DNA of 64,000 nt from Candidatus Woesearchaeota archaeon (GTDB lineage Archaea; Nanobdellota; Nanobdellia; Woesearchaeales; ARS49): contig JACQNC010000014.1 of the NCBI GenBank assembly GCA_016203225.1, positions 91,715-155,714 on the forward strand, read 5' to 3'. The notes below the pieces were generated by a model. The model did not search any database and was not told where the DNA came from. It worked only from the letters and a program-made list of their open reading frames with translations. Made by a program: the position numbers and the translations under genes. Of this stretch, positions 1 to 64,000 are shown piece after piece (positions within the stretch are counted from its first letter, which is position 1; the number at the start of each line of letters is the position of its first letter).

Positions 1-183
1 CTCACCGATTCGAAAAAGTACTTCTATCTGAAGAATGGCAAGTCTCTCAGAAGCATCGCCGAGCTCGCGGCAGGGATAGACAAGCTGCCTGACGATGTCT
101 TCAACCACCACGTCTCCGACAAGCACAACGACTTCGCGAACTGGATAAAGGACGTTTTCAATGAAGAGCATCTCAGCGAGGCG

Positions 184-1155
184 ATGCGCAAGCTCCGCAC
201 GCGCAAACAGCTCTCTGACCTGCTGAAACGGTTCCTCGAAAAGGGCCATTTTGTACATGAAGTGATCATCATCGGCGGCGGGATCGCGGGCATGAGCGCC
301 GCCGTGTACGCCGCGCGCGGAAGGATGGACTACATCATCATCTCGCCTGACTTCGGCGGCCAGATGAACGTCTCGGGCGAGATCGAGAACTATCCAGGAA
401 TGGCGCACACGAACTTCGCCGAGTTCCAGGACAGGTTCCGCGAGCAGATGACCGCGAACGGGATAGAGTTCATCGACGAAAACGTGAAGGGGATCAAGAA
501 ACTGGATGACGGGCACTTCTTCGTCATCACGGACAAGGCTAAGTATGAAAGCGAAAGTATCATCGTCTGCACCGGGGCCCGTGCGCGACGTTTGAACGTT
601 CCGGGCGAAACCGAGTTCGAGAAGAAAGGGCTCACGTACTGCCACGTCTGCGACGGACCGCTGTTCAAGAACCTCGACGTCGCGATCGTGGGTGGCGGCG
701 ACGCCGCGCTGGAAGCGGCTGCAGGGATGCTGCGCATCGCGCGCAAACTATACTTGATCACCATCAATCCCAATATGACCGGCCACGAATATCTCGTTGA
801 ACGGGTCGTCGGACAGGAGAAGGTCGAAGTCGTCGCGAACGCAAAAACAGTCAAAATCGTGGGTGACAAATCGGTCACCGGCATCGTTGTCGAGCAGAAT
901 GGCAAGCAGCGCACGCTCCCTGTCAAAGGCATAATAGTGGAGATCGGAAGGATCCCGAACGCGGAAGCCGTGAAAGGACTCTGTGAAATCGATGCTGACG
1001 GGCACATCATGGTCGGGAAGGACATGATGACCTCCGTGCCAGGCATCTTCGCGGCAGGCGACTGCGCAGACGGCCACGAATACCAATACGCCATCTCCGC
1101 AGGACAGGCAGTGACCGCATTACTCAAGGCACAACGCTATCTGCGTCGCAGGTAG
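184..1155 (+). CDS. Thioredoxin-reductase-like FAD/NAD(P) flavoprotein. The ORF is open to the window start, so an N-terminal extension is possible.
   Basis: GxGxxG FAD motif IIIGGGIAGMSAAVYA, redox-active CHVCDG (CxxC), C-terminal GDCADG. The reading frame is continuous from nucleotide 1 with no stop, so the true start is unresolved (ATG at 184 or GTG near 265). Confidence 0.75.
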   Translation: MRKLRTRKQLSDLLKRFLEKGHFVHEVIIIGGGIAGMSAAVYAARGRMDYIIISPDFGGQMNVSGEIENYPGMAHTNFAEFQDRFREQMTANGIEFIDENVKGIKKLDDGHFFVITDKAKYESESIIVCTGARARRLNVPGETEFEKKGLTYCHVCDGPLFKNLDVAIVGGGDAALEAAAGMLRIARKLYLITINPNMTGHEYLVERVVGQEKVEVVANAKTVKIVGDKSVTGIVVEQNGKQRTLPVKGIIVEIGRIPNAEAVKGLCEIDADGHIMVGKDMMTSVPGIFAAGDCADGHEYQYAISAGQAVTALLKAQRYLRRR

Positions 1156-1210
1156 AGTCCATTAACTATTTATACCTCCATTACTGCCCGCGTAATGAAA
1201 GAGGTTACCT

Positions 1211-1747
1211 GTGAGATACCTGGCATTCCTGGCATTGTTTCTCGTCCTGCTCGCAGCCTGCCAGCCAGTCATGCCAGCGACCGAGATGAGGACTACTTCG
1301 CCTGAGCCCATGCCTCCTTCGGTGAGTGCGGAACCTTCCGCGCCAGCGCCCGACGGCGAGCCCGCACTCACTGCCGGGTTCAAGCCCACAGGCAAACTCC
1401 TTGTGGATGCGACGACACAGTACATAGAATACAACCAAGCCGACTTCGATGCGGCACGAGCAGCAGGCAAAATCGTCTATCTCGAGTTCTGGGCAGCATG
1501 GTGTCCGTTCTGCCAGCGCCTGGAACCGTTGATCAGGGAATCCATCGCCAACCTGGACGATCCTGGCGTCGTCGCGTTCCGCGTGAACTACGACAATTCA
1601 GCTGACCTCCAGAAAAAATATAATGTCATCTACCAGCACACGCACATCGTCCTCAAGACAGATGGCAGCGTTTCGTGGAAATCGCTAGACACGAACTGGA
1701 ACGATGAACTCTTCAGATCAGAGATCCAAAAAGCGAAAGGTGGTTAA
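1211..1747 (+). CDS. Thioredoxin-like lipoprotein (extracytoplasmic redoxin)
   Basis: Signal peptide with lipobox (LLAAC). Thioredoxin-fold motif WAAWCPFCQ (CxxC). Confidence 0.7.
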   Translation: MRYLAFLALFLVLLAACQPVMPATEMRTTSPEPMPPSVSAEPSAPAPDGEPALTAGFKPTGKLLVDATTQYIEYNQADFDAARAAGKIVYLEFWAAWCPFCQRLEPLIRESIANLDDPGVVAFRVNYDNSADLQKKYNVIYQHTHIVLKTDGSVSWKSLDTNWNDELFRSEIQKAKGG

Positions 1748-2458
1748 GTGGCAGACCTCACGATCGGCATCGCATTCATCGCAGGCATCATCTCGTTCCT
1801 ATCACCGTGCGTGCTGCCCCTGGTTCCGGCATTCCTGAGCTACTTGGCAGGCACGAGCGCGCAAGATATCAAGGAGGGGAAAGCCGCGCGCATGAAGATA
1901 TTCGTCAATTCACTCCTATTCGTGCTCGGATTCTCGGTGGTGTTCTCCATCCTCGGCGTGCTGCTGAACAGCGTCCTGGCGAACGTCGCGTACGACACGC
2001 GCGTCTGGCTCGGACGGATCGGCGGCGTCATCATCATCCTCTTCGCGCTCTATCTGCTCAAGCTTATCAGGTTGCCATTCCTCGAGCGCGAGCACAAATT
2101 GCAGGTCAGGTGGAAAGCCAGTTATTTCACGTCATTCCTGTTCGGCGCGGCCTTCGCGGCCGGCTGGACACCGTGCGTCGGTGCAGTGCTGGGAAGCGTG
2201 CTGACTTTGGCGATCGCGAACCCGGCCCAGGCGTTCCCGCTGCTGTTCTCATACACCCTAGGATTGGGCTTGCCGTTCCTCGCCGTGGGGATCTTCACGT
2301 CGCAGGCGACCAACCTCATCGGTAAAGCCGGCAAGTGGTTAGTGTACTTCAACTACGTAGTCGGCGTGCTGTTATTGATATTAGGCATACTCGTGTTCAC
2401 GAACAAACTTAGCTTGATCGCGAACTTCGCGTTCCTGAACGAGTTCCTGCTCCGATGA
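1748..2458 (+). CDS. ccdA: Cytochrome c-type biogenesis / disulfide electron transporter CcdA (DsbD core)
   Basis: GTG start directly after the upstream stop. Polytopic membrane protein with two Cys-containing motifs (SPCVLPLVP ... GWTPCVG) typical of the CcdA/DsbD family. Confidence 0.8.
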   Translation: MADLTIGIAFIAGIISFLSPCVLPLVPAFLSYLAGTSAQDIKEGKAARMKIFVNSLLFVLGFSVVFSILGVLLNSVLANVAYDTRVWLGRIGGVIIILFALYLLKLIRLPFLEREHKLQVRWKASYFTSFLFGAAFAAGWTPCVGAVLGSVLTLAIANPAQAFPLLFSYTLGLGLPFLAVGIFTSQATNLIGKAGKWLVYFNYVVGVLLLILGILVFTNKLSLIANFAFLNEFLLR

Positions 2459-3594
2459 AAGGAAGGACTGTCGCGCTGATAATCGTGCTTCTATTGATCG
2501 CCGGCGCCGTCTGGTACATCGAGAGCCAGAAACCCGACATCCCTGAATCCGAGCCTACGATAACGCCGACTCTGCGAGGAGGCGCGCTAGAATCGACCTC
2601 TCCAAAAGTCCAGATGACGCTGGACGAGAAAGCGAAGAAGTATCCTGTCGCGCCTGACTTCATCCCGACCGGCGAATGGATAAATTCGGAGCCGTTGACG
2701 ATCGCGGGATTGCGCGGCAAGGTCGTGCTCGTGGACTTCTGGACGTATTCCTGCATCAACTGCATCAGGACCTTGCCGTATCTGACATCTTGGGACGCGA
2801 AGTACCGCGACGCAGGACTCGTGATAGTCGGCTCGCACACGCCTGAGTTCGAGTTCGAGAAGGACATCGAGAACGTCAAGCGCGCCATGGAGAAGCACGG
2901 CATCGCGTATCCAGTGTTCCAGGACAACGAGTTCCGCACGTGGCGGGCGTATAGGAACCAGTACTGGCCGCACAAGTATCTGGTCGACATCGATGGCTTC
3001 ATCAGGTTCGACCACATCGGCGAAGGCGGCTACGTCGAGACAGAAGAACTCATCCAGGAATTGCTCAAAGAACGGATGCAGCGCATGGGTGAAGTGATGG
3101 ACGTAGAGAAACCCATAACGACGCCTGAAGACGTCCAAGAGGTCGACTTCGGCAAGATCAGGACTCCTGAACTTTATTTCGGGTACGCATTCCGCAGACA
3201 TGCGGGCGGCAACGAGGAAGGCTATCCGCCCGAGAAGACTGTTGAGTACCTCGAGCCAAAGAACCGCGGCGTCAACATCCCATACATGGAAGGGACGTGG
3301 AACAACCAGGAAGATTTCATGCAGCTGGAGATTGGCACGGGCAAGGTTTATCTCACGTACAACGCGAAATCCGTAAACATCGTCGCAAGCAGCGATGCCG
3401 GTTCGACGGTCGAAGTCCTTGTCGATGGCGTGCTGGTGGATGCGAACGCAGGAAGCGACGTCGTCGATGGAAGCGTTTCTGTCGCGGACGAGCGGCTTTA
3501 CAACGTCGTCATGAGCGACGATTACGAACCGCACGAGCTAGAATTGCGGATATCCGGGAAAGGGTTCAGGATCTATACGTTCACGTTCGGATGA
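2455..3594 (+). CDS. Membrane-anchored TlpA/ResA-like thiol:disulfide oxidoreductase with C-terminal extra domain (DipZ C-terminal-like)
   Basis: ATGA overlap with ccdA. N-terminal TM helix, thioredoxin fold with WTYSCINC (CxxC), then an unassigned C-terminal domain of about 150 aa. Confidence 0.7.
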   Translation: MKGRTVALIIVLLLIAGAVWYIESQKPDIPESEPTITPTLRGGALESTSPKVQMTLDEKAKKYPVAPDFIPTGEWINSEPLTIAGLRGKVVLVDFWTYSCINCIRTLPYLTSWDAKYRDAGLVIVGSHTPEFEFEKDIENVKRAMEKHGIAYPVFQDNEFRTWRAYRNQYWPHKYLVDIDGFIRFDHIGEGGYVETEELIQELLKERMQRMGEVMDVEKPITTPEDVQEVDFGKIRTPELYFGYAFRRHAGGNEEGYPPEKTVEYLEPKNRGVNIPYMEGTWNNQEDFMQLEIGTGKVYLTYNAKSVNIVASSDAGSTVEVLVDGVLVDANAGSDVVDGSVSVADERLYNVVMSDDYEPHELELRISGKGFRIYTFTFG

Positions 3595-4445
3595 GCCATC
3601 AGGCGTTTCGCCAACGTCTTCAACCACGCGCTCACGATGTTGGTCAATCTCTCCTCATACCCCTCGAAATCATGGTTTGCTCCCTTGATCAGGCGCACTT
3701 CGGCATGAGGGTTCTGTCTGAGCAGCCTTGCCGCAGCCTGCACACCGATAGCTGTGAAGATGTCCTTGGTGCCGATTACCGTGAGTATAGGAATCCTCAG
3801 TTTCCGGTATAACGGGAGCTTTCCTGCATGGAACGGCAAGGCCTTCGCCAACTCGGCGCGCTTTCCAAAAAAGCTAGCGTAAGAAGCCGCGGTTTTTGGG
3901 GCGAATCCTGCGTGCGGCCGCGGATGGGCTGTGAGCAATTCGTCACCCTTGCCGCGCTCAAGCAGCGATTCTGATTCCCGTTCCAATTGCAGCAGCACCT
4001 GCGCTGGCATGAATCTTTGCTGGTTGCCGAACGAGTCCGAAGGAGCGAGGAGCACCAAGCCGTGTACGGCATGGTTCCCGCGCGCAGCGTAATAGGTCGC
4101 TTTCTCGGTGCCTAAGCTATGGCCTTGCAGGATGATCGTACGATACCCTTTCGCTTCAGCGAACCCGATCCAGGCATCGATGTCTTTCACGCAATCCTCA
4201 AAGATCTCCCCAACGCAACCCGGCAGACTCGGCTGGAGAACCCCTGTGCCGCGGTTGTTCGTGCTCAGAAAGCTCACGTTGTGCGTGACGAATTCTGCTG
4301 CCATGTTCCGCATGAAGTCCTCATCATAGAAGTTGCTCGCAGTGCCGTGGACATTTATGACTATCACCGTGCTTGCCGCTTCAAACAGCATTCCGTCAAG
4401 AACTAGACGGTCCTCAGTCTTGACCTGGACGAGCGGGTAGCGCAT
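3573..4445 (-). CDS. Alpha/beta-fold hydrolase
   Basis: Nucleophile elbow GHSLG. Length and composition fit a serine hydrolase. TATA 4466-4475 lies about 25 nt upstream of the start (leaderless). Confidence 0.7.
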   Translation of the reverse strand: MRYPLVQVKTEDRLVLDGMLFEAASTVIVINVHGTASNFYDEDFMRNMAAEFVTHNVSFLSTNNRGTGVLQPSLPGCVGEIFEDCVKDIDAWIGFAEAKGYRTIILQGHSLGTEKATYYAARGNHAVHGLVLLAPSDSFGNQQRFMPAQVLLQLERESESLLERGKGDELLTAHPRPHAGFAPKTAASYASFFGKRAELAKALPFHAGKLPLYRKLRIPILTVIGTKDIFTAIGVQAAARLLRQNPHAEVRLIKGANHDFEGYEERLTNIVSAWLKTLAKRLMAHPNVNV

Positions 4446-4465
4446 CGAGGAGCACCGAATTCGAG

Positions 4466-4475
4466 CCTATATAAT
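4466..4475. promoter_or_regulatory. TATA box CTATATAATT between divergent hydrolase (-) and rhodanese (+) genes
   Basis: About 25 nt from the minus-strand ATG at 4445. Confidence 0.45.
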
Positions 4476-4520
4476 TTTTGCGCGAATCAGGTCATGTGGC
4501 GTAGTTTTTAATACTCCGCG

Positions 4521-4901
4521 ATGCTGCTCTCACCCATGCAAACCTCATTGACGGTCGACGACGTCTGTGATCTCCTCCAACGCCAGGCGCAGATCGTGCT
4601 CCTCGACGTCCGCGAGCCCGCTGAGTGGGCAGAGGCAAGGATCGATGCCGCGACGCTCATCCCGATCAGCAAGCTCGTCGAGGACCTGCCAAAGCTCGGA
4701 CTGCCGAAGGACCAGCAAGTCATCTGCATATGCCGGTCCGGTAGACGGAGCGGACTCGCCGCGGAGTTCCTTCGCAGCCAAGGCTACCAGGCAGCAAACA
4801 TGGAAGGCGGATTACGGCAGTGGTTCATCCACAAACATACAGAAGGGGCGATTGACGATAAAGAATTCAAGCGCGTCGCAGCGTTTTTAGGGCCGCAGTG
4901 A
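4521..4901 (+). CDS. Single-domain rhodanese (sulfurtransferase)
   Basis: Active-site loop CRSGRRS, rhodanese fold length. Confidence 0.7.
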   Translation: MLLSPMQTSLTVDDVCDLLQRQAQIVLLDVREPAEWAEARIDAATLIPISKLVEDLPKLGLPKDQQVICICRSGRRSGLAAEFLRSQGYQAANMEGGLRQWFIHKHTEGAIDDKEFKRVAAFLGPQ

Positions 4902-5117
4902 TCAATCCTTCCCGATATGGAAATACGACCCTGTTTCTGCGCGTCTGCGCCAGAGATACGCGCTGCCAAGATAGAGGAATCCGCTCAAGGCAAGCCCGAA
5001 TGCGCCGCCGAGCATTCCGTCTTTGAAACGCTCTGAATGCTCCGCTCCGAATGCAAGCGCGCCTGCCGAGACCTCACACAGGACGCCGGTGACTATGCGG
5101 ATCTTCCACGATTTCAT
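4902..5117 (-). CDS. Small Gly-rich membrane protein (possible)
   Basis: Internal Met start. Two predicted TM helices rich in G/A. No promoter is evident. Confidence 0.25.
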   Translation of the reverse strand: MKSWKIRIVTGVLCEVSAGALAFGAEHSERFKDGMLGGAFGLALSGFLYLGSAYLWRRRAETGSYFHIGKD

Positions 5118-5260
5118 GCACGCTTTTCGCCATCCGTCTGATGCGAGATTCTCAAGCGACTGATTGTCGGACATGCAGGATCGTGAGTTCCGCGAGTATT
5201 TATTCCTGCCGGCAGCAACGTTTAAAAGCAGCCAGCACTCATTCAACAAAAAGAGGCGGC

Positions 5261-6502
5261 ATGTTCACTATACACTGGAACGACTGCGGTTTCTCCGCGA
5301 AGCAGGTCAGAGCGGTCGCCAAACGGCTCTTGTTCGACGTCCACCAATTGCACCACGTCATCCAGGAACGCATGTACGGAAACGACGCCGCTTCCGTCAT
5401 CCTGCCTTTCGACAAGCGCCACGTCGCGGCCGCGAAGGTCTTGGCGAAGAAGTGCGGCAATGCGGACCTCGTGATCGTTGTCGGCATCGGCGGCTCGAAC
5501 CTAGGCACGCTCGCGGTCCAACAAGCAGTGACGGGCATATTCGACCAACGCATCTTGTATGCGGACACTGTCGATCCTGACGCGACGCACCACATCATAG
5601 ATGAAGCGAAGCGCGTCCTGAAGAGCCATGGCCGCGTCGTACTCAACGCAGTATCAAAATCAGGAAGCACGACCGAGACCATAGCCAACTTCGCGGCGTT
5701 GGTCGACGCGTTGCCGCACAGCGACCATCTCCACATCATCGTCACGACCGATGTCGGCTCGCACTTCGAGCAATTCGCGCGCTCGAAGGGCTACGACGTG
5801 CTCAGCATCCCTACCCATGTCGGCGGGCGTTACAGCGTCTTCTCGACGGTCGGCTTGTTTCCCCTGGCAGTGCTCGGCGTCGACGTCCACCGACTCGTCG
5901 AAGGAGCGCACGACGCGCTCCAACGTTGTTTGAGGAAAAACAATGACAATCCCGCGCTGCTGCTAGCGGCAATCGCTTATCTCAACCATCAGAAAGGCAA
6001 ACGCGTGCACGACACTTTCGTGTTCAGCAAAGACTTGGAAGGCTACGGTAGATGGTATCGGCAGCTGTTGGCTGAGAGCATCGGCAAGGGCGCAGAAGCG
6101 GGCATAATCCCAACTGTTTCCGTAGGCAGCACCGATCTGCACAGCGTCGGCCAGCTTGATCTCGCCGGACCTGACCTGACTTATTATCGCTTCGTGACAG
6201 TCAAGAAAACCCAACACGACCTGCACGTGCCAGACGGCTACGACGCGCTCGTGCCGCTCTCCGGAAAATCATTCTCCACAATCATGGACGCGATACTGAA
6301 AGGCACTCAAGCCGCGTTCAAGAGACACAAGCGACCTTTCATAGAAATCTCACTGCCGGACAAGTCAGAAGAAACCATCGGAGCGCTGCTGCAGACAGAG
6401 ATGGTCAGCGTCATGCTCCTCGGGCATCTCCTGCGAGTCAACCCGTTCGACCAGCCCGCGGTGGAAGAATACAAGAATGTTACGAGAAAGTTGTTGGGCT
6501 AG
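5261..6502 (+). CDS. pgi: Glucose-6-phosphate isomerase (SIS-domain PGI)
   Basis: ATG at 5261 preceded by AGAGG. SIS-domain motifs (VIVVGIGGSNLG). The long upstream extension of the ORF is rejected. Confidence 0.75.
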   Translation: MFTIHWNDCGFSAKQVRAVAKRLLFDVHQLHHVIQERMYGNDAASVILPFDKRHVAAAKVLAKKCGNADLVIVVGIGGSNLGTLAVQQAVTGIFDQRILYADTVDPDATHHIIDEAKRVLKSHGRVVLNAVSKSGSTTETIANFAALVDALPHSDHLHIIVTTDVGSHFEQFARSKGYDVLSIPTHVGGRYSVFSTVGLFPLAVLGVDVHRLVEGAHDALQRCLRKNNDNPALLLAAIAYLNHQKGKRVHDTFVFSKDLEGYGRWYRQLLAESIGKGAEAGIIPTVSVGSTDLHSVGQLDLAGPDLTYYRFVTVKKTQHDLHVPDGYDALVPLSGKSFSTIMDAILKGTQAAFKRHKRPFIEISLPDKSEETIGALLQTEMVSVMLLGHLLRVNPFDQPAVEEYKNVTRKLLG

Positions 6503-6750
6503 ACCAACCGTTTCCCGGTCTCCATGTCCTCAATGTGGATGACGTTCACGGGGCACGAGCGTGCGGCGTCCATCATCTTCTCGAGTTCTGTCTCTTCGAT
6601 GATGAGCTCGAAATGCGCGTCCTTCTTCACGCTGTCCTTCAGCTCGGCCTTGCCATCGTCCAACAGGCGCCAGCGGTCATCATTGGCAGCGACGCACGTC
6701 GCTGCGCCGATGCAGTTCTTCCGTTCATAGATGACTTTGTACTTCTTCAT
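6499..6750 (-). CDS. Small ferredoxin-like iron-sulfur protein
   Basis: Cys motifs CIGAATC ... CP typical of single-cluster ferredoxin-like proteins. 83 aa. Confidence 0.5.
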   Translation of the reverse strand: MKKYKVIYERKNCIGAATCVAANDDRWRLLDDGKAELKDSVKKDAHFELIIEETELEKMMDAARSCPVNVIHIEDMETGKRLV

Positions 6751-6956
6751 CTGCGCGTCCTCGAGGGACCGCCTGTCTTGTATGGAGAATAGCTCCCTTT
6801 CGCCTTCTGGCTCGTCTTTTCGCCGGCCTCTGATTCGAACTCGGTAGTCTCGTCAAAACCGCACACGTTGCACACGCGCATCTGCTGGCCGCGGTACGCG
6901 ACAAGCTTGACGTCAGCGCTCTTGCATCTGGGGCAGGCAGGCATCAGCTTCTGCAT
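6747..6956 (-). CDS. Zinc-ribbon protein
   Basis: CPRC...CNVC pairs (two CxxC). Confidence 0.4.
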   Translation of the reverse strand: MQKLMPACPRCKSADVKLVAYRGQQMRVCNVCGFDETTEFESEAGEKTSQKAKGSYSPYKTGGPSRTRR

Positions 6957-7294
6957 GACTCGAGATAGCCCTGCTCAAAGTCGCGTGCGTATCGCGCGGT
7001 GACGTCGCCGAGCTTGTTGCCCGTGAGATCGTCCGTCGCCTCGATTCCGGTCTGTTCCAGGAAGGCGTCGATTGTCCTGGCGTTCAACCCCTGAGAACTG
7101 CCGACCACGTGGAGCGCGAGAAGTCCGGGTGCCTCGCGCATATCCTGCGCAAGGACGACAATGACTTCTTCGCCTTTTCGTGTGACGCTCACGTATGCGT
7201 TGTTCTCAACCGGGATGAAGCCCCCGAACCGTTGGAGCGTCGCCCGAAGAATCCCTTTGTATGCGCAGATCCGCGCAAGTCCTGTCCATGCCAT
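6944..7294 (-). CDS. Hypothetical protein
   Basis: 116-aa ORF in an operon-like arrangement with its neighbours. Confidence 0.35.
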   Translation of the reverse strand: MAWTGLARICAYKGILRATLQRFGGFIPVENNAYVSVTRKGEEVIVVLAQDMREAPGLLALHVVGSSQGLNARTIDAFLEQTGIEATDDLTGNKLGDVTARYARDFEQGYLESCRS

Positions 7295-7319
7295 GACAAA
7301 GAGAAACCGTGATCGCTTT

Positions 7320-7814
7320 TTAACGCTTTCGATACACTCTGTCGAGATTCACTATCAACTGCCTGCCTTGGAAGCCGGCTTCAGGTTCGTGCCAGTACAG
7401 GACGCCTTTCTCGCCCAGCTTCCAGCACAAAAGCACCTGCCTGCCTTGGAACCAGTAAGGGAAATCGACCAATCCTTGGTCGAGATCCTTCACGATCAAG
7501 CCCTTGTCCAATATCTCCTGCAGCGCGTCGTAGAACCGCAGACAGACTGCATGGAAGACCTTGCTGGCCTGCACGTTGTTGTTGAGCATGAACTGGAAAC
7601 CCTCGTCGGAAGTCACTTCGATCATGCACGAGAACTCCTTGTGGGAATCCACCAACTGCTCGATGGCCATCTTGTGCTCGAGCACGACCTTAAGTTTGCG
7701 AGAAAGCCACGGGACAAGACGGTCTGCCTCTTCGATGGTGAAGAACCGCTTGTCGTCGTTCACGAACAACCGGAAGATTTCCGGATTTATAAAGTGTTCG
7801 TTAGAGAACGCCAC
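7320..7814 (-). CDS. Conserved hypothetical protein (DUF2203-like N-terminus FT.EEA..L.P)
   Basis: Motif FFTIEEADRLVPWL. The domain assignment is tentative. Confidence 0.45.
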   Translation of the reverse strand: MAFSNEHFINPEIFRLFVNDDKRFFTIEEADRLVPWLSRKLKVVLEHKMAIEQLVDSHKEFSCMIEVTSDEGFQFMLNNNVQASKVFHAVCLRFYDALQEILDKGLIVKDLDQGLVDFPYWFQGRQVLLCWKLGEKGVLYWHEPEAGFQGRQLIVNLDRVYRKR

Positions 7815-8641
7815 GTCTTCTGCAGAAGCAAAGCATCCTCTTCGATGTTCGGGCTCTCATCGATGACGACGCCCTTGATCCTGAACTCATCCCAGACCTT
7901 CACGAGTTCCTTCCAGCGCAAGTCGCCGTCCTTCAGATTCAAATGGTTCTTCTCGCCTTTAGGCCCGTAATTGATGCCGCATACCTGTATGTGCATGTTA
8001 TCGAGACCTTCGCGCCCGAGCTCTTTCTCCAATTCCGTCATGATCGCCCTGAACTCATCTGTCGTGTTGTTGATGCCGTTGTATCTCGCGTGCAGGTGCG
8101 CGAAGTCCACGCATGGCAGCACGCCCTCGATGTCCTGCGAGAGCCGGATGCATTCCTTTAGGTCGCCCCACTGCGATTCCTTGCCGGTCGTCTCGGGACG
8201 GAGCCAGACATTTGTCAGTCCCTTGTCCTTCAATTCAGCCATCACGGTCTTGAAGTTCTTCTTGACGATCTCGTACGTCTCCTCTTTGCTTCTTCCAAGA
8301 TAGAATGCGGTGTGCCACGTGATGCTCCAACCGCCGACCTCGTGCATGCGCGTGGCTGCCTCGATCATGCGCTGCATGCTCGGCTTGAGCTTCGTCGCAT
8401 CAACGGGAGAGAGATTGACGTAATACTGCCCGTGGCACGTGAGCACGATGTTGTTGTCTTCCGCGGCCTTCCTGATGAGGGGAGCTTTCTCCTTCGAGAT
8501 GTTGACGCTCTGCACCCATTCCAATTCCATCGCGTCCAAACCTAACTTCCTGCACTGCGCGATGCCGTTCGCGGTGTCGCGCGGCTGCGTCGACATCGGG
8601 ATTCCCGGACTGCCGAAAAGGAGTTCGTTGATTTTCTTCAT
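7787..8641 (-). CDS. Endonuclease IV-like / xylose-isomerase-like TIM-barrel protein (AP endonuclease family 2)
   Basis: Metal-ligand-like motifs HTAFYLG, ETTG and DFAHLHA, spaced as in Nfo-type TIM barrels. Confidence 0.55.
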   Translation of the reverse strand: MKKINELLFGSPGIPMSTQPRDTANGIAQCRKLGLDAMELEWVQSVNISKEKAPLIRKAAEDNNIVLTCHGQYYVNLSPVDATKLKPSMQRMIEAATRMHEVGGWSITWHTAFYLGRSKEETYEIVKKNFKTVMAELKDKGLTNVWLRPETTGKESQWGDLKECIRLSQDIEGVLPCVDFAHLHARYNGINNTTDEFRAIMTELEKELGREGLDNMHIQVCGINYGPKGEKNHLNLKDGDLRWKELVKVWDEFRIKGVVIDESPNIEEDALLLQKTWRSLTNTL

Positions 8642-8654
8642 TTGTCTTCTCGTC

Positions 8655-8760
8655 TCGTCCCAAGTATGATGAGTCCCAAGCGCGATCTCCTCCGGCAGGT
8701 TTGAGGAGTTGTAGCTATCGATTCTGTCCCGTTAAAGCGACTACCAACCTGCTTATGGCT
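8655..8760 (+). repeat. Intergenic structured repeat, copy A (composite)
   Basis: CGTCCCAAGTATGATGAG...CCGGCAGGTTTG...TATCGATTC...CGACTACCAACCTGCTTATGG. Confidence 0.6.
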
Positions 8761-8795
8761 GCAACGGATGCGGTGTGCACGTGAATCGCGAACGT

Positions 8796-9710
8796 TCATG
8801 TCAGGTCCTGATAGTTCGTCAAACCCTTGATTTTCTTGATGACTGAAATGCCTGCGTTGCAGCCTTCACCGACAGACTTCGAGATCTGGTAGTTGCCGCC
8901 TGTGCAGCCGCCGGCAGCGAACACTCCATCGACGTTTGTCTTTCCGTCACGGTCGATCTTGATCGACTGTCCGTCCATCTCGAGCCCGAGTTTCTGGCTG
9001 AACGCCAGTGCGGTCGCGGTGCCGAGCGCCAGGAACACGCCGTCGGGCTTCTCCTCCGAATTGTCCGAGAACTTGACCTTCTCCAGTCTCTTGTCGCCGA
9101 CGAACTCGACAGCGCGGCGCTTGTCGTACTTGATCTCGCGTTGGTCCAGCATCGTCTTCAATTCAGGAGCGATCGAGAACTCCTTGCCGTTCGACACGAT
9201 CGTGATGTCATCAGTCAATCCAGTGAGCTCGAGCGCCTCTTCCGCGGCGAAACTGCTGTGGCCTATCACGAACACCCTCTTGTTCTTGTAGAACGGACCG
9301 TCGCACGCGACGCACGTATGCACGCCGCGGCCCATCAGCTTGTCCTCATTCTTGGCGCCGGAACTCTTCGCGGTCAATCCGGTGGCGATGATCAGCGCCT
9401 TTGATTGGAATTTGCGCGCATCGGCGAGCTTGACCGTGAACGAGCCACCTTTCTCCTCGGCATGCACGACTTCCGCGACAAGGTGCTCGGCGCCGTACTT
9501 CTTGACCTGCTCGACGCCACGGTCCAGTAAATCAGGACCCGAGACACCATCGCTGCCGAGGAAGTTCCCCACCTCCTGCGCCTTTATCAAACCAGTCTTC
9601 TCGATGTCGCCGATCATAAGCACTTTCAGTCCAGCGCGAGCCATGAATATGCTCGCGGCCATGCCTGCGGGACCGGCGCCTATCGTGATACAATCATAGA
9701 TCCCTGGCAT
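8796..9710 (-). CDS. Thioredoxin-reductase-like flavoprotein, translationally coupled to a Rieske protein
   Basis: Start at the internal Met (YDCITIGAGPAGMAA), CVACDG CxxC, GGCTGG near the C-terminus. The ATG overlaps the stop of the upstream Rieske gene by 1 nt (TAATG). Confidence 0.75.
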   Translation of the reverse strand: MPGIYDCITIGAGPAGMAASIFMARAGLKVLMIGDIEKTGLIKAQEVGNFLGSDGVSGPDLLDRGVEQVKKYGAEHLVAEVVHAEEKGGSFTVKLADARKFQSKALIIATGLTAKSSGAKNEDKLMGRGVHTCVACDGPFYKNKRVFVIGHSSFAAEEALELTGLTDDITIVSNGKEFSIAPELKTMLDQREIKYDKRRAVEFVGDKRLEKVKFSDNSEEKPDGVFLALGTATALAFSQKLGLEMDGQSIKIDRDGKTNVDGVFAAGGCTGGNYQISKSVGEGCNAGISVIKKIKGLTNYQDLT

Positions 9711-10015
9711 TAGGCATCCACCAGGATCTGGCCGCCTTCGACCTTGAGCTTGAAGCAGGAAACCGCTGTCGGCGCAGGCGGAGACAAGACCTTGCCAGTC
9801 GTGACATCGAACTGGCCGCCGTGCCACGGACACGTGACCGTGATGCCGTCCAGCTCGCCTTCTCCCAGCGGGCCGCCCTTGTGCGTGCAACGGCCATTTA
9901 TGCAATAGAATTTCCCTTCCACGTTCGCGATGGCGATATCCTTGTCGTTCGCCTTGAACGCGCGGATGTTCCCCAGAGGAACGTCAGATGTCTTGCAGAC
10001 CGGTACGAATGCCAA
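9710..10015 (-). CDS. Rieske [2Fe-2S] ferredoxin-like protein
   Basis: CTHKGGPL and CPWHGGQF boxes (CxH...CxxH). RBS GGGAGGTG and TATA CCTTTTTATAGC upstream. Confidence 0.8.
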   Translation of the reverse strand: MAFVPVCKTSDVPLGNIRAFKANDKDIAIANVEGKFYCINGRCTHKGGPLGEGELDGITVTCPWHGGQFDVTTGKVLSPPAPTAVSCFKLKVEGGQILVDA

Positions 10016-10110
10016 ACCACACCTCCCTTTGGCAGGTACGTGCTAAGCGGGCTATAAAAAGGTTATTGAGAATCCTGACAGATCATAAAGAATAAAAACC
10101 AAGAAATCAA

Positions 10111-10302
10111 TTACGCTTTCGCGACTTTGACCGCTTTCGGACCCTTGTCCCCCTGCTCGATCTCAAAGGAGACCGCGTCGTTCTCTTTCAGCGTGACGCC
10201 CGGCGCAAGTCCGGTCAGGTGGACGAAATACTCCTTTCCATCCTCGCCCGCGATGAAGCCGAATCCCTTTGAAACGTTGAAAAACTTCACTTTTCCTTTC
10301 AT
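10111..10302 (-). CDS. Cold-shock domain protein
   Basis: MKGKVKFFNVSKGFGFI with RNP1/RNP2-like motifs. Start at the internal ATG, preceded by GGGGGT. Confidence 0.85.
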   Translation of the reverse strand: MKGKVKFFNVSKGFGFIAGEDGKEYFVHLTGLAPGVTLKENDAVSFEIEQGDKGPKAVKVAKA

Positions 10303-10437
10303 TCTGCTACCCCCTAAATAGTGGTTATTATCCTGAACAAGTGCGATGGTTTTTAAGCGTTTGCTTTTTAGGTCGCGCATATAGTCTCACCAAGCTAAAT
10401 CTTTAAATCGGTATCCGCGACGCAAAACCCGGTGGTC

Positions 10438-11010
10438 ATGATGAAAACTCCAGATTCTGCGGTCAGTAGGGTGGAACCCATGCGGAACGAGGCAGCGTAC
10501 AAGATGCTCGAATCGCTGCGCAGACACGAGAAGGATGCCGTGCGCGAGTTCGGCAGGCAGGCCACGACGTTCCTCTCGCCCTTTGTCGAGAAGTACGGCG
10601 CGGCCATCAGAGTCTACACGTTCAACGTGGACAAGGTCGGTACGCCCGAGGAAGAATCACTCACGGCAACGCTCGAGATGCCAAAGACGTGGAACATCAA
10701 TTGTCGGCTCAATTGGGCGCCCGGGACCGGCGGCGGACAGGTCGCGTACGTCCGCAAAATCGCGGCAGATGGGAAAGAATTGGTACGCGTCGCAAGTCTC
10801 ATCACGCTGGTCGAGCGCATCAGTCAGAACCTCAGGTTGGAAACCGGCATCAACCATGACCACAACTTCAGCGTGGCGCCTGTCTCAATCGGCATCGCGG
10901 GATGGTACGCGAATGAAAGCCTGCCCCGCATCGCGGCGGCATTCAATGGACTGGACTGCCTGATGGACGTCTACCTGGCGAAAGAACCGGTCACCGCGTC
11001 GCCGGACTGA
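10438..11010 (+). CDS. Hypothetical protein
   Basis: TATA-like CTTTAAATCGG about 30 nt upstream. No recognisable domain. Confidence 0.45.
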   Translation: MMKTPDSAVSRVEPMRNEAAYKMLESLRRHEKDAVREFGRQATTFLSPFVEKYGAAIRVYTFNVDKVGTPEEESLTATLEMPKTWNINCRLNWAPGTGGGQVAYVRKIAADGKELVRVASLITLVERISQNLRLETGINHDHNFSVAPVSIGIAGWYANESLPRIAAAFNGLDCLMDVYLAKEPVTASPD

Positions 11011-12471
11011 CTAGCCCTTCACGTTCCCGATAGGCCTGAGCGCACATACGGGTTTCGAGATGCCGGCGATCTCCATCGTTCGAACGACCTCGGATATGTC
11101 CTTGTACGCGAAGCCTGCCTCTTCAGCAAGACCTGTGAACGTGGTCGTGCGCACGTAGATCCCTCTTTTCTCCATGTCCTTCTGCAACTGCTCACCGCGA
11201 ATGGCGTGCTTCGCCTGCGTGCGCGACATCGTGCGGCCGGAACCGTGCATCGTGCTGCCGAACGTCTCCTCCTCCGCCTTCTTCGTCCCCAACAGCAGGT
11301 AGCTGCCGGTCTCCATCGATCCACCGACTATGACTGGCTGGCCAAGATCGCGATAAAGCGGCGCCAATTCAGCACGCCCGGGACCGAAGCAGCGCGTCGC
11401 GCCCTTGCGATGCACCAAAACCTCCTTGTTCTTGCCGTTCAGTTTGTGCTTCTCGAGCTTCGCGATGTTGTGAGCGACGTCGTAGATCAATTCCATGCCC
11501 AATTCCTTCGGATCCTCCTTGAACACGTGCTTGAACGCCTCGCGGATCTGGTGCGTGATGACCTGCCTGTTCGCGAAAGCGCTATTCGCCGCGCACGCCA
11601 TCGCGTGGAAGTAGGCCTGGCCTTCTTTGGATCTGAACGGCGCGCACGCGAGCTCAGGATCCCGGACAGTGATGCCGTGCGACTTCATCGCAGGACCGAA
11701 CACGTTCAGGTAGTCTGTCGCGATCTGGTGGCCGAAGCCGCGAGAACCGCAGTGCACCATCACGACGACCTGGCCCTCCTCGAGCCCGAACCTCTTCGCG
11801 GCTTTCGCGTCGAAAAGCTCGCCCTTCCGGATGGTCTGGACCTCAAGATAATGATTGCCCGAGCCGAGCGTGCCGAGCTGGTTTATCCCGCGACCCAATG
11901 CCTTCTGGGAAACCTTCGCGGGATCCGCATGGTCGATCGCGCCGAAATCCTCGATGCGTCCGATGTCGCTCTCCCAACCGTAGCCCTGCTCGACGCACCA
12001 CTTCGCGCCACCTTGCATCGCATCCTTCATCTGCGAAGGGTTCATCCGGACAAAGCCCCTGCCTCCGACGCCGGCAGGCACCATCTTGAACAACGTGTCG
12101 ACGAGCTGCTTGATCTTCGGCTGCACGTCCTTCAACTTCAGGTTCGTCTTGATCAAGCGCATGCCGCAATTGATGTCGAACCCGATCCCGCCAGGAGATA
12201 TCACTCCCTTGTCAGGATCGAACGCGGCGACACCGCCTATAGGAAATCCGTAGCCTGAATGCCCGTCTGCCATGCAGTACGCGTGCTTCTGGATGCCGGG
12301 CAGGCACGCGACGTTCGTCAACTGGTCTACGACAGTGTCGTCCATGTCCTTCATGATCGACGGCGTGCCGTAGATACGCGCCGGCACTTGCATGTCGTGC
12401 TTGAACGTCTTCGGAAGTTCCCAGACGACATCGTCGACCTTAGAGAACTGTCTCAACAGCTCGGGATTCAT
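11011..12471 (-). CDS. rtcB: RNA-splicing ligase RtcB
   Basis: Full-length RtcB signature, including metal-binding His and Cys motifs and the GSMETGSY segment. Confidence 0.95.
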   Translation of the reverse strand: MNPELLRQFSKVDDVVWELPKTFKHDMQVPARIYGTPSIMKDMDDTVVDQLTNVACLPGIQKHAYCMADGHSGYGFPIGGVAAFDPDKGVISPGGIGFDINCGMRLIKTNLKLKDVQPKIKQLVDTLFKMVPAGVGGRGFVRMNPSQMKDAMQGGAKWCVEQGYGWESDIGRIEDFGAIDHADPAKVSQKALGRGINQLGTLGSGNHYLEVQTIRKGELFDAKAAKRFGLEEGQVVVMVHCGSRGFGHQIATDYLNVFGPAMKSHGITVRDPELACAPFRSKEGQAYFHAMACAANSAFANRQVITHQIREAFKHVFKEDPKELGMELIYDVAHNIAKLEKHKLNGKNKEVLVHRKGATRCFGPGRAELAPLYRDLGQPVIVGGSMETGSYLLLGTKKAEEETFGSTMHGSGRTMSRTQAKHAIRGEQLQKDMEKRGIYVRTTTFTGLAEEAGFAYKDISEVVRTMEIAGISKPVCALRPIGNVKG

Positions 12472-12896
12472 ACATCCACCACGACGCGAGCTGTCCAGCC
12501 TTTCTTGTCCTGCGTTACCGAGAACTGGTGCAGCGTGATCGCTTTCACGTCGGTGCCGAGCTTCATCTTCTTGTTTATCGTGTCGCCTTTCAGGTGCGCG
12601 TGCAACTGCCAGCCCTTGTTCTTCGCGACAGAGACCTTGAACTCGCTGAACAGCATCTGTTCCGCGTCCTTGACGTACACGAGTTCTGATAAGAATTCGT
12701 ACAGCAACGTCTCGACCGAGTCCTTCTCGAGCGTTATCGTTGTCGTCTCCTTCGGCTTCACGGTCTTCACGTCCACCATCGCGCTCTCGACCGCCAACGC
12801 CGCGTGCTCGAACAACTCACTCAAATCCTTGCCGACTGCCTCGAACGCGAGGTCCGCCATGGCGATGCCTTCGAGAACGCGGAAACCTTTTTTCAT
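12468..12896 (-). CDS. Archease (RtcB activator)
   Basis: MKKGFRVLEG...FEAVG, the typical archease N-terminus. 4-nt overlap with rtcB. TATA CGTTTAAAAG about 29 nt upstream of the ATG at 12896. The longer ORF up to 12947 would use a GTG start. Confidence 0.85.
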   Translation of the reverse strand: MKKGFRVLEGIAMADLAFEAVGKDLSELFEHAALAVESAMVDVKTVKPKETTTITLEKDSVETLLYEFLSELVYVKDAEQMLFSEFKVSVAKNKGWQLHAHLKGDTINKKMKLGTDVKAITLHQFSVTQDKKGWTARVVVDV

Positions 12897-12948
12897 GACG
12901 TCCATTACCGAGAGCTGCCTTTTAAACGTTGCCTTGTGAACATGCACG

Positions 12949-13032
12949 CGTCCCAGAAATTACTCCCCCGGCAGGTTTGAACGGGCTTTACGGTATCGCT
13001 TCGAAAGCCATAACACCACTAACCTGCTTGGG
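12949..13032 (+). repeat. Intergenic structured repeat, copy B (short form)
   Basis: CCCCCGGCAGGTTTG ... ACACCACTAACCTGCTTGGG. The 5' arm is the reverse complement of the 3' arm. Confidence 0.6.
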
Positions 13033-13067
13033 TACGAGCAACGTAGGCATGCAAAAGTGAAGAACTT

Positions 13068-14549
13068 CTACTTCCAGTCCTCAAGCAACCTGACAAGCAG
13101 CCTGACGCCCGCTCCTGTCCCGCCGGAGACGTTCAAGGGACCGTCCTTCTCTATCCACGCCGGCCCTGCGATGTCAAGATGGCACCAGGGAGTCTTGTCG
13201 ACGAACGCCTTCAGGAACGCGGCGCCTGTCTCTGCGCCTGCGCCGCCGGACTTGCCCGAGATGTTCTTCAGGTCGGCGAAATCGCTCTTCATCATGTCGG
13301 AATACTCGTCATAGAGCGGCAACTGCCACGCCCTGTCATCCGTGTGGCCGGCAGCATCCAGGACCGTGCTGATGAGCTTCTGGTCCGTGCCCATCACGCC
13401 AGACGCGACGTTGCCCAACGCGACCACGCAAGCGCCAGTGAGCGTCGCGAGGTCGATTATCGCGGACGGCTTGAACGTTTCAGCATACGACAACGCGTCG
13501 GCGAGCACGATCCTGCCCTCGGCATCCGTGTTCAGCACCTCTATCGTCTTGCCATTGTATGCCTTGATGATGTCGCCCGGCTTGTACGCGTCTCCGCCAG
13601 GCAGGTTCTCGGTGACCGAGAGGAATCCGAGCACGTGAACGGGCAGCTTCAGCTCTGCAGCGGACTTTATCGCAGCGAACACGGCGGCAGCGCCAGCCAT
13701 GTCAGACTTCATGTCTTCCATGTAGTCAGCCGGCTTCAAAGACAGCCCGCCTGAATCGAACGTGACGCCCTTGCCGACGAGCGCGAGCGGAGCGCCCTTC
13801 GCGCCCTCATAGTCGAGCACGAGCAGACGCGGCTCGCGCACGCTGCCCTTGTTGACCGCGAGGATGCCACCCATGCCCATCTTCTCAAGATCCTTCTTGC
13901 CATACGCGGTGAGCTTCACAGGCAGGTCCTTGAGCGCGTTGCGCACGGCCTCCTCCATCTTCTCGGGATACAGCGAGCTCGCGGGCTCATTCACGAGATC
14001 GCGCGTCAATCGCACATTCGTCGCGATGACGCTGCCCCTGCGCGAACCTTCCTCGACATCAGCCTTGTCGGCGTCGACCAGTAATTCCATGTTATCAAGG
14101 AATTTCTGCTTGTCCTTATCGACAGTCTTGTACTTGGTGAACTGGTACAATCCAAGAAGCGCGCCTTCGGCTACGGCCTGGGCTTTCGCCTTGACGGATC
14201 CTTCTACCGCGGCAGAGAGCAATGCAGTCCCTGCTTTCTTCGCGCCCAGGTCCCTGCAGATGCGCGCTGTAGAGCCAGCGGCCTTCCGCAACAGGTGCAG
14301 ATTCGGCTCCTTGCCCAAACCTACGAGGATGACGTACGGCGTAGGCAGCTTGCCAAGCGTCGTGATGGTGCGCACCTTGAGAGGTTCTCCTGTGAATTGC
14401 TTGCGCTCGACCAGGCGCGAGATCGCGCCACCCAGAATCTTGTCAAGCGCCTGCAATTGACCAGTTAACTGGCCTTCGGGCATGCCGACCACGAGCGCGT
14501 CGCCGGCGTACTGTGCGATGCTTTCCTGCGAGATGGAGAGTTTTGTCAT
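13068..14549 (-). CDS. pepA: Leucyl aminopeptidase (M17)
   Basis: NTDAEGRIVLADAL signature. Confidence 0.9.
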   Translation of the reverse strand: MTKLSISQESIAQYAGDALVVGMPEGQLTGQLQALDKILGGAISRLVERKQFTGEPLKVRTITTLGKLPTPYVILVGLGKEPNLHLLRKAAGSTARICRDLGAKKAGTALLSAAVEGSVKAKAQAVAEGALLGLYQFTKYKTVDKDKQKFLDNMELLVDADKADVEEGSRRGSVIATNVRLTRDLVNEPASSLYPEKMEEAVRNALKDLPVKLTAYGKKDLEKMGMGGILAVNKGSVREPRLLVLDYEGAKGAPLALVGKGVTFDSGGLSLKPADYMEDMKSDMAGAAAVFAAIKSAAELKLPVHVLGFLSVTENLPGGDAYKPGDIIKAYNGKTIEVLNTDAEGRIVLADALSYAETFKPSAIIDLATLTGACVVALGNVASGVMGTDQKLISTVLDAAGHTDDRAWQLPLYDEYSDMMKSDFADLKNISGKSGGAGAETGAAFLKAFVDKTPWCHLDIAGPAWIEKDGPLNVSGGTGAGVRLLVRLLEDWK

Positions 14550-14603
14550 GCCTTCGCTGGCCTTGTCGAGTTATATAAGGTTTTTCTTTGCCAGCGCCAT
14601 AAA

Positions 14604-14611
14604 CTTTATAA
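14604..14611 (+). promoter_or_regulatory. TATA box TTTATAAA for the leaderless gene at 14635
   Basis: 24-nt spacing to the ATG. Confidence 0.5.
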
Positions 14612-14634
14612 ACGGCCATCTTCGAAAAAGAGAC

Positions 14635-15654
14635 ATGGGGTTCAAGCAATTCCTTCCTGTGATCGCCTTGCTCATATTGGCAGCGCCTGCGCTCGCCGAC
14701 GCGAGACTCCCGGAAGCAGGTATCGTGCCGGGCTCATTCCTATACAGCATCGACCTTTCGCTCGAGAACATCAAGCTCTTCCTAACTTTCGACCGCGCAG
14801 AACGCATCCGTGTCGGGCTGCAATTCGCGGCAGAACGCATCTCTGAACTGCAGCTCACTCTCATCGAGGATTCGCCCGAACGCGCCGAAGCAGCGCTCGA
14901 GGAACGCAAGGCCCTCCTCGACAAGGTCGCGGTCCAGTTCAAGAAACACCACGGCGATGACGAAGCGGCGTTCGTGGCGGAGATCCAACAGACGCTCGAC
15001 GCGCACGACGCGCTCATCAAGGACGCATACGATGGCGCAGACGCGGGCGAGATCGACTTCTACGACAAAGCCACTGATCAGAACAAGGCATTCAAGGCGG
15101 TAATCGAGGAACGCGCAAAAGACCTGGATATCGAATTGGCAGAGGCCGTTGAGGAGGCGCCTGTCGTATCGGAAGAGACGGTGCCTGCGATCACCGGCGC
15201 GGTCGTCTCTGAGCCTGAACTGCCGAAGGACATCGCGATACACGCGGCAGTGAGCGACGAAGAAACGGACATCGTCGTCACGGGCGATATCGAGCGCAAG
15301 TTCACGCTAGACGTCACCGAACTCGAAGACCTCGTCACAGAGATCGCGAAGCTCCTGGACGTCTCTGAAGACAACGTCAGGGACGCGATGATTGTCGAGG
15401 TCGCGGCGGCCAAACCGAGGATAACCGTCATGATCGAGGGCGACGAAGTCGCGCGCATCACCGTCATAAACAACGGAATCGAGAAGAAGATCGTGCTCGC
15501 CATAACCGATCCCCAGGCAATCGCGGTCGAGGTCGCGCGCCGCACCGGGCTGGACGTGGAGCTCGTGCGAGACGTCATGACGATCACGAAGGATTACAAC
15601 GAAGGGTATTACCTGAACGTCACCATCCCCGCGAACGAGACTAATTCTTCGTGA
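14635..15654 (+). CDS. Secreted acidic Ala/Glu-rich protein
   Basis: TATA TTTATAAA (14604-14611) lies 24 nt upstream of the ATG. Signal peptide MGFKQFLPVIALLILAAPALA. Confidence 0.5.
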   Translation: MGFKQFLPVIALLILAAPALADARLPEAGIVPGSFLYSIDLSLENIKLFLTFDRAERIRVGLQFAAERISELQLTLIEDSPERAEAALEERKALLDKVAVQFKKHHGDDEAAFVAEIQQTLDAHDALIKDAYDGADAGEIDFYDKATDQNKAFKAVIEERAKDLDIELAEAVEEAPVVSEETVPAITGAVVSEPELPKDIAIHAAVSDEETDIVVTGDIERKFTLDVTELEDLVTEIAKLLDVSEDNVRDAMIVEVAAAKPRITVMIEGDEVARITVINNGIEKKIVLAITDPQAIAVEVARRTGLDVELVRDVMTITKDYNEGYYLNVTIPANETNSS

Positions 15655-15680
15655 GCAACAGCGCATTCTACGTTAACCCT

Positions 15681-15794
15681 GTTCCCCGCTTTTCTCCCCA
15701 GGCAGATTGGTAGTCGCTTCATTGCTATCGATTCTATGCCAGTAAAGCGTCAAACCTGCTTGGGACGAGCACACTTCAGTTCATCACGCATGGG
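15681..15794 (+). repeat. Intergenic structured repeat, copy C
   Basis: CCGCTTTTCTCCCCAGGCAGATTGG...TATCGATTC...CAAACCTGCTTGGG...TCATCACGCATGGGG. Confidence 0.65.
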
Positions 15795-15848
15795 GCGACA
15801 GAGTCCTGCATCATAACGTTTTTAAAGCATCCGAAGGGAAGCATTGAC

Positions 15849-16556
15849 ATGAAATACGAGGGAACTGTCGTCCAAGTGCGGCAAGAGACGCCGCGCGTCA
15901 AGACCATCCGCGTGAGTTGGCCGGGCATCGAAGCGTTGCAGTTCGTGCCCGGACAGTTCTTCATGCTCAGCATCCCGGGATTCGTCAACCAAGCAGGCGT
16001 GCAGGTGAGGCGAGCGTACAGCATCGCGAGCGCACCGTTGGACAAGGGCTTTGTCGAATTCACCATCACTTCAAAGACCCCGACAGGACTATCAGCCAGA
16101 GCGCACGAGCTAAAGGTCGGAGACGCCCTGTCGCTCGATGGGCCTGCGGGCCATTTCGGGCTCAAACGACCGGTAAAGGACATCGCGTTCATCGCCGGCG
16201 GTTCAGGAGTCTCGAGCCTCCGTGCCATGTACCGACAGCTTCTGCTCGAAGGTCACCCGGGCCCGATCACGCTCCTGTTCGGCTTCCACGCACCAGAGGA
16301 CTTCATATTCAAGGACGAACTAGCGGAACTCCAACGAAGGCATCCGAACTTCAAAGTCATACCGACAATCACCACAGACGACCCTGCATGGACCGGAAAA
16401 CGCGGTCGTGTCACAGAACTCATCCCTCAGCTCTTCGCGGATACGAAGGACAGTGACTTCTATCTATGCGGTCCTCCTGCGATGGTGGAGGACACTATCA
16501 AGACACTCGCCGGCATCGGCGTGGCCCGCCACCGGATATTCCGTGAGGTATGGTAG
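15849..16556 (+). CDS. Ferredoxin-NADP reductase-like FAD/NAD(P)-binding oxidoreductase
   Basis: RAYSIAS (RxYS) FAD-binding motif and GGSGVS NAD-binding motif. Confidence 0.7.
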   Translation: MKYEGTVVQVRQETPRVKTIRVSWPGIEALQFVPGQFFMLSIPGFVNQAGVQVRRAYSIASAPLDKGFVEFTITSKTPTGLSARAHELKVGDALSLDGPAGHFGLKRPVKDIAFIAGGSGVSSLRAMYRQLLLEGHPGPITLLFGFHAPEDFIFKDELAELQRRHPNFKVIPTITTDDPAWTGKRGRVTELIPQLFADTKDSDFYLCGPPAMVEDTIKTLAGIGVARHRIFREVW

Positions 16557-16891
16557 TCGTCATCGCGGTAACGGACCTGTACTTCCAGGCCAAGATCATA
16601 GAGGTCGCACAGCAAGCCCGTGGTGACATCGTGCTCGCGAGCACGCAGGACGCCGTCCTCGAACAGACCCGCGAACTTGAACCCAGTCATGTCATAATCG
16701 ACCTGGACGAGAAAGCGTTCGATGCCATTGACACCATCAAGCAACTGAAGGAACAGAACGCGAGCGTCCACATCGTAGGGTTCGTAAGCCACGTCCAACG
16801 CGACCTGCAGGCCCGGGCGAAACTCGCGGGTTGTGATGATATCCTGGCGCGAAGCGCGTTCTTCACGAACCTGGCTGGATTGCTCCAGTAG
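16550..16891 (+). CDS. Receiver-domain-like protein (CheY-like)
   Basis: 7-nt overlap with the upstream gene. An acidic-pocket/VIIDLD-like segment is present. Weak. Confidence 0.35.
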   Translation: MVVVIAVTDLYFQAKIIEVAQQARGDIVLASTQDAVLEQTRELEPSHVIIDLDEKAFDAIDTIKQLKEQNASVHIVGFVSHVQRDLQARAKLAGCDDILARSAFFTNLAGLLQ

Positions 16892-17294
16892 ACTCCTGCT
16901 CGATAGGCGAGTCCTTAGCGGTCCTGAAATATTCCCTCGCGATAGTGCCGAGGTCCATTAGAAGCTTCTGTGTGTCCGGAGGGATCTGCTGGACGCTCTC
17001 CCACTGGTGGTGATTCGATAACTCGACACCATCGAACGCCAGATTCCCCCCGTCTGTGTTACGGTAACACTTGAAGTTCAGCTCATAATTCCCGCGTTCG
17101 AGCCTGCCCGTGACTTCTACATCGACCGTGACCGCTTGGGTCCCCTCGAAGTTCACTTCTTGATCGCGTCCCGTGTGGAGAGAGAGCGTCCTGCACTGCG
17201 CTTCACGTTTCAGATACACGAAGAAATCAGTCAGCGCTTTCCAGCGCATCTGATGCGGGAAAGGGATGACTGTTAACTCCTCAAGATCCCCCAT
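16863..17294 (-). CDS. Hypothetical protein
   Basis: Internal Met start chosen to avoid overlap with the methyltransferase gene. Confidence 0.35.
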   Translation of the reverse strand: MGDLEELTVIPFPHQMRWKALTDFFVYLKREAQCRTLSLHTGRDQEVNFEGTQAVTVDVEVTGRLERGNYELNFKCYRNTDGGNLAFDGVELSNHHQWESVQQIPPDTQKLLMDLGTIAREYFRTAKDSPIEQESTGAIQPGS

Positions 17295-17335
17295 GACACC
17301 ATTAAGCCGTAGGGGTTTTATATCGTTTGCTATTC

Positions 17336-18532
17336 TTAAGACGAGGCTTTCGGCCGCATACGGCCCAACATCACACGCGTGGGCTCGTCCATGCGTTCGT
17401 GCTCGAGCTTCCTGCACACGAGAGCCTCGTGCGCGAACACGAACACGTGCAACGTCTTGTCGCCCCTGAGCCTCGACTCGTACTTCCGTCGCTCGGTCCA
17501 GTACTTGTCCGGCGCGAGCTTCTGGCGCAGGACGACCTTGCCCGCGTTCTCCCACATGAGGACCGCGAGGATGTCCTCGAACTTGTTCTCGACCGCGTCC
17601 ACGAGTTCGTAACGCGCCTTGAGATGCGTGCTCGTCAGGAGCGTGTTGCTCGTCAGCAGCGTGTCGCGTTCATCGCTATAAAGGAAGGTGTGCTCGTCGC
17701 CGAGCTTCCAACTCAGGCCCGCTTTCGCGACCGCGGGATCGACCTCGAACATGTACTTCAGCGCCCCGGAGTTCCGCAATGGCCTCTCAGAACCATCACT
17801 CGTGAGTTCATGATGGCCCGGCAGGAGCACCGCGCTGCGTTCGTGGCGTTTTAGGTCTCCAAGATAGACCGTTAGGCGGTTCAGCGAATGGTCGACCGAT
17901 ATGAATTCCTTCTCGCAATCGAGGTCGACCTTCTGGATCTGCGGCGGCAACTCGATCGCGATGCTTGGCGTAAGCTTCCGCGAGGCATCGATCAACTGCC
18001 TGAGCGGCGGTCTGAAGCTCGTGTCGAAGCTCCGCACCTTCTCCTCGGGCGCGCGTTCAGGGTCAACGAACACGATGTCTGCCCCGACAAGGTTCTGCAA
18101 GGCCTTGAGTCCGTCCGCATGGATGAATTCGATGTTGTTCGCGTCCACCTTCTTGGCGTTCTCGAGCGCGTACCTGATCTTGCGCTTATCTATATCGATC
18201 GCGATGACCCTTTTGCAGGTGCGCGCGAACGCGATGGTCTGGATGCCCACCCCGCAACCGACATCGACCAAAGTGTCGCACGCCAGCCGTTTGGCACGGT
18301 ACTGGGCTACAAGCTCGTTGGTCGCGAACCTGAGGTCGTCCTCAGTCAGGTAGTAGTCCTCCGAGGTCTTGGTGGTGGTGAGGCGCGTCTTCGCCACCGA
18401 GCACAGCTCATCAAAGTCATGGAGGTTAAGCTGCTTCGCTATCTGTTCCTTGCTCTTTCCCCGTTTTATGAGCTCCATGATGGTCTTGACATGTACGTCG
18501 ACCATCTGAGGCGTATATGTATCGAAGATCAC
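17336..18532 (-). CDS. Class I SAM-dependent methyltransferase (Tgs1/Methyltransf_15-like motif VDVGCGVGIQTIAFA) with C-terminal domain of unknown function
   Basis: SAM-binding motif I and the post-I acidic residue (VIAIDID). Confidence 0.65.
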   Translation of the reverse strand: MIFDTYTPQMVDVHVKTIMELIKRGKSKEQIAKQLNLHDFDELCSVAKTRLTTTKTSEDYYLTEDDLRFATNELVAQYRAKRLACDTLVDVGCGVGIQTIAFARTCKRVIAIDIDKRKIRYALENAKKVDANNIEFIHADGLKALQNLVGADIVFVDPERAPEEKVRSFDTSFRPPLRQLIDASRKLTPSIAIELPPQIQKVDLDCEKEFISVDHSLNRLTVYLGDLKRHERSAVLLPGHHELTSDGSERPLRNSGALKYMFEVDPAVAKAGLSWKLGDEHTFLYSDERDTLLTSNTLLTSTHLKARYELVDAVENKFEDILAVLMWENAGKVVLRQKLAPDKYWTERRKYESRLRGDKTLHVFVFAHEALVCRKLEHERMDEPTRVMLGRMRPKASS

Positions 18533-18654
18533 GGCGCACCCTTTTTCCCTACTTCAGAAGGCATACATTTATAAACCCTCCTTCTCCTATATGAGTATAC
18601 TCGTTCTCGCGAGAGAATCGGTAGAATAGTAAACAATTCCGGAGAGACCCGTAT

Positions 18655-18804
18655 GCAATTCAATGCAGGCGGCTTCGGCGGACCGCGTCAAATGTTCGAC
18701 GCGACCTGCTCGGAGTGCCAGAAAACGTGTCAGGTTCCGTTCAAGCCCAAGGCCGAACGACCTGTCTACTGCAGCGACTGCTTCAAGAAGCACAAGCCGC
18801 AGTA
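18655..18804 (+). CDS. Small zinc-ribbon protein (49 aa)
   Basis: CSECQKTCQVPFKPKAERPVYCSDCF. RBS GGAGAG. Too short for the supplied ORF track. Confidence 0.5.
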
Positions 18805-18832
18805 ATCCGCTGATCACCTGATTAGCAAGCGA

Positions 18833-18860
18833 ATCCCTTTTCTTTTTGTCCTTTTTTTCA
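18833..18860 (+). terminator. Oligo-T tract (CCCTTTTCTTTTTGTCCTTTTTTTC) downstream of the small zinc-ribbon gene
   Basis: Archaeal-type poly-T termination signal. Confidence 0.35.
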
Positions 18861-18891
18861 TTCTTTAGTGGTTTTCATTCTTTAGTGGTAA
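18858..18891 (+). promoter_or_regulatory. Tandem 17-nt direct repeat (TTCATTCTTTAGTGGTT x2) immediately upstream of a TATA box
   Basis: Two adjacent near-identical copies end 12 nt before TTTATAAA (18903-18910). A candidate transcription-factor site. Confidence 0.45.
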
Positions 18892-18932
18892 CCGTCAGAA
18901 CCTTTATAAAGGGGGTTCTGGTCCCTGCCTTC

Positions 18933-19316
18933 ATGGCAGTAAGTGAAGCGGAATTCCTGGGCGAGTTCGACGAAGCAGTACGCACCCGCGGTCTCGAACG
19001 CATCCCTATCCATACCTACCTGGCATTCCTGCGAACGAAGGAGCTCAGAGATACAGGCACGCGGACAGAATCCTGGCGAAAGGCACGATCGCTATATCAA
19101 GCGATCCGCGGGCTTTATCATCCAGAGACCGTCTGCGACGCCATGGACCTTCTTAGGCGGAGCGTCATCCCCGTATCGCTCGTAGAATCGTGGGCAAAAG
19201 ACGGGAAACTCGTGACGCCTCTCGAATACGATGCAGCATTACAGGGTTATCCTTCACTACGGGAACCGCTCGATATCGCCATACAGTCAGAACTCGAGAA
19301 CGCATTGACCGTCTAG
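18933..19316 (+). CDS. Hypothetical protein
   Basis: TATA 18903-18910 lies about 25 nt upstream of the ATG (leaderless). Confidence 0.45.
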   Translation: MAVSEAEFLGEFDEAVRTRGLERIPIHTYLAFLRTKELRDTGTRTESWRKARSLYQAIRGLYHPETVCDAMDLLRRSVIPVSLVESWAKDGKLVTPLEYDAALQGYPSLREPLDIAIQSELENALTV

Positions 19317-19648
19317 CCTATCACAACTGGCCTGTACAGGACCTTCTTGCCGTGGTCATTCCGCACGACTATCCTCGCGAGATAGACGTCGTCAGCATAC
19401 CAGGGAAGCTCTCCTTCCAAGGTGGTCGCGAAATCGTCATCGTCCTCGAACGGACCCTGCCGAAGCCTTAACCCGAGTTCGGGGATGAACAGCGTGACCG
19501 TGAGGTCCTCCTGGTCGTTCGCATCGACCGATACGTGCGCATACATCGTGCGATCCGCGACATCGACGCTCGCGCGGTCGATCCCGGCGAATGCGGCCAC
19601 AAGCGTGCTGGCAAGCAAAAACCCAAGAACCCAAACAAATCCTTTCAT
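19313..19648 (-). CDS. Secreted hypothetical protein
   Basis: N-terminal signal peptide, acidic. Confidence 0.4.
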   Translation of the reverse strand: MKGFVWVLGFLLASTLVAAFAGIDRASVDVADRTMYAHVSVDANDQEDLTVTLFIPELGLRLRQGPFEDDDDFATTLEGELPWYADDVYLARIVVRNDHGKKVLYRPVVIG

Positions 19649-19750
19649 GCCCTTGGGCGCGTGTCCCTGCTATTAAACGATTGTTGTCATGCATCAAATA
19701 GGTCGTATCCTTTATAAACGGTCATCCAGGACCTCGATTCGGTGAGTGAC

Positions 19751-20038
19751 ATGAAGACGATCCAAGTGGTGGGCGAGACCATCTCGCTCGAAGGCACGTT
19801 CTTGGTGGACGTAGACGCGTCCCAGACGGATGCGATACAACGGACGCTTTCCGCTGCCTTGACGCCCCGCCTCGAGTCGCGGGCCCGGGAACTGGCAGCC
19901 AAACGTGAACGCCCTTATGTCGCGATGGAAGACCCGGACGTAACATTCGACGCCTACGACTTCCCGCATAAGACCGAAGTGGTCTGGGTGGCGACAGCGG
20001 TCGTGTTGATGAAAAAGGATTATATACATCGCCCGTGA
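19751..20038 (+). CDS. Hypothetical protein
   Basis: TATA 19711-19718 lies 33 nt upstream of the ATG. Confidence 0.4.
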   Translation: MKTIQVVGETISLEGTFLVDVDASQTDAIQRTLSAALTPRLESRARELAAKRERPYVAMEDPDVTFDAYDFPHKTEVVWVATAVVLMKKDYIHRP

Positions 20039-20048
20039 CTGTTTCCGC

Positions 20049-20777
20049 ATGCAGCTCGCGAACGGCGTAGACGCCATCGATCTCGCGATATATCTTCCCG
20101 TCCACGAAACGCTAGTCCTGTCCGACCTCCACATGGGATTCGAGGAATCCCTCAACGCGCAAGGCGTCCTCGTGCCCAGGACACACTACAAGGACCTGGT
20201 CGATCGGCTGGAACTCATCTTCGCGGAACTCAAGAACCGCAGACAGCGCGTCAGCCAGGTGGTGATCACGGGCGACCTGAAGCACGAGTTCGGAGGCATC
20301 CGAAGACAGGAGTGGAAAGACGTCTCGCGCATCGTCGACTACCTTCTGCGGCGCGTAGAGAGGCTCGTCCTCATCAAGGGCAACCACGATGTCCAGCTCG
20401 GACCGATCGCGACGCGCCGCGGATTGGAACTCGTCAAGGACGTCCGGCTCGGTGACGTCCTAATAATCCATGGCGACCAGGAGCCCAATGACCTGAAGGG
20501 AGTGACGACCATCATCATGGGGCACGAACATCCCGCCATCGGGTTGCGTAGCGGAACGCGCGTTGAGCGTTTCAAATGCTACCTTGTCGGGAGATACAAG
20601 CGCAAGACGCTCATCGTGCAACCGTCAGCCAATCTCTTGACAGAAGGCAGCGATGTCATGAAAGAACAGACCTTGAGTCCCTTGCTATCAAAAGATATCC
20701 TATCATTCAAGGCTTTCGTCCTAGATGACAAGAAACGGGAGCTGCTCGACTTCGGCGTGATCAGGCGGTTGCGCTAG
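20049..20777 (+). CDS. Calcineurin-like metallophosphoesterase
   Basis: Motifs LSDLHMG, GDL, GNHD, GHEH. Confidence 0.8.
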   Translation: MQLANGVDAIDLAIYLPVHETLVLSDLHMGFEESLNAQGVLVPRTHYKDLVDRLELIFAELKNRRQRVSQVVITGDLKHEFGGIRRQEWKDVSRIVDYLLRRVERLVLIKGNHDVQLGPIATRRGLELVKDVRLGDVLIIHGDQEPNDLKGVTTIIMGHEHPAIGLRSGTRVERFKCYLVGRYKRKTLIVQPSANLLTEGSDVMKEQTLSPLLSKDILSFKAFVLDDKKRELLDFGVIRRLR

Positions 20778-22137
20778 AAACGACGCGGTTCCTGCCCGAG
20801 TTTTTCGCCTGGTACAGCGCTGTGTCAGCCGAGGAGAAAAGCTGGTTGAACCCATCCGCGTTGTCGGGGAACGCTGCCACGCCTATGCTGACGGTGAGAT
20901 TGGCGCGGCCTGGCTCGCCTTTCCGCAGTTCGCTCATCAAAGTCACGGTCTTGTCCGCAATCAACGTCCTCAGATGCTCAGCGACACCCGCAGCATGAAT
21001 CTTGTCGGTGTTCGGCAGGAACACGACGAACTCCTCGCCGCCCCAGCGTCCGACTATATCCGAGGTGCGTACGTTCTCGTGCATGATCCTCGCGACCAAC
21101 GCCAACGCGCGGTCGCCCGCGTCATGGCCGTAGGTGTCGTTGATGCCCTTGAAATGGTCGATGTCGACCACCAGCAACGCGGCGGGCCAACGGTTGCGCC
21201 GCGCCAGCGACAGTTGGGGTTCTGCCAATTGCAGGAACGTGCGCCTGTTCGGGACTTGCGTGAGGAAGTCGATCCCTCCCGCGGCAGCCTCGGTCTCGAC
21301 GTGCTCTGTCCGGTGCACGGCGAACGTCCCGGCGAGGTTCAACACGCGTTCTGCCTCCGGCCCGAGCGCAACCTTGTGCCTGAGGATTATGCGTTGGAGC
21401 TCCTGGAATTCTGAAGGCTTGGAGAACCCCGCGATCACCTTCAGCAACGCGTCAGCGGTCATCTTGTTGGCCTGCTGAAGATCGAGGATGATCCGCTCGA
21501 CCGTACGCTGTTTGGCCAGCGCGAGGTTCAACGCGTCGAGAGCGTCCTTCTGCTTCCGCAACACGAGCTCAAGTGCGCGTTCGACGGCATCGAGGTCGTC
21601 GGCCCACGCGACGGCCTGGTTCGGGCCCGGCTGCGGCGTCTGCTCGATGCTCCGAAGCGTTGCCTGTTCCTGCTCCAGGAGGCGTTTCTTGTCCGACTGC
21701 CTGGCCCGCCAATCGCCCAATCTCGCGGTGATGAACGCGGAGATGTCCGTGATCTGTTTGCGCTTGGCCGCGAGCGCCAGCCTTTCAGCGAACGCGGCTG
21801 CCATGCCCTTCTGTTCGAGTTCCTGCTGCAGAGCTTCCGTATCCTCGAACTGGATCTTCGACTGCTGCAGGATCTGCTGGCGCACTGACTCGAACTCCTG
21901 ATCGAGCGGTCGCAACGTCACCATGAACGAAGGGAAGATATCAGCCATGATGCGAACGATGACCTGCCGGACGGTCGCGGTGTCGTTCTGGCGCAACGCG
22001 AAAATCAACCCCCTGACAAGCTGCCGGTGCGGCTCAATCGTGCCTAGCTCTGCCTCGAGGCTGTGCAATTGCAGCTGTTCGTCAGAAGTGAGGCTGGCGA
22101 GAAGCTGGATGATCCGTCGCGCGTCCTCCTCTTTCAC
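20761..22137 (-). CDS. GGDEF-domain diguanylate cyclase with N-terminal coiled-coil domain
   Basis: Complete GGDEF domain: RRTF, DIDHFKGINDTYGH, GGEEF active-site variant, SIGVA, ADTALYQAK. TATA about 25 nt upstream. Confidence 0.85.
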   Translation of the reverse strand: MKEEDARRIIQLLASLTSDEQLQLHSLEAELGTIEPHRQLVRGLIFALRQNDTATVRQVIVRIMADIFPSFMVTLRPLDQEFESVRQQILQQSKIQFEDTEALQQELEQKGMAAAFAERLALAAKRKQITDISAFITARLGDWRARQSDKKRLLEQEQATLRSIEQTPQPGPNQAVAWADDLDAVERALELVLRKQKDALDALNLALAKQRTVERIILDLQQANKMTADALLKVIAGFSKPSEFQELQRIILRHKVALGPEAERVLNLAGTFAVHRTEHVETEAAAGGIDFLTQVPNRRTFLQLAEPQLSLARRNRWPAALLVVDIDHFKGINDTYGHDAGDRALALVARIMHENVRTSDIVGRWGGEEFVVFLPNTDKIHAAGVAEHLRTLIADKTVTLMSELRKGEPGRANLTVSIGVAAFPDNADGFNQLFSSADTALYQAKNSGRNRVVSSATA

Positions 22138-22162
22138 AGGCGGGATACGACAAGAACTATAT

Positions 22163-22549
22163 TTAAAGCTTCAGGTGGTGCTTGTAGTCTCTCGCAAGCG
22201 CTTCGGTGATGGTCTTGCAATGACCGTCGACTACCGAGAAGGAATTCTTTGAAGCGCCTTCGAGGCGTGAAGAGACGTCATCCTTGTGCGCGCCGAGCAG
22301 GTCCGCGAACGCCGAAGACGGGTCGCGGCATTCCTGAGCAGCGGTCTGGACAGCCTCCGCGAGCAGGGTCACGATGTAGCTCATCGTCCCGAACACGAAC
22401 GCCCGATGGCGCACGTAGTCCGCGGAGAAATCGGTGGGTCGCTCGATGGATTGCTCGCTCGCGAACCGTCTGAGGATCTCCTCGGTGCGTCCTATGCGTT
22501 TCGTCCATTGCTCGAGCACTTCGATGCCCGGCACAGCGACATCTGCCAT
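22163..22549 (-). CDS. Hypothetical protein
   Basis: TATA TTTATAAA (22573-22580) lies 24 nt upstream (leaderless). Confidence 0.45.
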   Translation of the reverse strand: MADVAVPGIEVLEQWTKRIGRTEEILRRFASEQSIERPTDFSADYVRHRAFVFGTMSYIVTLLAEAVQTAAQECRDPSSAFADLLGAHKDDVSSRLEGASKNSFSVVDGHCKTITEALARDYKHHLKL

Positions 22550-22647
22550 GATTTGATGGCAGCGAACAGCTCTTTATAAATCTTTGCTTTTATACTACTT
22601 AAAAGAGACAACAAATCCTTCTTAAACGAAGACCGCAATCATAAGCC

Positions 22648-23289
22648 ATGCTCGCCGTGCTTGCGCCTATCCTGCACATAGACCAGTATCTAGGCATGCT
22701 CATCCAGGAATTCGGGATAATGGTATACGCGCTGCTTTTCTTGATCATCTTCGCAGAGACCGGGCTCGTCGTGTTACCGTTCCTGCCAGGCGACAGCCTG
22801 CTATTCGCGGCAGGCGCGTTCGCCGCGCTCGGCAGCCTCAATATCTGGACCCTGCTGATCCTACTCGCTATCGCCGCGATACTTGGGGACACGGCGAATT
22901 ACTGGATCGGCGCAAAGGTCGGCCCTCGCGTCTTCACCAAGGAACACGGCATCCTCTTCAGGCGCGAATACCTCGACCGCACGCACGCGTTCTACGACAA
23001 GTACGGCACGAAGACGATAATCCTGGCGCGGTTCGTTCCGATCGTTCGCACCTTCGCGCCGTTCGTGGCAGGCATCGGCAAGATGCGCTACGTGACCTTC
23101 CTCGCGTACAACGTCATAGGCGGACTCGCATGGATCATTTTCTTCGTCCTCGGCGGGTTCTACTTCGGCAACATCCCGCTGGTCAAGGACAACTTCGGCC
23201 TCGTCATCATCGTGATAATCGTGCTCTCCGTGCTGCCGCTCGTGTGCGAGATCTGCTACCACAAACTGAAGAAGTGTCCTACTGCCTGA
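22648..23289 (+). CDS. DedA/SNARE-associated family membrane protein
   Basis: Motif ETGLVVLPFLPGDSLLFAAGA. Confidence 0.85.
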   Translation: MLAVLAPILHIDQYLGMLIQEFGIMVYALLFLIIFAETGLVVLPFLPGDSLLFAAGAFAALGSLNIWTLLILLAIAAILGDTANYWIGAKVGPRVFTKEHGILFRREYLDRTHAFYDKYGTKTIILARFVPIVRTFAPFVAGIGKMRYVTFLAYNVIGGLAWIIFFVLGGFYFGNIPLVKDNFGLVIIVIIVLSVLPLVCEICYHKLKKCPTA

Positions 23290-23300
23290 ACGCTCCTTGT

Positions 23301-23450
23301 CGTTCCTCGTCCCTCCGCTTTTCTCCCCCGGCAGTTTTGAGGTCGCGTTACATGCAGAACGCAGCGTTCTGCTGTACAGCCGAGACCTTCGGGCTCGGCA
23401 TGTATCGGTATTGATTCAATAGCAAGTATACCACTACAAACCTGCATGGG
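23301..23450 (+). repeat. Intergenic structured repeat, copy D (with nested hairpin insertions)
   Basis: CCGCTTTTCTCCCCCGGCAGTTTTG...hairpins CAGAACGC/GCGTTCTG and GCCGAG/CTCGGC...TATCGGTATTGATTCAATAG...ACCACTACAAACCTGCATGGG. Confidence 0.65.
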
Positions 23451-23530
23451 CATGGCTGCTTTGGAAGTTTGGGCGGCGTATCTCTGTTTCATGCAGAAGT
23501 TTTTTAAACGGCTTCTTTGCCTTTCAGGGT

Positions 23531-24484
23531 ATGCCTTTGAATGAGAAACTGGACGACATCCAGGATGGCCAAGACGGCATCCCTGGTAGTGACGATGATT
23601 ATGTCGGGGTGCTTGGCTGTCTCCATTACGCAAAACTCGGGCTTCTCACGACCGCTGCAACGGTGGCGCTCATCGCGCTGAGCTGTTCCAACGGCACATT
23701 GCGCGCGAAAGGCGAACAGCAACCGCAGCAGATCGTAATCAAGGAAAGCGAGGAGGACGCAGCCTACCGCCGCGCCCGGCGCGAACACCTCGAAGGAGAC
23801 CTGCCTGCCGCGGTCGGACTATACGAAAAATGCACCGATGATGCGCACAAACGACGCGTCGCATCACACTTATTATCGATCAAGACAACATACCGGACGC
23901 TCGACAGCCTCACGGATCTAACGATACAAAGCCTCAAACGAAACGCACAGACCTATCGCGAGGCCATCCATGACGCGAAGGCGGCTGTCGAAGACGCTCC
24001 CGAGAACCCATCAGCATACGCTGCGCTCGGGAGACTACAAATGTGCGCAGGCAATTTCGACGCAGCCGAGACAGCATACAAGGAATCCTTCGAACTCCTA
24101 CGCAACGCAGGCAAGGACGACGTAGCTGTCCGCGCAGGCATCATCCAAACAGCCATCTTCAAGAAGGACTATGACGCGGCCATCGACCTCGCGGAGAGGA
24201 CATGGAACCTCTATCCCTGGGAGACAGATATCGCCCAGCGACTGATAGATGCGTACAACCTGGCGGGCAGGATAGACAAGGCGCGCTCGGTCGTGTCGGC
24301 ATTGCGCATCCAGGACCCTAAGAACGAAGGATACATCCGTCAAGAGGCCAGCCTCGCGTGGTATTGCGAAGACTACGGCGGTGTCATCGGAGCGTACGCA
24401 GAGCTCATAAAGCGTGATGTCAAGGACAAGCGGTTCCTCCAGGAACAGATAGTCCAGCTCCAGACATTGCTCAAGAATGACTAG
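23531..24484 (+). CDS. TPR-repeat lipoprotein
   Basis: Lipobox-like LSCS after a hydrophobic stretch. Multiple TPR-like helical repeats. Confidence 0.55.
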   Translation: MPLNEKLDDIQDGQDGIPGSDDDYVGVLGCLHYAKLGLLTTAATVALIALSCSNGTLRAKGEQQPQQIVIKESEEDAAYRRARREHLEGDLPAAVGLYEKCTDDAHKRRVASHLLSIKTTYRTLDSLTDLTIQSLKRNAQTYREAIHDAKAAVEDAPENPSAYAALGRLQMCAGNFDAAETAYKESFELLRNAGKDDVAVRAGIIQTAIFKKDYDAAIDLAERTWNLYPWETDIAQRLIDAYNLAGRIDKARSVVSALRIQDPKNEGYIRQEASLAWYCEDYGGVIGAYAELIKRDVKDKRFLQEQIVQLQTLLKND

Positions 24485-24630
24485 AACGCGTGACCGCACG
24501 ACTTGCACGCATGCGTCTTCAACTTCTCCTTGTACTCAGTCGTGAGCCCGAACTGCACCTTGCTCTGACAGCCAGGACAGTGCGGTTCCAGGTTTTCCAC
24601 CTGTTCGAAAAAGTTCACAAGGACGACCAT
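24481..24630 (-). CDS. Small zinc-ribbon protein (49 aa)
   Basis: CPGC...CKSC. AT-rich TATA region upstream (24655-24680). Confidence 0.4.
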   Translation of the reverse strand: MVVLVNFFEQVENLEPHCPGCQSKVQFGLTTEYKEKLKTHACKSCGHAF

Positions 24631-24685
24631 CGGGAAAAACGATGGTGGCTGAGCTTTTAAGCATTTTTATATAAATTATAAAGCA

Positions 24686-27130
24686 TCAGAACCCGCCGAG
24701 CGTGCTCTGGCTCCCTTGCTGCGTGAACTCGTCCACGCTCACGCCCAAAACCGCGAAAATGCGTTCCACCGCAGGGATGACCTGGTGTTCGATGTAGTAG
24801 TCCGCATCATACTCTTCCTGGTCGGCCTCATCCTCGAGCTTGACCCTGTCGCGGATCTTGCCCTTGCCCTTCGTCACTACATACTTGATCATGTCGCCTG
24901 GCCCGACGTCGACACCGCGGGCCTTCAAACGCTGAGCAGCAGCCACGTGCGGACCAATCGCGGCGTACTCGCCCACGTCGCGCGTGAGTTGAGTCCAGAT
25001 GACGACCTTTTCCAAAGGGACCTTGTTGGACTTCAGGTCCGCGATGACACTCTTTACGTGCGCGAGCGCCTTCTGGCCATCACCTTCCCCGAGGATGATC
25101 CGCAAGACCTCCTTCTGGGTCTCCTTCGCGATGAACGCAGTGTTCCGTCTGACCGTCTCGAAGCCACGGATCTTCATGCTGCCCTTGCGGTCGATGAGCG
25201 CGTACTTCTTCTTCGCGCCTGCCTCCGATGCCTTGACAGCGACGAAGATGCCGCGGGGGTAGAAGCTTTCGTATTCCAACTCCATCAGGCCGGGCAATTC
25301 CTTGTTGATGCGCTGCACGAACGCCTTCGCATCATCCTCCGATTTCTTGCCTAGCATAAGAAAAACCGAGTCAGTGTCAGAATAAAGCACGGTGAACTTA
25401 TCCTTCTGCGCGCTCCCGATGACCTTCGTGATATAGTACCGTCCGTACGCGAGGATGCTTTGCCCGCATTCGAAACAGTACCAGCGCGCAGGCGCGAACC
25501 CAAGATAGCCGAAGAACGCGTTGGACAGAACTTTCAACGCCTCACTGCGCGCAGCGAGCAGGGTGTCCTTGGTCTGCTTGAGCAAAACCTTGATACGCGC
25601 GCGGCGCGCGATCAGGTCCTCGATTATGGTCGCGAGGAACCCCCGCTTCTTCGTGCAGAACCGGTACGTTTCGCCTTCCATCGGGACGAGCGGGGCATCC
25701 GGGCAGCAGGAACAGTTAAACGTGCCGGGAGATATGTTGTGAGAGGCGATGATGCTCGGATAAAGCGAACGATAGTCATACACCACGATGTCCTTGTACA
25801 GTCCTGGTGTGGGCTCGAACACGAGCGCGCCTTTGAGACGGAGCTGCATGCGCGCCGATTGCTGCATGTAGGGGGGCCTGTTCGGTGTGACCTCGTTGAA
25901 AGCCGCGGCTTGCTTTATGATGTACCACTCGACGAGCTGCGAGAAGCTCATCCTGTTGATGTCCCACAACGGAAGCCCGATGATCTTGACGAACTCGATC
26001 ATGTTCGGCAACACCTTCAACGTGAGATCGTAAGTGAGCTTGGAATCCTGCAGGTTGTACTTAGCGAACGTGTCCAGCTCCTCGGAGGCTGCGTCCCATG
26101 CGGGCGCGAGCCGGTCAAGGTCGACGTCGTGCTTGCCCTCTCCCAGAAGCTCTCCCGCGACCGCGTCCAGCGTGAACACGTCGGTCTCCATGCTCCTGCT
26201 GATTATCTTCCTTATGAACTTGAAGACGTCGACGTGAACGATGCCCGCGATCTGTGCGGTCGTCTGGCCGCGACCCGAGACCTTCAGCTCGGAATGATCC
26301 AGACCGATGTCGAGCTTGAGCCTGTACTTGTCCGCGCGCGTCCGGATGTACGGCAGGTCGAATCCATCCGAGAAATATCCTGCGAGGATGTCCGGCTTGT
26401 ACTCATCCACGAGCTCCTTGAAGCGCTGCAACAGATCCGCCTCGCTCGGCACGACCTCGATATACTTCTCGTGCGTGGGGAACTGTTTCCACGTGATCAC
26501 CTTGTGGAACCCGTCGCCGTAAAGAGCCAACATAAGGATTGGGTGCTTGTCGGGCATAACGCGCTTGCCCAGAGGATTGTACGTTTCGATGTCGACCGCC
26601 AGGATGCGCGGAGTTGTGAGAGCCTCCTCGTTCGCCTGCTTCACGGACGTGGCTTTCAGGACAGGCACGCGAGACTCCTCGACCATCTGCTCGCCAGTCG
26701 CTTCGATAAGAGTCATCGGTTGAAGGCACTTGTCTATCAGGTACCTACGCGCGAACTTTATGTCGTACTCGAAACAATCCTTGATCCCCGGCCATTTACG
26801 GATGGCGTCCTTTATCTCCGGCACTCCCGACGGCATGTTGACGACCACCTTGAGCAGGCGCTGCTCCTGTTCGTTGACCCGCTTCGTGATGTCCTCTGTC
26901 CTCACAACGAAGAAATCGCCTTCCTTGCTGCTCTGCCGCACTGTCGCGAGGTCGTTCTTCAGGGTCTGAAGGTCATCATCCTTCGGCCAGACATAGAAAT
27001 ACGGCTCGAAACGCGCGTCATGCACGCAGACCTGCTTTCCGTCGGGCGTGCGGCCGTACAAGTGGATGACCGCCTTCTTGTTCAGGATCCGGTACGAGAT
27101 GTCGGTGAGATAAAACCGCAGCGTTGTCAT
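24686..27130 (-). CDS. polB: DNA polymerase family B
   Basis: Motifs YDYRSLYPSII, YSDTDS, KKKYA. Confidence 0.95.
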   Translation of the reverse strand: MTTLRFYLTDISYRILNKKAVIHLYGRTPDGKQVCVHDARFEPYFYVWPKDDDLQTLKNDLATVRQSSKEGDFFVVRTEDITKRVNEQEQRLLKVVVNMPSGVPEIKDAIRKWPGIKDCFEYDIKFARRYLIDKCLQPMTLIEATGEQMVEESRVPVLKATSVKQANEEALTTPRILAVDIETYNPLGKRVMPDKHPILMLALYGDGFHKVITWKQFPTHEKYIEVVPSEADLLQRFKELVDEYKPDILAGYFSDGFDLPYIRTRADKYRLKLDIGLDHSELKVSGRGQTTAQIAGIVHVDVFKFIRKIISRSMETDVFTLDAVAGELLGEGKHDVDLDRLAPAWDAASEELDTFAKYNLQDSKLTYDLTLKVLPNMIEFVKIIGLPLWDINRMSFSQLVEWYIIKQAAAFNEVTPNRPPYMQQSARMQLRLKGALVFEPTPGLYKDIVVYDYRSLYPSIIASHNISPGTFNCSCCPDAPLVPMEGETYRFCTKKRGFLATIIEDLIARRARIKVLLKQTKDTLLAARSEALKVLSNAFFGYLGFAPARWYCFECGQSILAYGRYYITKVIGSAQKDKFTVLYSDTDSVFLMLGKKSEDDAKAFVQRINKELPGLMELEYESFYPRGIFVAVKASEAGAKKKYALIDRKGSMKIRGFETVRRNTAFIAKETQKEVLRIILGEGDGQKALAHVKSVIADLKSNKVPLEKVVIWTQLTRDVGEYAAIGPHVAAAQRLKARGVDVGPGDMIKYVVTKGKGKIRDRVKLEDEADQEEYDADYYIEHQVIPAVERIFAVLGVSVDEFTQQGSQSTLGGF

Positions 27131-27206
27131 GCTCTGACAGGGATTCTGAGACTATATTAACCATTCGGGGCAATCTTTAAATAACGATGCAGGACTTGTT
27201 GAAGCC

Positions 27207-28145
27207 ATGTACGACGTCATCATCATCGGAGGCGGTGCAGCGGGGCTCACCGCGGCCATATACGCCTGTCGCAAGGCGTTCAAGACGCTCGTGGTCTCGC
27301 CAGAATACGGTGGCCAGACCAATCTCACCAGCCACATCGAGAACTATCCAGGATTCATCGTCTCCACGGGCTGGGACCTGATGAGCAAGTTCAAGGAACA
27401 GGCCGAACACTTCGGCGCCGAGACGCGCACCGCGAAAGCGGTCAAGGTCGAGAAAAACGGAGAGAAACAGTTCACGGTTCATTTCGAGGACAAGACGTCC
27501 GAAAAATGCAAAGCGGTCATTCTATGCCACGGTAAGTTGCCACGGCCGCTGAACATCCCTGGCGAGAAGGATTTCCTCGGACGCGGACTTAGCACGTGCG
27601 CGACGTGCGACGCGCCGTTGTACAAGGGCAAGACGGTCGCAGTGATCGGTGGCGGGAACGCCGCGCTCGAGGCTGTCGAGGAACTGCGCAACGCAGGCGC
27701 AAAAAAGGTCTATCTGGTGCACCGTCGCTCTGAATTCCGCGCAGACGAGATCACGGTCAAGAAAGTCAAGGCGTTGCCCGGCGTCGAGTTCGTGCTGAAC
27801 CATTCGCCTTCAGCGATAAAGGGCGACAAGTACGTCACCTCATTCGAAATCGAGGACGTCGCGACCAAGAAGCGCAGGGAACTGAAGGTCGACGGAGTGT
27901 TCTCAGAGATAGGGCATATCGCGGATTCTGAGATGGTCAGACATCTCTGCAAGCTAAACGACCACGCAGAAGTCCTGGTCGACGAGGCGGGGAACACTTC
28001 ATGCCCCGGAATCTTCGCCGCAGGCGACATCACGCCCGTTCGCTACAAGCAGACAGTCATCGCCGCAGGCGAAGGCGCCAAAGCGGCGCTTGAGTGCCAC
28101 CGGTATCTAACTGGCGGCACGGCGACAGGAGAGTACAGTAAGTAG
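27207..28145 (+). CDS. trxB: Thioredoxin reductase
   Basis: MYDVIIIGGGAAG, CATCDA redox centre, GDITP. Confidence 0.85.
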   Translation: MYDVIIIGGGAAGLTAAIYACRKAFKTLVVSPEYGGQTNLTSHIENYPGFIVSTGWDLMSKFKEQAEHFGAETRTAKAVKVEKNGEKQFTVHFEDKTSEKCKAVILCHGKLPRPLNIPGEKDFLGRGLSTCATCDAPLYKGKTVAVIGGGNAALEAVEELRNAGAKKVYLVHRRSEFRADEITVKKVKALPGVEFVLNHSPSAIKGDKYVTSFEIEDVATKKRRELKVDGVFSEIGHIADSEMVRHLCKLNDHAEVLVDEAGNTSCPGIFAAGDITPVRYKQTVIAAGEGAKAALECHRYLTGGTATGEYSK

Positions 28146-28180
28146 ATAGATATTTATTCTTCAGTAGCTTTCTCAGAGTA

Positions 28181-28639
28181 ATGGCGGATGGTGTTTCTGA
28201 TGGGCCGGGATCCGGAGCGCACGTCGGCGGAATTGACGAACTGCTCGAAGCAACAACGGTAGACTTTCCAAAGCCGTTCCGGTTGCATGAGCTTGAAAAA
28301 TTCTTCGTCTATCTGTGCCAGCAGCACGGTATCGAAACGGCATACACTGTCGAGAAGCATAAGCGCACCGGGACAAAATACGACGATCAAGGGAATCAGC
28401 AGAAAGCGGAAAAACCATTGCTCGGCACGGTGAGCGCGGCAGGGATGATGCATACTCGGGAGCCGCCTTTCAAGACGTGCGGGTTCCGCACAGAACATGC
28501 CAGAAACACGAGCAGAATCAAGGCAGTCCATTTCGAAACGATCCCTGGATATGATGCTCTCTCAGAATACCGTCCAGAAGAAGTGCAGTTCTGGGCATAC
28601 ATCAAGCGCGCAGCTCAGGAATACTTCTCGAAGCTCTAG
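28181..28639 (+). CDS. Hypothetical protein
   Basis: Preferred over the overlapping minus-strand ORF on amino-acid composition. Weak. Confidence 0.3.
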   Translation: MADGVSDGPGSGAHVGGIDELLEATTVDFPKPFRLHELEKFFVYLCQQHGIETAYTVEKHKRTGTKYDDQGNQQKAEKPLLGTVSAAGMMHTREPPFKTCGFRTEHARNTSRIKAVHFETIPGYDALSEYRPEEVQFWAYIKRAAQEYFSKL

Positions 28640-28647
28640 CCCAAACA

Positions 28648-28657
28648 TTTTTATAAT
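28648..28657 (+). promoter_or_regulatory. TATA box TTTTTATAAT for the tandem small zinc-finger genes
   Basis: About 26 nt upstream of the ATG at 28679. Confidence 0.45.
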
Positions 28658-28678
28658 CATGACCTTGCTATTTTCCCC

Positions 28679-28846
28679 ATGACACTCTACCGTTGCCATA
28701 CGTGCAGCAAAGAGAGCACGAAAAAAGGGATGTGCCCCCAGTGCAATAGGGCATTCGAGAAGACCTGCGGCGTGTGCGGGCACAACATCGACTGCTGCAC
28801 ATGCACGGGCGACATACCCCAGACTAAAGGCGTGCCGCGTAAATGA
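28679..28846 (+). CDS. Small Cys-rich zinc-finger protein (55 aa)
   Basis: TATA 28648-28657 lies about 26 nt upstream of the ATG (leaderless). CxxC...CPQC...CGVC...CCTC. Confidence 0.45.
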   Translation: MTLYRCHTCSKESTKKGMCPQCNRAFEKTCGVCGHNIDCCTCTGDIPQTKGVPRK

Positions 28847-28959
28847 TGACGTACCCGCCGTGCCCTGAGTGCCACGGCCACGAGTTCGACTTCGACAAAA
28901 AGACAGGAAAACTGACCTGCAAGAAATGCGGGTACACAACATATCTGAAGGTGATCTGA
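28843..28959 (+). CDS. Small zinc-ribbon protein (38 aa)
   Basis: ATGA overlap with the preceding small gene. CPEC...CKKC. Confidence 0.4.
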   Translation: MMTYPPCPECHGHEFDFDKKTGKLTCKKCGYTTYLKVI

Positions 28960-28992
28960 ATCGGAGAATTACACAAAGCCCAACGCGTCGGC

Positions 28993-29598
28993 GTGTTCGT
29001 CGACGTGCAGAACCTCTACTACTCCGCGAAATTCACGCACAGCGCGCTCCCGAACTTCAGGCCGATACTCGATGATGTAGTCCGCGGCCGTACGCTCGTC
29101 AGGGCGATCGCGTATGTCATCCGCGCCGAGGAAGTCAACCGAGAGGAATTCTTCAACGTCCTATCGAACATGGGTTTCGAGATCCGCGCCAAGGACGTCC
29201 AAGTCTTCGCCGATGGCGCCAAGAAGGGCGACTGGGACATCGGAATCGCGATGGACGCCATCGAGCTCGCGCCCAGGCTAGACACGATAATAATCGTGTC
29301 AGGCGACGGCGACTTCGTGCCGTTGGTTGAACACCTGCGTAGAGCGCTCGGCTGCCGAGTCGAAGCGGCCGCGTACGGCAAGAACACGTCGCAGAAACTG
29401 ATCGAAGCGGTCGACCTGTTCACCGATCTCGACAAGAACCCGAAATACCTGCGCGGCCATAGACCGCACGAGGAACGTCACGGCGAGATAGACACGCACG
29501 CGGTCAAGGCAGTGACTGAGCTACGGACAGAGATAACCAGTGCACCATCTCAACGGCCGAGACAGCAGATGCGCAGGCGCAGACCACAACGGAAGTGA
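28993..29598 (+). CDS. NYN/LabA-like PIN-domain protein
   Basis: VFVDVQN ... IIIVSGDGDFVPLV. GTG start. Confidence 0.7.
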   Translation: MFVDVQNLYYSAKFTHSALPNFRPILDDVVRGRTLVRAIAYVIRAEEVNREEFFNVLSNMGFEIRAKDVQVFADGAKKGDWDIGIAMDAIELAPRLDTIIIVSGDGDFVPLVEHLRRALGCRVEAAAYGKNTSQKLIEAVDLFTDLDKNPKYLRGHRPHEERHGEIDTHAVKAVTELRTEITSAPSQRPRQQMRRRRPQRK

Positions 29599-29602
29599 GA
29601 CC

Positions 29603-29926
29603 ATGTTGAGCATCACATCGCAGAATTTCCGGTCTGAAGTCTTGGGCAGCAAGCTGCCGGTCATAGTCGATTTCTGGGCAGAATGGTGCGGCCCCTGCCG
29701 CATGCTCGGCCCGGTGTTCGAGAAAGTCTCGAAGGACTTCGCAGGCAAGATGACGTTCGCGAAGCTGAACGTCGACACGTCGCCCGAGCTCGCGCAGAAG
29801 TACGACGTGCGCGGCATCCCGTGCATGATCATATTCAAGAACGGCAAGGAAGCAGATAGATTGGTAGGTGCGCTTTCTGAGAGTATCTTGCGCGAGAAGA
29901 TCACGTCTGCGTTGAGAAGCCCTTGA
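29603..29926 (+). CDS. trxA: Thioredoxin
   Basis: WAEWCGPCR. RBS GGAAGTGAG. ATG at 29603. Confidence 0.85.
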   Translation: MLSITSQNFRSEVLGSKLPVIVDFWAEWCGPCRMLGPVFEKVSKDFAGKMTFAKLNVDTSPELAQKYDVRGIPCMIIFKNGKEADRLVGALSESILREKITSALRSP

Positions 29927-30015
29927 TTATGCTTGGTTCTGACGGTGGAATGCCTATCCGTCAAAATTGCTGAAGAAGGTGAAGGTTTTTAAGTCGGTAA
30001 ATCATATTCTGTCTT

Positions 30016-30597
30016 ATGGATGCGAAAGAGATCTTTGAATTGGATTTAAACAAGATTGGTTTTGATCAAAGAATATCTGCAGCAGATGGCAAGAGTAGAG
30101 CTCAACAAGTCTATGTTTGGCTTGCAGGCAAGGTGACCTATGATGATGACCTTGCAATAAAGAAGATGCACGTTGAAGCATCAGGGCCTAATGCTGATCC
30201 GCGTCTCTCGCGTGAAGTGCGAAGCATTCAACGTACTGCGCAACAAGTTATCGAAGGGGGTAAAGGAGTTTGTATCGAGCTCGCAGTTGCCTATGTCGCT
30301 TTGGCCAACATGTGTGGTTTAGACGCACATGTGGCACAGGTCCGCGAATCTTGCTTTGGCGAGAAATTCCACCAGAAAGGTGCACCATGGGGCCACGTAT
30401 GTGCGGCAGTTACTTTTCAGGAGACTATCGCGGTGGATTTAGATCAAGCATATAACAAACAAGGCATAACAATCAATGAAAAACCGAGCGGCTTCCAAGT
30501 GCCCCATCGAAAGCTTGAACGCATGCCACTTGAGCGATTATTGTTTGTATATGACTCTGCAGAAATGTTTGCGCAAATGTACGAAGAATCGGATTGA
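30016..30597 (+). CDS. Transglutaminase-like cysteine-protease-fold protein. The gene is markedly lower in GC than its surroundings.
   Basis: Cys/His/Asp triad context (GVCIELA ... H ... D). Low GC by eye. Confidence 0.45.
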   Translation: MDAKEIFELDLNKIGFDQRISAADGKSRAQQVYVWLAGKVTYDDDLAIKKMHVEASGPNADPRLSREVRSIQRTAQQVIEGGKGVCIELAVAYVALANMCGLDAHVAQVRESCFGEKFHQKGAPWGHVCAAVTFQETIAVDLDQAYNKQGITINEKPSGFQVPHRKLERMPLERLLFVYDSAEMFAQMYEESD

Positions 30598-30625
30598 TTA
30601 AGAAATCATACCTTCTAGGAGGGTC

Positions 30626-31420
30626 TCACGCCGCGAAATACCTGCTCACTAGGTAGATCGCCATCACGCCCACTCCGAACCAGGCGAGCTGGATCAGCGA
30701 CTTCGGGAATTCCTGGTCGTGATGCAGCTCAGGGATGAGGTCTGCGGCAGCTATGTAGATGAAGCCGCCTGCGGCGAACGCCAGCAGCGCAGGTTCGGCG
30801 GACTCGACGGCCTCTGCGTAGAAGAACGCGACCAGCGCTCCGAGAACGGCCGTGAGCGCAGTGAGGAAGTTGTAGAACAAAGCTCTCGTCCGGCTCAGGC
30901 CTGAATAGATAAGGACGCTGAAGTCGCCTATCTCCTGGGGGATCTCATGCAGGATCACCGCGAGCGTGGTGACGACGCCCAATCCGGGATTGACGACGAA
31001 CGTCGCCGCGATGATCACTCCATCGAGGAAGTTGTGCACGCCGTCGCCGAACAGGTTCAGCCAGGCGACCGGCTTCACCTGCTTCGGGTGCCCATGATGG
31101 CCGTGACCTTCGGCGTGATGCGTCTCGCATCTGCCGTTGTGGCAGTGGTACCAATACATTAGCTTCTCGACAACGAAGAACAGCACGATGCCGCCCAGAA
31201 CGAACGAGAAGATAGGCAGGCCTCCATCCGCGGCCACAGCTTCAGGTATGAGGTCGAAGAACGCCGCTGCCAGGAGCGCGCCCGCCGCGAAACTGACGAG
31301 CGGGAACATGAGTTTCTCGATGCGCTTGACGTTGAAGAACAGTAAGAACGCTCCGATGAATGAAACGATACTGACCGTGAAGACCGCCAACAGAATGGTC
31401 GCGAGCGTTGAAAATGCCAT
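30626..31420 (-). CDS. ZIP-family metal (Zn/Fe) transporter
   Basis: HEIPQEIGDF signature and His-rich loop. Confidence 0.85.
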   Translation of the reverse strand: MAFSTLATILLAVFTVSIVSFIGAFLLFFNVKRIEKLMFPLVSFAAGALLAAAFFDLIPEAVAADGGLPIFSFVLGGIVLFFVVEKLMYWYHCHNGRCETHHAEGHGHHGHPKQVKPVAWLNLFGDGVHNFLDGVIIAATFVVNPGLGVVTTLAVILHEIPQEIGDFSVLIYSGLSRTRALFYNFLTALTAVLGALVAFFYAEAVESAEPALLAFAAGGFIYIAAADLIPELHHDQEFPKSLIQLAWFGVGVMAIYLVSRYFAA

Positions 31421-31508
31421 GATACCTCTTTTGCGGGAATGAGCCCTGCAAGATTTAAAAGCGTTGTGGTCGCATAACGTTTAAAAAGGCAGCCGCTGTT
31501 GCAGCCTT

Positions 31509-32171
31509 GTGCTCAAAAAACCGGTGATAGTGGTCAATTTCAAGGCCTATAAGGAGGCCACTGGCGTGAACGCGGTCAAGCTCGCGAAAGTCTGCGACCA
31601 CATCGCGCTGGAGCTCAACGCGAACATCGCAGTCGCCGTGCAAGCCGTTGATCTCTTCAGGGTAGCGGCGGCCGTCAAGATCCCTGTGCTTTGCCAGCAC
31701 GTGGACGGGGTCAACTACGGCCAACACACCGGCGCGATACTGCCTGAGGCGATCGTGCAGGCCGGCGGCGCAGGAAGCCTGATCAACCACAGCGAATGGC
31801 GCATCCCCCTTCCGAACATCGACGCCGCCATAAGGCACTGCAGACCATTGGGGCTGGACGTCATCGCGTGCGCAGACACTCCCGCCAACGCGAAGGCGGT
31901 CGCAGCGTTGAGCCCGTCATTCCTCGCGATCGAGCCGCCTGAACTGATCGGCGGCAACATGTCTGTGTCCGTGGCGCGCCCTGAAGTCATCACCGAGACG
32001 ACGAGCGTAGTCAAGCGTGTCCCTGTGCTGTGCGGCGCGGGCGTGCACACCCGCGACGACGTCGCGAAAGCGATCGAGCTCGGCGCTGTCGGCGTCTTGG
32101 TCTCTTCGGGCGTCGTGTTGTCGAAGAATCCTGAAGCCGTCTTGAAGGAATTGGTTGTGGGGCTGGGATAG
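31509..32171 (+). CDS. tpiA: Triosephosphate isomerase (archaeal type)
   Basis: VVNFKAY, INHSE, archaeal short-form length. Confidence 0.9.
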   Translation: MLKKPVIVVNFKAYKEATGVNAVKLAKVCDHIALELNANIAVAVQAVDLFRVAAAVKIPVLCQHVDGVNYGQHTGAILPEAIVQAGGAGSLINHSEWRIPLPNIDAAIRHCRPLGLDVIACADTPANAKAVAALSPSFLAIEPPELIGGNMSVSVARPEVITETTSVVKRVPVLCGAGVHTRDDVAKAIELGAVGVLVSSGVVLSKNPEAVLKELVVGLG

Positions 32172-32185
32172 CGTTCTACACGTTC

Positions 32186-32290
32186 TCGTCCCAGGCGTGA
32201 TGAGTTTCGCCACGATTGACCTCGCGTTACCGCTATCGATTCTATTCCAATAACGCGACTACAAACCTGCTTGGGCACTTAGCCTGGGGG
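32186..32290 (+). repeat. Intergenic structured repeat, copy E (long form)
   Basis: CGTCCCAGGCGTGATGAGTTTCGCCACGATTGAC...TATCGATTCTATTCCAATAACGCGACTACAAACCTGCTTGGG...AGCCTGGGGG. Confidence 0.7.
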
Positions 32291-32309
32291 AGAAAGCCTG
32301 AGAAAGTCC

Positions 32310-32921
32310 TTACGGGACTTCGACGAATATCTTGTAGATCTTCTTCGTGTACCAGACGCTCAAGTCAGAGTTCGCATCGCACGTGCCGGGTGGCGTCGCG
32401 CCGTATTGAGAGACGTCCCACACGCACACGTTGAACGAGTACGTGCCTTGCGGCGTGGGGGCGTTATCGGCGATGCTGTCGCCCACCACGACCCGGATGG
32501 GAATCGCTTGGTAGTCATTGTTCTTTATCGCGTGCGGGCCAGGCGAGTAAAGCACCCAGTTGTTCGTGATGTAGACCGGAGAGGTCTCCATTATCTCGGT
32601 CTCCTGTGCGTCGAACCCTTTGCTGAACTCCACGCTCACTCCGAACTCTGAATTCCGGCCGAGCACGTTCTGCACGCCAAGCCAGAACGTCGCGCCCTTG
32701 CCGCGCGAAAGACGCGCCTTGTTCAACGGGATCGCTACGATGTTGCCGTCGCGGATGAGAGACACGAGCTGAGCCTCCGTGTCGCGGTCGAGCTCCTGCC
32801 TGAACTCCTCGGTCGTCGTGTAGAACTGGCGCAGGAACCACAACGATCCCGCGAAGATGATGACTGTCAGTATCAGGATGACGAAGAAACCGATGCTCAG
32901 CTCGAAACCTCTTTTGTCCAT
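32310..32921 (-). CDS. Pilin-like protein with class-III-type signal peptide
   Basis: MDKRG|FELSIGFFVILIL: a charged N-region, then a hydrophobic stretch with Glu near its start. Confidence 0.45.
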   Translation of the reverse strand: MDKRGFELSIGFFVILILTVIIFAGSLWFLRQFYTTTEEFRQELDRDTEAQLVSLIRDGNIVAIPLNKARLSRGKGATFWLGVQNVLGRNSEFGVSVEFSKGFDAQETEIMETSPVYITNNWVLYSPGPHAIKNNDYQAIPIRVVVGDSIADNAPTPQGTYSFNVCVWDVSQYGATPPGTCDANSDLSVWYTKKIYKIFVEVP

Positions 32922-32954
32922 GCGTCAAACATCCGTTGTAGGCCTTACATTTCT

Positions 32955-33042
32955 GCCCAAGCACGATTGACGTCGCGTTATCGGCGTCGAATCGACTGCA
33001 ATGAGGCAACTACAAACCTGCCTGGGCACGAGCAGCTTGGGA
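32955..33042 (+). repeat. Intergenic structured repeat, copy F
   Basis: CTGCCCAAGCACGATTGACGTCGCGTTATCGGCGTCGAATCG...CAACTACAAACCTGCCTGGG...GCAGCTTGGG. Confidence 0.65.
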
Positions 33043-33052
33043 AGCAACGATT

Positions 33053-34441
33053 TCAAATGCTTCCCGGGGTTATGAACGTGATCTTCTCCAACGATTTCGT
33101 GAACGTGCCCTTCTTGACCTGGGCGTTCTGTTCGTACGAGTATGCGACGCTCAACGTCACCGTGTGCTGCGCCTCGGGACGCGCGACGAACGTGATGGGG
33201 ACGTCTGCAGTGACGGTCTGGCCAACGGCGTTCAATTCCTGGTTGACGACGACGAACCCCAGCTCCTTGCTGCCGTCGAGGGCGCGCACGGTCTCGATCC
33301 TGACCTTGCTGATGCCTGCCTGGACCTCGTATAGTGTGAATTCGGCGCGCAAGCGCTCCGTGACTGTGTTGAACGGCTTGTTGTACGTGTACCGATTGTT
33401 CAGGTGGAAGATGTTGAGGTTGCGGTCGTCGAACAGCGACACGGGCGTGACCTGGATTCCTGATCGCACCTGCGCGACGCACGCCTGAGACTGGCAGCCC
33501 AGGTCCATGTACTGGCCGGCGCTCCCCGAACAGGGCCCGCAGTCTGCTGCGCAGGTGCACTTGTTCTCGTTTCCGTCGCACTGGAAGTTGCCGCACGCGC
33601 CCGCGATAGGGGTGTGCTCGCAGAAGAACTGCGTCTCCGGCCCGCACGTGTCCTCGGTGCCTGCGTTGCCGTCGTCGCAGTCAGGACAGCCGTAATCGAC
33701 GTTAGGCTTGACCCACAAGAACGTCGTGCCGCGGTACGGGCTCAGGAGTTGGCCTGTCTTGCGCTGCGAAGATATAGTGTATTCGTAGTCGATCTTGAGC
33801 TGAGGATCGGTCACAGATCCCTCGAGGTCAGCCGTGACCAAATCGAGATGCAGGTCGTCGCTCACGGCGGCGCCCTTGCCAGAGAACGGCTTGTTCGCGT
33901 CACTGTCGATCAGGATGACGTTCTGCTTGTTTTTGAGCGCAGAGAGCTCGTAGCCGATGATGCGCACGTCGCTCGCGCCGGTCGCGATGGTGTCGAGCGT
34001 AGTCCGGACAGTGAACGGGTCGCGCTTGAAGTTGAACGGCTGGTTGTAAGTGACAGTGACCTTGAACTGGTTGCCCAGGCTGTTTATCGGGTTGGTGACG
34101 CTCACTGGCTTCACGTTCGCCTGAGGCACGGCGATGCTGCACACCGTGTCATCATTGATGCAGGTCTTCTGCAGAAGCGTGCTGCCCGGAACCGCGCCCG
34201 CGCACGTGCCGCAATCGGCTGCGCAGATGCACTCGTTCTCTGTGGTTTCACACTGGCCGTTCCCGCACGCGCCAGGGATCGGCGTGCGGACGCACTTGTT
34301 GTCGACACAACTGCTCGTGTATCCCTGCTTGTCGCAATCAGCTGCCTTTGCGCACTCCTTCTTTGCGCAGCCGGCGAGTATTATGGCGAAAGCAAGAAGA
34401 CCTACGAACAGTACGACCTTCACACCCTTTTTCATGGTCAT
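33053..34441 (-). CDS. Secreted Cys-rich lipoprotein with internal tandem duplication
   Basis: Lipobox LAGC. Two copies of the module CGNxQC...ENxCxCAADCGxC, each followed by a beta-rich domain. Confidence 0.55.
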   Translation of the reverse strand: MTMKKGVKVVLFVGLLAFAIILAGCAKKECAKAADCDKQGYTSSCVDNKCVRTPIPGACGNGQCETTENECICAADCGTCAGAVPGSTLLQKTCINDDTVCSIAVPQANVKPVSVTNPINSLGNQFKVTVTYNQPFNFKRDPFTVRTTLDTIATGASDVRIIGYELSALKNKQNVILIDSDANKPFSGKGAAVSDDLHLDLVTADLEGSVTDPQLKIDYEYTISSQRKTGQLLSPYRGTTFLWVKPNVDYGCPDCDDGNAGTEDTCGPETQFFCEHTPIAGACGNFQCDGNENKCTCAADCGPCSGSAGQYMDLGCQSQACVAQVRSGIQVTPVSLFDDRNLNIFHLNNRYTYNKPFNTVTERLRAEFTLYEVQAGISKVRIETVRALDGSKELGFVVVNQELNAVGQTVTADVPITFVARPEAQHTVTLSVAYSYEQNAQVKKGTFTKSLEKITFITPGSI

Positions 34442-34471
34442 GCGTTAACAGAGGATGCTATAAAAACTTGC

Positions 34472-34586
34472 TGTTCCGTTGCAGTCCCCGCGTTTCTTCC
34501 CAGGCACGATTGACGTGGCATCATCGGTATCGATTCAATAGTCATAACACCACTACCAACCTGCGTGGGAATCATCACGCCTGGGA
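34472..34586 (+). repeat. Intergenic structured repeat, copy G
   Basis: CCCAGGCACGATTGACG...TATCGATTCAATAGTCATAACACCACTACCAACCTGCGTGGG...TCATCACGCCTGGG. Confidence 0.7.
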
Positions 34587-34602
34587 CAGCAATGTTTTGG
34601 TC

Positions 34603-34929
34603 TCAGTTGAACTTCCCTTCCTTGCTCAATCCTGAGATGGCTGCCTGGAGCTTCTCGGCGTACTTCATCAGGTCCTTCTCCATCTCGTCGACCATCTTGC
34701 CGCACAACGGGTGGTTGGCGTCGGCGGCGTCCTTCTTGTAGTACTGCTTGATGCGCCAGATGATGCTCTTGACGTCAGCGAGAAGGCGGGTCTTGTTATA
34801 ATTACAGTTCTGCATCGCGGTCACCTCTTTCAGGAGGGTTTTAGGAAACGCGCTTATTAAGGTTTCGCGAATTTGGGCGCAGTAGAGAGTCTCGCGCTCA
34901 CATGCTTGCCCCATTATGATCTGCCGCAA
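34603..34929 (-). CDS. Hypothetical protein
   Basis: 108-aa ORF upstream of the lipoprotein gene. Confidence 0.3.
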   Translation of the reverse strand: MRQIIMGQACERETLYCAQIRETLISAFPKTLLKEVTAMQNCNYNKTRLLADVKSIIWRIKQYYKKDAADANHPLCGKMVDEMEKDLMKYAEKLQAAISGLSKEGKFN

Positions 34930-35788
34930 GCATCACGGAAAAGCTTTTATCTTTCCTCAACCAAATCCGCTGAAAAAAGGTGATGTGGTGCGACTCAGAC
35001 AGCTATTCCTGGCAGTGACGCTCGCGTTCCTGCTCGCGCCTCTCGCGCTCGCCCACGAAGGCGAGAGCGAAGCAGCAGAGCTCTTCGAGAACGCGATGGT
35101 CTGGCTGAACTTCGCGGCGGCCGTCGCGTGCGTGATAGTCGCGTTCGCGACAATGAACCGCGCAGGCAGCATCCTTGGTCGTGCATACGTCTTCATCACG
35201 GCGAGCATACTATTCTTCACCGGCATCCGCCTATTCTTTTTCCTAACTGAAAGCACATCAGTTATCGCCGTCACCGAGGCCACGCGCGCGGTCTGGTGGC
35301 ATATCATGTTCTACACCGCGACCGGATTGTTCCTTGCCGCGCTCAACGCGCTACGCACATTCAGGAAAGTGGAACGCACGGACATGACTACGCTCGCGAC
35401 CTTCTTCGCACTCGGCGGCTGGCTCGTACTCCTGTTCGCCCTCGCCATGCCGCTTGACTCTTGGACCGCGGGCTGGTTCGAGGCCACTCTCTGGGACAGG
35501 AGCGGGATCATCCACTTCATCGCGTTCGCGTTCATCGCGTACACCTGGTGGATGCTACTAAGCCTGCGCAAGACCTTCGGAAAGGTCGTCACCGCGGCAT
35601 CGGCGTCATTCCTGGTCTCGCTGGCGTTCTTCGGGTTCGTGCACCTCTGGGAACTGCTGGGCGAGAGCTGGAACGTACTCCCGTTTTCGAGTGAAGTCAT
35701 CGAACTCGTCGAAGGCCCGTTATTCCTTGTCGCGCTAATCGCATTCCTTGCAGCACTCTGGAGGATCAGGTCAGCCCTGCCTAAATGA
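34916..35788 (+). CDS. Polytopic membrane protein (start uncertain; GTG at 34985 or 34988 would give a cleaner signal peptide)
   Basis: Multiple TM helices. 4-nt overlap with the next gene. Confidence 0.5.
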   Translation: MICRKHHGKAFIFPQPNPLKKGDVVRLRQLFLAVTLAFLLAPLALAHEGESEAAELFENAMVWLNFAAAVACVIVAFATMNRAGSILGRAYVFITASILFFTGIRLFFFLTESTSVIAVTEATRAVWWHIMFYTATGLFLAALNALRTFRKVERTDMTTLATFFALGGWLVLLFALAMPLDSWTAGWFEATLWDRSGIIHFIAFAFIAYTWWMLLSLRKTFGKVVTAASASFLVSLAFFGFVHLWELLGESWNVLPFSSEVIELVEGPLFLVALIAFLAALWRIRSALPK

Positions 35789-36300
35789 CCATGGAACAGC
35801 TATTCGACGATTCCAACGTGACATTGGTGCTCATGAAGGAGCGCGATCTCGCAGGCCAGACGAAGCAGGTCGTCAGCCAGTTCAGCGGCACAAAACGCAT
35901 CTGCGTGTTCGCCATCGCCAAACCGGCGGCAGCTCTCGCGCGCGAACTGAAAAGCGCGGGCATCAAGGACGAACAGCTCTATTTCGTCGACGCAGTGAGC
36001 AAGTGTGCGGGGGTCAAGCCGTGCAGCAGGATAGACGCTATCGAGGACCTCACAGACATGAGCATAGCATACACCGAAGCCTTGCGCAAAGGCTGCGATG
36101 CGGGATTGCTCGCGGCGCTGGCCGTGCTCTTCTCCTATGTCGATGAGGAGACGTTGATCAAGTTCATCGCCGCGCTATCGCAGAAGACCAGGGCCCAAAA
36201 TACGCGCTTGGCTATACTCACGCTCTGGGACGAGAAAACGCATCCAGTTCTGCGCGAGGCCTTCCCATTCATGGACAAGATCCTGGACCTTCGCGCGTAA
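35785..36300 (+). CDS. Hypothetical protein
   Basis: ATGA overlap with the upstream membrane-protein gene. Confidence 0.4.
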   Translation: MTMEQLFDDSNVTLVLMKERDLAGQTKQVVSQFSGTKRICVFAIAKPAAALARELKSAGIKDEQLYFVDAVSKCAGVKPCSRIDAIEDLTDMSIAYTEALRKGCDAGLLAALAVLFSYVDEETLIKFIAALSQKTRAQNTRLAILTLWDEKTHPVLREAFPFMDKILDLRA

Positions 36301-36365
36301 TCTTTATAAACCGATACCCTTTTAAGCAAGTCCAGCTACCCGCATTTCAGAAAGAGGTGACCCGC

Positions 36366-36992
36366 ATGAATAAGAAGGCAGCGCTCGAGCTGTCCATCAA
36401 CGCGATCGTCGTTCTCATCCTAGCAATCACAATCCTCGGCTTGGGAATCGGCTTCATCAGGGGCCAGTTCGGCGGCCTGAGCGAGCAGTTCACACAGGTC
36501 AGGGCCGAGATCAAGGACCAGCTCATCACCAAGATCCGCGAATCGGGCGACCTGCTCGTGTTCAACCGCGCCGAGCTCGAGGTGGCGACGGGCAAGAAGG
36601 ACACGTTCTACATCGGGGTCAAGAACACGGAAAGCAACCCTGACGGAGACACCGTCTGTTACCAGATAGGCGTCAAGTGCATCCGCTCACTGAAATCGGA
36701 CAACTCCTGCACGCCGGACATCCAAGGCGACGCGGGCAACAACATCGTCGTCGGCGGAAAGGTCGACGGCCAAGGCGCGGACCAGGTAACGTGGTTCCAG
36801 GTGTTCGACACCGTCGACATCAAGAATCTCGACGTCGGCGTCTATCCAGTCACGGTGCAGATCGCGAAGGGCAAGCCAGACACGTACGCGATGGAGATCA
36901 TCGTGGCGAAAGACAGCCAGAACGGCGACTGCAGCCGTGGCGGCGTGTTCACACGCTACCAGAGCAAACAGTTCTTCGTAGTGCTCTCCTGA
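36366..36992 (+). CDS. Pilin-like protein with class-III-type signal peptide
   Basis: MNKKAALELSINAIVVLILAI, the same ELSI motif as the gene at 32310-32921. RBS AAGAGGTGA. TATA 36303-36310. Confidence 0.45.
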   Translation: MNKKAALELSINAIVVLILAITILGLGIGFIRGQFGGLSEQFTQVRAEIKDQLITKIRESGDLLVFNRAELEVATGKKDTFYIGVKNTESNPDGDTVCYQIGVKCIRSLKSDNSCTPDIQGDAGNNIVVGGKVDGQGADQVTWFQVFDTVDIKNLDVGVYPVTVQIAKGKPDTYAMEIIVAKDSQNGDCSRGGVFTRYQSKQFFVVLS

Positions 36993-37000
36993 GGAAAAAC

Positions 37001-37228
37001 ATGGCACACCACAAGATGAAGCGGCGATTGTCGTCCAGCGAGGAGTTCGAGGTCATGAAGCTCGTGCTGGACAAATTCCTCTGGCTCGGAACTGCCTTCC
37101 TCGCGTGGGGACTCTACACGGTGCTGACCGCGGATTTCGCGTCCGGCATGTACCGTATCCTCATCGGAGCCTTGCTGTTCATAGTCTTCGCGGGCATCAT
37201 CGTCCGCGAATTCGAGATGATAAGGTAA
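37001..37228 (+). CDS. Small membrane protein (75 aa)
   Basis: RBS GAGGAAAAAC. Two TM helices. Confidence 0.4.
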   Translation: MAHHKMKRRLSSSEEFEVMKLVLDKFLWLGTAFLAWGLYTVLTADFASGMYRILIGALLFIVFAGIIVREFEMIR

Positions 37229-37248
37229 AGGGTTCTTCATTTCTTTGC

Positions 37249-37388
37249 TTTCCCGTTGCAGGCCTGCTCGCGCCCCAGCGTGATGAGTTTTGCCACGATT
37301 GACGTCGTTTTATCGGTGTCGAATCAATAGCGATAACACCACTACAAACCTGCAGGGGTAGCTGTGCTTTAGCTCATCACGCTTGGGA
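37249..37388 (+). repeat. Intergenic structured repeat, copy H (long form)
   Basis: CCCCAGCGTGATGAGTTTTGCCACGATTGACGTCG...GTCGAATCAATAGCGATAACACCACTACAAACCTGCAGGGG...CTCATCACGCTTGGG. Confidence 0.7.
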
Positions 37389-37441
37389 ACGTGGGTGCAA
37401 GGAGCATAACGCATTTATAGCACTGATTCAGGCTCACAATT

Positions 37442-38422
37442 ATGCGCATCGTGGTCACGGGAGGGGCGGGGTTCATCGGCAGCAGCGTCTGCGGCGCGCT
37501 CGTCCGGCGCGGCGATGAGGTCGTCTGCATCGACAATTTCAACGATTACTACGTCACATCGAGCCCGGACGGTCGCAGGTTCGCGTCACGCAAGATGAAC
37601 AACATCGCGTCATTGCGGGACGATCCAAGTTTCCATCTCCAGACCCGCGACATCACCGACCGGCTCGCTATGGAAGCGACGTGGCCCCGTGCCGTCGACG
37701 CGGTCGTGCACCTCGCCGCCCGCGCAGGCGTACGCGCATCTTTCGATGACGTCTCGATCTACGAACAGACGAACGTGTCCGGCACCAGCGACGTCCTGGA
37801 AATCGCGTTCGCCCATAGCGTGCGAAGGTTCATCATCGCCTCATCATCATCCGTCTACGGAACGAACGAGAAAGTGCCGTTCTCCGAGGACGACCCCACA
37901 GAACGCACCATCTCCCCCTATGCGATCACCAAGAAGAGGATGGAACAGGACTGCCGCGCATTCCACGACGCGCATCCCGAAACGCGCATGACGCTGCTCA
38001 GGTTCTTCACGGTCTACGGGCCTCGCGGTCGGACAGACATGGCTCCCTACAGGATAGTGGACCGATGCTCACGAGGCGCGCCTTTCGAGCGCAACGGAGA
38101 CGGCACGATACTCCGCGATTTCACGCACGTCAGCGACATCGTCGACGGATTGATGCGCGCGATAGACACGCCTTTCCCGTTCGAGACCATCAATCTCGGC
38201 AACAACCAACCGATCGCGCTGAACCAGTTCATCGCGATCGCGGAACTGATCGTCGGAGCGAAACTCAGGATCGAACAGAAAAACGCCCAACAAGGCGATG
38301 TGCCCATAACTTATGCGGACATCTCAAAAGCGCAACGGCTCCTCGGCTGGCAGCCCGCGACGACCATCGAACAAGGGATCGCGAACCTGGTCGAGTGGTA
38401 CAACAGGAATCCCGAGCCCTAA
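37442..38422 (+). CDS. NAD-dependent nucleotide-sugar epimerase/dehydratase
   Basis: VTGGAGFIGS Rossmann motif, YxxxK. Confidence 0.85.
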   Translation: MRIVVTGGAGFIGSSVCGALVRRGDEVVCIDNFNDYYVTSSPDGRRFASRKMNNIASLRDDPSFHLQTRDITDRLAMEATWPRAVDAVVHLAARAGVRASFDDVSIYEQTNVSGTSDVLEIAFAHSVRRFIIASSSSVYGTNEKVPFSEDDPTERTISPYAITKKRMEQDCRAFHDAHPETRMTLLRFFTVYGPRGRTDMAPYRIVDRCSRGAPFERNGDGTILRDFTHVSDIVDGLMRAIDTPFPFETINLGNNQPIALNQFIAIAELIVGAKLRIEQKNAQQGDVPITYADISKAQRLLGWQPATTIEQGIANLVEWYNRNPEP

Positions 38423-39342
38423 ACCAAGACGATCCTCTGCAGCTCCTCTGACGTCCTGCATCGCGTCAACGCCAAGCGCAACGCGGCACCGCCGACAACG
38501 CCTTTGCTGAACATGATGGCATGGTTCTTGACGATGCCGAAGTCCAGCGCGTGTTCCTTCGCCAAGTCGAGGAACTCATCGAACAATGACAATCTGTCCC
38601 TCATCTCGTACGCACCTGTCTTCAGGTACTGATCGATCTGCGTGAAAAGGAACGGGTTCCCGACAGCGCCGCGGGCGAGCATTATTGCATCGACGCCGGA
38701 TTCATCAAGACGCCGCTTGAACGTCTCAGGCGTGAACACGTCGCCGTTGCCGATCACGGGGATGTCCACCGCGTCCTTCACGCGCTTGACGATATCCCAA
38801 TCCGCCCGGCCTGAGTAACCCTGCGCCTGTGTCCTTCCGTGCACGGCGATGGCGGCCGCGCCCGCGTCCTCGACTATCTTAGCCACCTCGACGGCGTTGA
38901 TAGTCTTCGCGTCTATCCCTGCCCTGATCTTGACCGTCACGGGCCTGCTGACGGAAGACGCGAGCTTGTTGACGAACGACGCTATCCTCTCAGGAGAACG
39001 CAGCATCTCGCTGCCCGCGCCGGTCTTGATGACCTTCCATGCAGGACAGCCGCAATTGATGTCGATGACATCGAACCGGTCCTCGAACATCCTCGCCGCA
39101 TCGACAACATCCTTGATCTCGTTGCCGAACAACTGCACGGCGACAGGAGTCTCGGACACGTCGGTATGCACCATGCGATGCGTATGCGCGTTGCCGCGCA
39201 CGAGCCCTGTGCCTGACACGAATTCCGTGCACGTGAGCCCCGCGCCGTAACGCTTGCACAACGCCCTGAAAGCGACATCGGTCACGCCGGCCATCGGGCT
39301 AAGGATGGCTGGACTCGAGAGTCTCGGGAACGCGGAAGTCAT
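38419..39342 (-). CDS. dus: tRNA-dihydrouridine synthase
   Basis: Dus family motifs (IDINCGCP, FMN-binding TIM barrel). Confidence 0.85.
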   Translation of the reverse strand: MTSAFPRLSSPAILSPMAGVTDVAFRALCKRYGAGLTCTEFVSGTGLVRGNAHTHRMVHTDVSETPVAVQLFGNEIKDVVDAARMFEDRFDVIDINCGCPAWKVIKTGAGSEMLRSPERIASFVNKLASSVSRPVTVKIRAGIDAKTINAVEVAKIVEDAGAAAIAVHGRTQAQGYSGRADWDIVKRVKDAVDIPVIGNGDVFTPETFKRRLDESGVDAIMLARGAVGNPFLFTQIDQYLKTGAYEMRDRLSLFDEFLDLAKEHALDFGIVKNHAIMFSKGVVGGAALRLALTRCRTSEELQRIVLV

Positions 39343-39374
39343 GAGGTGTCTTTGAGAAACGGGCTATTTATTGT

Positions 39375-39683
39375 TTACGCGCCCGGATCCTGATGCGGGG
39401 GCGGTGCCCGCGGTCTGTAGCGCTCGAACACGAGCTTGACTGTCTCGTAGTCGTTCGCAGGGCAGGTCCAGCGAGCAGCATTCATGTCTATGTTCATGTC
39501 TGCCATGGGCACGTTGAGGTCGCTCAGCGTCCTGCGCACGCGTGCATAGATTGTGTTCCACGAATCACCGATCTTGAGCTTGTGCGTGAACGAGGGCAGA
39601 CAGGGACTGTTCTCCTGATGCAGGAGAACGTGCGTCTTTTCGGCCTGCAATAATTCCACCAGCGTTACCTTCCCCATATGCAT
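39375..39683 (-). CDS. Hypothetical protein
   Basis: ORF only. Confidence 0.3.
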   Translation of the reverse strand: MHMGKVTLVELLQAEKTHVLLHQENSPCLPSFTHKLKIGDSWNTIYARVRRTLSDLNVPMADMNIDMNAARWTCPANDYETVKLVFERYRPRAPPPHQDPGA

Positions 39684-39741
39684 CTTTCTATCGGTTCCCT
39701 ATTTAAGATTTTCCTACGTATTAACTAATGAGTGATAAAAA

Positions 39742-40545
39742 ATGACAACATTCTTAAACCATCCTGGTGCCTTCTCCACCATGTCATTAGAATCATACGC
39801 GCGCGAATCGCCGCTGCCGCGGTCCCTGTCAGAGGGACAGCTCAAGGCAGGCATAGACAAGTGCAGAGCGGCGCTCGGAGACATAGAGCGAGCGCCATTG
39901 CGCATCCAGCACGGTCTCCTGGAAGAGAATGGCCTGGCACTGAATCGTCAATGCAAGTTCAACCCGACAGCCGCGATAGCGTACAGCATCATGACAGGCT
40001 ACCACGCAGAGCTGGTAGAGTTCAACTGGAAAGAGTTCGAGAGCCTCGAGGGCCAGCACGCGGACACTAAGCTATTCGACCTTCACTATTTCGCGGGAAG
40101 CAACGACGTAAAGCGATGCGAACTCCACAAGTTCAAGCCAGAGGGGTTCCACGCAAAAGCTACGCACCACTTCCAGACGTCATACGGCCTATGGGCAGTG
40201 ATAGGGGCGGCGCACCAACACATCGCGTACCGGCACGCGCGCTTCGCGCACGTATGCCAGGTGCTGCAGCAGCTCACGGGCCAGCAGTTGATTGCGAACG
40301 TCCACATGCATGTCCAAGCCGCGCGCGATCTGCTCACGCCGGATCATTCCGACCTCGGACAGGTCCTCAACACTATCGAGGAGATGAGCGAATGGCTCTC
40401 GCGCCAGCCCGGACTGCAGCAGGACGCAGCCACAATCATCTCCTACGCAGACCCCTGGCTGGAATGGATCCAGAACAGATGCGATTATGACAAGCACATG
40501 TCGATCATCGGACGCATCCATGACCAGGCCGCGAAAAAGTTATAA
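39742..40545 (+). CDS. Hypothetical protein
   Basis: 267-aa ORF with His-rich segments. Confidence 0.45.
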   Translation: MTTFLNHPGAFSTMSLESYARESPLPRSLSEGQLKAGIDKCRAALGDIERAPLRIQHGLLEENGLALNRQCKFNPTAAIAYSIMTGYHAELVEFNWKEFESLEGQHADTKLFDLHYFAGSNDVKRCELHKFKPEGFHAKATHHFQTSYGLWAVIGAAHQHIAYRHARFAHVCQVLQQLTGQQLIANVHMHVQAARDLLTPDHSDLGQVLNTIEEMSEWLSRQPGLQQDAATIISYADPWLEWIQNRCDYDKHMSIIGRIHDQAAKKL

Positions 40546-40568
40546 ACGCGCAACGCAGTTCTTACGAC

Positions 40569-41024
40569 GTGGTCCTCGACACGATCATGATATGGCTCTC
40601 GCAATGGGGCCCCGTAATCCCTGCGCTGTGCGTGCTGTTGACGCGCGACAAGAAGGTGATTCTTCGGGCGACCATCGCGTTCGCACTCACGTATGGGCTT
40701 TCCGAGGCGCTCAAGCTCGCCACACTGAGGCCGCGGCCCTATGCTGTCGGAGACGCGACGCTCATCGGCAAAGAACCTCTGGACCAATGGAGCTTCCCAA
40801 GCAAGCACGCCTCGACCACGTTCAGCCTGGCGGCATCTACGATCATGCACCGGCGCGTGCTCGGCAGCGTCGCGCTCGCGTTCTCGGCGCTCATCGCGTA
40901 CTCAAGAGTGTATCTCGGCGTGCACTACTGGACAGACGTCCTGGCAGGAGCGTTTCTCGGCGTGCTCGTGGCCGTGTTGGTCGACCACGCGTTCGTCCTG
41001 GTTGAGCGCAGACGCCATCAATAG
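40569..41024 (+). CDS. PAP2-family phosphatase
   Basis: KLATLRPRP, SFPSKH, SRVYLGVHYWTD. Confidence 0.8.
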   Translation: MVLDTIMIWLSQWGPVIPALCVLLTRDKKVILRATIAFALTYGLSEALKLATLRPRPYAVGDATLIGKEPLDQWSFPSKHASTTFSLAASTIMHRRVLGSVALAFSALIAYSRVYLGVHYWTDVLAGAFLGVLVAVLVDHAFVLVERRRHQ

Positions 41025-41029
41025 TAATC

Positions 41030-41037
41030 TTTATAAA
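41030..41037 (+). promoter_or_regulatory. TATA box TTTATAAA for rpl10e
   Basis: 24-nt spacing to the ATG at 41061. Confidence 0.5.
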
Positions 41038-41060
41038 CCCATATCGGGGGTCATCAATCC

Positions 41061-41603
41061 ATGGCCCGAATCCGTAAGTTCGTCGCGTACCGGCACCTGA
41101 AGCGTGCCTACACGCGATTCTCCAAGTACAAGGTGAAGAACTTCGTCCGCGCAAGACCTGTCTGCAAGGTAGTGCGTTTCGACATGGGCGAGCAACGGAA
41201 GGACTATGATCTCCTGCTCCAACTCATCCCGATGACCGAGGAGGGCTTCCAGATCCGCGACAACGCGATCGAGAGCGCGCGACAAGGCGCCAACAGGGTC
41301 CTCGAAGGCGCGCTCGGCAAGAACGGCTACTTCCTGCGCACAAAAATCTACCCGCACCACATCCTTAGAGAGAACCCGCTCGCTGCAGGAGCAGGCGCCG
41401 ACCGTATGAGCACCGGAATGGCGCACAACTACGGAAAGCCGATGGGCATCGCCGCCCAGGTAAAACGCCACCAACCCATCTTCGAGTGCTGGATCAACAA
41501 GCCCAACATCGAGCTGGCGAAGAAAGCCCTGAAGCGCGCGTCATACAAGATCCCGAACCATTACACAATCACCATCAAGGACCTGAAAAATTCGAAACAG
41601 TAG
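41061..41603 (+). CDS. rpl10e: 50S ribosomal protein L10e (uL16)
   Basis: MARIRKF...YRH N-terminus. TATA 41030-41037 lies 24 nt upstream. Confidence 0.9.
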   Translation: MARIRKFVAYRHLKRAYTRFSKYKVKNFVRARPVCKVVRFDMGEQRKDYDLLLQLIPMTEEGFQIRDNAIESARQGANRVLEGALGKNGYFLRTKIYPHHILRENPLAAGAGADRMSTGMAHNYGKPMGIAAQVKRHQPIFECWINKPNIELAKKALKRASYKIPNHYTITIKDLKNSKQ

Positions 41604-41611
41604 TGCGTTTA

Positions 41612-41932
41612 ATGGCACTCGAGATAGATATCGTCGAACTCTTCGAGAAACACGGTTTGCGCGTCGTACAGATCGAGGCCAACACTCCGCTGAGTATTTG
41701 TCGACAGCTGCCGCCTGTGCGACAGCTCGCGCCTGATAGGAGCTATGCTGTCGTGAACGCCAACTCGCCATCACCCAGGATTCCGCTTGCGCGGGTAGGT
41801 GATGATCAGTATCTCCTGCTGGTCTATTTTTCGATGACTGCTGGCGGCATAATGCTGGACTTTCCTCGGATGAGCAACGCCATTCCGCTAAAAGAATTCT
41901 ATGATATTGTCGCGCGCATGGAACTGCGCTAA
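41612..41932 (+). CDS. Hypothetical protein
   Basis: ORF downstream of rpl10e. Confidence 0.3.
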   Translation: MALEIDIVELFEKHGLRVVQIEANTPLSICRQLPPVRQLAPDRSYAVVNANSPSPRIPLARVGDDQYLLLVYFSMTAGGIMLDFPRMSNAIPLKEFYDIVARMELR

Positions 41933-43371
41933 TACGCCTTCGCGAAATACGTCATGCTCGTCGCGGGCTTGCCGCACTGCACGCAAACCCCTGAAGCTTT
42001 CTTGTCGAACGGGATGCAGCGTGATGTCGCGCCTTCTGTCTTCTCCTTGATGTGGTCCTCGCACGTCGCGCTGCCGCAGAACGGCGCCAAAACCATCTTG
42101 CGTTCCTTGATGTGCTTGATCAGGTCGTCCATTGACGAGGCCTCGACGCGATTGCCGTCGAGGAACCTCTTTGCAGTATCGTACAAGTTCTGGTGTATCT
42201 CGTCAAGCAAAGTCTTGACGCGGTCCTTCGCGTTCAACAGGCTGGCTGTCTCTTTCGTGCCTTTGTCGCGGCGTGCGAGCACGCACTGCTTGTGCTGCAG
42301 ATCCTTCGGACCGATCTCGATCCTGACAGGCACGCCTTGGAGCTCCCATTGGTTGAACTTCCAGCCCGGACTGTATTCCTCGCGGTCATCGAGATGCGCG
42401 CGGATGTGGTGCGCTTCAAGCTCCGTCTTCAGGTGCTTCGCTTCCTGCAAGACAGCATCCTTCGAATCGGTGAACAGGATAGGGACGATCACCGCTTGCA
42501 CAGGCGCGACTCGAGGCGGCATCACCATTCCCTTGTCGTCGGCATGCAACATCACGGCGGCGCCGATCAAACGCGTAGAGATTCCCCACGAGTTGTACCA
42601 CGGCACGTGCTCCTGCTCATCATTGCCGATGAACTTCACATTGAAAGCTTCCATGAACCCCTGCCCCAGGTTGTGCGATGTGCCAAGCTGCAACGCGCGG
42701 CCGTCAGGCATCAAACCCTCGAAAGTGAACGTCTTTTTCGCGCCTGCGAACTTCTCCTTCTCGGTCTTCTGGCCGGGGATCGAGGGGATGGCGAGCAAGT
42801 CCTTCGCCAATTTGACGTATTCGTCCAGCACGAGCAGCACGTCCTTCTCGCACTCATCCTCTGTCGCGTAGATGCAGTGGCCTTCCTGCCACAAGAACTC
42901 GCGCGTGCGAAGGAACAACCGCGTCTGGTTGGTCTCCCAGCGCACCACATTTGCCCACTGGTTGATCTTCAACGGCAGGTCCCGCCATGAACGCGTCCAC
43001 TTCGCGAAACTGTCCGCGATTATGGTCTCGCTCGTCGGCCGCACTGCGACGCGTTCCTCGTCACTGGACTTGTTCGCGATCCACGCGACTTCGGGCGAGA
43101 AACCCTCGGCGTGCTTCGCCTCGCGCTTGAAGAAAGACTCGGGAACGAAGAGAGGAAAGTACGCATTCTTGACGCCGATGCGGTGCATGACTGGATTGAA
43201 GTATTCCTGCACTTTCTGCCAAATAGCATACGCGTTCGGCCGGATGATCATGCAGCCCTTGACAGGCGAATAGTCCGCCAATTCCGCTTTCTGGATCACC
43301 TCAGGATACCACTCGGCGAAGTCGGACTTCTTCACCGTGATTCCCAACGTCTGCTCCACCTTCTTTGGCAT
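41929..43371 (-). CDS. proS: Prolyl-tRNA synthetase (archaeal/eukaryal type)
   Basis: Class II motifs and C-terminal zinc domain. Start placed at the Met 23-30 nt downstream of the palindromic TATA 43394-43401. Confidence 0.9.
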   Translation of the reverse strand: MPKKVEQTLGITVKKSDFAEWYPEVIQKAELADYSPVKGCMIIRPNAYAIWQKVQEYFNPVMHRIGVKNAYFPLFVPESFFKREAKHAEGFSPEVAWIANKSSDEERVAVRPTSETIIADSFAKWTRSWRDLPLKINQWANVVRWETNQTRLFLRTREFLWQEGHCIYATEDECEKDVLLVLDEYVKLAKDLLAIPSIPGQKTEKEKFAGAKKTFTFEGLMPDGRALQLGTSHNLGQGFMEAFNVKFIGNDEQEHVPWYNSWGISTRLIGAAVMLHADDKGMVMPPRVAPVQAVIVPILFTDSKDAVLQEAKHLKTELEAHHIRAHLDDREEYSPGWKFNQWELQGVPVRIEIGPKDLQHKQCVLARRDKGTKETASLLNAKDRVKTLLDEIHQNLYDTAKRFLDGNRVEASSMDDLIKHIKERKMVLAPFCGSATCEDHIKEKTEGATSRCIPFDKKASGVCVQCGKPATSMTYFAKAY

Positions 43372-43393
43372 GACCGATTTTCCGGCCAGCACA

Positions 43394-43401
43394 TTTATAA
43401 A
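43394..43401. promoter_or_regulatory. Palindromic TATA box TTTATAAA shared bidirectionally by proS (-) and the 43431 (+) gene
   Basis: Both start codons lie 23-30 nt from the box. Confidence 0.5.
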
Positions 43402-43430
43402 TGTTTGTGCAGCTCAACGAAGAGGGGCAT

Positions 43431-43982
43431 ATGGACGTTCGAGAATCAAATGACGGTTTAGCAACAGTCTTCACCTATGAGCGATTCCGCGCCTATGCCG
43501 TGTTCGGCAGGCTTCAGCGCAAACTCGAAGACGTCACCATGCGGGATTTCGAGCGCGGACAGGTGCAACGTCAAGGCGCTCGTGATTTCATTGCAGGATT
43601 CCACTGCCAGGATCCGCTCGAGCTCACCGTCGTCCGCATGTCCAATGCGGAGGCATCGATTGTGGGTTGTGCGCTTGTGCATGAGAAACTCCAGCAGGCG
43701 GTCCGACGCTTCATCGATGAGAACGGATTCGTCAGCCAGCCTCCTCAACAGCCATTCATCCATCAGACAAGAACGGCAATCACCCTGGTCGAGACGACAA
43801 ACTATCGCAACTGCTCGTGGATCGGAGCGATGCTACAGGTGACCCCTGACCAAGCATGGGGTGCGGCACGGTATTCCAATTTCCGCATGATGTATCTCGG
43901 CGAACGCCAGCAGGACGCGATCCTTGTCGCGGCGAAACGCTTCGGCCTGCCGCTCGGCATGCTCGCCAACATGTTCTCCTGA
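43431..43982 (+). CDS. Hypothetical protein
   Basis: Shares the bidirectional TATA with proS. Confidence 0.4.
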   Translation: MDVRESNDGLATVFTYERFRAYAVFGRLQRKLEDVTMRDFERGQVQRQGARDFIAGFHCQDPLELTVVRMSNAEASIVGCALVHEKLQQAVRRFIDENGFVSQPPQQPFIHQTRTAITLVETTNYRNCSWIGAMLQVTPDQAWGAARYSNFRMMYLGERQQDAILVAAKRFGLPLGMLANMFS

Positions 43983-44019
43983 CACATAGATGTCACTCGG
44001 TTTTTAAAGGACAAAGCGC

Positions 44020-44844
44020 TTGTGCATCGCAGTGAGTTCCTTCATCAGACAAGTGGCCTACACCGCGACGGTACTCGCGTCCCTGTTACTTCCCGGATGC
44101 ATCTCCCCAGGAAAGGTCACGGAGGAGACCGCGAGCTACGTCTCCTATCGCTCACGGCACGAGCTCGAATCATTGCTGAGGGAAGGACTCCAGCATCCCG
44201 AGAATCAGCGCACGTTCCGCGCGCTCCGCACCGCGATGGTTGCAGATGGTACAGAGCGCGGAGGATTCTTCGCGGACAGCAGGTACGTCCAGTTCTTCTC
44301 AGTCAAGAACGAGCTCGAGAACGCCAACGCGCACCTAGACGCCGCACGCAAAGGCGATATCGCCGCATGCTGCGCGCTAGAGAACCACATAAGACTCGCT
44401 AGTTACGTGCGCACAAAGAACCAAGGCTGCCTCGTGCCGCTCACACACCTGTATCCCGTCCTCTACCAGGCCCGCAGCGGCGCGATGGCCGACGCGCCCT
44501 GGAGGATGTTCACCGAACAGTTCAATGTTGAAGTCAAGCCGTGGATGTACTGCATGGATGGCGCGGATTTCGCCGCGAAGCAGCGCCAGGCAGGAGGCCC
44601 GCTCATCGCGCACGTGCACTACCACGCCGGTAGGTGCACGTCCACGCGCGACGGGCGCGACACGCCAAACCAAGCTTCGCGCATCGATGAGGAGCTCGGT
44701 CTTGATCGGCCCGAACTAGTGATGGTTCCGCACGAAGATAAATTGGAGGCGTGGCTCACGTGGAAAAGCGTCGAGACCTTCGTCGGCAGCATCCCGATGG
44801 GAGAATCTTCTGTTTTAGTTGGACCGGCTCTGTTGGAGAAATAA
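44020..44844 (+). CDS. Hypothetical lipoprotein
   Basis: LLPGC lipobox. Confidence 0.4.
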   Translation: MCIAVSSFIRQVAYTATVLASLLLPGCISPGKVTEETASYVSYRSRHELESLLREGLQHPENQRTFRALRTAMVADGTERGGFFADSRYVQFFSVKNELENANAHLDAARKGDIAACCALENHIRLASYVRTKNQGCLVPLTHLYPVLYQARSGAMADAPWRMFTEQFNVEVKPWMYCMDGADFAAKQRQAGGPLIAHVHYHAGRCTSTRDGRDTPNQASRIDEELGLDRPELVMVPHEDKLEAWLTWKSVETFVGSIPMGESSVLVGPALLEK

Positions 44845-45037
44845 AGACCAAAGCTTTTAAATCCGCATTCTTAAACGAATCAAAAGTACTTCAAGGGCCT
44901 GTAGCATACGAGCCGTGCCTCCGAATCTCGGCTGTCGCTGCAGTCCCATTCGCTACGCTCTTGGGCCTGTAGCATAACTTGGATAGTGCGGTGGGCTTCG
45001 GACCCATTGATCGGGGTTCAAATCCTCGCAGGCCCGC

Positions 45038-45328
45038 TTATTCTTCCTCATCAGAAAACGGTTCCCGGCACTTGATCGGGTTCGCGACGACGGTCTGTCG
45101 GACGTAGCCTCGCACGTACTCACCGAATTCATTCCTTGCTGCGTCGTCAGTCCTGCTCTTGAGTTTATCGATAACAGACATAGTCCCGTCAGGATTCGCG
45201 ATGCAAACGTGATAACCCAGATCATCCTTGCGCAACTCGAAATGTGTCGGTTCATCGAGTGCCACTTCGAGTTTGTCCACCAAGGTCATGCAGGTCGAAA
45301 CCGTGCGTGGTGCGATGATTTCATCCAT
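45038..45328 (-). CDS. Hypothetical protein
   Basis: ORF only. Confidence 0.3.
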   Translation of the reverse strand: MDEIIAPRTVSTCMTLVDKLEVALDEPTHFELRKDDLGYHVCIANPDGTMSVIDKLKSRTDDAARNEFGEYVRGYVRQTVVANPIKCREPFSDEEE

Positions 45329-45370
45329 ATCGCACTAGATCGTAAATGAATATATTAGGCTATCGAAGAA

Positions 45371-45568
45371 CTAGGACTCTTCGCGGCGCTTCATCAGCCG
45401 CGTGACGTAGCCCGCGACAGTGTTGCGGATCTTCTTGCTCGCGACGCCGCCCATGTGCTGTTCGACCAGGACCTTGTTCTCATCGAATGATTCCTTCATC
45501 ACGCTCTTGTGGTCGCGCAGCAGCTGGAAACTGAGGCGTTTGATCATTTGTGTCTTGATGCGTCCCAT
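45371..45568 (-). CDS. rps17e: 30S ribosomal protein S17e
   Basis: MGRIKTQMIKR...YVTRLMKR. Confidence 0.85.
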   Translation of the reverse strand: MGRIKTQMIKRLSFQLLRDHKSVMKESFDENKVLVEQHMGGVASKKIRNTVAGYVTRLMKRREES

Positions 45569-45723
45569 AAATCACTATCGACGGAAGAGAAGCATTTTGC
45601 AGTCGGGAAGGTATATAAATGTTTGCACGAACTATTCTTTCTGAACTATATTTTCTTGTTCTATATGCTTTGTGAAGGAAAAGTTTAAGAATCCATGCAC
45701 GCACATCCTTTCGAGGTGATTTT

Positions 45724-46176
45724 GTGGAAAACACGAAGCTCAGGTGGGGCTCTACATTGATGATGATCGCGGGCCTCTCCTTCATCGGGTATGCGGCACT
45801 ATTCTTTTTCAGGAACTTCACCGATCAGTTCCTTGAACTCGGCATCAGCGCGGCACAGGTGAATGTCGGAAGGGCAGAAATCACCGCATTTAGCCCATCG
45901 CTGTTCAACTATATCAGTCATCTGCACGTCGCAGTTTCTGGGTTCATCGCAGCAACAGGACTTGCGGTTGTTGGACTCGCGTGGCATGGCGTGCGCAAAG
46001 GCATGCGTTGGGCTTGGGGGTATGCGGTCGCAGCACCGGTGCTCGGCCTCGCGGTCGCGTTGCCGCTGCATTATGTCTATGGGATCGCAACGATTGGCCA
46101 CCTGGGCTTGATTTATCTTGCGACAGCGATCTTTGTCATAGGCGCGATCGTGGCATTACTCGGGCTTAAAGAATAG
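45724..46176 (+). CDS. Membrane protein
   Basis: Four predicted TM helices. Confidence 0.4.
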   Translation: MENTKLRWGSTLMMIAGLSFIGYAALFFFRNFTDQFLELGISAAQVNVGRAEITAFSPSLFNYISHLHVAVSGFIAATGLAVVGLAWHGVRKGMRWAWGYAVAAPVLGLAVALPLHYVYGIATIGHLGLIYLATAIFVIGAIVALLGLKE

Positions 46177-46245
46177 GGATGAATAGGGATTTTTTGTTTT
46201 CATTTACAAATCTTTTTAAATGGTCAGGCATCTGTTTCTGTTCAC

Positions 46246-46317
46246 GGGCCCGTGGTCTAGCGGTATGACGTCTCGTTGACGTCGAGAAGGTCGCCAGTTC
46301 GAATCTGGCCGGGCCCA
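46246..46317 (+). tRNA. tRNA-Val (anticodon GAC)
   Basis: 7-bp acceptor GGGCCCG/CGGGCCC, anticodon stem TCTCG/CGAGA with loop TTGACGT, T-arm GCCAG-TTCGAAT-CTGGC, discriminator A. TATA-like TCTTTTTAAATGG about 30 nt upstream. Confidence 0.85.
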
Positions 46318-46373
46318 CTCTTTTTTCCTCAGAATGCACAAAACATAAAAACAGGAAGTTACTTTTAAACGTC

Positions 46374-46952
46374 ATGAAAATTTGGTGGGTGATAGGATTC
46401 AGCGTCTTCCTTGCAGCATGTTCGACCGGTGCGCAGACCACAGACCCGTACGCGTCACTCGGCGACGGCGTGCCCGTGGAGGGAGAGACTGGCGCCATAG
46501 CTTCTTACGCCGCAGAAGTCGGCTCGCAGAAAGGCGAGCAGGCTCCCGATTTCACCATCAATACCGTAGACGGCAAGGACGTCACGCTCTCGCGGCTGCT
46601 GCTCGACAAGCCTGTCCTGGTCTATTTCTGGACGACGTGGTGCCCGGCGTGCCAACACGACCTCGGTGTCATGAAAGAAATCTATCCCGCATACAAAGAC
46701 GATTTCGAGATCATCGCGATCAACATGGACCTTGACGAGGACGAGAACGTCATCAGGAACTACTTGCGAGAGAAACCTAACCCTGGTATCCAGTTCGCGG
46801 CAGGCACGGAAGCCATCCTGCGCGATTATGACGTCATCTACACGAGCACGAAAGTGCCTGTCGGGAAAAACGGAGTCATCCTCTGGCGCGGCTCGGGCGA
46901 GATGGAACGCGACCTGATGGTGACCCTGTTCGAAGGCTTGAAGAACTCATAA
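46374..46952 (+). CDS. TlpA/redoxin-like thioredoxin-fold lipoprotein
   Basis: Lipobox LAAC. WTTWCPACQ. Confidence 0.75.
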   Translation: MKIWWVIGFSVFLAACSTGAQTTDPYASLGDGVPVEGETGAIASYAAEVGSQKGEQAPDFTINTVDGKDVTLSRLLLDKPVLVYFWTTWCPACQHDLGVMKEIYPAYKDDFEIIAINMDLDEDENVIRNYLREKPNPGIQFAAGTEAILRDYDVIYTSTKVPVGKNGVILWRGSGEMERDLMVTLFEGLKNS

Positions 46953-47000
46953 TAGCCGCAAAAGCAACCTTTAAATAGGCCACGGCTTTAAATCCCCCAG

Positions 47001-48089
47001 ATGGTCTTGAAAAAAGAGGAGTATTTCAAGTACTTTTTCCTGGCGTTGTTCGCCCTAATCGCATTCCTAAGCTTCCAGATCGCGAAGCCGTTCCTGGGCG
47101 CGATCCTTTCAAGCTTCGTCCTCGCGTACACGTTCCACCCGGTGTACCGTTGGTTGGTGAAGTATCTCAAGAGCCCGACAATCTCTGCGCTGCTCATCAG
47201 TCTCGTGCTCATCGCGACACTCATACTGCCGATATTCTTCGTGGCAGACAACATAGTCACCGACGCGCGAGTGGGGTACGTCCTACTCAAGCAGAAACTC
47301 GCAACTGGCAACATCTTCGGCGTCGCTTGCCCCGAAGACGCGACATCGTTCGCGTGCAGGATGACCGGTCCGATCAAGAACTTCCTCGCTGACCCCCAGA
47401 CCAACGCCTACCTGCAGGAGGCCATCAGCAACGGAACAGCATTCCTGTTAACAGAGATATCTGGATTCCTGTTGAGTCTCCCGAAGATATTACTGAAGCT
47501 CGCAGTCACGTTCTTCATCATGTTCTACCTGTTCATAGACGGAGAGACACTTGTACAGCGCGGTCGACGGCTCATCCCGCTCACCGAGAAACACCAGCAG
47601 CACATCCTGCAGAAGCTGCAGGACGTCACGTTCGCGGTCGTCTATGGCAGTCTCATAGTCGCGCTCATCCAAGGCGCACTAGGTGGCCTAGGATTCTGGC
47701 TCTTCGGCATCGGAAGCCCGTTGCTCTGGGGAAGCGTGATGGCGGTCTTCGCGCTGGTGCCTTTTGTCGGCACGGCAGCGGTATGGCTGCCCGCGAGCAT
47801 CTTCCTAATGGTGGTTGGCGCTTCTGACGGCGACCCTAACATAGTCTGGAACGGAATCGGGCTGCTCCTATGGGGCGCGCTGCTCGTCAGCACCATCGAC
47901 AACTTCCTCAAGCCGAAGATCATCGGCGAACGCGCAGGCGTCCACCCTGCCATGGTGTTGGTCGGAGCGTTGGGCGGACTCGCGCTGATAGGCTTCATCG
48001 GGTTCGTAGTGGGTCCTTTGATCCTCGGACTGCTAAAGACCTTCATCGACATCTACGAACGCGAAGAGCTCAAAAGGAACGGACGATGA
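47001..48089 (+). CDS. AI-2E family transporter (PerM/UPF0118)
   Basis: Characteristic C-terminal TM core (GGLGFWLFGIGSPLLWG...VPFVG). Confidence 0.85.
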   Translation: MVLKKEEYFKYFFLALFALIAFLSFQIAKPFLGAILSSFVLAYTFHPVYRWLVKYLKSPTISALLISLVLIATLILPIFFVADNIVTDARVGYVLLKQKLATGNIFGVACPEDATSFACRMTGPIKNFLADPQTNAYLQEAISNGTAFLLTEISGFLLSLPKILLKLAVTFFIMFYLFIDGETLVQRGRRLIPLTEKHQQHILQKLQDVTFAVVYGSLIVALIQGALGGLGFWLFGIGSPLLWGSVMAVFALVPFVGTAAVWLPASIFLMVVGASDGDPNIVWNGIGLLLWGALLVSTIDNFLKPKIIGERAGVHPAMVLVGALGGLALIGFIGFVVGPLILGLLKTFIDIYEREELKRNGR

Positions 48090-48160
48090 GGCTCCCATTC
48101 AAAGACAATGCCCAAGTAGTGCTTGTGCAAGCCTTTGATAGGGAACCGAGCACACAATGA
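48086..48160 (+). CDS. Putative 24-aa leader/coupling ORF (MRLPFKDNAQVVLVQAFDREPSTQ)
   Basis: ATGA overlap with the AI-2E stop (48086-48089). Its TGA overlaps the AMP phosphorylase ATG (48157-48160). Its first 7 codons echo the AMP phosphorylase start MRLPVKD. Confidence 0.35.
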   Translation: MRLPFKDNAQVVLVQAFDREPSTQ

Positions 48161-49653
48161 GACTCCCTGTCAAAGACATGGATATCGCCACTGGCAGCGT
48201 CCGCGTCGTGATCCTAAACCAGCAGGACGCGGCGCGCATGGATCTGCACGCGAACGACCGACTCTTCCTACGCAAAGGTGGCCGTAAGGCCATAGCCATC
48301 CTTGATGTGGCCGAGAGCGAGAAGGCTGTCCCGCCGGGCAGGATCGGGCTTTTCGAGGAAGTGCTCGACGCTCTCAATGCGAAACACAATGACATCGTGG
48401 ACTTCATCCTCGCACGCAAACCCGAAAGCATTGATTCAATCAAGCTCAAGATGGACGGCAAGGAACTCACGCCCTCGCAGATAAACGGCATAGTGAAGGA
48501 CATCGTTCACAGCAACCTCACTGATGTCGAGCTCACGAGCTTCGTGACGGCGAACTACATACATGGCATGACCATGAACGAGGTCGTCAGCCTGACGAAG
48601 AGCATGGCGTATTCAGGGCTGCATCTTTCCTTACGAAGAAGACCGATCATGGACGTCCACAGCATCGGCGGAGTGCCGGGGAACAGGACAACGCCGATTG
48701 TCGTGCCCATCGTGGCAGCGGCGGGATTGACGATCCCTAAGACGAGCTCGCGCGCGATCACGTCCCCCGCCGGAACGGCCGATGCGCTCGAAGTGCTCAC
48801 GAACGTGATCCTGCCGAAGGAGAAACTCGAGCGGCTTGCGTATCAATTGGGAGGATTCATGGTGTGGGGAGGCGCAATATCTTTGGCGCCAGCAGATGAC
48901 AAGATAATCGCTGTCGAGCACCCACTGAACATCGATGCCGAAGGCCAGATGCTGGCCAGCATAATGGCCAAGAAAGCTTCGGTGGGAGCGACGCATCTGC
49001 TGTTGGAGATCCCCATCGATAGGAACGGCAAGGTCCGCGATGAGCGCCGTGCGCTGCACTTGAAGAACGCATTCTGCACTTTGGGAAACAAGCTCGGCAT
49101 AGATGTGCATGTCCTTGTTACGGATGGTTCGCAGCCGATCGGCAATGGAATAGGGCCCGCGCTCGAGGCGCGCGACGTGATATGGGTATTGACGGATGAC
49201 CGTCGAGGGCCTCAGGACCTGCGCGAGAAAAGCCTCATCATGGCGGGCAAGCTCCTCGAGATGGGCAATTGCTGCAAAAGAGGCGAAGGCTACGCTACTG
49301 CCGAACGCATACTCGATTCAGGAGAAGCGTACGCGAAATTCATCGAGATCATCAAGGCGCAAGGCGGACCCCGCATAGTCAAAGCGGACGCGGTGCCTTT
49401 GAGCGCGCATACTTTCATCGTGCGCGCGCCTCGCAATGGCACGATCACGAACATGGACAACAAGGCCCTGGCAAGCATCGCGAAAGCCGCTGGCGCGCCT
49501 TCTGACCACGGCAGCGGGATCTTCCTGCACAAGCACCGCAGCGAAAACGTGCGCCGAGGCGAACCGTTGTACACGATACACGCCGGCAGCCGCGACGAAC
49601 TCAGGTATGCGACATCCGCGGCACGCGCATTCAACGGAGTGAGCATCCGATGA
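48157..49653 (+). CDS. AMP phosphorylase (type III thymidine-phosphorylase family)
   Basis: Length about 500 aa. Motifs SIGGVPGNRTTP, TSSRAITSPAGTAD. Confidence 0.85.
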   Translation: MRLPVKDMDIATGSVRVVILNQQDAARMDLHANDRLFLRKGGRKAIAILDVAESEKAVPPGRIGLFEEVLDALNAKHNDIVDFILARKPESIDSIKLKMDGKELTPSQINGIVKDIVHSNLTDVELTSFVTANYIHGMTMNEVVSLTKSMAYSGLHLSLRRRPIMDVHSIGGVPGNRTTPIVVPIVAAAGLTIPKTSSRAITSPAGTADALEVLTNVILPKEKLERLAYQLGGFMVWGGAISLAPADDKIIAVEHPLNIDAEGQMLASIMAKKASVGATHLLLEIPIDRNGKVRDERRALHLKNAFCTLGNKLGIDVHVLVTDGSQPIGNGIGPALEARDVIWVLTDDRRGPQDLREKSLIMAGKLLEMGNCCKRGEGYATAERILDSGEAYAKFIEIIKAQGGPRIVKADAVPLSAHTFIVRAPRNGTITNMDNKALASIAKAAGAPSDHGSGIFLHKHRSENVRRGEPLYTIHAGSRDELRYATSAARAFNGVSIR

Positions 49654-50087
49654 AGCTTGCAGAACAAGACAAGCAGTTCCTGATGGCCCTGTTCTATGGG
49701 ACCGCGATAATCGTTTTCTGGCGCGGAGTGTGGGGGATATTCGACGCCATCCCGATACTGAACAACGTGTACGTCTCGTTCTTCATCGGACTTGCCGCGC
49801 TGACTCTGACCGGCATGATCTATCGCGAATTCGACTTCTTCTCGCAACGCGCGAACAAGCTCACGAAAGTTCTCCACGGAGTGTTGACAGAAGCCAAGCG
49901 CGAAGAAGGTTACCTGATCCACTACTTCGACGAATTGACGGGCAAGCACGAGACCATCCAACCTCGGAAAGTGCGTCGGATCGAGCACAACGTCATGGTC
50001 GTAGAAGACAAAGGCCACGAGATATTCATCCCGCTGCACAGGATCTCCAAGATCCACAAGGACGGGAAGGCGATTTGGACGAAGTAA
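49650..50087 (+). CDS. Membrane protein
   Basis: ATGA overlap with the upstream gene. Two N-terminal TM helices. Confidence 0.45.
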   Translation: MKLAEQDKQFLMALFYGTAIIVFWRGVWGIFDAIPILNNVYVSFFIGLAALTLTGMIYREFDFFSQRANKLTKVLHGVLTEAKREEGYLIHYFDELTGKHETIQPRKVRRIEHNVMVVEDKGHEIFIPLHRISKIHKDGKAIWTK

Positions 50088-50096
50088 AAATATTCT

Positions 50097-50210
50097 ACGT
50101 TCGTTGCTCCCCCGGCATGATTGACGTCGCTTCAAAAGCATCACATCGATAACGATGAAGCAACCACAAACCTGCCTGGGGAGATTACGCTTGGAACGCA
50201 CCTGGGAGGG
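50097..50210 (+). repeat. Intergenic structured repeat, copy I
   Basis: CTCCCCCGGCATGATTGACGTCGC...ACATCGATAACGATGAAGCAACCACAAACCTGCCTGGGG...ACGCTTGG...CCTGGGAGGG. Confidence 0.65.
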
Positions 50211-50250
50211 GTAGCAAAGCTTTAAAGCGCAAGCAAAGGCGCATGATCAT

Positions 50251-52191
50251 ATGCAATTCAAAGGCTTTACCTTAGACGACTTCCAGATCAAGTCCATAGA
50301 GGCGGTCGAAAGGAACGAATCCGTCGTCGTCTCGGCCGCGACAGGCACTGGAAAGACGTTGATCGCGGACTACGTCATCGACAAGTTCATCAACCAGAAG
50401 CGGCGCGTAATCTACACGGCGCCGATCAAGGCGTTATCGAACCAGAAATTCAGGGATTTCAAGCGGCATTACGGCCCCGAGAGCGTCGGTATAATCACCG
50501 GCGACGTGCAGATCAACACGGAAGCGATGATACTCGTGATGACTACAGAGATCTACCGCAACATGCTTCTATCGCACGACCCGTTGCTCGACACGGTCGC
50601 GTATGTCGTGTTCGACGAGATCCACTACATCTCCGACATCGAACGCGGCACGATCTGGGAGGAGAGCATAATCTTCTCGCCAGCACATCTACGCTTTCTC
50701 TGTCTTTCTGCGACGATCCCGAACGCAAACCAGTTCGCGGCCTGGATCGAGAGCATCCGGAAGCACACCGTGACCGTCGTGAAATATGCCCAACGTGCCG
50801 TCCCTCTCCAACATCTGCTGTTCGACGAGTCATTCGGACTACAAGAACCGAAAGAGATGCGCAACATCCTAGCGATACCTGAACAACGGCCACGAGGTAA
50901 GCACAAGCACGATAAAAAAAAGGAATTTCCTGTCGTCTCGCCCAGCGATGTCGTCAAGGAACTCAAGAGCCGCGGGCTCATGCCCTGCTTCTACTTCGTA
51001 TTCTCAAGGAAAGAGTGCGAAAGAAAGGCTGAAGAGGTCGCGCGCCAGTTCGACCTGCTTCCTGGTGCGAAAAAAGGTGAGGTCGGCGAGATTTTCCGCA
51101 AGGTCATACCGGAAGAACTGCGCGAACTCGAAAGCGTGCGAATGGTGCGACAGCTCGCATCGAAAGGCGTCGCCGTCCACCACGCAGGATTGTTGCCGCA
51201 GTTGAAGGAGGCGGTCGAACTGTTGTTCACCGCAGGCCTCATCTCGGTCCTTTTCACGACGGAGACGTTCGCGGTCGGCATCAACATGCCCGCTAAAGCG
51301 GTCATATTCTCGTCTTTGACAAAGTGGGACGGCATGAACTTCCGCATGCTCAACTCCAAGGAATACTTCCAGCTCGCCGGACGCGCGGGTCGTAGAGGCA
51401 TCGACACGATTGGCTACGCGATCGGCGTGGTAGATAGGAAAATGACTGACTTGGACCGTTACTTGCATCTAGTTTCCGGCGACACCGAGCCCATCAGATC
51501 GCAATTCAGGCTGTCGTTCAACACCGTTATGCATCTCGTGGCGCACCACAACGCCGAGGAACGCGAGATCATCCTCAAGAGCAACTTCGACTATTTCGTC
51601 CAGAAGCAGGAGGGCTCGCACGTGCGTATAATGGCGAGCTTCAACAACAAGCTCAAGGCGCTCACAAAGATGGGCTACGTGACTCCCGACGGAAAGATGA
51701 CGTGGAAAGGCAACTTTCTGCTTAATATCTACGCGAACGAGCTGCTCTTAGGCGAGATTTTTGGCACAGACCTGCACCAGCAGTTGACCGAGCTCGAGTT
51801 ATGCCTGTTGATCGCTGGAATCGTCTTTGAGGAGCGCAAGAACACCATCTTCCACACCAAATGCAGGAACGACGAGTACAACCGCGTCGCACGGCAGACG
51901 TACGACGCCATAATCGCCAAATTGGGCGCCAATCGTTACGTGCAGGAGAATCTGAACAAGTTCGCATTGCAACGACTCTCACTTCTGGTCACGCGCTGGG
52001 CGTCCGGCGCTGAGTTCATGGAGATCCTGCAGTACACCGAAGTGCCTGAAGGCGACATCGTGCACATGATACTGCGCAACTGCGACGCCTTGCGGCAATT
52101 GCGTCACGCGACGGACGACGAGGCGCTCAAGACCAAACTCTTGGGCTGTCTGCAACGGATGTACCGCGACGTCGTCAAGGTCAATCTCTAA
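50251..52191 (+). CDS. Ski2-like superfamily-2 helicase (DEIH) with DSHCT-like C-terminal region
   Basis: Walker A AATGTGKT, DEIH, SAT, QLAGRAGRRG. C-terminal segment resembling DSHCT. Confidence 0.8.
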   Translation: MQFKGFTLDDFQIKSIEAVERNESVVVSAATGTGKTLIADYVIDKFINQKRRVIYTAPIKALSNQKFRDFKRHYGPESVGIITGDVQINTEAMILVMTTEIYRNMLLSHDPLLDTVAYVVFDEIHYISDIERGTIWEESIIFSPAHLRFLCLSATIPNANQFAAWIESIRKHTVTVVKYAQRAVPLQHLLFDESFGLQEPKEMRNILAIPEQRPRGKHKHDKKKEFPVVSPSDVVKELKSRGLMPCFYFVFSRKECERKAEEVARQFDLLPGAKKGEVGEIFRKVIPEELRELESVRMVRQLASKGVAVHHAGLLPQLKEAVELLFTAGLISVLFTTETFAVGINMPAKAVIFSSLTKWDGMNFRMLNSKEYFQLAGRAGRRGIDTIGYAIGVVDRKMTDLDRYLHLVSGDTEPIRSQFRLSFNTVMHLVAHHNAEEREIILKSNFDYFVQKQEGSHVRIMASFNNKLKALTKMGYVTPDGKMTWKGNFLLNIYANELLLGEIFGTDLHQQLTELELCLLIAGIVFEERKNTIFHTKCRNDEYNRVARQTYDAIIAKLGANRYVQENLNKFALQRLSLLVTRWASGAEFMEILQYTEVPEGDIVHMILRNCDALRQLRHATDDEALKTKLLGCLQRMYRDVVKVNL

Positions 52192-52502
52192 GTGCCACCC
52201 ACATAGTGCCTATCTGTTTTCTTTGGTTTTAGGCTGAACTCTCACTTTTGCAGAACAAACTCCTGTTTTGACGAACAGCTTCGATCGCTTTTCGAACAAG
52301 CCAGCACTTTTGTTATTATTTCTATATAAAAAATATTTATATTGACAATCCTCGTTCGCAATCTACAGCACCGAGCTAAATCCAAGAGGAAAGTGTGCAT
52401 TGAAGGGTCAAATTAACACACCGGTACCTGCTGTAGCTAGGCACTATGCAAATACGCGCTTTGAAAGGCGCTAATCAACCCTCAACAAATCATAGAAGCG
52501 TC

Positions 52503-52528
52503 TTTATTCACAAAAAGTGAGCTTATGA
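52503..52528 (-). terminator. Perfect 9-bp hairpin AAAAGTGAG-N8-CTCACTTTT followed by T-tract at the 3' end of the membrane-protein gene
   Basis: Inverted repeat read directly. Located at the stop codon of the 52523 gene. Confidence 0.4.
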
Positions 52529-53116
52529 CTCACTTTTCAGGATGGCATGCCTCATGCCAGCGCGAGCAACTTCCTGCTGCCCAGAAATCAGTCTCAAACT
52601 GCGCTCGACAGTCTGCATCACGCGCACAAGAGGCCGAGCCTCGCGCAAGAGCTTCTCTTCCTTTGCGAGCGCCTCTGCTTCCCGCAACAGCTTCGCCTCG
52701 CGCGCCAGCACTATCTCGTGCGCGACCTTCTGCGCTTCAGCTATCTCCTCGCCAGCGAGCGCCAGAGACGTGAACCGCGCATAAATCCTGAATCCGAGGT
52801 ACAACGGTAGCACAGCCAAGATGTCTAGCCAGTACAGCTTCACGAACTTCACGACATTCTGAACGTGGAACCACTTGAACGTCAGATCGACGACAAAAAA
52901 GAACAGTATGAACTGGTCGAGATAAGCGATCAGCGGCCCGAACGGCTCAAGACTATACAGCGTCCACAACGGATTATCAAGCACCAATTCGATGGCCAAG
53001 ATCACAAGCAAATAGGGAATGATCATGTCAGTGAACCATTCGAACCAGCGCAGCACCTTCCAACGATGATGGTGCTCGCCGAGCAGGTCATGATGCGACG
53101 CAAGCCTCTTTTTCAC
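52523..53116 (-). CDS. Membrane protein with C-terminal coiled coil (start uncertain; GTG 53116 or ATG 53026)
   Basis: The long ORF to 53266 is rejected because it runs through the TATA box. Hairpin plus T-stretch terminator at the 3' end. Confidence 0.4.
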   Translation of the reverse strand: MKKRLASHHDLLGEHHHRWKVLRWFEWFTDMIIPYLLVILAIELVLDNPLWTLYSLEPFGPLIAYLDQFILFFFVVDLTFKWFHVQNVVKFVKLYWLDILAVLPLYLGFRIYARFTSLALAGEEIAEAQKVAHEIVLAREAKLLREAEALAKEEKLLREARPLVRVMQTVERSLRLISGQQEVARAGMRHAILKSES

Positions 53117-53242
53117 AGGCAGCAAAAACAAACGGTTGCTTAAAAACGTTGCTGGCAAGAATCCGCAATATTTATAAATGGCATTTTTCCCGTTACTCCT
53201 AGCGTGTGAATTCTGACGGGGGACGTTGCTAGATACACAACC

Positions 53243-55162
53243 ATGAACGTAGGACAAACAGGTCAAACGCTGGACGCGATCATCAAGGACGAGCCACAGC
53301 TCGTGCTAAAGAACAACATAGCGCGCGCGTGGAAGCACGCGATCGCGAAGGGCGGTTTCGGCACGCTGCTGCTCGCGAGGTTCGACAACGTCTTCGCATT
53401 CGGCGCAGAATTGATCAATCAGGGAGAGGCAGACCCGGCGATCCTTGGGCTTGAAGGGATCCCGTATTCTCCCCGTCCCGAGAACGGTCAAGGCTGGCTT
53501 CCGACGCCCATAGAGGATCCTCAAGTAAGAAAACGCGTCATAAAGGCAGGCCAAGACAGCTGGACAGCATACCAGAACGCACGCGCCCAGAAGGCGCCAG
53601 ACCAGGGACCGACCATCGACCGCGGCGACGTCATAATGCAGTACTGTGACTTTCTCAGACAGATGGATATCGAGCTAACGCAAAGCCCGCTCCTCGCGGT
53701 AAAAGTGCTCATCCCTCCAACCGGCAAGAACGCGGATGAAGAGCGCGTCTTCAGGAGCGAGGTCGAGCGCAAGTTCATCGACGAGTACTTCATGCTCCGC
53801 AGGCTGAAACACCCGAACATCGTCAGAACGCATGGACTCATCGAGGACCCGAAGTACGGCTGGACGCTTTACATGGACTACATAGACGGCCTGACCCTGG
53901 AGGACTATATCATTTCCCAAGAAGACAAGCGTCTACCTGCGCCTGTCGCGTTGAAGATCGTCGAGCGCGTCGCGGACGCGGTGAAGTACTGCCACGCGAA
54001 CGGCATCATCCATCGCGACATCAAACCGGCGAACGTCCTCATCAAGATCGACGGGGTCGAGGCAGATGGCACGCCCAAACTCATCCCGTACCTGTGCGAT
54101 TTCGGCATCAGCAAGAACGTCGACAGCTCGCAGACGACAATCATCAATCTTGGAAGCCCGCATCACGTGTCTCCCGAACAGGCGTGCGGCAACCCGGTGA
54201 CGTTCGCGTCCGACGTCTACCAGCTCGGTTCGCTGCTTTTCGAGATGGTCACGGGCAAAGGCGCATACGAAGGGCTCAGTATCGACGCCACGCTCACCCT
54301 TCTGCGCAACCCGACGATCGATCATCCCACTGTGGTGAGGGATTACCTTCCGAACCTCTCCGAACGCGTCAAGGACCTAATCGAGGTCGCCAGACGCAAG
54401 GATCCCGAGAAGCGTTGGATAATGGACAAGTTCATCTCCGAAGCGCGCTACATCATCGAGAAGGGACTCTATGACGAAACGCCACGCCGAAGCCCCACGC
54501 GGACAGAGCTAATCGAACTCTGGAAAGTCGTCGACCTCCGAAGGGCCGAACTCGAGACAAAGATCCAATTCATCCGTTTCGAGGAGGACATCGATAAGGC
54601 CAAGGAACTGTACAAGGCGGGCGATTTCATAGAATTCGAGATGAAAGTCACATCGTTCGCGGCGCAGCTCGCTGAGCGCCCCCAACGGTACACCAAGTTG
54701 AAGGAGGAGCTCACGCGCCTCCTGCTCGAAGTCGCAGACAACAGATTGAAGGCGAAGGAATACACCCAGGTCGGCACCGCGCTCACATACGTAACGAAAT
54801 GCATCGACGGACTCAAGAACGTCGATACCAAGGTCTACGGGGAGGAGTGCCAGAAACTCTCGGTGCAATTCGGGCCGCACTCGCTGTTCGTCAGCAACTT
54901 CAGCAATGTCGCCGATTCCCTGAAGAGCGTAGAGAAAGGCATCAAGGATGTCTACACTCTCCGAACCATGAACAAACCCTTCAGCGACAAGCTCAGCTCG
55001 CTCGAACTCCAACTGACAGGCGTGCGCGGCGTCTGGACGAACACGCCGCGTGAGAGCATCGGTTCCGCCTATGAGCGCATGGGACAACAGATCACCGACA
55101 TCGAGGACGCGTTGACAGATCTCAAACGCGAGACGCGCATCGACCGGTCATCAGGACAATAA
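53243..55162 (+). CDS. Hanks-type Ser/Thr protein kinase with N- and C-terminal extra domains
   Basis: HRDIKPANVL, DFGISK, SPE motif. C-terminal coiled-coil region. Confidence 0.85.
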   Translation: MNVGQTGQTLDAIIKDEPQLVLKNNIARAWKHAIAKGGFGTLLLARFDNVFAFGAELINQGEADPAILGLEGIPYSPRPENGQGWLPTPIEDPQVRKRVIKAGQDSWTAYQNARAQKAPDQGPTIDRGDVIMQYCDFLRQMDIELTQSPLLAVKVLIPPTGKNADEERVFRSEVERKFIDEYFMLRRLKHPNIVRTHGLIEDPKYGWTLYMDYIDGLTLEDYIISQEDKRLPAPVALKIVERVADAVKYCHANGIIHRDIKPANVLIKIDGVEADGTPKLIPYLCDFGISKNVDSSQTTIINLGSPHHVSPEQACGNPVTFASDVYQLGSLLFEMVTGKGAYEGLSIDATLTLLRNPTIDHPTVVRDYLPNLSERVKDLIEVARRKDPEKRWIMDKFISEARYIIEKGLYDETPRRSPTRTELIELWKVVDLRRAELETKIQFIRFEEDIDKAKELYKAGDFIEFEMKVTSFAAQLAERPQRYTKLKEELTRLLLEVADNRLKAKEYTQVGTALTYVTKCIDGLKNVDTKVYGEECQKLSVQFGPHSLFVSNFSNVADSLKSVEKGIKDVYTLRTMNKPFSDKLSSLELQLTGVRGVWTNTPRESIGSAYERMGQQITDIEDALTDLKRETRIDRSSGQ

Positions 55163-55201
55163 GCTTTAAATCAGCGTCTACTGTTTTCTTGTTATGTCTT
55201 C

Positions 55202-55316
55202 AGCAATCCATTGGCACCGTCGCATGCGCGCAGACACGCGTCTGCGGCCGCGACGTTGCCGTGCGAATACCGCATCACGCAGTATCCGTATGCACAATCA
55301 TTATGGCACCGTCGCA
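55202..55316 (+). repeat. Direct repeat: about 22 nt of tRNA-Ser upstream region plus the first 13 nt of the tRNA, duplicated 92 nt upstream
   Basis: CAATCCATTGGCACCGTCGCAT (55205-55226) versus CAATCATTATGGCACCGTCGCAT (55296-55317). A 7-bp hairpin CGCAGAC-ACGC-GTCTGCG lies between the two copies. Confidence 0.6.
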
Positions 55317-55387
55317 TAATCCGGTAGTGCGTCCGCCTTGAGAGCGGATCCCGCAAGGGGCTGCAGGTTCAAATCCTGCCGGTGCCG
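55305..55387 (+). tRNA. tRNA-Ser (anticodon TGA)
   Basis: Acceptor GGCACCG/CGGTGCC, anticodon stem TCCGC/GCGGA with loop CTTGAGA, long variable arm, T-arm GCAGG-TTCAAAT-CCTGC, discriminator G. Confidence 0.75.
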
Positions 55388-55615
55388 TCAGTTTTGGCTT
55401 CAGCTAGTGTTTTACATAATCTTTCAATATTGAATTTAATACGAACGAAAGCCCTAAATACTAAACAAAGTATAAAAATGACTGCAGTTATGCTCGGTGA
55501 ATTTAGAAAGCTTTAAATATAAGCTGCGAACATTATTATTAAAGTTAATTGTGTTGCAACATACACATTACGCGAGAGAGCGCTACGGGTTTGGGGGGCG
55601 TTCTCGAGGTGCACC

Positions 55616-56545
55616 ATGATGTACGTCAAAAAGTGTCCGGAATGCGGCGGTATCAACCTGTTCATGAACCGCGAGAAAGGCGAGATCATCTGCAAAGACT
55701 GCGGACTCGTCGTCGAGGACAAGATGGTCGAGTTCGGCCAGGAATGGCGCGAATTCGATTCCGACGGCGGCGATGAAGGCTCGCGCAGACGCACCGGCGC
55801 GCCGATGACGTACACGCAGTTCGACCAGGGCCTCGGCACCGAAGTCGGCCAGAAAGCCGACCTGCTCTCTCTCGGCGCGAAAGATCGCAACAAGTTCTTC
55901 CGTCTCAGAAAGTGGCAGTATCGCATCAGCACCGCGATCGAGCGCAACCTGAAATTGGCTCTCGCGGAATTGAAGCGCGTCTCATCCTACTTGAAGCTGC
56001 CGAAGTCAGTCGAGGAAGAGGCAGCGATGATCTACACGCAGGCCGTGCAACGCGGGCTCGTGCGCGGTCGTTCGATGGAATCCGTCGTCTCGGGCGCTTT
56101 GTACGCGGCCTGCAGGCGCCACGAAGTCCCCCGCACGCTCGATGAGTTGAGCGAAGCCTCCGGCATCGAGAAGAAGGAGATCGGGCGCACGTACAGGTTC
56201 GTCACGCGCGAACTCGGCATCACTATTCTGCCGTCGAACCCTGCGGACTACATCGCGCGCTTCGCTAGTTCGTTGAAGCTTTCGCCTGAGACGCAGTCGA
56301 AGGCAGTCGACATACTGGAATCCGCCCAGCACGAGGAATTGACCTCGGGACGCGGTCCCACGGGCATCGCTGCTGCCGCCTTGTACGTCTCGGCGTTGAT
56401 CCACGGCGAGAAGCGCACGCAGCGCGAAGTCGCAGACGTCGCGGGCGTCACGGAAGTCACCATCCGAAACCGCTACAAGGAACTCCTCGAGAAGCTGAAG
56501 CTCGAACGCGAAATCAAGAAGACGAAGAAGAAGGGGAAGAAGTAA
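55616..56545 (+). CDS. tfb: Transcription initiation factor TFB
   Basis: N-terminal zinc ribbon CPECGG...CKDCG and two cyclin-fold repeats. RBS GAGGTG. Confidence 0.95.
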   Translation: MMYVKKCPECGGINLFMNREKGEIICKDCGLVVEDKMVEFGQEWREFDSDGGDEGSRRRTGAPMTYTQFDQGLGTEVGQKADLLSLGAKDRNKFFRLRKWQYRISTAIERNLKLALAELKRVSSYLKLPKSVEEEAAMIYTQAVQRGLVRGRSMESVVSGALYAACRRHEVPRTLDELSEASGIEKKEIGRTYRFVTRELGITILPSNPADYIARFASSLKLSPETQSKAVDILESAQHEELTSGRGPTGIAAAALYVSALIHGEKRTQREVADVAGVTEVTIRNRYKELLEKLKLEREIKKTKKKGKK

Positions 56546-56857
56546 TTACTTCCATATTTTCTTTTCGAAATCTCTTATCTTATTATCTTCGAACTCAAGT
56601 CCTTCGCTTTCTAACAATGTCTTCTTGCGTTGAAGCTCTTTCCCCGCAGTCTTCCCCATGAATCCCCCTAAATAACCATCAGAAGCGACGACGCGGTGGC
56701 ACGGCACTTCAGGTGCGTACGGGTTGCAGCGCAGCGCCTGGCCCACAGCCCTAGGGCTGCTCTGGAGCGCCTTTGCCAGTAGCAGGTACGTCGATACCTT
56801 TCCCTGCGGTATCATCCTGCACAGGCGGTACACGTTGTTCTGGAACGGTGTTGGCAT
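56546..56857 (-). CDS. ogt: Methylated-DNA-protein-cysteine methyltransferase (short MGMT domain)
   Basis: VPCHRVV active-site motif, helix-turn-helix region. Confidence 0.7.
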   Translation of the reverse strand: MPTPFQNNVYRLCRMIPQGKVSTYLLLAKALQSSPRAVGQALRCNPYAPEVPCHRVVASDGYLGGFMGKTAGKELQRKKTLLESEGLEFEDNKIRDFEKKIWK

Positions 56858-57938
56858 AGCGTGATTCGAGCGCGCCGATATGCTGCTCGATGAATGCCTC
56901 TAGCTCAAGGTGCGTCTTCAGTTCGCGGAAGTTCTGCGGACCATCAATCACGGGTTCCCTCACGTCTGGCCACTGCAGGCGGTGTGCCTGCACTCTTGCC
57001 GCCTTTTTGTCGTACTTGGTGTGGAGCGCCTGTTCGGCAAGCACGATGACCTCTTTAGATGCATTGCCGAACACAACGGACTGGCGTTGCGCACGCTCGA
57101 TCACAATGTCGAACATCCTCGTGAACGCCACAGGATCGATCTCCTGGACATCGGTGAAATCCAGCACGATATGCTCGGCCTTCGCGAGGTGGCTTGCTTG
57201 GATCAGCCGGGAATTGAACGTGATTACATCCTCGGGCTTGGCAAGACCCTCGATCACAACTGTCGGCTCGTCCTTTATTCGGTAGACTGGAAGCTTGAAC
57301 AGGTTTGCCACGTAGTTCACCGCAGAGAGAACCCAAGTGAGGTGCAGCTTCTTCATCCGTTCCTCGACAGGCATCGCGAGCGTGATGAGCGCGCCCGCAT
57401 AATCAAGACCATAACTGGTAGGATGCTTATAGAGATAGACATCGTCCTGGAACACGACCCCTGTTCCGTCTTTTTTCCTGAGCGGAATCGCGGAGTTGAT
57501 GATGAGCTTCTCGAGCGGCGACTGCCTGAAATCCGCGATAATCTTGCGCACGTTCGCTTCCTTGCCCTCGGGCGAAATCAGGTGGAGGTCATGAAGATCC
57601 TCACGGAACCTCGTCACCCTACGCTGGACCACGGCGACATCGCCCTCCTGCTCAGCGATGATGGCTATGCGGTTCGCCATCGGCCGGAGCGCGTCCACGT
57701 AGAGATGCGATGACAGGTATTCCCGGAAATGCTTCCGGGGTGCCACGAGCTCCTTCGGATCGTAACCAGTGATGCTCGTGATTCCTGGGCTCGCGTAGGC
57801 GATCTCGGACTGGCTGTCAAGGATTATGAACGGGTACCGGAACGGCTTACGGTTACTATAGTGGTCGAGGGCCTGATCCTTAATGAAGCTCACGCCCTGC
57901 GCTCTGCGCCATTCGGGATCAAGATCAGGATTTGTCAA
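56751..57938 (-). CDS. PAS-STAS domain protein. Its 3' end overlaps ogt by at least about 90 nt, and by about 107 nt as annotated.
   Basis: PAS-like segment (ITGYDPKEL). STAS-like C-terminal domain (LDFTDVQEIDPVAFTRMFDIV). Confidence 0.5.
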   Translation of the reverse strand: MTNPDLDPEWRRAQGVSFIKDQALDHYSNRKPFRYPFIILDSQSEIAYASPGITSITGYDPKELVAPRKHFREYLSSHLYVDALRPMANRIAIIAEQEGDVAVVQRRVTRFREDLHDLHLISPEGKEANVRKIIADFRQSPLEKLIINSAIPLRKKDGTGVVFQDDVYLYKHPTSYGLDYAGALITLAMPVEERMKKLHLTWVLSAVNYVANLFKLPVYRIKDEPTVVIEGLAKPEDVITFNSRLIQASHLAKAEHIVLDFTDVQEIDPVAFTRMFDIVIERAQRQSVVFGNASKEVIVLAEQALHTKYDKKAARVQAHRLQWPDVREPVIDGPQNFRELKTHLELEAFIEQHIGALESRYANTVPEQRVPPVQDDTAGKGIDVPATGKGAPEQP

Positions 57939-59103
57939 TCGTCTTCACCACTGCATTGAATGTGGTATCTGACGGTTTCTGTTTATAAGCTTTCGCCGCC
58001 TCGATTACGTCCTTGTCCTTGATCCTCATCCCTTTCTTCGTCAACACGTCGCGCCAGACCATCAGGAACTGGCAGAGTTGCGTGACGTTATGGGCTTTCT
58101 TGCTCTGATGCGTGCGTTCCCAGTCGATCAGGACGACCTTGTTTTTCGCGACGATGGCGTTCTTCAACGGGCGGTGCATCTCTTCCTTCGCGACTCCGAG
58201 CTTGTCCAACACGAACCCTTGATGCAGCAAGTCCCTGAGCAACGGCTTGATTTGGGCCTTCCTCGCTTTCGGCAGCCAGTCCTTCAGGAAAACCCCTTCG
58301 ACAAATTCGTACACGACAAGATCGGGCTTCGCCATGAGCAGTTTCGGGCCGAGCCCGTGCTTGTTGACTAGCTCGAGCGTCCTGCCCTCGTTCCTGACGC
58401 GGCCCTCGGCTTCACTGGTGGGCTTCTTGATCTTTATCGCGACCTTTCTGCCGTTGTGCATCGCCGTGAATATTACACCGCGCTGGCCTTCATCAAGGTA
58501 ATGGATGTCCGAGAACCCCATCGGCTCGAGTTTCTGCGCAGTCTCGTTCTTGGCCAATTGATAGATGAACAATTCCTCGAAGAACTGCCTGCTCGACGCC
58601 AACTGTTTGAACTCGAAACCGTTGAGCTTGATCAATTCCTCCACCTTGTGACGGTTCGTGAGGTTCGAGAAAAGCAAAAGGATAGAACCTCCTGTCTTCA
58701 GATGATGCGGCGCGTCCGCGAGGAAACGCTCCACGACCTCGTATCCTTTCTTGCCTCCGATGAGCGCCATGTCCGGCTTGTTCTTGTCAGCCGGAAGGTA
58801 TGGCGGGTTGAAGATGATAGTGTCGAACTGCGTGCCTTTGAGCTTGCCTTTCTTGAACACGGCGAAGAGATCCGAGACGTAGCATTCGAGCTTGCGTTTC
58901 TTGATCGTCCGCTTGCAGTGCTTGACTGCAGCGGGATTCTTGTCGACAGCGATGACGCGCTCGACCTGTCTCAATTCCAGCGCAGCCTCTGCCTGGATGC
59001 CCGAGCCGGTGCCCATATCCAACACGACACCTTTCGCGTTCTTCCGGACCTGGTCCGAGAGCAACAAAGAATCCTCACGCGGCTCGTAGATGCTCTTTTT
59101 CAC
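57925..59103 (-). CDS. Fusion of Mtq2/HemK-like glutamine-N5 methyltransferase with an atypical Bud32/RIO/Kdo-kinase-like domain
   Basis: N-terminal motifs YEPREDSLLL, DMGTGSG, NPPY. The C-terminal kinase-like fold has VAIK and IDWE, but the catalytic loop reads HRPLKN and lacks the canonical Asp. Confidence 0.65.
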   Translation of the reverse strand: MKKSIYEPREDSLLLSDQVRKNAKGVVLDMGTGSGIQAEAALELRQVERVIAVDKNPAAVKHCKRTIKKRKLECYVSDLFAVFKKGKLKGTQFDTIIFNPPYLPADKNKPDMALIGGKKGYEVVERFLADAPHHLKTGGSILLLFSNLTNRHKVEELIKLNGFEFKQLASSRQFFEELFIYQLAKNETAQKLEPMGFSDIHYLDEGQRGVIFTAMHNGRKVAIKIKKPTSEAEGRVRNEGRTLELVNKHGLGPKLLMAKPDLVVYEFVEGVFLKDWLPKARKAQIKPLLRDLLHQGFVLDKLGVAKEEMHRPLKNAIVAKNKVVLIDWERTHQSKKAHNVTQLCQFLMVWRDVLTKKGMRIKDKDVIEAAKAYKQKPSDTTFNAVVKTIDKS

Positions 59104-59142
59104 GCGTTGGAATCAAGAGAATTCGTATTTAAAGGTTTGGAA

Positions 59143-59640
59143 CTAAGCCTGTTTGCGTACCCGTTTGCTCAAGTTCCCGGCAAATGTCGCCACAACAATT
59201 CCTCCGTAATACCCACTATACTCATGCGGCCGCGAGTGGTACCTGAGATCCCTGAATGACAGTCCACTCTCAGGCACCTCGCGGTTTACCGTAAGTTCCA
59301 ATCCCTCAGAACCTTGCGTGATGACGTTGAACAGCTCAAATGACGGTTTCCGGTCGCCCAACAGGCGTATCCTGACCTCACCGCAGGAAAGATCGGCATT
59401 CGCGCACCTGCCGATGGCGCGCAATGCTTTCCACGTCCTGAGAAGCAGATCTTCTGCTCGAACATGACATGGTGCTTCCATCGTCTCTGCGAACACAGCT
59501 TCTGCGTCTGCTGTCACTATCAGCTGCTGTGTGGGCCTGCCTGGATGATCAAGTACCTGCCAGCCAGGGAGAACGCCTCCCGGGCATTGCGCAAGAACTG
59601 CGGGCCGATCCGGGAGATACGCACGACTGATGTGCCTCAT
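59143..59640 (-). CDS. Hypothetical protein (start uncertain; the ORF is open up to 59823)
   Basis: Internal Met chosen to avoid overlap with the small zinc-ribbon gene. Confidence 0.3.
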   Translation of the reverse strand: MRHISRAYLPDRPAVLAQCPGGVLPGWQVLDHPGRPTQQLIVTADAEAVFAETMEAPCHVRAEDLLLRTWKALRAIGRCANADLSCGEVRIRLLGDRKPSFELFNVITQGSEGLELTVNREVPESGLSFRDLRYHSRPHEYSGYYGGIVVATFAGNLSKRVRKQA

Positions 59641-59705
59641 TTCGCGAGATGTAGCCAAGAATTCGAGACGATTGAATGAGTATCGTTGGACGACAGTCAC
59701 TGAAC

Positions 59706-59855
59706 TCACGAAAGAACACCCAAGCACTTCGTCTCCTTGTGTCCGCAGCCTTCGCACACCCAGTTGATGTACTTGGCGTTGCCTGATATGGAGGCGAAAT
59801 TCTTGATCATGCGCGCAGAACACCTAGGACAGCGCCCTTCCTTCTTCTCTTCCAT
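59706..59855 (-). CDS. Small zinc-ribbon protein (49 aa)
   Basis: TATA TTATATAG lies about 25 nt upstream of the ATG (leaderless). CPRC...CEGC. Confidence 0.4.
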   Translation of the reverse strand: MEEKKEGRCPRCSARMIKNFASISGNAKYINWVCEGCGHKETKCLGVLS

Positions 59856-60384
59856 GGCGTCCAAACGCCGCATCATTCTATATAAGCATTTTGTGTGTGC
59901 AGAATATGCAGTCACAAAGCATAAAAAGCGGGCCAGAAACTGCGGAGTCGTGCCCGGCTATAAGAGAAGAAGAGTCGAAAAAGAGTCCCCCGTAACCAGG
60001 GACCCAGATGGACGCACTTGGGCTGAGTTCCGACGCTACACCACCAAGACCCTCGCTGAAGCGCGGGCCTGGTTCGAGGTCGCAGGCTTCGACTACCGCG
60101 TCGTGCGCAAGGGCAAAGATCAAGCATTGTTTATCCTACGCGACCAACAGGACCAGGTCGCGAAGCGTTATGGCTGGGTGACGCTCATACAGGTCCTAGA
60201 CGCGGATGAGTCCGCTTCGATAAAGACCTGGCTCGACACGAAGAACATCGAATCACGACTCGTGCCCGGCCCGGATAACCGCGCGGCCGTTTGCGTGCAG
60301 CTGAAGGACCACGAGCGCGCAGCGCGCGAGTACAGCGCCGAACAACACGCTCAACGTTACCGGCAGAACGGACTCACGGGATAG
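59737..60384 (+). CDS. Hypothetical protein. The true start is probably well downstream of 59737, because the 5' part of the ORF runs through the TATA box.
   Basis: ORF with coding-like composition in its 3' two-thirds. Confidence 0.3.
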   Translation: MCPQPSHTQLMYLALPDMEAKFLIMRAEHLGQRPSFFSSMASKRRIILYKHFVCAEYAVTKHKKRARNCGVVPGYKRRRVEKESPVTRDPDGRTWAEFRRYTTKTLAEARAWFEVAGFDYRVVRKGKDQALFILRDQQDQVAKRYGWVTLIQVLDADESASIKTWLDTKNIESRLVPGPDNRAAVCVQLKDHERAAREYSAEQHAQRYRQNGLTG

Positions 60385-60817
60385 CGCGGAGGTATTCCTT
60401 CACGCGTTCGATTATGGTCTTCAGATAGAATTTCTCGATCTTCTCCTCGAACAAGTCAATCAGTTTCGCGTTCTCTGCGATACGGTACTGGTTACCGAGC
60501 TTCTCGACAAGATACAGGTCGCGCAGACGCTTCAATTGCCTTCGGATGTTCGACGGCGCTACACCGTGCACCTGCACCAAGGCTTTCTTCCTCGATTCCT
60601 TGACGCGCCTCTCGACCTCGACAGAGTCCAAAGACTCCTTTGATGCGATAAGCACGCCGAGGATGTCGACGATGACGTCGCGAGAATCGCCAGGCTGCAA
60701 CAGCCCGAGACTCAAGCAGATTTTCTTCATCAAATCGCGTCCGTGAAGGTCGTACGGTTTCTCGTACTTGCGCAGCGTGAGCTCTGCAAGCGGCTGTTCG
60801 CGGGCGACCTTCGGCAT
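60374..60817 (-). CDS. Hypothetical (possible winged-helix) protein
   Basis: 147-aa basic protein. Confidence 0.4.
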   Translation of the reverse strand: MPKVAREQPLAELTLRKYEKPYDLHGRDLMKKICLSLGLLQPGDSRDVIVDILGVLIASKESLDSVEVERRVKESRKKALVQVHGVAPSNIRRQLKRLRDLYLVEKLGNQYRIAENAKLIDLFEEKIEKFYLKTIIERVKEYLRAIP

Positions 60818-60856
60818 CGCTCGAAAGATTTAGGCGGAAGTATTTATGCTTTGCCG

Positions 60857-63800
60857 CTACTCTTCCTCTGAGACCACGTCGAAATGTATCGAGAATATCT
60901 CGTCCTTGACCTGTTCGGTCGAGTTGTGGTGGTGTTTTTTCGCGGGCGGCATAAGATCGAGCTTCAGCGACGACGCTCCCACTTTCTCTTTCATCTGTTC
61001 TGCCCAGTCCTTCAGCATCAGAACAAGAGATTCCTTGCCCTCGATGTGCAGGTCGATCCGGTCGGTCTTCTCCAAATTCGCCTTCTTGCGCGCTTCCTGG
61101 ATGCGGCGCGTGACCTCACGCGCATAGCCTTCTGCTTCGAGCTCGTCCGTGACCTCCTTGTCCAGGTACACGATCCCGTTTGAGAACGGCACCTCGACCA
61201 AGTGTCCAGGAACAGAGCGCGTGACGTTGAACTGGTCAGGCGTGAGAGTGAAATCCTTGCCATCGAATGATAACTTGTGCGTGCCTGCCCATTGCATGCT
61301 CTTGCGGATGTCGGCCAAATCCGCCTTCTGCAACGCCTGTACGACCTTCGGCGCGTCCTGTTTGAACGCCTTGCCGACAGCTGACGTGTTCACGCTGACC
61401 TGTTCCTTGACTTCAGGCAGCGAATCCTGCACTGCGACGTGCTTGACGTTCGTCTGCGTCTTGATGACGTTGCCTAGCGCTTGCACGGCTTTCTTGACAT
61501 CGGCGTCCATCGAGACTACTACGACACCCTTGACCGGCCATCTGACGCCGAGCTTGATCTTCTCGCGGCCGAACAATGCCGCCTGTATGATCGAGCCAGC
61601 GAGCTTGAAGTGCTGCTCCAACGCGGCATCGATCTCATGATTGTGCGGCTTGGGCCAGTCGAGCAAGTGCACGCTCTCCGCCTTCAATCCGAAAGCTTCG
61701 CGCATGTCCTGGTACATCTGCTCGGCGATGAACGGCGCGACAGGCGCGAACATAGCTACTGTGTCTAGCAGCACGCGATAGATAGTCGACACGACAGCGG
61801 TCTTCTCCTCCTCGGTGCCTGTGTTCGCCTTGTCGCGCACGAGCTGGATGTACGTGCGCGAAAGTTCGAGGTACAGGTCCTCGACCAGCCACGGCACCTC
61901 ATTCAGATGGTAGGAATCGAAGCGCTGCGTGATCTCCTTGATGGTCGTGTTGAGCTTGCTGAGGATGTACTTCTCTGGCACGTCAAGCGCGCATTTCTCC
62001 GACGGCGTGATGCCTGACGCCTTCGTCAGGTCAATCAGATAATTGTGGACGTTCCACAACACGAGCATGTTCTTGTACTTTAGCTTGATGTCCTCGAAAT
62101 TGTAGACTTGATCGAGGCCGGGTTGCGCAGACCCTATCTGGTAGTACCGCAAGGCGTCGGCGCCGTATTCCTTCACGATCTCCTCCGGCTCGATCTGGTT
62201 GCCTAGCGACTTCGACATCTTGCGCCCGAGCGCGTCGTCGATGAAACCGTGCATGTACACGGTCTTGAAGCTGGGCTTGCCGAACGCGAGCATTGAAGCC
62301 ACCATCAACAGGTTGAACCAACCCCTTATCTGGTCCTTGCCCTCCAAGATGAACTCCGCAGGGAACAACTTCTTGAACAAGTCATCGCGCTTCGGATAAT
62401 CGAGGCAATTCCACGACGCCGTGCCGGCATCGACCCAGACGTCGAAGATGTCCGGGATACGCCTCTTGACGCCGCCGCACGAGCACTTGTACGTGACCTC
62501 GTCGATCCAGGGCTTGTGCAGCTTGTTTACTTTTGCCTTTGCAGCCGCTTCCAATTCTTCGACAGAGCCGAAGACGTCGTACTTCGCGCAATTCTCGCAC
62601 CGCCAGATCGGGACAGGCGTGCCCCAGAAGTTCTGCTTCGTGATGCTGTTGTCACGGAGATTCTTGAGCCAGGAGTCGAACGCGTTGAACGCCGCTTCAG
62701 GCACCCACGCGATGCGCTTGTTTGCCTCTACCATCTTGTCCTTAAGGTCCTCGACCTTGAAGAACCACTGCTTCGTCGTGCGGAAGATGATCGGATCGTG
62801 GCAGCGCTGGCAGTGGGCGTACTCGTGCTCGACCTTGGTGGTCGCGATCAGGACGCCACGCTTCTGCAACGCATCGATGAATTTCGCATCGTCATTCTTT
62901 GCCTTCAAACCGCTGAATTCCTTCCAGTCAGCAGGGAATTTGCCTTGCTCGTCGACCACGTTCCACGCAGGCAGCCCGTTGCGGTGCCCCACCTCGTAGT
63001 CCTCAGGACCACAGCCCGGCGCGCAGTGCACGAGCCCAGTGCCGGCAGACGTGTCGACGTATTCCTCGCTCAAAACGACAGTGTGCGTCTTCGGGGATTG
63101 CCTCTTGATCTCCTTGTAGTCCTTGATGACGTCGCTGAACGGGTGCTCGTACTCGAGCCCTTCGAGCGTCGCGCCCTTGAACTCCTCCAAGACCCTCATC
63201 TGTTTCTCGGCGACGGCCGTGACGACGACTCCTGCGAGCGCTTTAGCGAGGATCCAGACCTCGTTGTCGACCTGCGCGCGGACGTAGTCGAGCTCAGGAT
63301 TGACCATGACCGCGAGGTTCAGCGGGATGGTCCACGGCGTCGTTGTCCAGATGACGAGGAACTCGTCCTTCCTGTCCTTCACAGGGAGCTTGACGAAGAT
63401 GCTCGTGTCGGTGACGGTCGCGTACTCCAATTCATGCTTGGCGAGGTTTGTCTGGCACGTCGCGCACCAGGACATCGTGCGAAGACCTTCGTACAGCCTG
63501 CTTTGCTCGTGCGCGCGCTTCGCGAGGAACCATTCACCGTTGATGAACTCGCGCGTGATTGGTTGGTAGGCGTTCTCGAAGTCCATCCAGACGCCGAGGC
63601 GCCGGAACGTGTCGTTCATGATCTTCATCATGTCGACAGAGAACTTCTCGCACTCGGTCGTGAATTTCGCGACGCCGAACTGCTCGATGTCCTTCTTTAG
63701 GAACACGTCGAACTTCTTGCGCACCTTGTTCTCAGTCGGAAGGCCGTGCATGTCGTAGCCAGCCCTGTCCCAGACGTCGAAGCCGGCCATGCGCTTGTAG

Positions 63801-63991
63801 CGCAACACCATGTCCTTCATGCACTTGTTCCAGCTCGTGCCGATGTGGACCTTGCCTGAAGTGTACGGCGGGCCGTCAAGGAAGTAGTACGGCTTCTTGC
63901 CCTTCACCTTCTCTTTGGCCTTTGCGTAGACTTTGTGCTGGTTCCAGAAATTCAGCACCGCAGGCTCCACCGCTTTTGGATCGTAACTCAT
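60857..63991 (-). CDS. ileS: Isoleucyl-tRNA synthetase
   Basis: HIGH-type motif (PYTSGKVHIGT), KMSKS, editing domain. 1044 aa. ATG at 63991. Confidence 0.95.
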   Translation of the reverse strand: MSYDPKAVEPAVLNFWNQHKVYAKAKEKVKGKKPYYFLDGPPYTSGKVHIGTSWNKCMKDMVLRYKRMAGFDVWDRAGYDMHGLPTENKVRKKFDVFLKKDIEQFGVAKFTTECEKFSVDMMKIMNDTFRRLGVWMDFENAYQPITREFINGEWFLAKRAHEQSRLYEGLRTMSWCATCQTNLAKHELEYATVTDTSIFVKLPVKDRKDEFLVIWTTTPWTIPLNLAVMVNPELDYVRAQVDNEVWILAKALAGVVVTAVAEKQMRVLEEFKGATLEGLEYEHPFSDVIKDYKEIKRQSPKTHTVVLSEEYVDTSAGTGLVHCAPGCGPEDYEVGHRNGLPAWNVVDEQGKFPADWKEFSGLKAKNDDAKFIDALQKRGVLIATTKVEHEYAHCQRCHDPIIFRTTKQWFFKVEDLKDKMVEANKRIAWVPEAAFNAFDSWLKNLRDNSITKQNFWGTPVPIWRCENCAKYDVFGSVEELEAAAKAKVNKLHKPWIDEVTYKCSCGGVKRRIPDIFDVWVDAGTASWNCLDYPKRDDLFKKLFPAEFILEGKDQIRGWFNLLMVASMLAFGKPSFKTVYMHGFIDDALGRKMSKSLGNQIEPEEIVKEYGADALRYYQIGSAQPGLDQVYNFEDIKLKYKNMLVLWNVHNYLIDLTKASGITPSEKCALDVPEKYILSKLNTTIKEITQRFDSYHLNEVPWLVEDLYLELSRTYIQLVRDKANTGTEEEKTAVVSTIYRVLLDTVAMFAPVAPFIAEQMYQDMREAFGLKAESVHLLDWPKPHNHEIDAALEQHFKLAGSIIQAALFGREKIKLGVRWPVKGVVVVSMDADVKKAVQALGNVIKTQTNVKHVAVQDSLPEVKEQVSVNTSAVGKAFKQDAPKVVQALQKADLADIRKSMQWAGTHKLSFDGKDFTLTPDQFNVTRSVPGHLVEVPFSNGIVYLDKEVTDELEAEGYAREVTRRIQEARKKANLEKTDRIDLHIEGKESLVLMLKDWAEQMKEKVGASSLKLDLMPPAKKHHHNSTEQVKDEIFSIHFDVVSEEE

Positions 63992-64000
63992 CGATGGACG

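Follow-up and report, generated by a model that had tools for sequence, protein, structure and literature searches.

A single open reading frame on the minus strand of the 64-kb archaeal window (the whole stretch of DNA that was analysed) appears to join a methyltransferase to a protein-kinase-like fold with an unusual catalytic loop, which raises the questions of whether the fusion is real, what the kinase-like half is and what the two halves may do together. The gene occupies 57925..59103 (minus strand), with a GTG start at 59103 and a TGA stop at 57925-57927, and its 392 codons read from the sequence contain zero internal stops. The product is 100 % identical to MBI4145640.1, to which NCBI gives merely the label "methyltransferase [Candidatus Woesearchaeota archaeon]". 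The first-pass annotation had described one uninterrupted gene of 392 aa that joins a methyltransferase to a kinase-like fold, and this description holds. All of the motifs that it had quoted are present, namely YEPREDSLLL (residues 6-15), DMGTGSG (29-35), NPPY (99-102) and KVAIK (with Lys224), followed in the C-terminal half by HRPLKN (310-315) and IDWE (326-329). More than 120 full-length homologues with 44-89 % identity were found, and the fusion protein was matched in 80 species-representative genomes, which indicates that the gene is real and conserved rather than a chance ORF or the product of a frameshift. The idea that an error in sequencing or assembly merged two separate genes, or that the frame arose by chance, has a negligible probability: overlapping separate methyltransferase and kinase genes do occur on some contigs, but the frame is continuous here, and 80 independent assemblies and 90 representative clusters share the fused form with a conserved linker. 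The AlphaFold2 model of the whole protein has a pLDDT of 91.4 and a pTM of 0.81. A TATA-box-like archaeal element read directly from the DNA, TTTAAATA (59126..59133, minus strand), lies 22 nt 5´ of the GTG start. Its agreement with the archaeal TATA consensus suggests that the fusion gene may have a promoter to itself and yield a leaderless transcript.

The N-terminal domain (residues 1-185; 58549..59103, minus strand) is an N5-glutamine methyltransferase domain of the Mtq2/HemK2 type according to profile and structure matches, as had been proposed. Mtq2/HemK2/N6AMT1 is the glutamine-N5 methyltransferase of the GGQ motif of eRF1/aRF1 and has Trm112 as its partner. The domain scores 127.1 bits against TIGR00537 (hemK_rel_arch), above the cut-off of 87, and 153.9 bits against the narrower equivalog NF011529, slightly below the cut-off of 162. 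Pfam MTS matches it with an E-value of 8.8e-16, and a sequence search of the PDB finds N6AMT1/HEMK2 (E 1.8e-10). In Foldseek comparisons, HEMK2 of the HEMK2-TRMT112 complex (6ped_A) and Mtq2 (3q87_B) give TM-scores of 0.79 and 0.78, respectively. Conservation was scored across 27 homologues, all of them fusion proteins, with identities of only 45-50 %. D29 and G33 of the SAM-binding motif I (D29-M-G-T-G-S-G35) do not vary, and conservation reaches 90 % or more at G31, T32, S34 and G35. The N-terminal YEPxEDS motif aligns with VYEPAEDTFLL of human N6AMT1, and its YxPxxDS residues are invariant. The catalytic motif IV NPPY (N99-Y102; 58798..58809, minus strand), read directly, is also invariant; H. 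volcanii Mtq2 cannot function without the Tyr of NPPY (PMC6144793). The Rossmann methyltransferase fold, DxGxGxG, NPPY and the N-terminal YEPxEDS are all shared with Mtq2/HemK2/N6AMT1 (KMT9), whereas the 200-aa C-terminal kinase domain of the fusion protein sets it apart. Pfam recognised no Trm112 near the fusion gene. A small conserved Zn-ribbon ORF upstream (59706-59915, minus strand) was considered as Trm112 and rejected, its Pfam matches being generic zinc-finger ones and all sub-threshold.

The C-terminal ~200 aa fold like a protein kinase and have a non-canonical catalytic loop, which agrees with the first-pass annotation; the Bud32/RIO-like identity that it had given to this fold did not survive comparison. 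By sequence, profile-profile comparison and predicted structure, residues ~186-392 (57928..58548, minus strand) belong to the ArkI/Ark1 family of RNA-kinase-like domains (COG2112, "AQ578"). The best phmmer matches in the PDB are G. acetivorans Ark1 (8yv4/8yv5, E 1.5e-6) and TkArkI (7vnx, E 5e-6). Alignment to ArkI with hhalign gives 99.8 % and an E-value of 2.5e-30 over 181 columns, which cover ArkI residues 14-205 of 216. The top Foldseek match is 7vnx (E 6.7e-11, TM 0.72), and 8yv4/8yv5 reach TM 0.81-0.82; RIO and PRPK structures give 0.46-0.67, with high rmsd for RIO1/RIO2. No Pfam or NCBIfam family matches the kinase domain above threshold, Pfam RIO1 included. The Bud32/PRPK profiles score 19-21 bits (NF011463, cut-off 188) and 21 bits (NF011461, cut-off 372). 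Genuine ArkI proteins yield equally weak Bud32 matches, which is explained by Bud32 and RIO being the nearest families that possess profile models. A canonical active Bud32 with an intact Asp does not fit the domain either, as the loop KEEMHRPLKN contains no Asp and does not match HxD...N. A crude regex search of the window ORFs detected no Kae1 signature, and no Kae1-like Peptidase_M22 is listed among the called genes of the related loci examined. The domain shares with Bud32/PRPK (KEOPS) and RIO a place in the superfamily of minimal ePK-like kinases without an activation segment; unlike Bud32/PRPK, it has no HxD catalytic Asp and no Kae1 nearby, and its Foldseek TM to that family is below its TM to ArkI.

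ArkI is an RNA kinase that 2´-phosphorylates U47 of archaeal tRNA (PMC9095486). The domain described here resembles ArkI/Ark1 in its small two-lobed ePK-like fold, in the absence of both HRD and DFG, and in the possession of the β3 Lys, the αC Glu, the D-F/W-E metal loop, the N-x-T of subdomain IX and a Y-K motif carried by the long final helix. In contrast to this kinase domain, which is fused to a methyltransferase, the enzymes characterised so far stand alone and are 175-216 aa long. Identity to TkArkI (TK2051) is merely ~22-25 %, and H130 and Q132 of that enzyme are replaced by K306 and E308. G. acetivorans Ark1 (8yv4/8yv5) was crystallised with ATP and deposited in the PDB as an "RNA kinase"; a literature search found no paper for these entries.

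The residues known to matter in TkArkI are largely retained. In phmmer and hhalign alignments, the β3 Lys224 of VAIK (58432..58434, minus strand) corresponds to TkArkI K51, and the metal-binding D327-W-E329 (58117..58125, minus strand) corresponds to the ArkI D-F-E that contains TkArkI D149. The K51A mutation markedly reduces and D149A abolishes the activity of TkArkI (PMC9095486). K224, E239, D327 and E329 are invariant in the 27 fusion proteins, and D-[FWLY]-E is found in 148 of 150 representative homologues. Subdomain IX (N339-V-T341-Q) and helix α7 (Y373-K-Q) are also present, with N339, Q342 and Y373 invariant in the 27 homologues. The TkArkI residues K51, E65, D149, N160, T162 and the Tyr of YKR, the mutation of any of which lowers or abolishes activity (PMC9095486), map to the conserved K224, E239, D327, N339, T341 and Y373. 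Retention was scored for five of the seven mapped TkArkI residues whose mutation has such an effect. The catalytic loop K306-E-E-M-H-R-P-L-K-N315 (58159..58188, minus strand), which includes HRPLKN, aligns with KEEMNHPDRH of G. acetivorans Ark1 and with HGQIQG-GKH of TkArkI. K306, E308 and M309 of this loop are invariant in the 27 homologues; K314 matches TkArkI K137, yet it is Thr in 2 of the 27. The odd loop would then be a normal "KEEM" variant of the ArkI/Ark1 family, with the invariant Glu308 placed at the position of the HRD Asp or the HGQ Gln.

These residues bear directly on the earlier proposal of a probable pseudokinase, under which a Bud32/RIO-like domain would have lost catalysis and would merely bind or act as a scaffold; it could stand in for Trm112 and stabilise Mtq2, or tether Mtq2 to the tRNA-like aRF1. 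Many Mtq2 orthologues require a partner for solubility (PMC6144793), and the pTM of 0.81 suggests that the two domains have a fixed arrangement. The HRD Asp is missing, HRPLKN resembles HRDLK..N with the Asp changed to Pro, K314 is not invariant, and weak Bud32 matches are obtained with E-values of about 2e-4 to 6e-4. However, those Bud32 scores are ~10 % of the cut-offs and are reproduced by genuine ArkI. TkArkI is active although HGQ/DFE replaces HRD/DFG (PMC9095486), and G. acetivorans Ark1, crystallised with ATP, has the same K-E-E-M loop as the fusion protein. The GxRG loop, K224, E239, D327, E329, N339/T341 and Y373 show little or no variation, whereas the loss of such ATP-, metal- and ArkI-specific residues would be expected in a pseudokinase. 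Since lack of the HRD Asp characterises a family with an experimentally active RNA kinase, and none of the 27 homologues departs from the ATP/metal residues, the domain is unlikely to be a pseudokinase, and we regard a catalytically dead Bud32/RIO-like scaffold as highly doubtful. The alternative label offered by the first-pass annotation, an unconventional kinase, is the correct one.

The domain identities, the conservation of the catalytic residues, the distribution and the gene order are established. The fusion protein is fairly probably a bifunctional translation-modifying enzyme composed of an Mtq2/HemK2 methyltransferase and a catalytically competent ArkI/Ark1-family kinase, for which we infer the substrates and activities. 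The methyltransferase domain would act, in a SAM-dependent manner, on the Gln of the GGQ motif in the release factor aRF1. The kinase domain would carry out the ATP-dependent 2´-O-phosphorylation of U47 in tRNAs with a 5-nt variable loop that contains U47-C48, which is the motif described for Up47 (PMC10622864). Transcription would start from a TATA-like promoter of the gene's own, and in many relatives a mini-MGMT gene comes directly after the fusion gene. The V-loop of tRNA-Val(GAC) at 46246-46318 has 5 nt, AGGUC, and thus U47-C48; two related loci (L021 and L023) share this loop with the window. An Rfam scan of the 64-kb window detected three tRNAs and nothing else.

The fusion is not confined to this genome. 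It was found in 80 or more genomes at species level, almost all with a Woesearchaeota or Nanoarchaeota label, and is carried by all 80 of the best genome loci. Complete or near-complete genomes are among the carriers (OY970338.1, JBAYIU010000001.1 and CAZJXP010000001.1). A search for the same fusion elsewhere, which the first-pass annotation had called for, recovered it in these 80 species-representative genomes and in 90 of the 150 closest representative clusters of the kinase domain; the fused form is the majority form of this ArkI-like kinase subfamily in Woesearchaeota. In loci L084 and L086 the methyltransferase and the kinase are encoded by overlapping adjacent genes, and stand-alone kinase homologues with neither mtq2 nor ogt as a neighbour are found in loci L081 and L089. 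The fusion may have arisen from two adjacent overlapping genes, which are still separate on some related contigs, and the fused form would later have become dominant in Woesearchaeota/Nanoarchaeota. The Mtq2 and mini-MGMT context is absent from the arkI loci of Thermococcus and Geoglobus, as neither an arkI-mtq2 nor an arkI-ogt neighbourhood is present in G. acetivorans or T. gorgonarius. The architecture had been called non-standard, and no description of an Mtq2-kinase joining was found in the literature. The literature search likewise found no paper that pairs Up47/ArkI with DPANN, Woesearchaeota or Mtq2, and the archaeal Trm112/Mtq2 paper does not mention a kinase fusion (PMC6144793).

The lineage also differs from the characterised ArkI/Ark1 enzymes in being sampled mainly from non-thermal habitats, and the groundwater and marine titles of the sequence records indicate that the organisms bearing the fusion are probably mostly mesophiles. 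This probable mesophily sits against the Up47 kinase reading, since Up47 has been described mainly as a thermostabiliser (PMC9095486); mesophiles with both ArkI and Up47 exist.

The gene chain that had been reported downstream on the minus strand is present, and comprises a 395-aa ORF (56751..57938) followed by a short MGMT (ogt) gene (56546..56857). The latter encodes a mini-MGMT of 103 aa, which consists of the Ogt C-terminal domain alone with an intact PCHRV and is recognised by Pfam DNA_binding_1 (E 7.8e-26) and TIGR00589 (71.9 bits). It retains the active-site Tyr, the Arg finger, the Asn, PCHRV and the Glu of Ogt/MGMT O6-alkylguanine-DNA alkyltransferases, and it is unlike them in its reduction to the C-terminal domain of ~100 aa and in its repeated adjacency or fusion to an ArkI-like kinase. 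In 36 of 77 related loci the mini-MGMT lies 3´ of the kinase on the same strand, at a distance of at most 150 nt in 18, and it also adjoins stand-alone kinases. Four clusters have MGMT fused to the kinase, and in each of them the domains run methyltransferase, kinase, MGMT. No description of a kinase-MGMT link was found in the literature search. The recurrent link to MGMT is left unaccounted for by the bifunctional-enzyme explanation. The 395-aa ORF lies outside the conserved set. The gene itself is there, but its PAS-STAS label rests on sub-threshold Pfam matches (PAS_9, E 0.045; STAS, E 0.17). A relative was found in just one related locus (L002, 23 % identity), and in many other loci ogt comes straight after the fusion gene, so the ORF looks like a lineage-specific insertion.

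The fixed gene order, combined with fusion points that vary, could also reflect a cassette whose components share a substrate. Here the Mtq2-like enzyme would not act, or not only act, on aRF1; together with the ArkI-like kinase and possibly the mini-MGMT it would target one nucleic acid in common, tRNA being the most plausible, and the kinase would be the RNA-binding hub that recruits to RNA both the methyltransferase and an alkyl-acceptor (dealkylating) domain. A milder version has the kinase domain take over from Trm112 as the obligate partner of Mtq2. NPPY enzymes also produce m2G and m6A, and fused proteins usually act in one pathway ("Rosetta stone" reasoning). The cluster P0157 carries an additional second methyltransferase domain, and the split methyltransferase/kinase pair in L086 is flanked by tRNA-modification genes. 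Against this, the methyltransferase scores above the archaeal HemK2/Mtq2 cut-off and has the Mtq2-type YEPxEDS motif, and its closest structures are Mtq2/HEMK2 rather than Trm11 or RsmC/D. Mtq2 has been reported from every archaeal phylum (PMC6144793), which implies that these small genomes need one, and phmmer found neither another Mtq2-like nor another ArkI-like gene among the ORFs of 50 aa or more in the 64-kb window. We consider the shared-substrate cassette quite improbable. If true, it would provide the first RNA-directed MGMT and a role for an Mtq2-family enzyme other than on release factors.

A further alternative accepts an active kinase and assigns it another substrate: a protein (aRF1, the neighbouring MGMT or ribosomal proteins), a different position in RNA, or DNA, with methylation and phosphorylation coupled on a target that is not tRNA. 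The fold is ePK-like, the loop reads K-E-E where TkArkI has H-G-Q, and adjacency and fusion tie the subfamily to Mtq2 and MGMT, unlike arkI of Thermococcus and Geoglobus. The RNA-binding features of ArkI are nevertheless kept: subdomain IX has its N-x-T, and the long C-terminal helix bears the Y-K motif. The ~200-aa domain aligns to the ArkI core alone, without a peptide-binding subdomain VIII, and its nearest crystallised relative was deposited as an "RNA kinase". A substrate other than that of canonical ArkI is accordingly unlikely, and a bifunctional enzyme that modifies aRF1 and tRNA is the reading that we prefer.

The fusion protein is a new architecture built from known enzyme families and is of moderate interest as such. 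ArkI and 2´-phosphouridine were discovered as recently as 2022, and a large divergent branch of the ArkI family hides unannotated in proteins named just "methyltransferase". The description of its kinase half as a Bud32-like pseudokinase is likely a mis-annotation, which is corrected here. The branch is widespread in genomes labelled Woesearchaeota/Nanoarchaeota, many of them from groundwater and marine sites, which is an unexpected habitat for what has been described mainly as a tRNA-stabilising device of thermophiles. In these archaea the ArkI-like branch is joined physically to a putative release-factor methyltransferase and, in a recurring manner, to a miniature MGMT.

The 392-aa protein encoded on the minus strand at 57925-59103 is probably a bifunctional enzyme, in which Mtq2, with aRF1 as its target, and a catalytically active ArkI-type kinase, with tRNA U47 as its target, would have been fused from an operon pair. 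Both domains are from known families. Residues 1-185 form an Mtq2/HemK2-type methyltransferase domain, as indicated by profile, PDB and fold matches. This domain scores 127 bits with the NCBIfam model TIGR00537 (HemK2/MTQ2 family; cut-off 87) and matches Pfam MTS at E 8.8e-16, and in the PDB its closest matches by sequence are human N6AMT1/HEMK2 and E. cuniculi Mtq2. Across 27 aligned homologues, Tyr6, Pro8, Asp11 and Ser12, most positions of D29-x-G-x-G-x-G, and N99-P-P-Y102 show little or no variation. AlphaFold2 modelled the full-length protein with confidence (pLDDT 91.4, pTM 0.81), and in a Foldseek search against the PDB the methyltransferase half of the model matches HEMK2 and Mtq2 with TM 0.78-0.79. 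The score above cut-off, the PDB matches and the conserved motifs lead us to accept the Mtq2 identity proposed in the first-pass annotation, and direct reading found every motif quoted there in the ORF, where it had been placed. Haloferax Mtq2 methylates the GGQ Gln of aRF1, and its NPPY Tyr is essential (PMC6144793).

The C-terminal domain (residues about 186-392) is of the ArkI/Ark1 type, based on PDB, profile-profile and fold matches. It had been read as an atypical Bud32/RIO-like fold. A Pfam search of the domain gave no significant match, and NCBIfam returned Bud32 models alone, at 19-21 bits compared with cut-offs of 188-372. The PDB sequence search retrieved 8yv4/8yv5 ("putative Ser/Thr kinase" chains, E 1.5e-6) and 7vnx ("TkArkI", E 5e-6). 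Foldseek ranked 7vnx first in the PDB for the fusion model (E 6.7e-11, TM 0.72); the pair 8yv4/8yv5, one with ATP and one without, both entered as "G. acetivorans RNA kinase Ark1", reached TM 0.81-0.82, and RIO and PRPK/Bud32 ranked lower (TM 0.46-0.67). When the fusion family was compared, profile to profile, with aligned ArkI proteins from Thermococcales and Geoglobus, the match spanned ArkI residues 14-205 of 216 (99.8 % probability, E 2.5e-30). As a control, the genuine ArkI proteins P0283 and P0310 yielded equally weak, sub-threshold Bud32 matches, which places the Bud32 resemblance at the superfamily level. Bud32 thus appears to be simply the nearest family with a model, and the Bud32/RIO assignment was abandoned in favor of ArkI.

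ArkI (TK2051; COG2112), from the atypical kinase family formerly called "AQ578", is an archaeal RNA kinase that forms 2´-phosphouridine at tRNA position 47. Subdomains VIII and X are absent from ArkI, subdomain IX contains a helix specific to it, and its long final helix bears a Y-K-R motif (PMC9095486). The present data show the identity of the two domains, the conservation of their residues and the distribution of the fusion; we infer the substrates and activities of both domains of the fusion from these characterised families. The weightiest rival, an active kinase with a substrate other than that of ArkI, is unlikely. In the window and in two related loci, tRNA-Val(GAC) (46246-46318 in the window) has a 5-nt variable loop, AGGUC, and thus U47-C48, the context in which Up47 has been reported (PMC10622864); in this tiny sample, with U47 being common, the loop would show only that a suitable ArkI substrate exists. 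By convention, the 4-nt variable loop (UGAU) of tRNA-Arg(TCG) (44963-45037, plus strand) has no position 47, so this tRNA would not be an ArkI substrate. The tRNA-Ala(CGC) of related loci carries C47-U48.

A third module accompanies the fusion. The mini-MGMT gene ogt (56546-56857, minus strand; 103 aa) encodes the active-site domain of Ogt/MGMT alone, with the Tyr, the Arg finger, the Asn, PCHRV and the Glu all intact. A same-strand MGMT lies 3´ of the fusion in 36 of the 77 related loci with room downstream (within 150 nt in 18). Stand-alone kinase genes in loci L082 and L087/L088 are followed, with a 4-nt overlap, by a 96-97-aa MGMT gene (2047-2337 in L082; 4678-4971 in L087), and four representative 50 %-identity clusters (P0159, P0160, P0209, P0245) carry MGMT at the kinase C-terminus. 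One of these clusters is present in two independent assemblies, where an overlapping Mtq2-like gene precedes it (L093). The fusion points vary, but the modules always come in the order methyltransferase, kinase, MGMT. A slightly less likely rival than a different kinase substrate is a shared-substrate cassette, with the methyltransferase and perhaps MGMT also working on tRNA. In G. acetivorans and T. gorgonarius, neither a methyltransferase nor an MGMT gene neighbours arkI, and the link accordingly appears restricted to the present lineage; our literature search found no account of a kinase-MGMT link.

Between the fusion gene and ogt, which it overlaps by 107 nt, lies a 395-aa ORF (56751-57938, minus strand) whose sole relative among the related loci compared is in L002 (23 % identity). 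This ORF has the appearance of a rapidly evolving insertion, specific to the lineage, that splits a conserved gene pair. The first-pass annotation called it PAS-STAS; the gene stands, and the PAS_9 (E 0.045) and STAS (E 0.17) matches are sub-threshold. On the other side, an TTTAAATA element at 59126-59133, 22 nt upstream of the fusion GTG, is a candidate archaeal TATA box with the spacing expected for a leaderless transcript. Further upstream on the same strand, a zinc-ribbon ORF (CxxC...CxxC, up to 69 aa; 59706-59915) is conserved in four related loci (L001, L002, L032 and L046; 50-87 % identity) and is therefore probably a real gene; Pfam gives it no support as Trm112, matching generic zinc fingers below threshold. 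It is overlapped by a 215-aa plus-strand ORF (59737-60384) for which a family search found no match. A 147-aa winged-helix-like protein with a weak ArsR/HTH_5 match follows (60374-60817, minus strand); in 27 of 80 loci its gene immediately precedes the fusion and separates the cassette from IleRS. IleRS is upstream in 18 of the 80, and a downstream TFB faces the cassette in 34. Just beyond TFB, a 639-aa Hanks-type Ser/Thr kinase (53243-55162, plus strand; Pkinase E 4e-38, HRD present) is a conventional ePK within a small DPANN-type genome, with a long coiled-coil-like C-terminal region and a relative in L001 (28 % identity).

The fusion is widespread. More than 120 full-length homologues (360-435 aa, at least 87 % query coverage) were found, and a one-genome-per-species scan confirmed 586 relatives. 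The best 80 of these, each matched via the kinase part, are titled Woesearchaeota, Nanoarchaeota or Nanoarchaeia, with some TPA bins titled "Methanosarcinales", and many are from metagenomes of groundwater, marine or spring origin. Many TPA bins with a Woesearchaeota-type locus, including L001, L002 and L008, bear the title 'uncultured Methanosarcinales archaeon', which is probably a mislabel because their fusion is 68-70 % and their TFB 97 % identical to those of the window. With the kinase domain as sole query, an exhaustive HMMER search gave 1041 clusters at E ≤ 1e-3; the best 150 comprise 90 methyltransferase-kinase fusions, 56 kinases alone (some fragments) and four kinase-MGMT fusions. 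P0157 (563 aa) adds a second methyltransferase domain (Methyltransf_11/25) after the kinase, and P0200, P0135 and P0152 have 50-110 aa N-terminal extensions ahead of the Mtq2-like domain. The architecture had been flagged as non-standard, and the literature searched describes neither it, nor its prevalence in these archaea, nor the recurrent MGMT association; databases label the protein "methyltransferase" alone.

The TkArkI residues mutated previously (PMC9095486) were mapped onto the fusion through the PDB-search and profile-profile alignments, and conservation was scored over 27 fusion proteins. Lys224 (TkArkI K51), Glu239 (E65), Asp327 (D149), Asn339 (N160) and Tyr373 (Y200) are invariant; the position of Thr341 (T162) holds Thr or Ser in most, and that of Lys314 (K137) holds Lys or Arg in 25 and Thr in two. 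Lys306 (H130) and Glu308 (Q132) are also invariant and differ from TkArkI, with Glu308 filling the HRD-Asp/HGQ-Gln position. Of 150 representative homologues, 148 keep D-[FWLY]-E and 139 keep N-x-[TS]-Q. It is improbable that the domain is a pseudokinase or a scaffold that might replace Trm112. The pseudokinase had been proposed from the HRPLKN catalytic loop; the string is present, but the loop (K-E-E-M-H-R-P-L-K-N) is nearly that of crystallised Geoglobus Ark1 (K-E-E-M-N-H-P-D-R-H) and typical of the ArkI family. Fusions that share only 45-50 % identity keep the ATP and metal residues invariant, which favors an active enzyme. An artefact is scarcely credible: the ORF runs from GTG to TGA with no unnoticed stop or frameshift. 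Its product matches NCBI MBI4145640.1 ("methyltransferase [Candidatus Woesearchaeota archaeon]", 174-kb contig) at 100 % identity.

Two contigs (L084 and L086) encode the methyltransferase and the kinase in separate genes with a 1-8 nt overlap, which suggests that an operon pair is either the ancestor of the fusion or what it decays into. In the bifunctional enzyme that we favor, two halves joined out of such a pair would serve aRF1 through the Mtq2 domain and tRNA U47 through the ArkI-type kinase.
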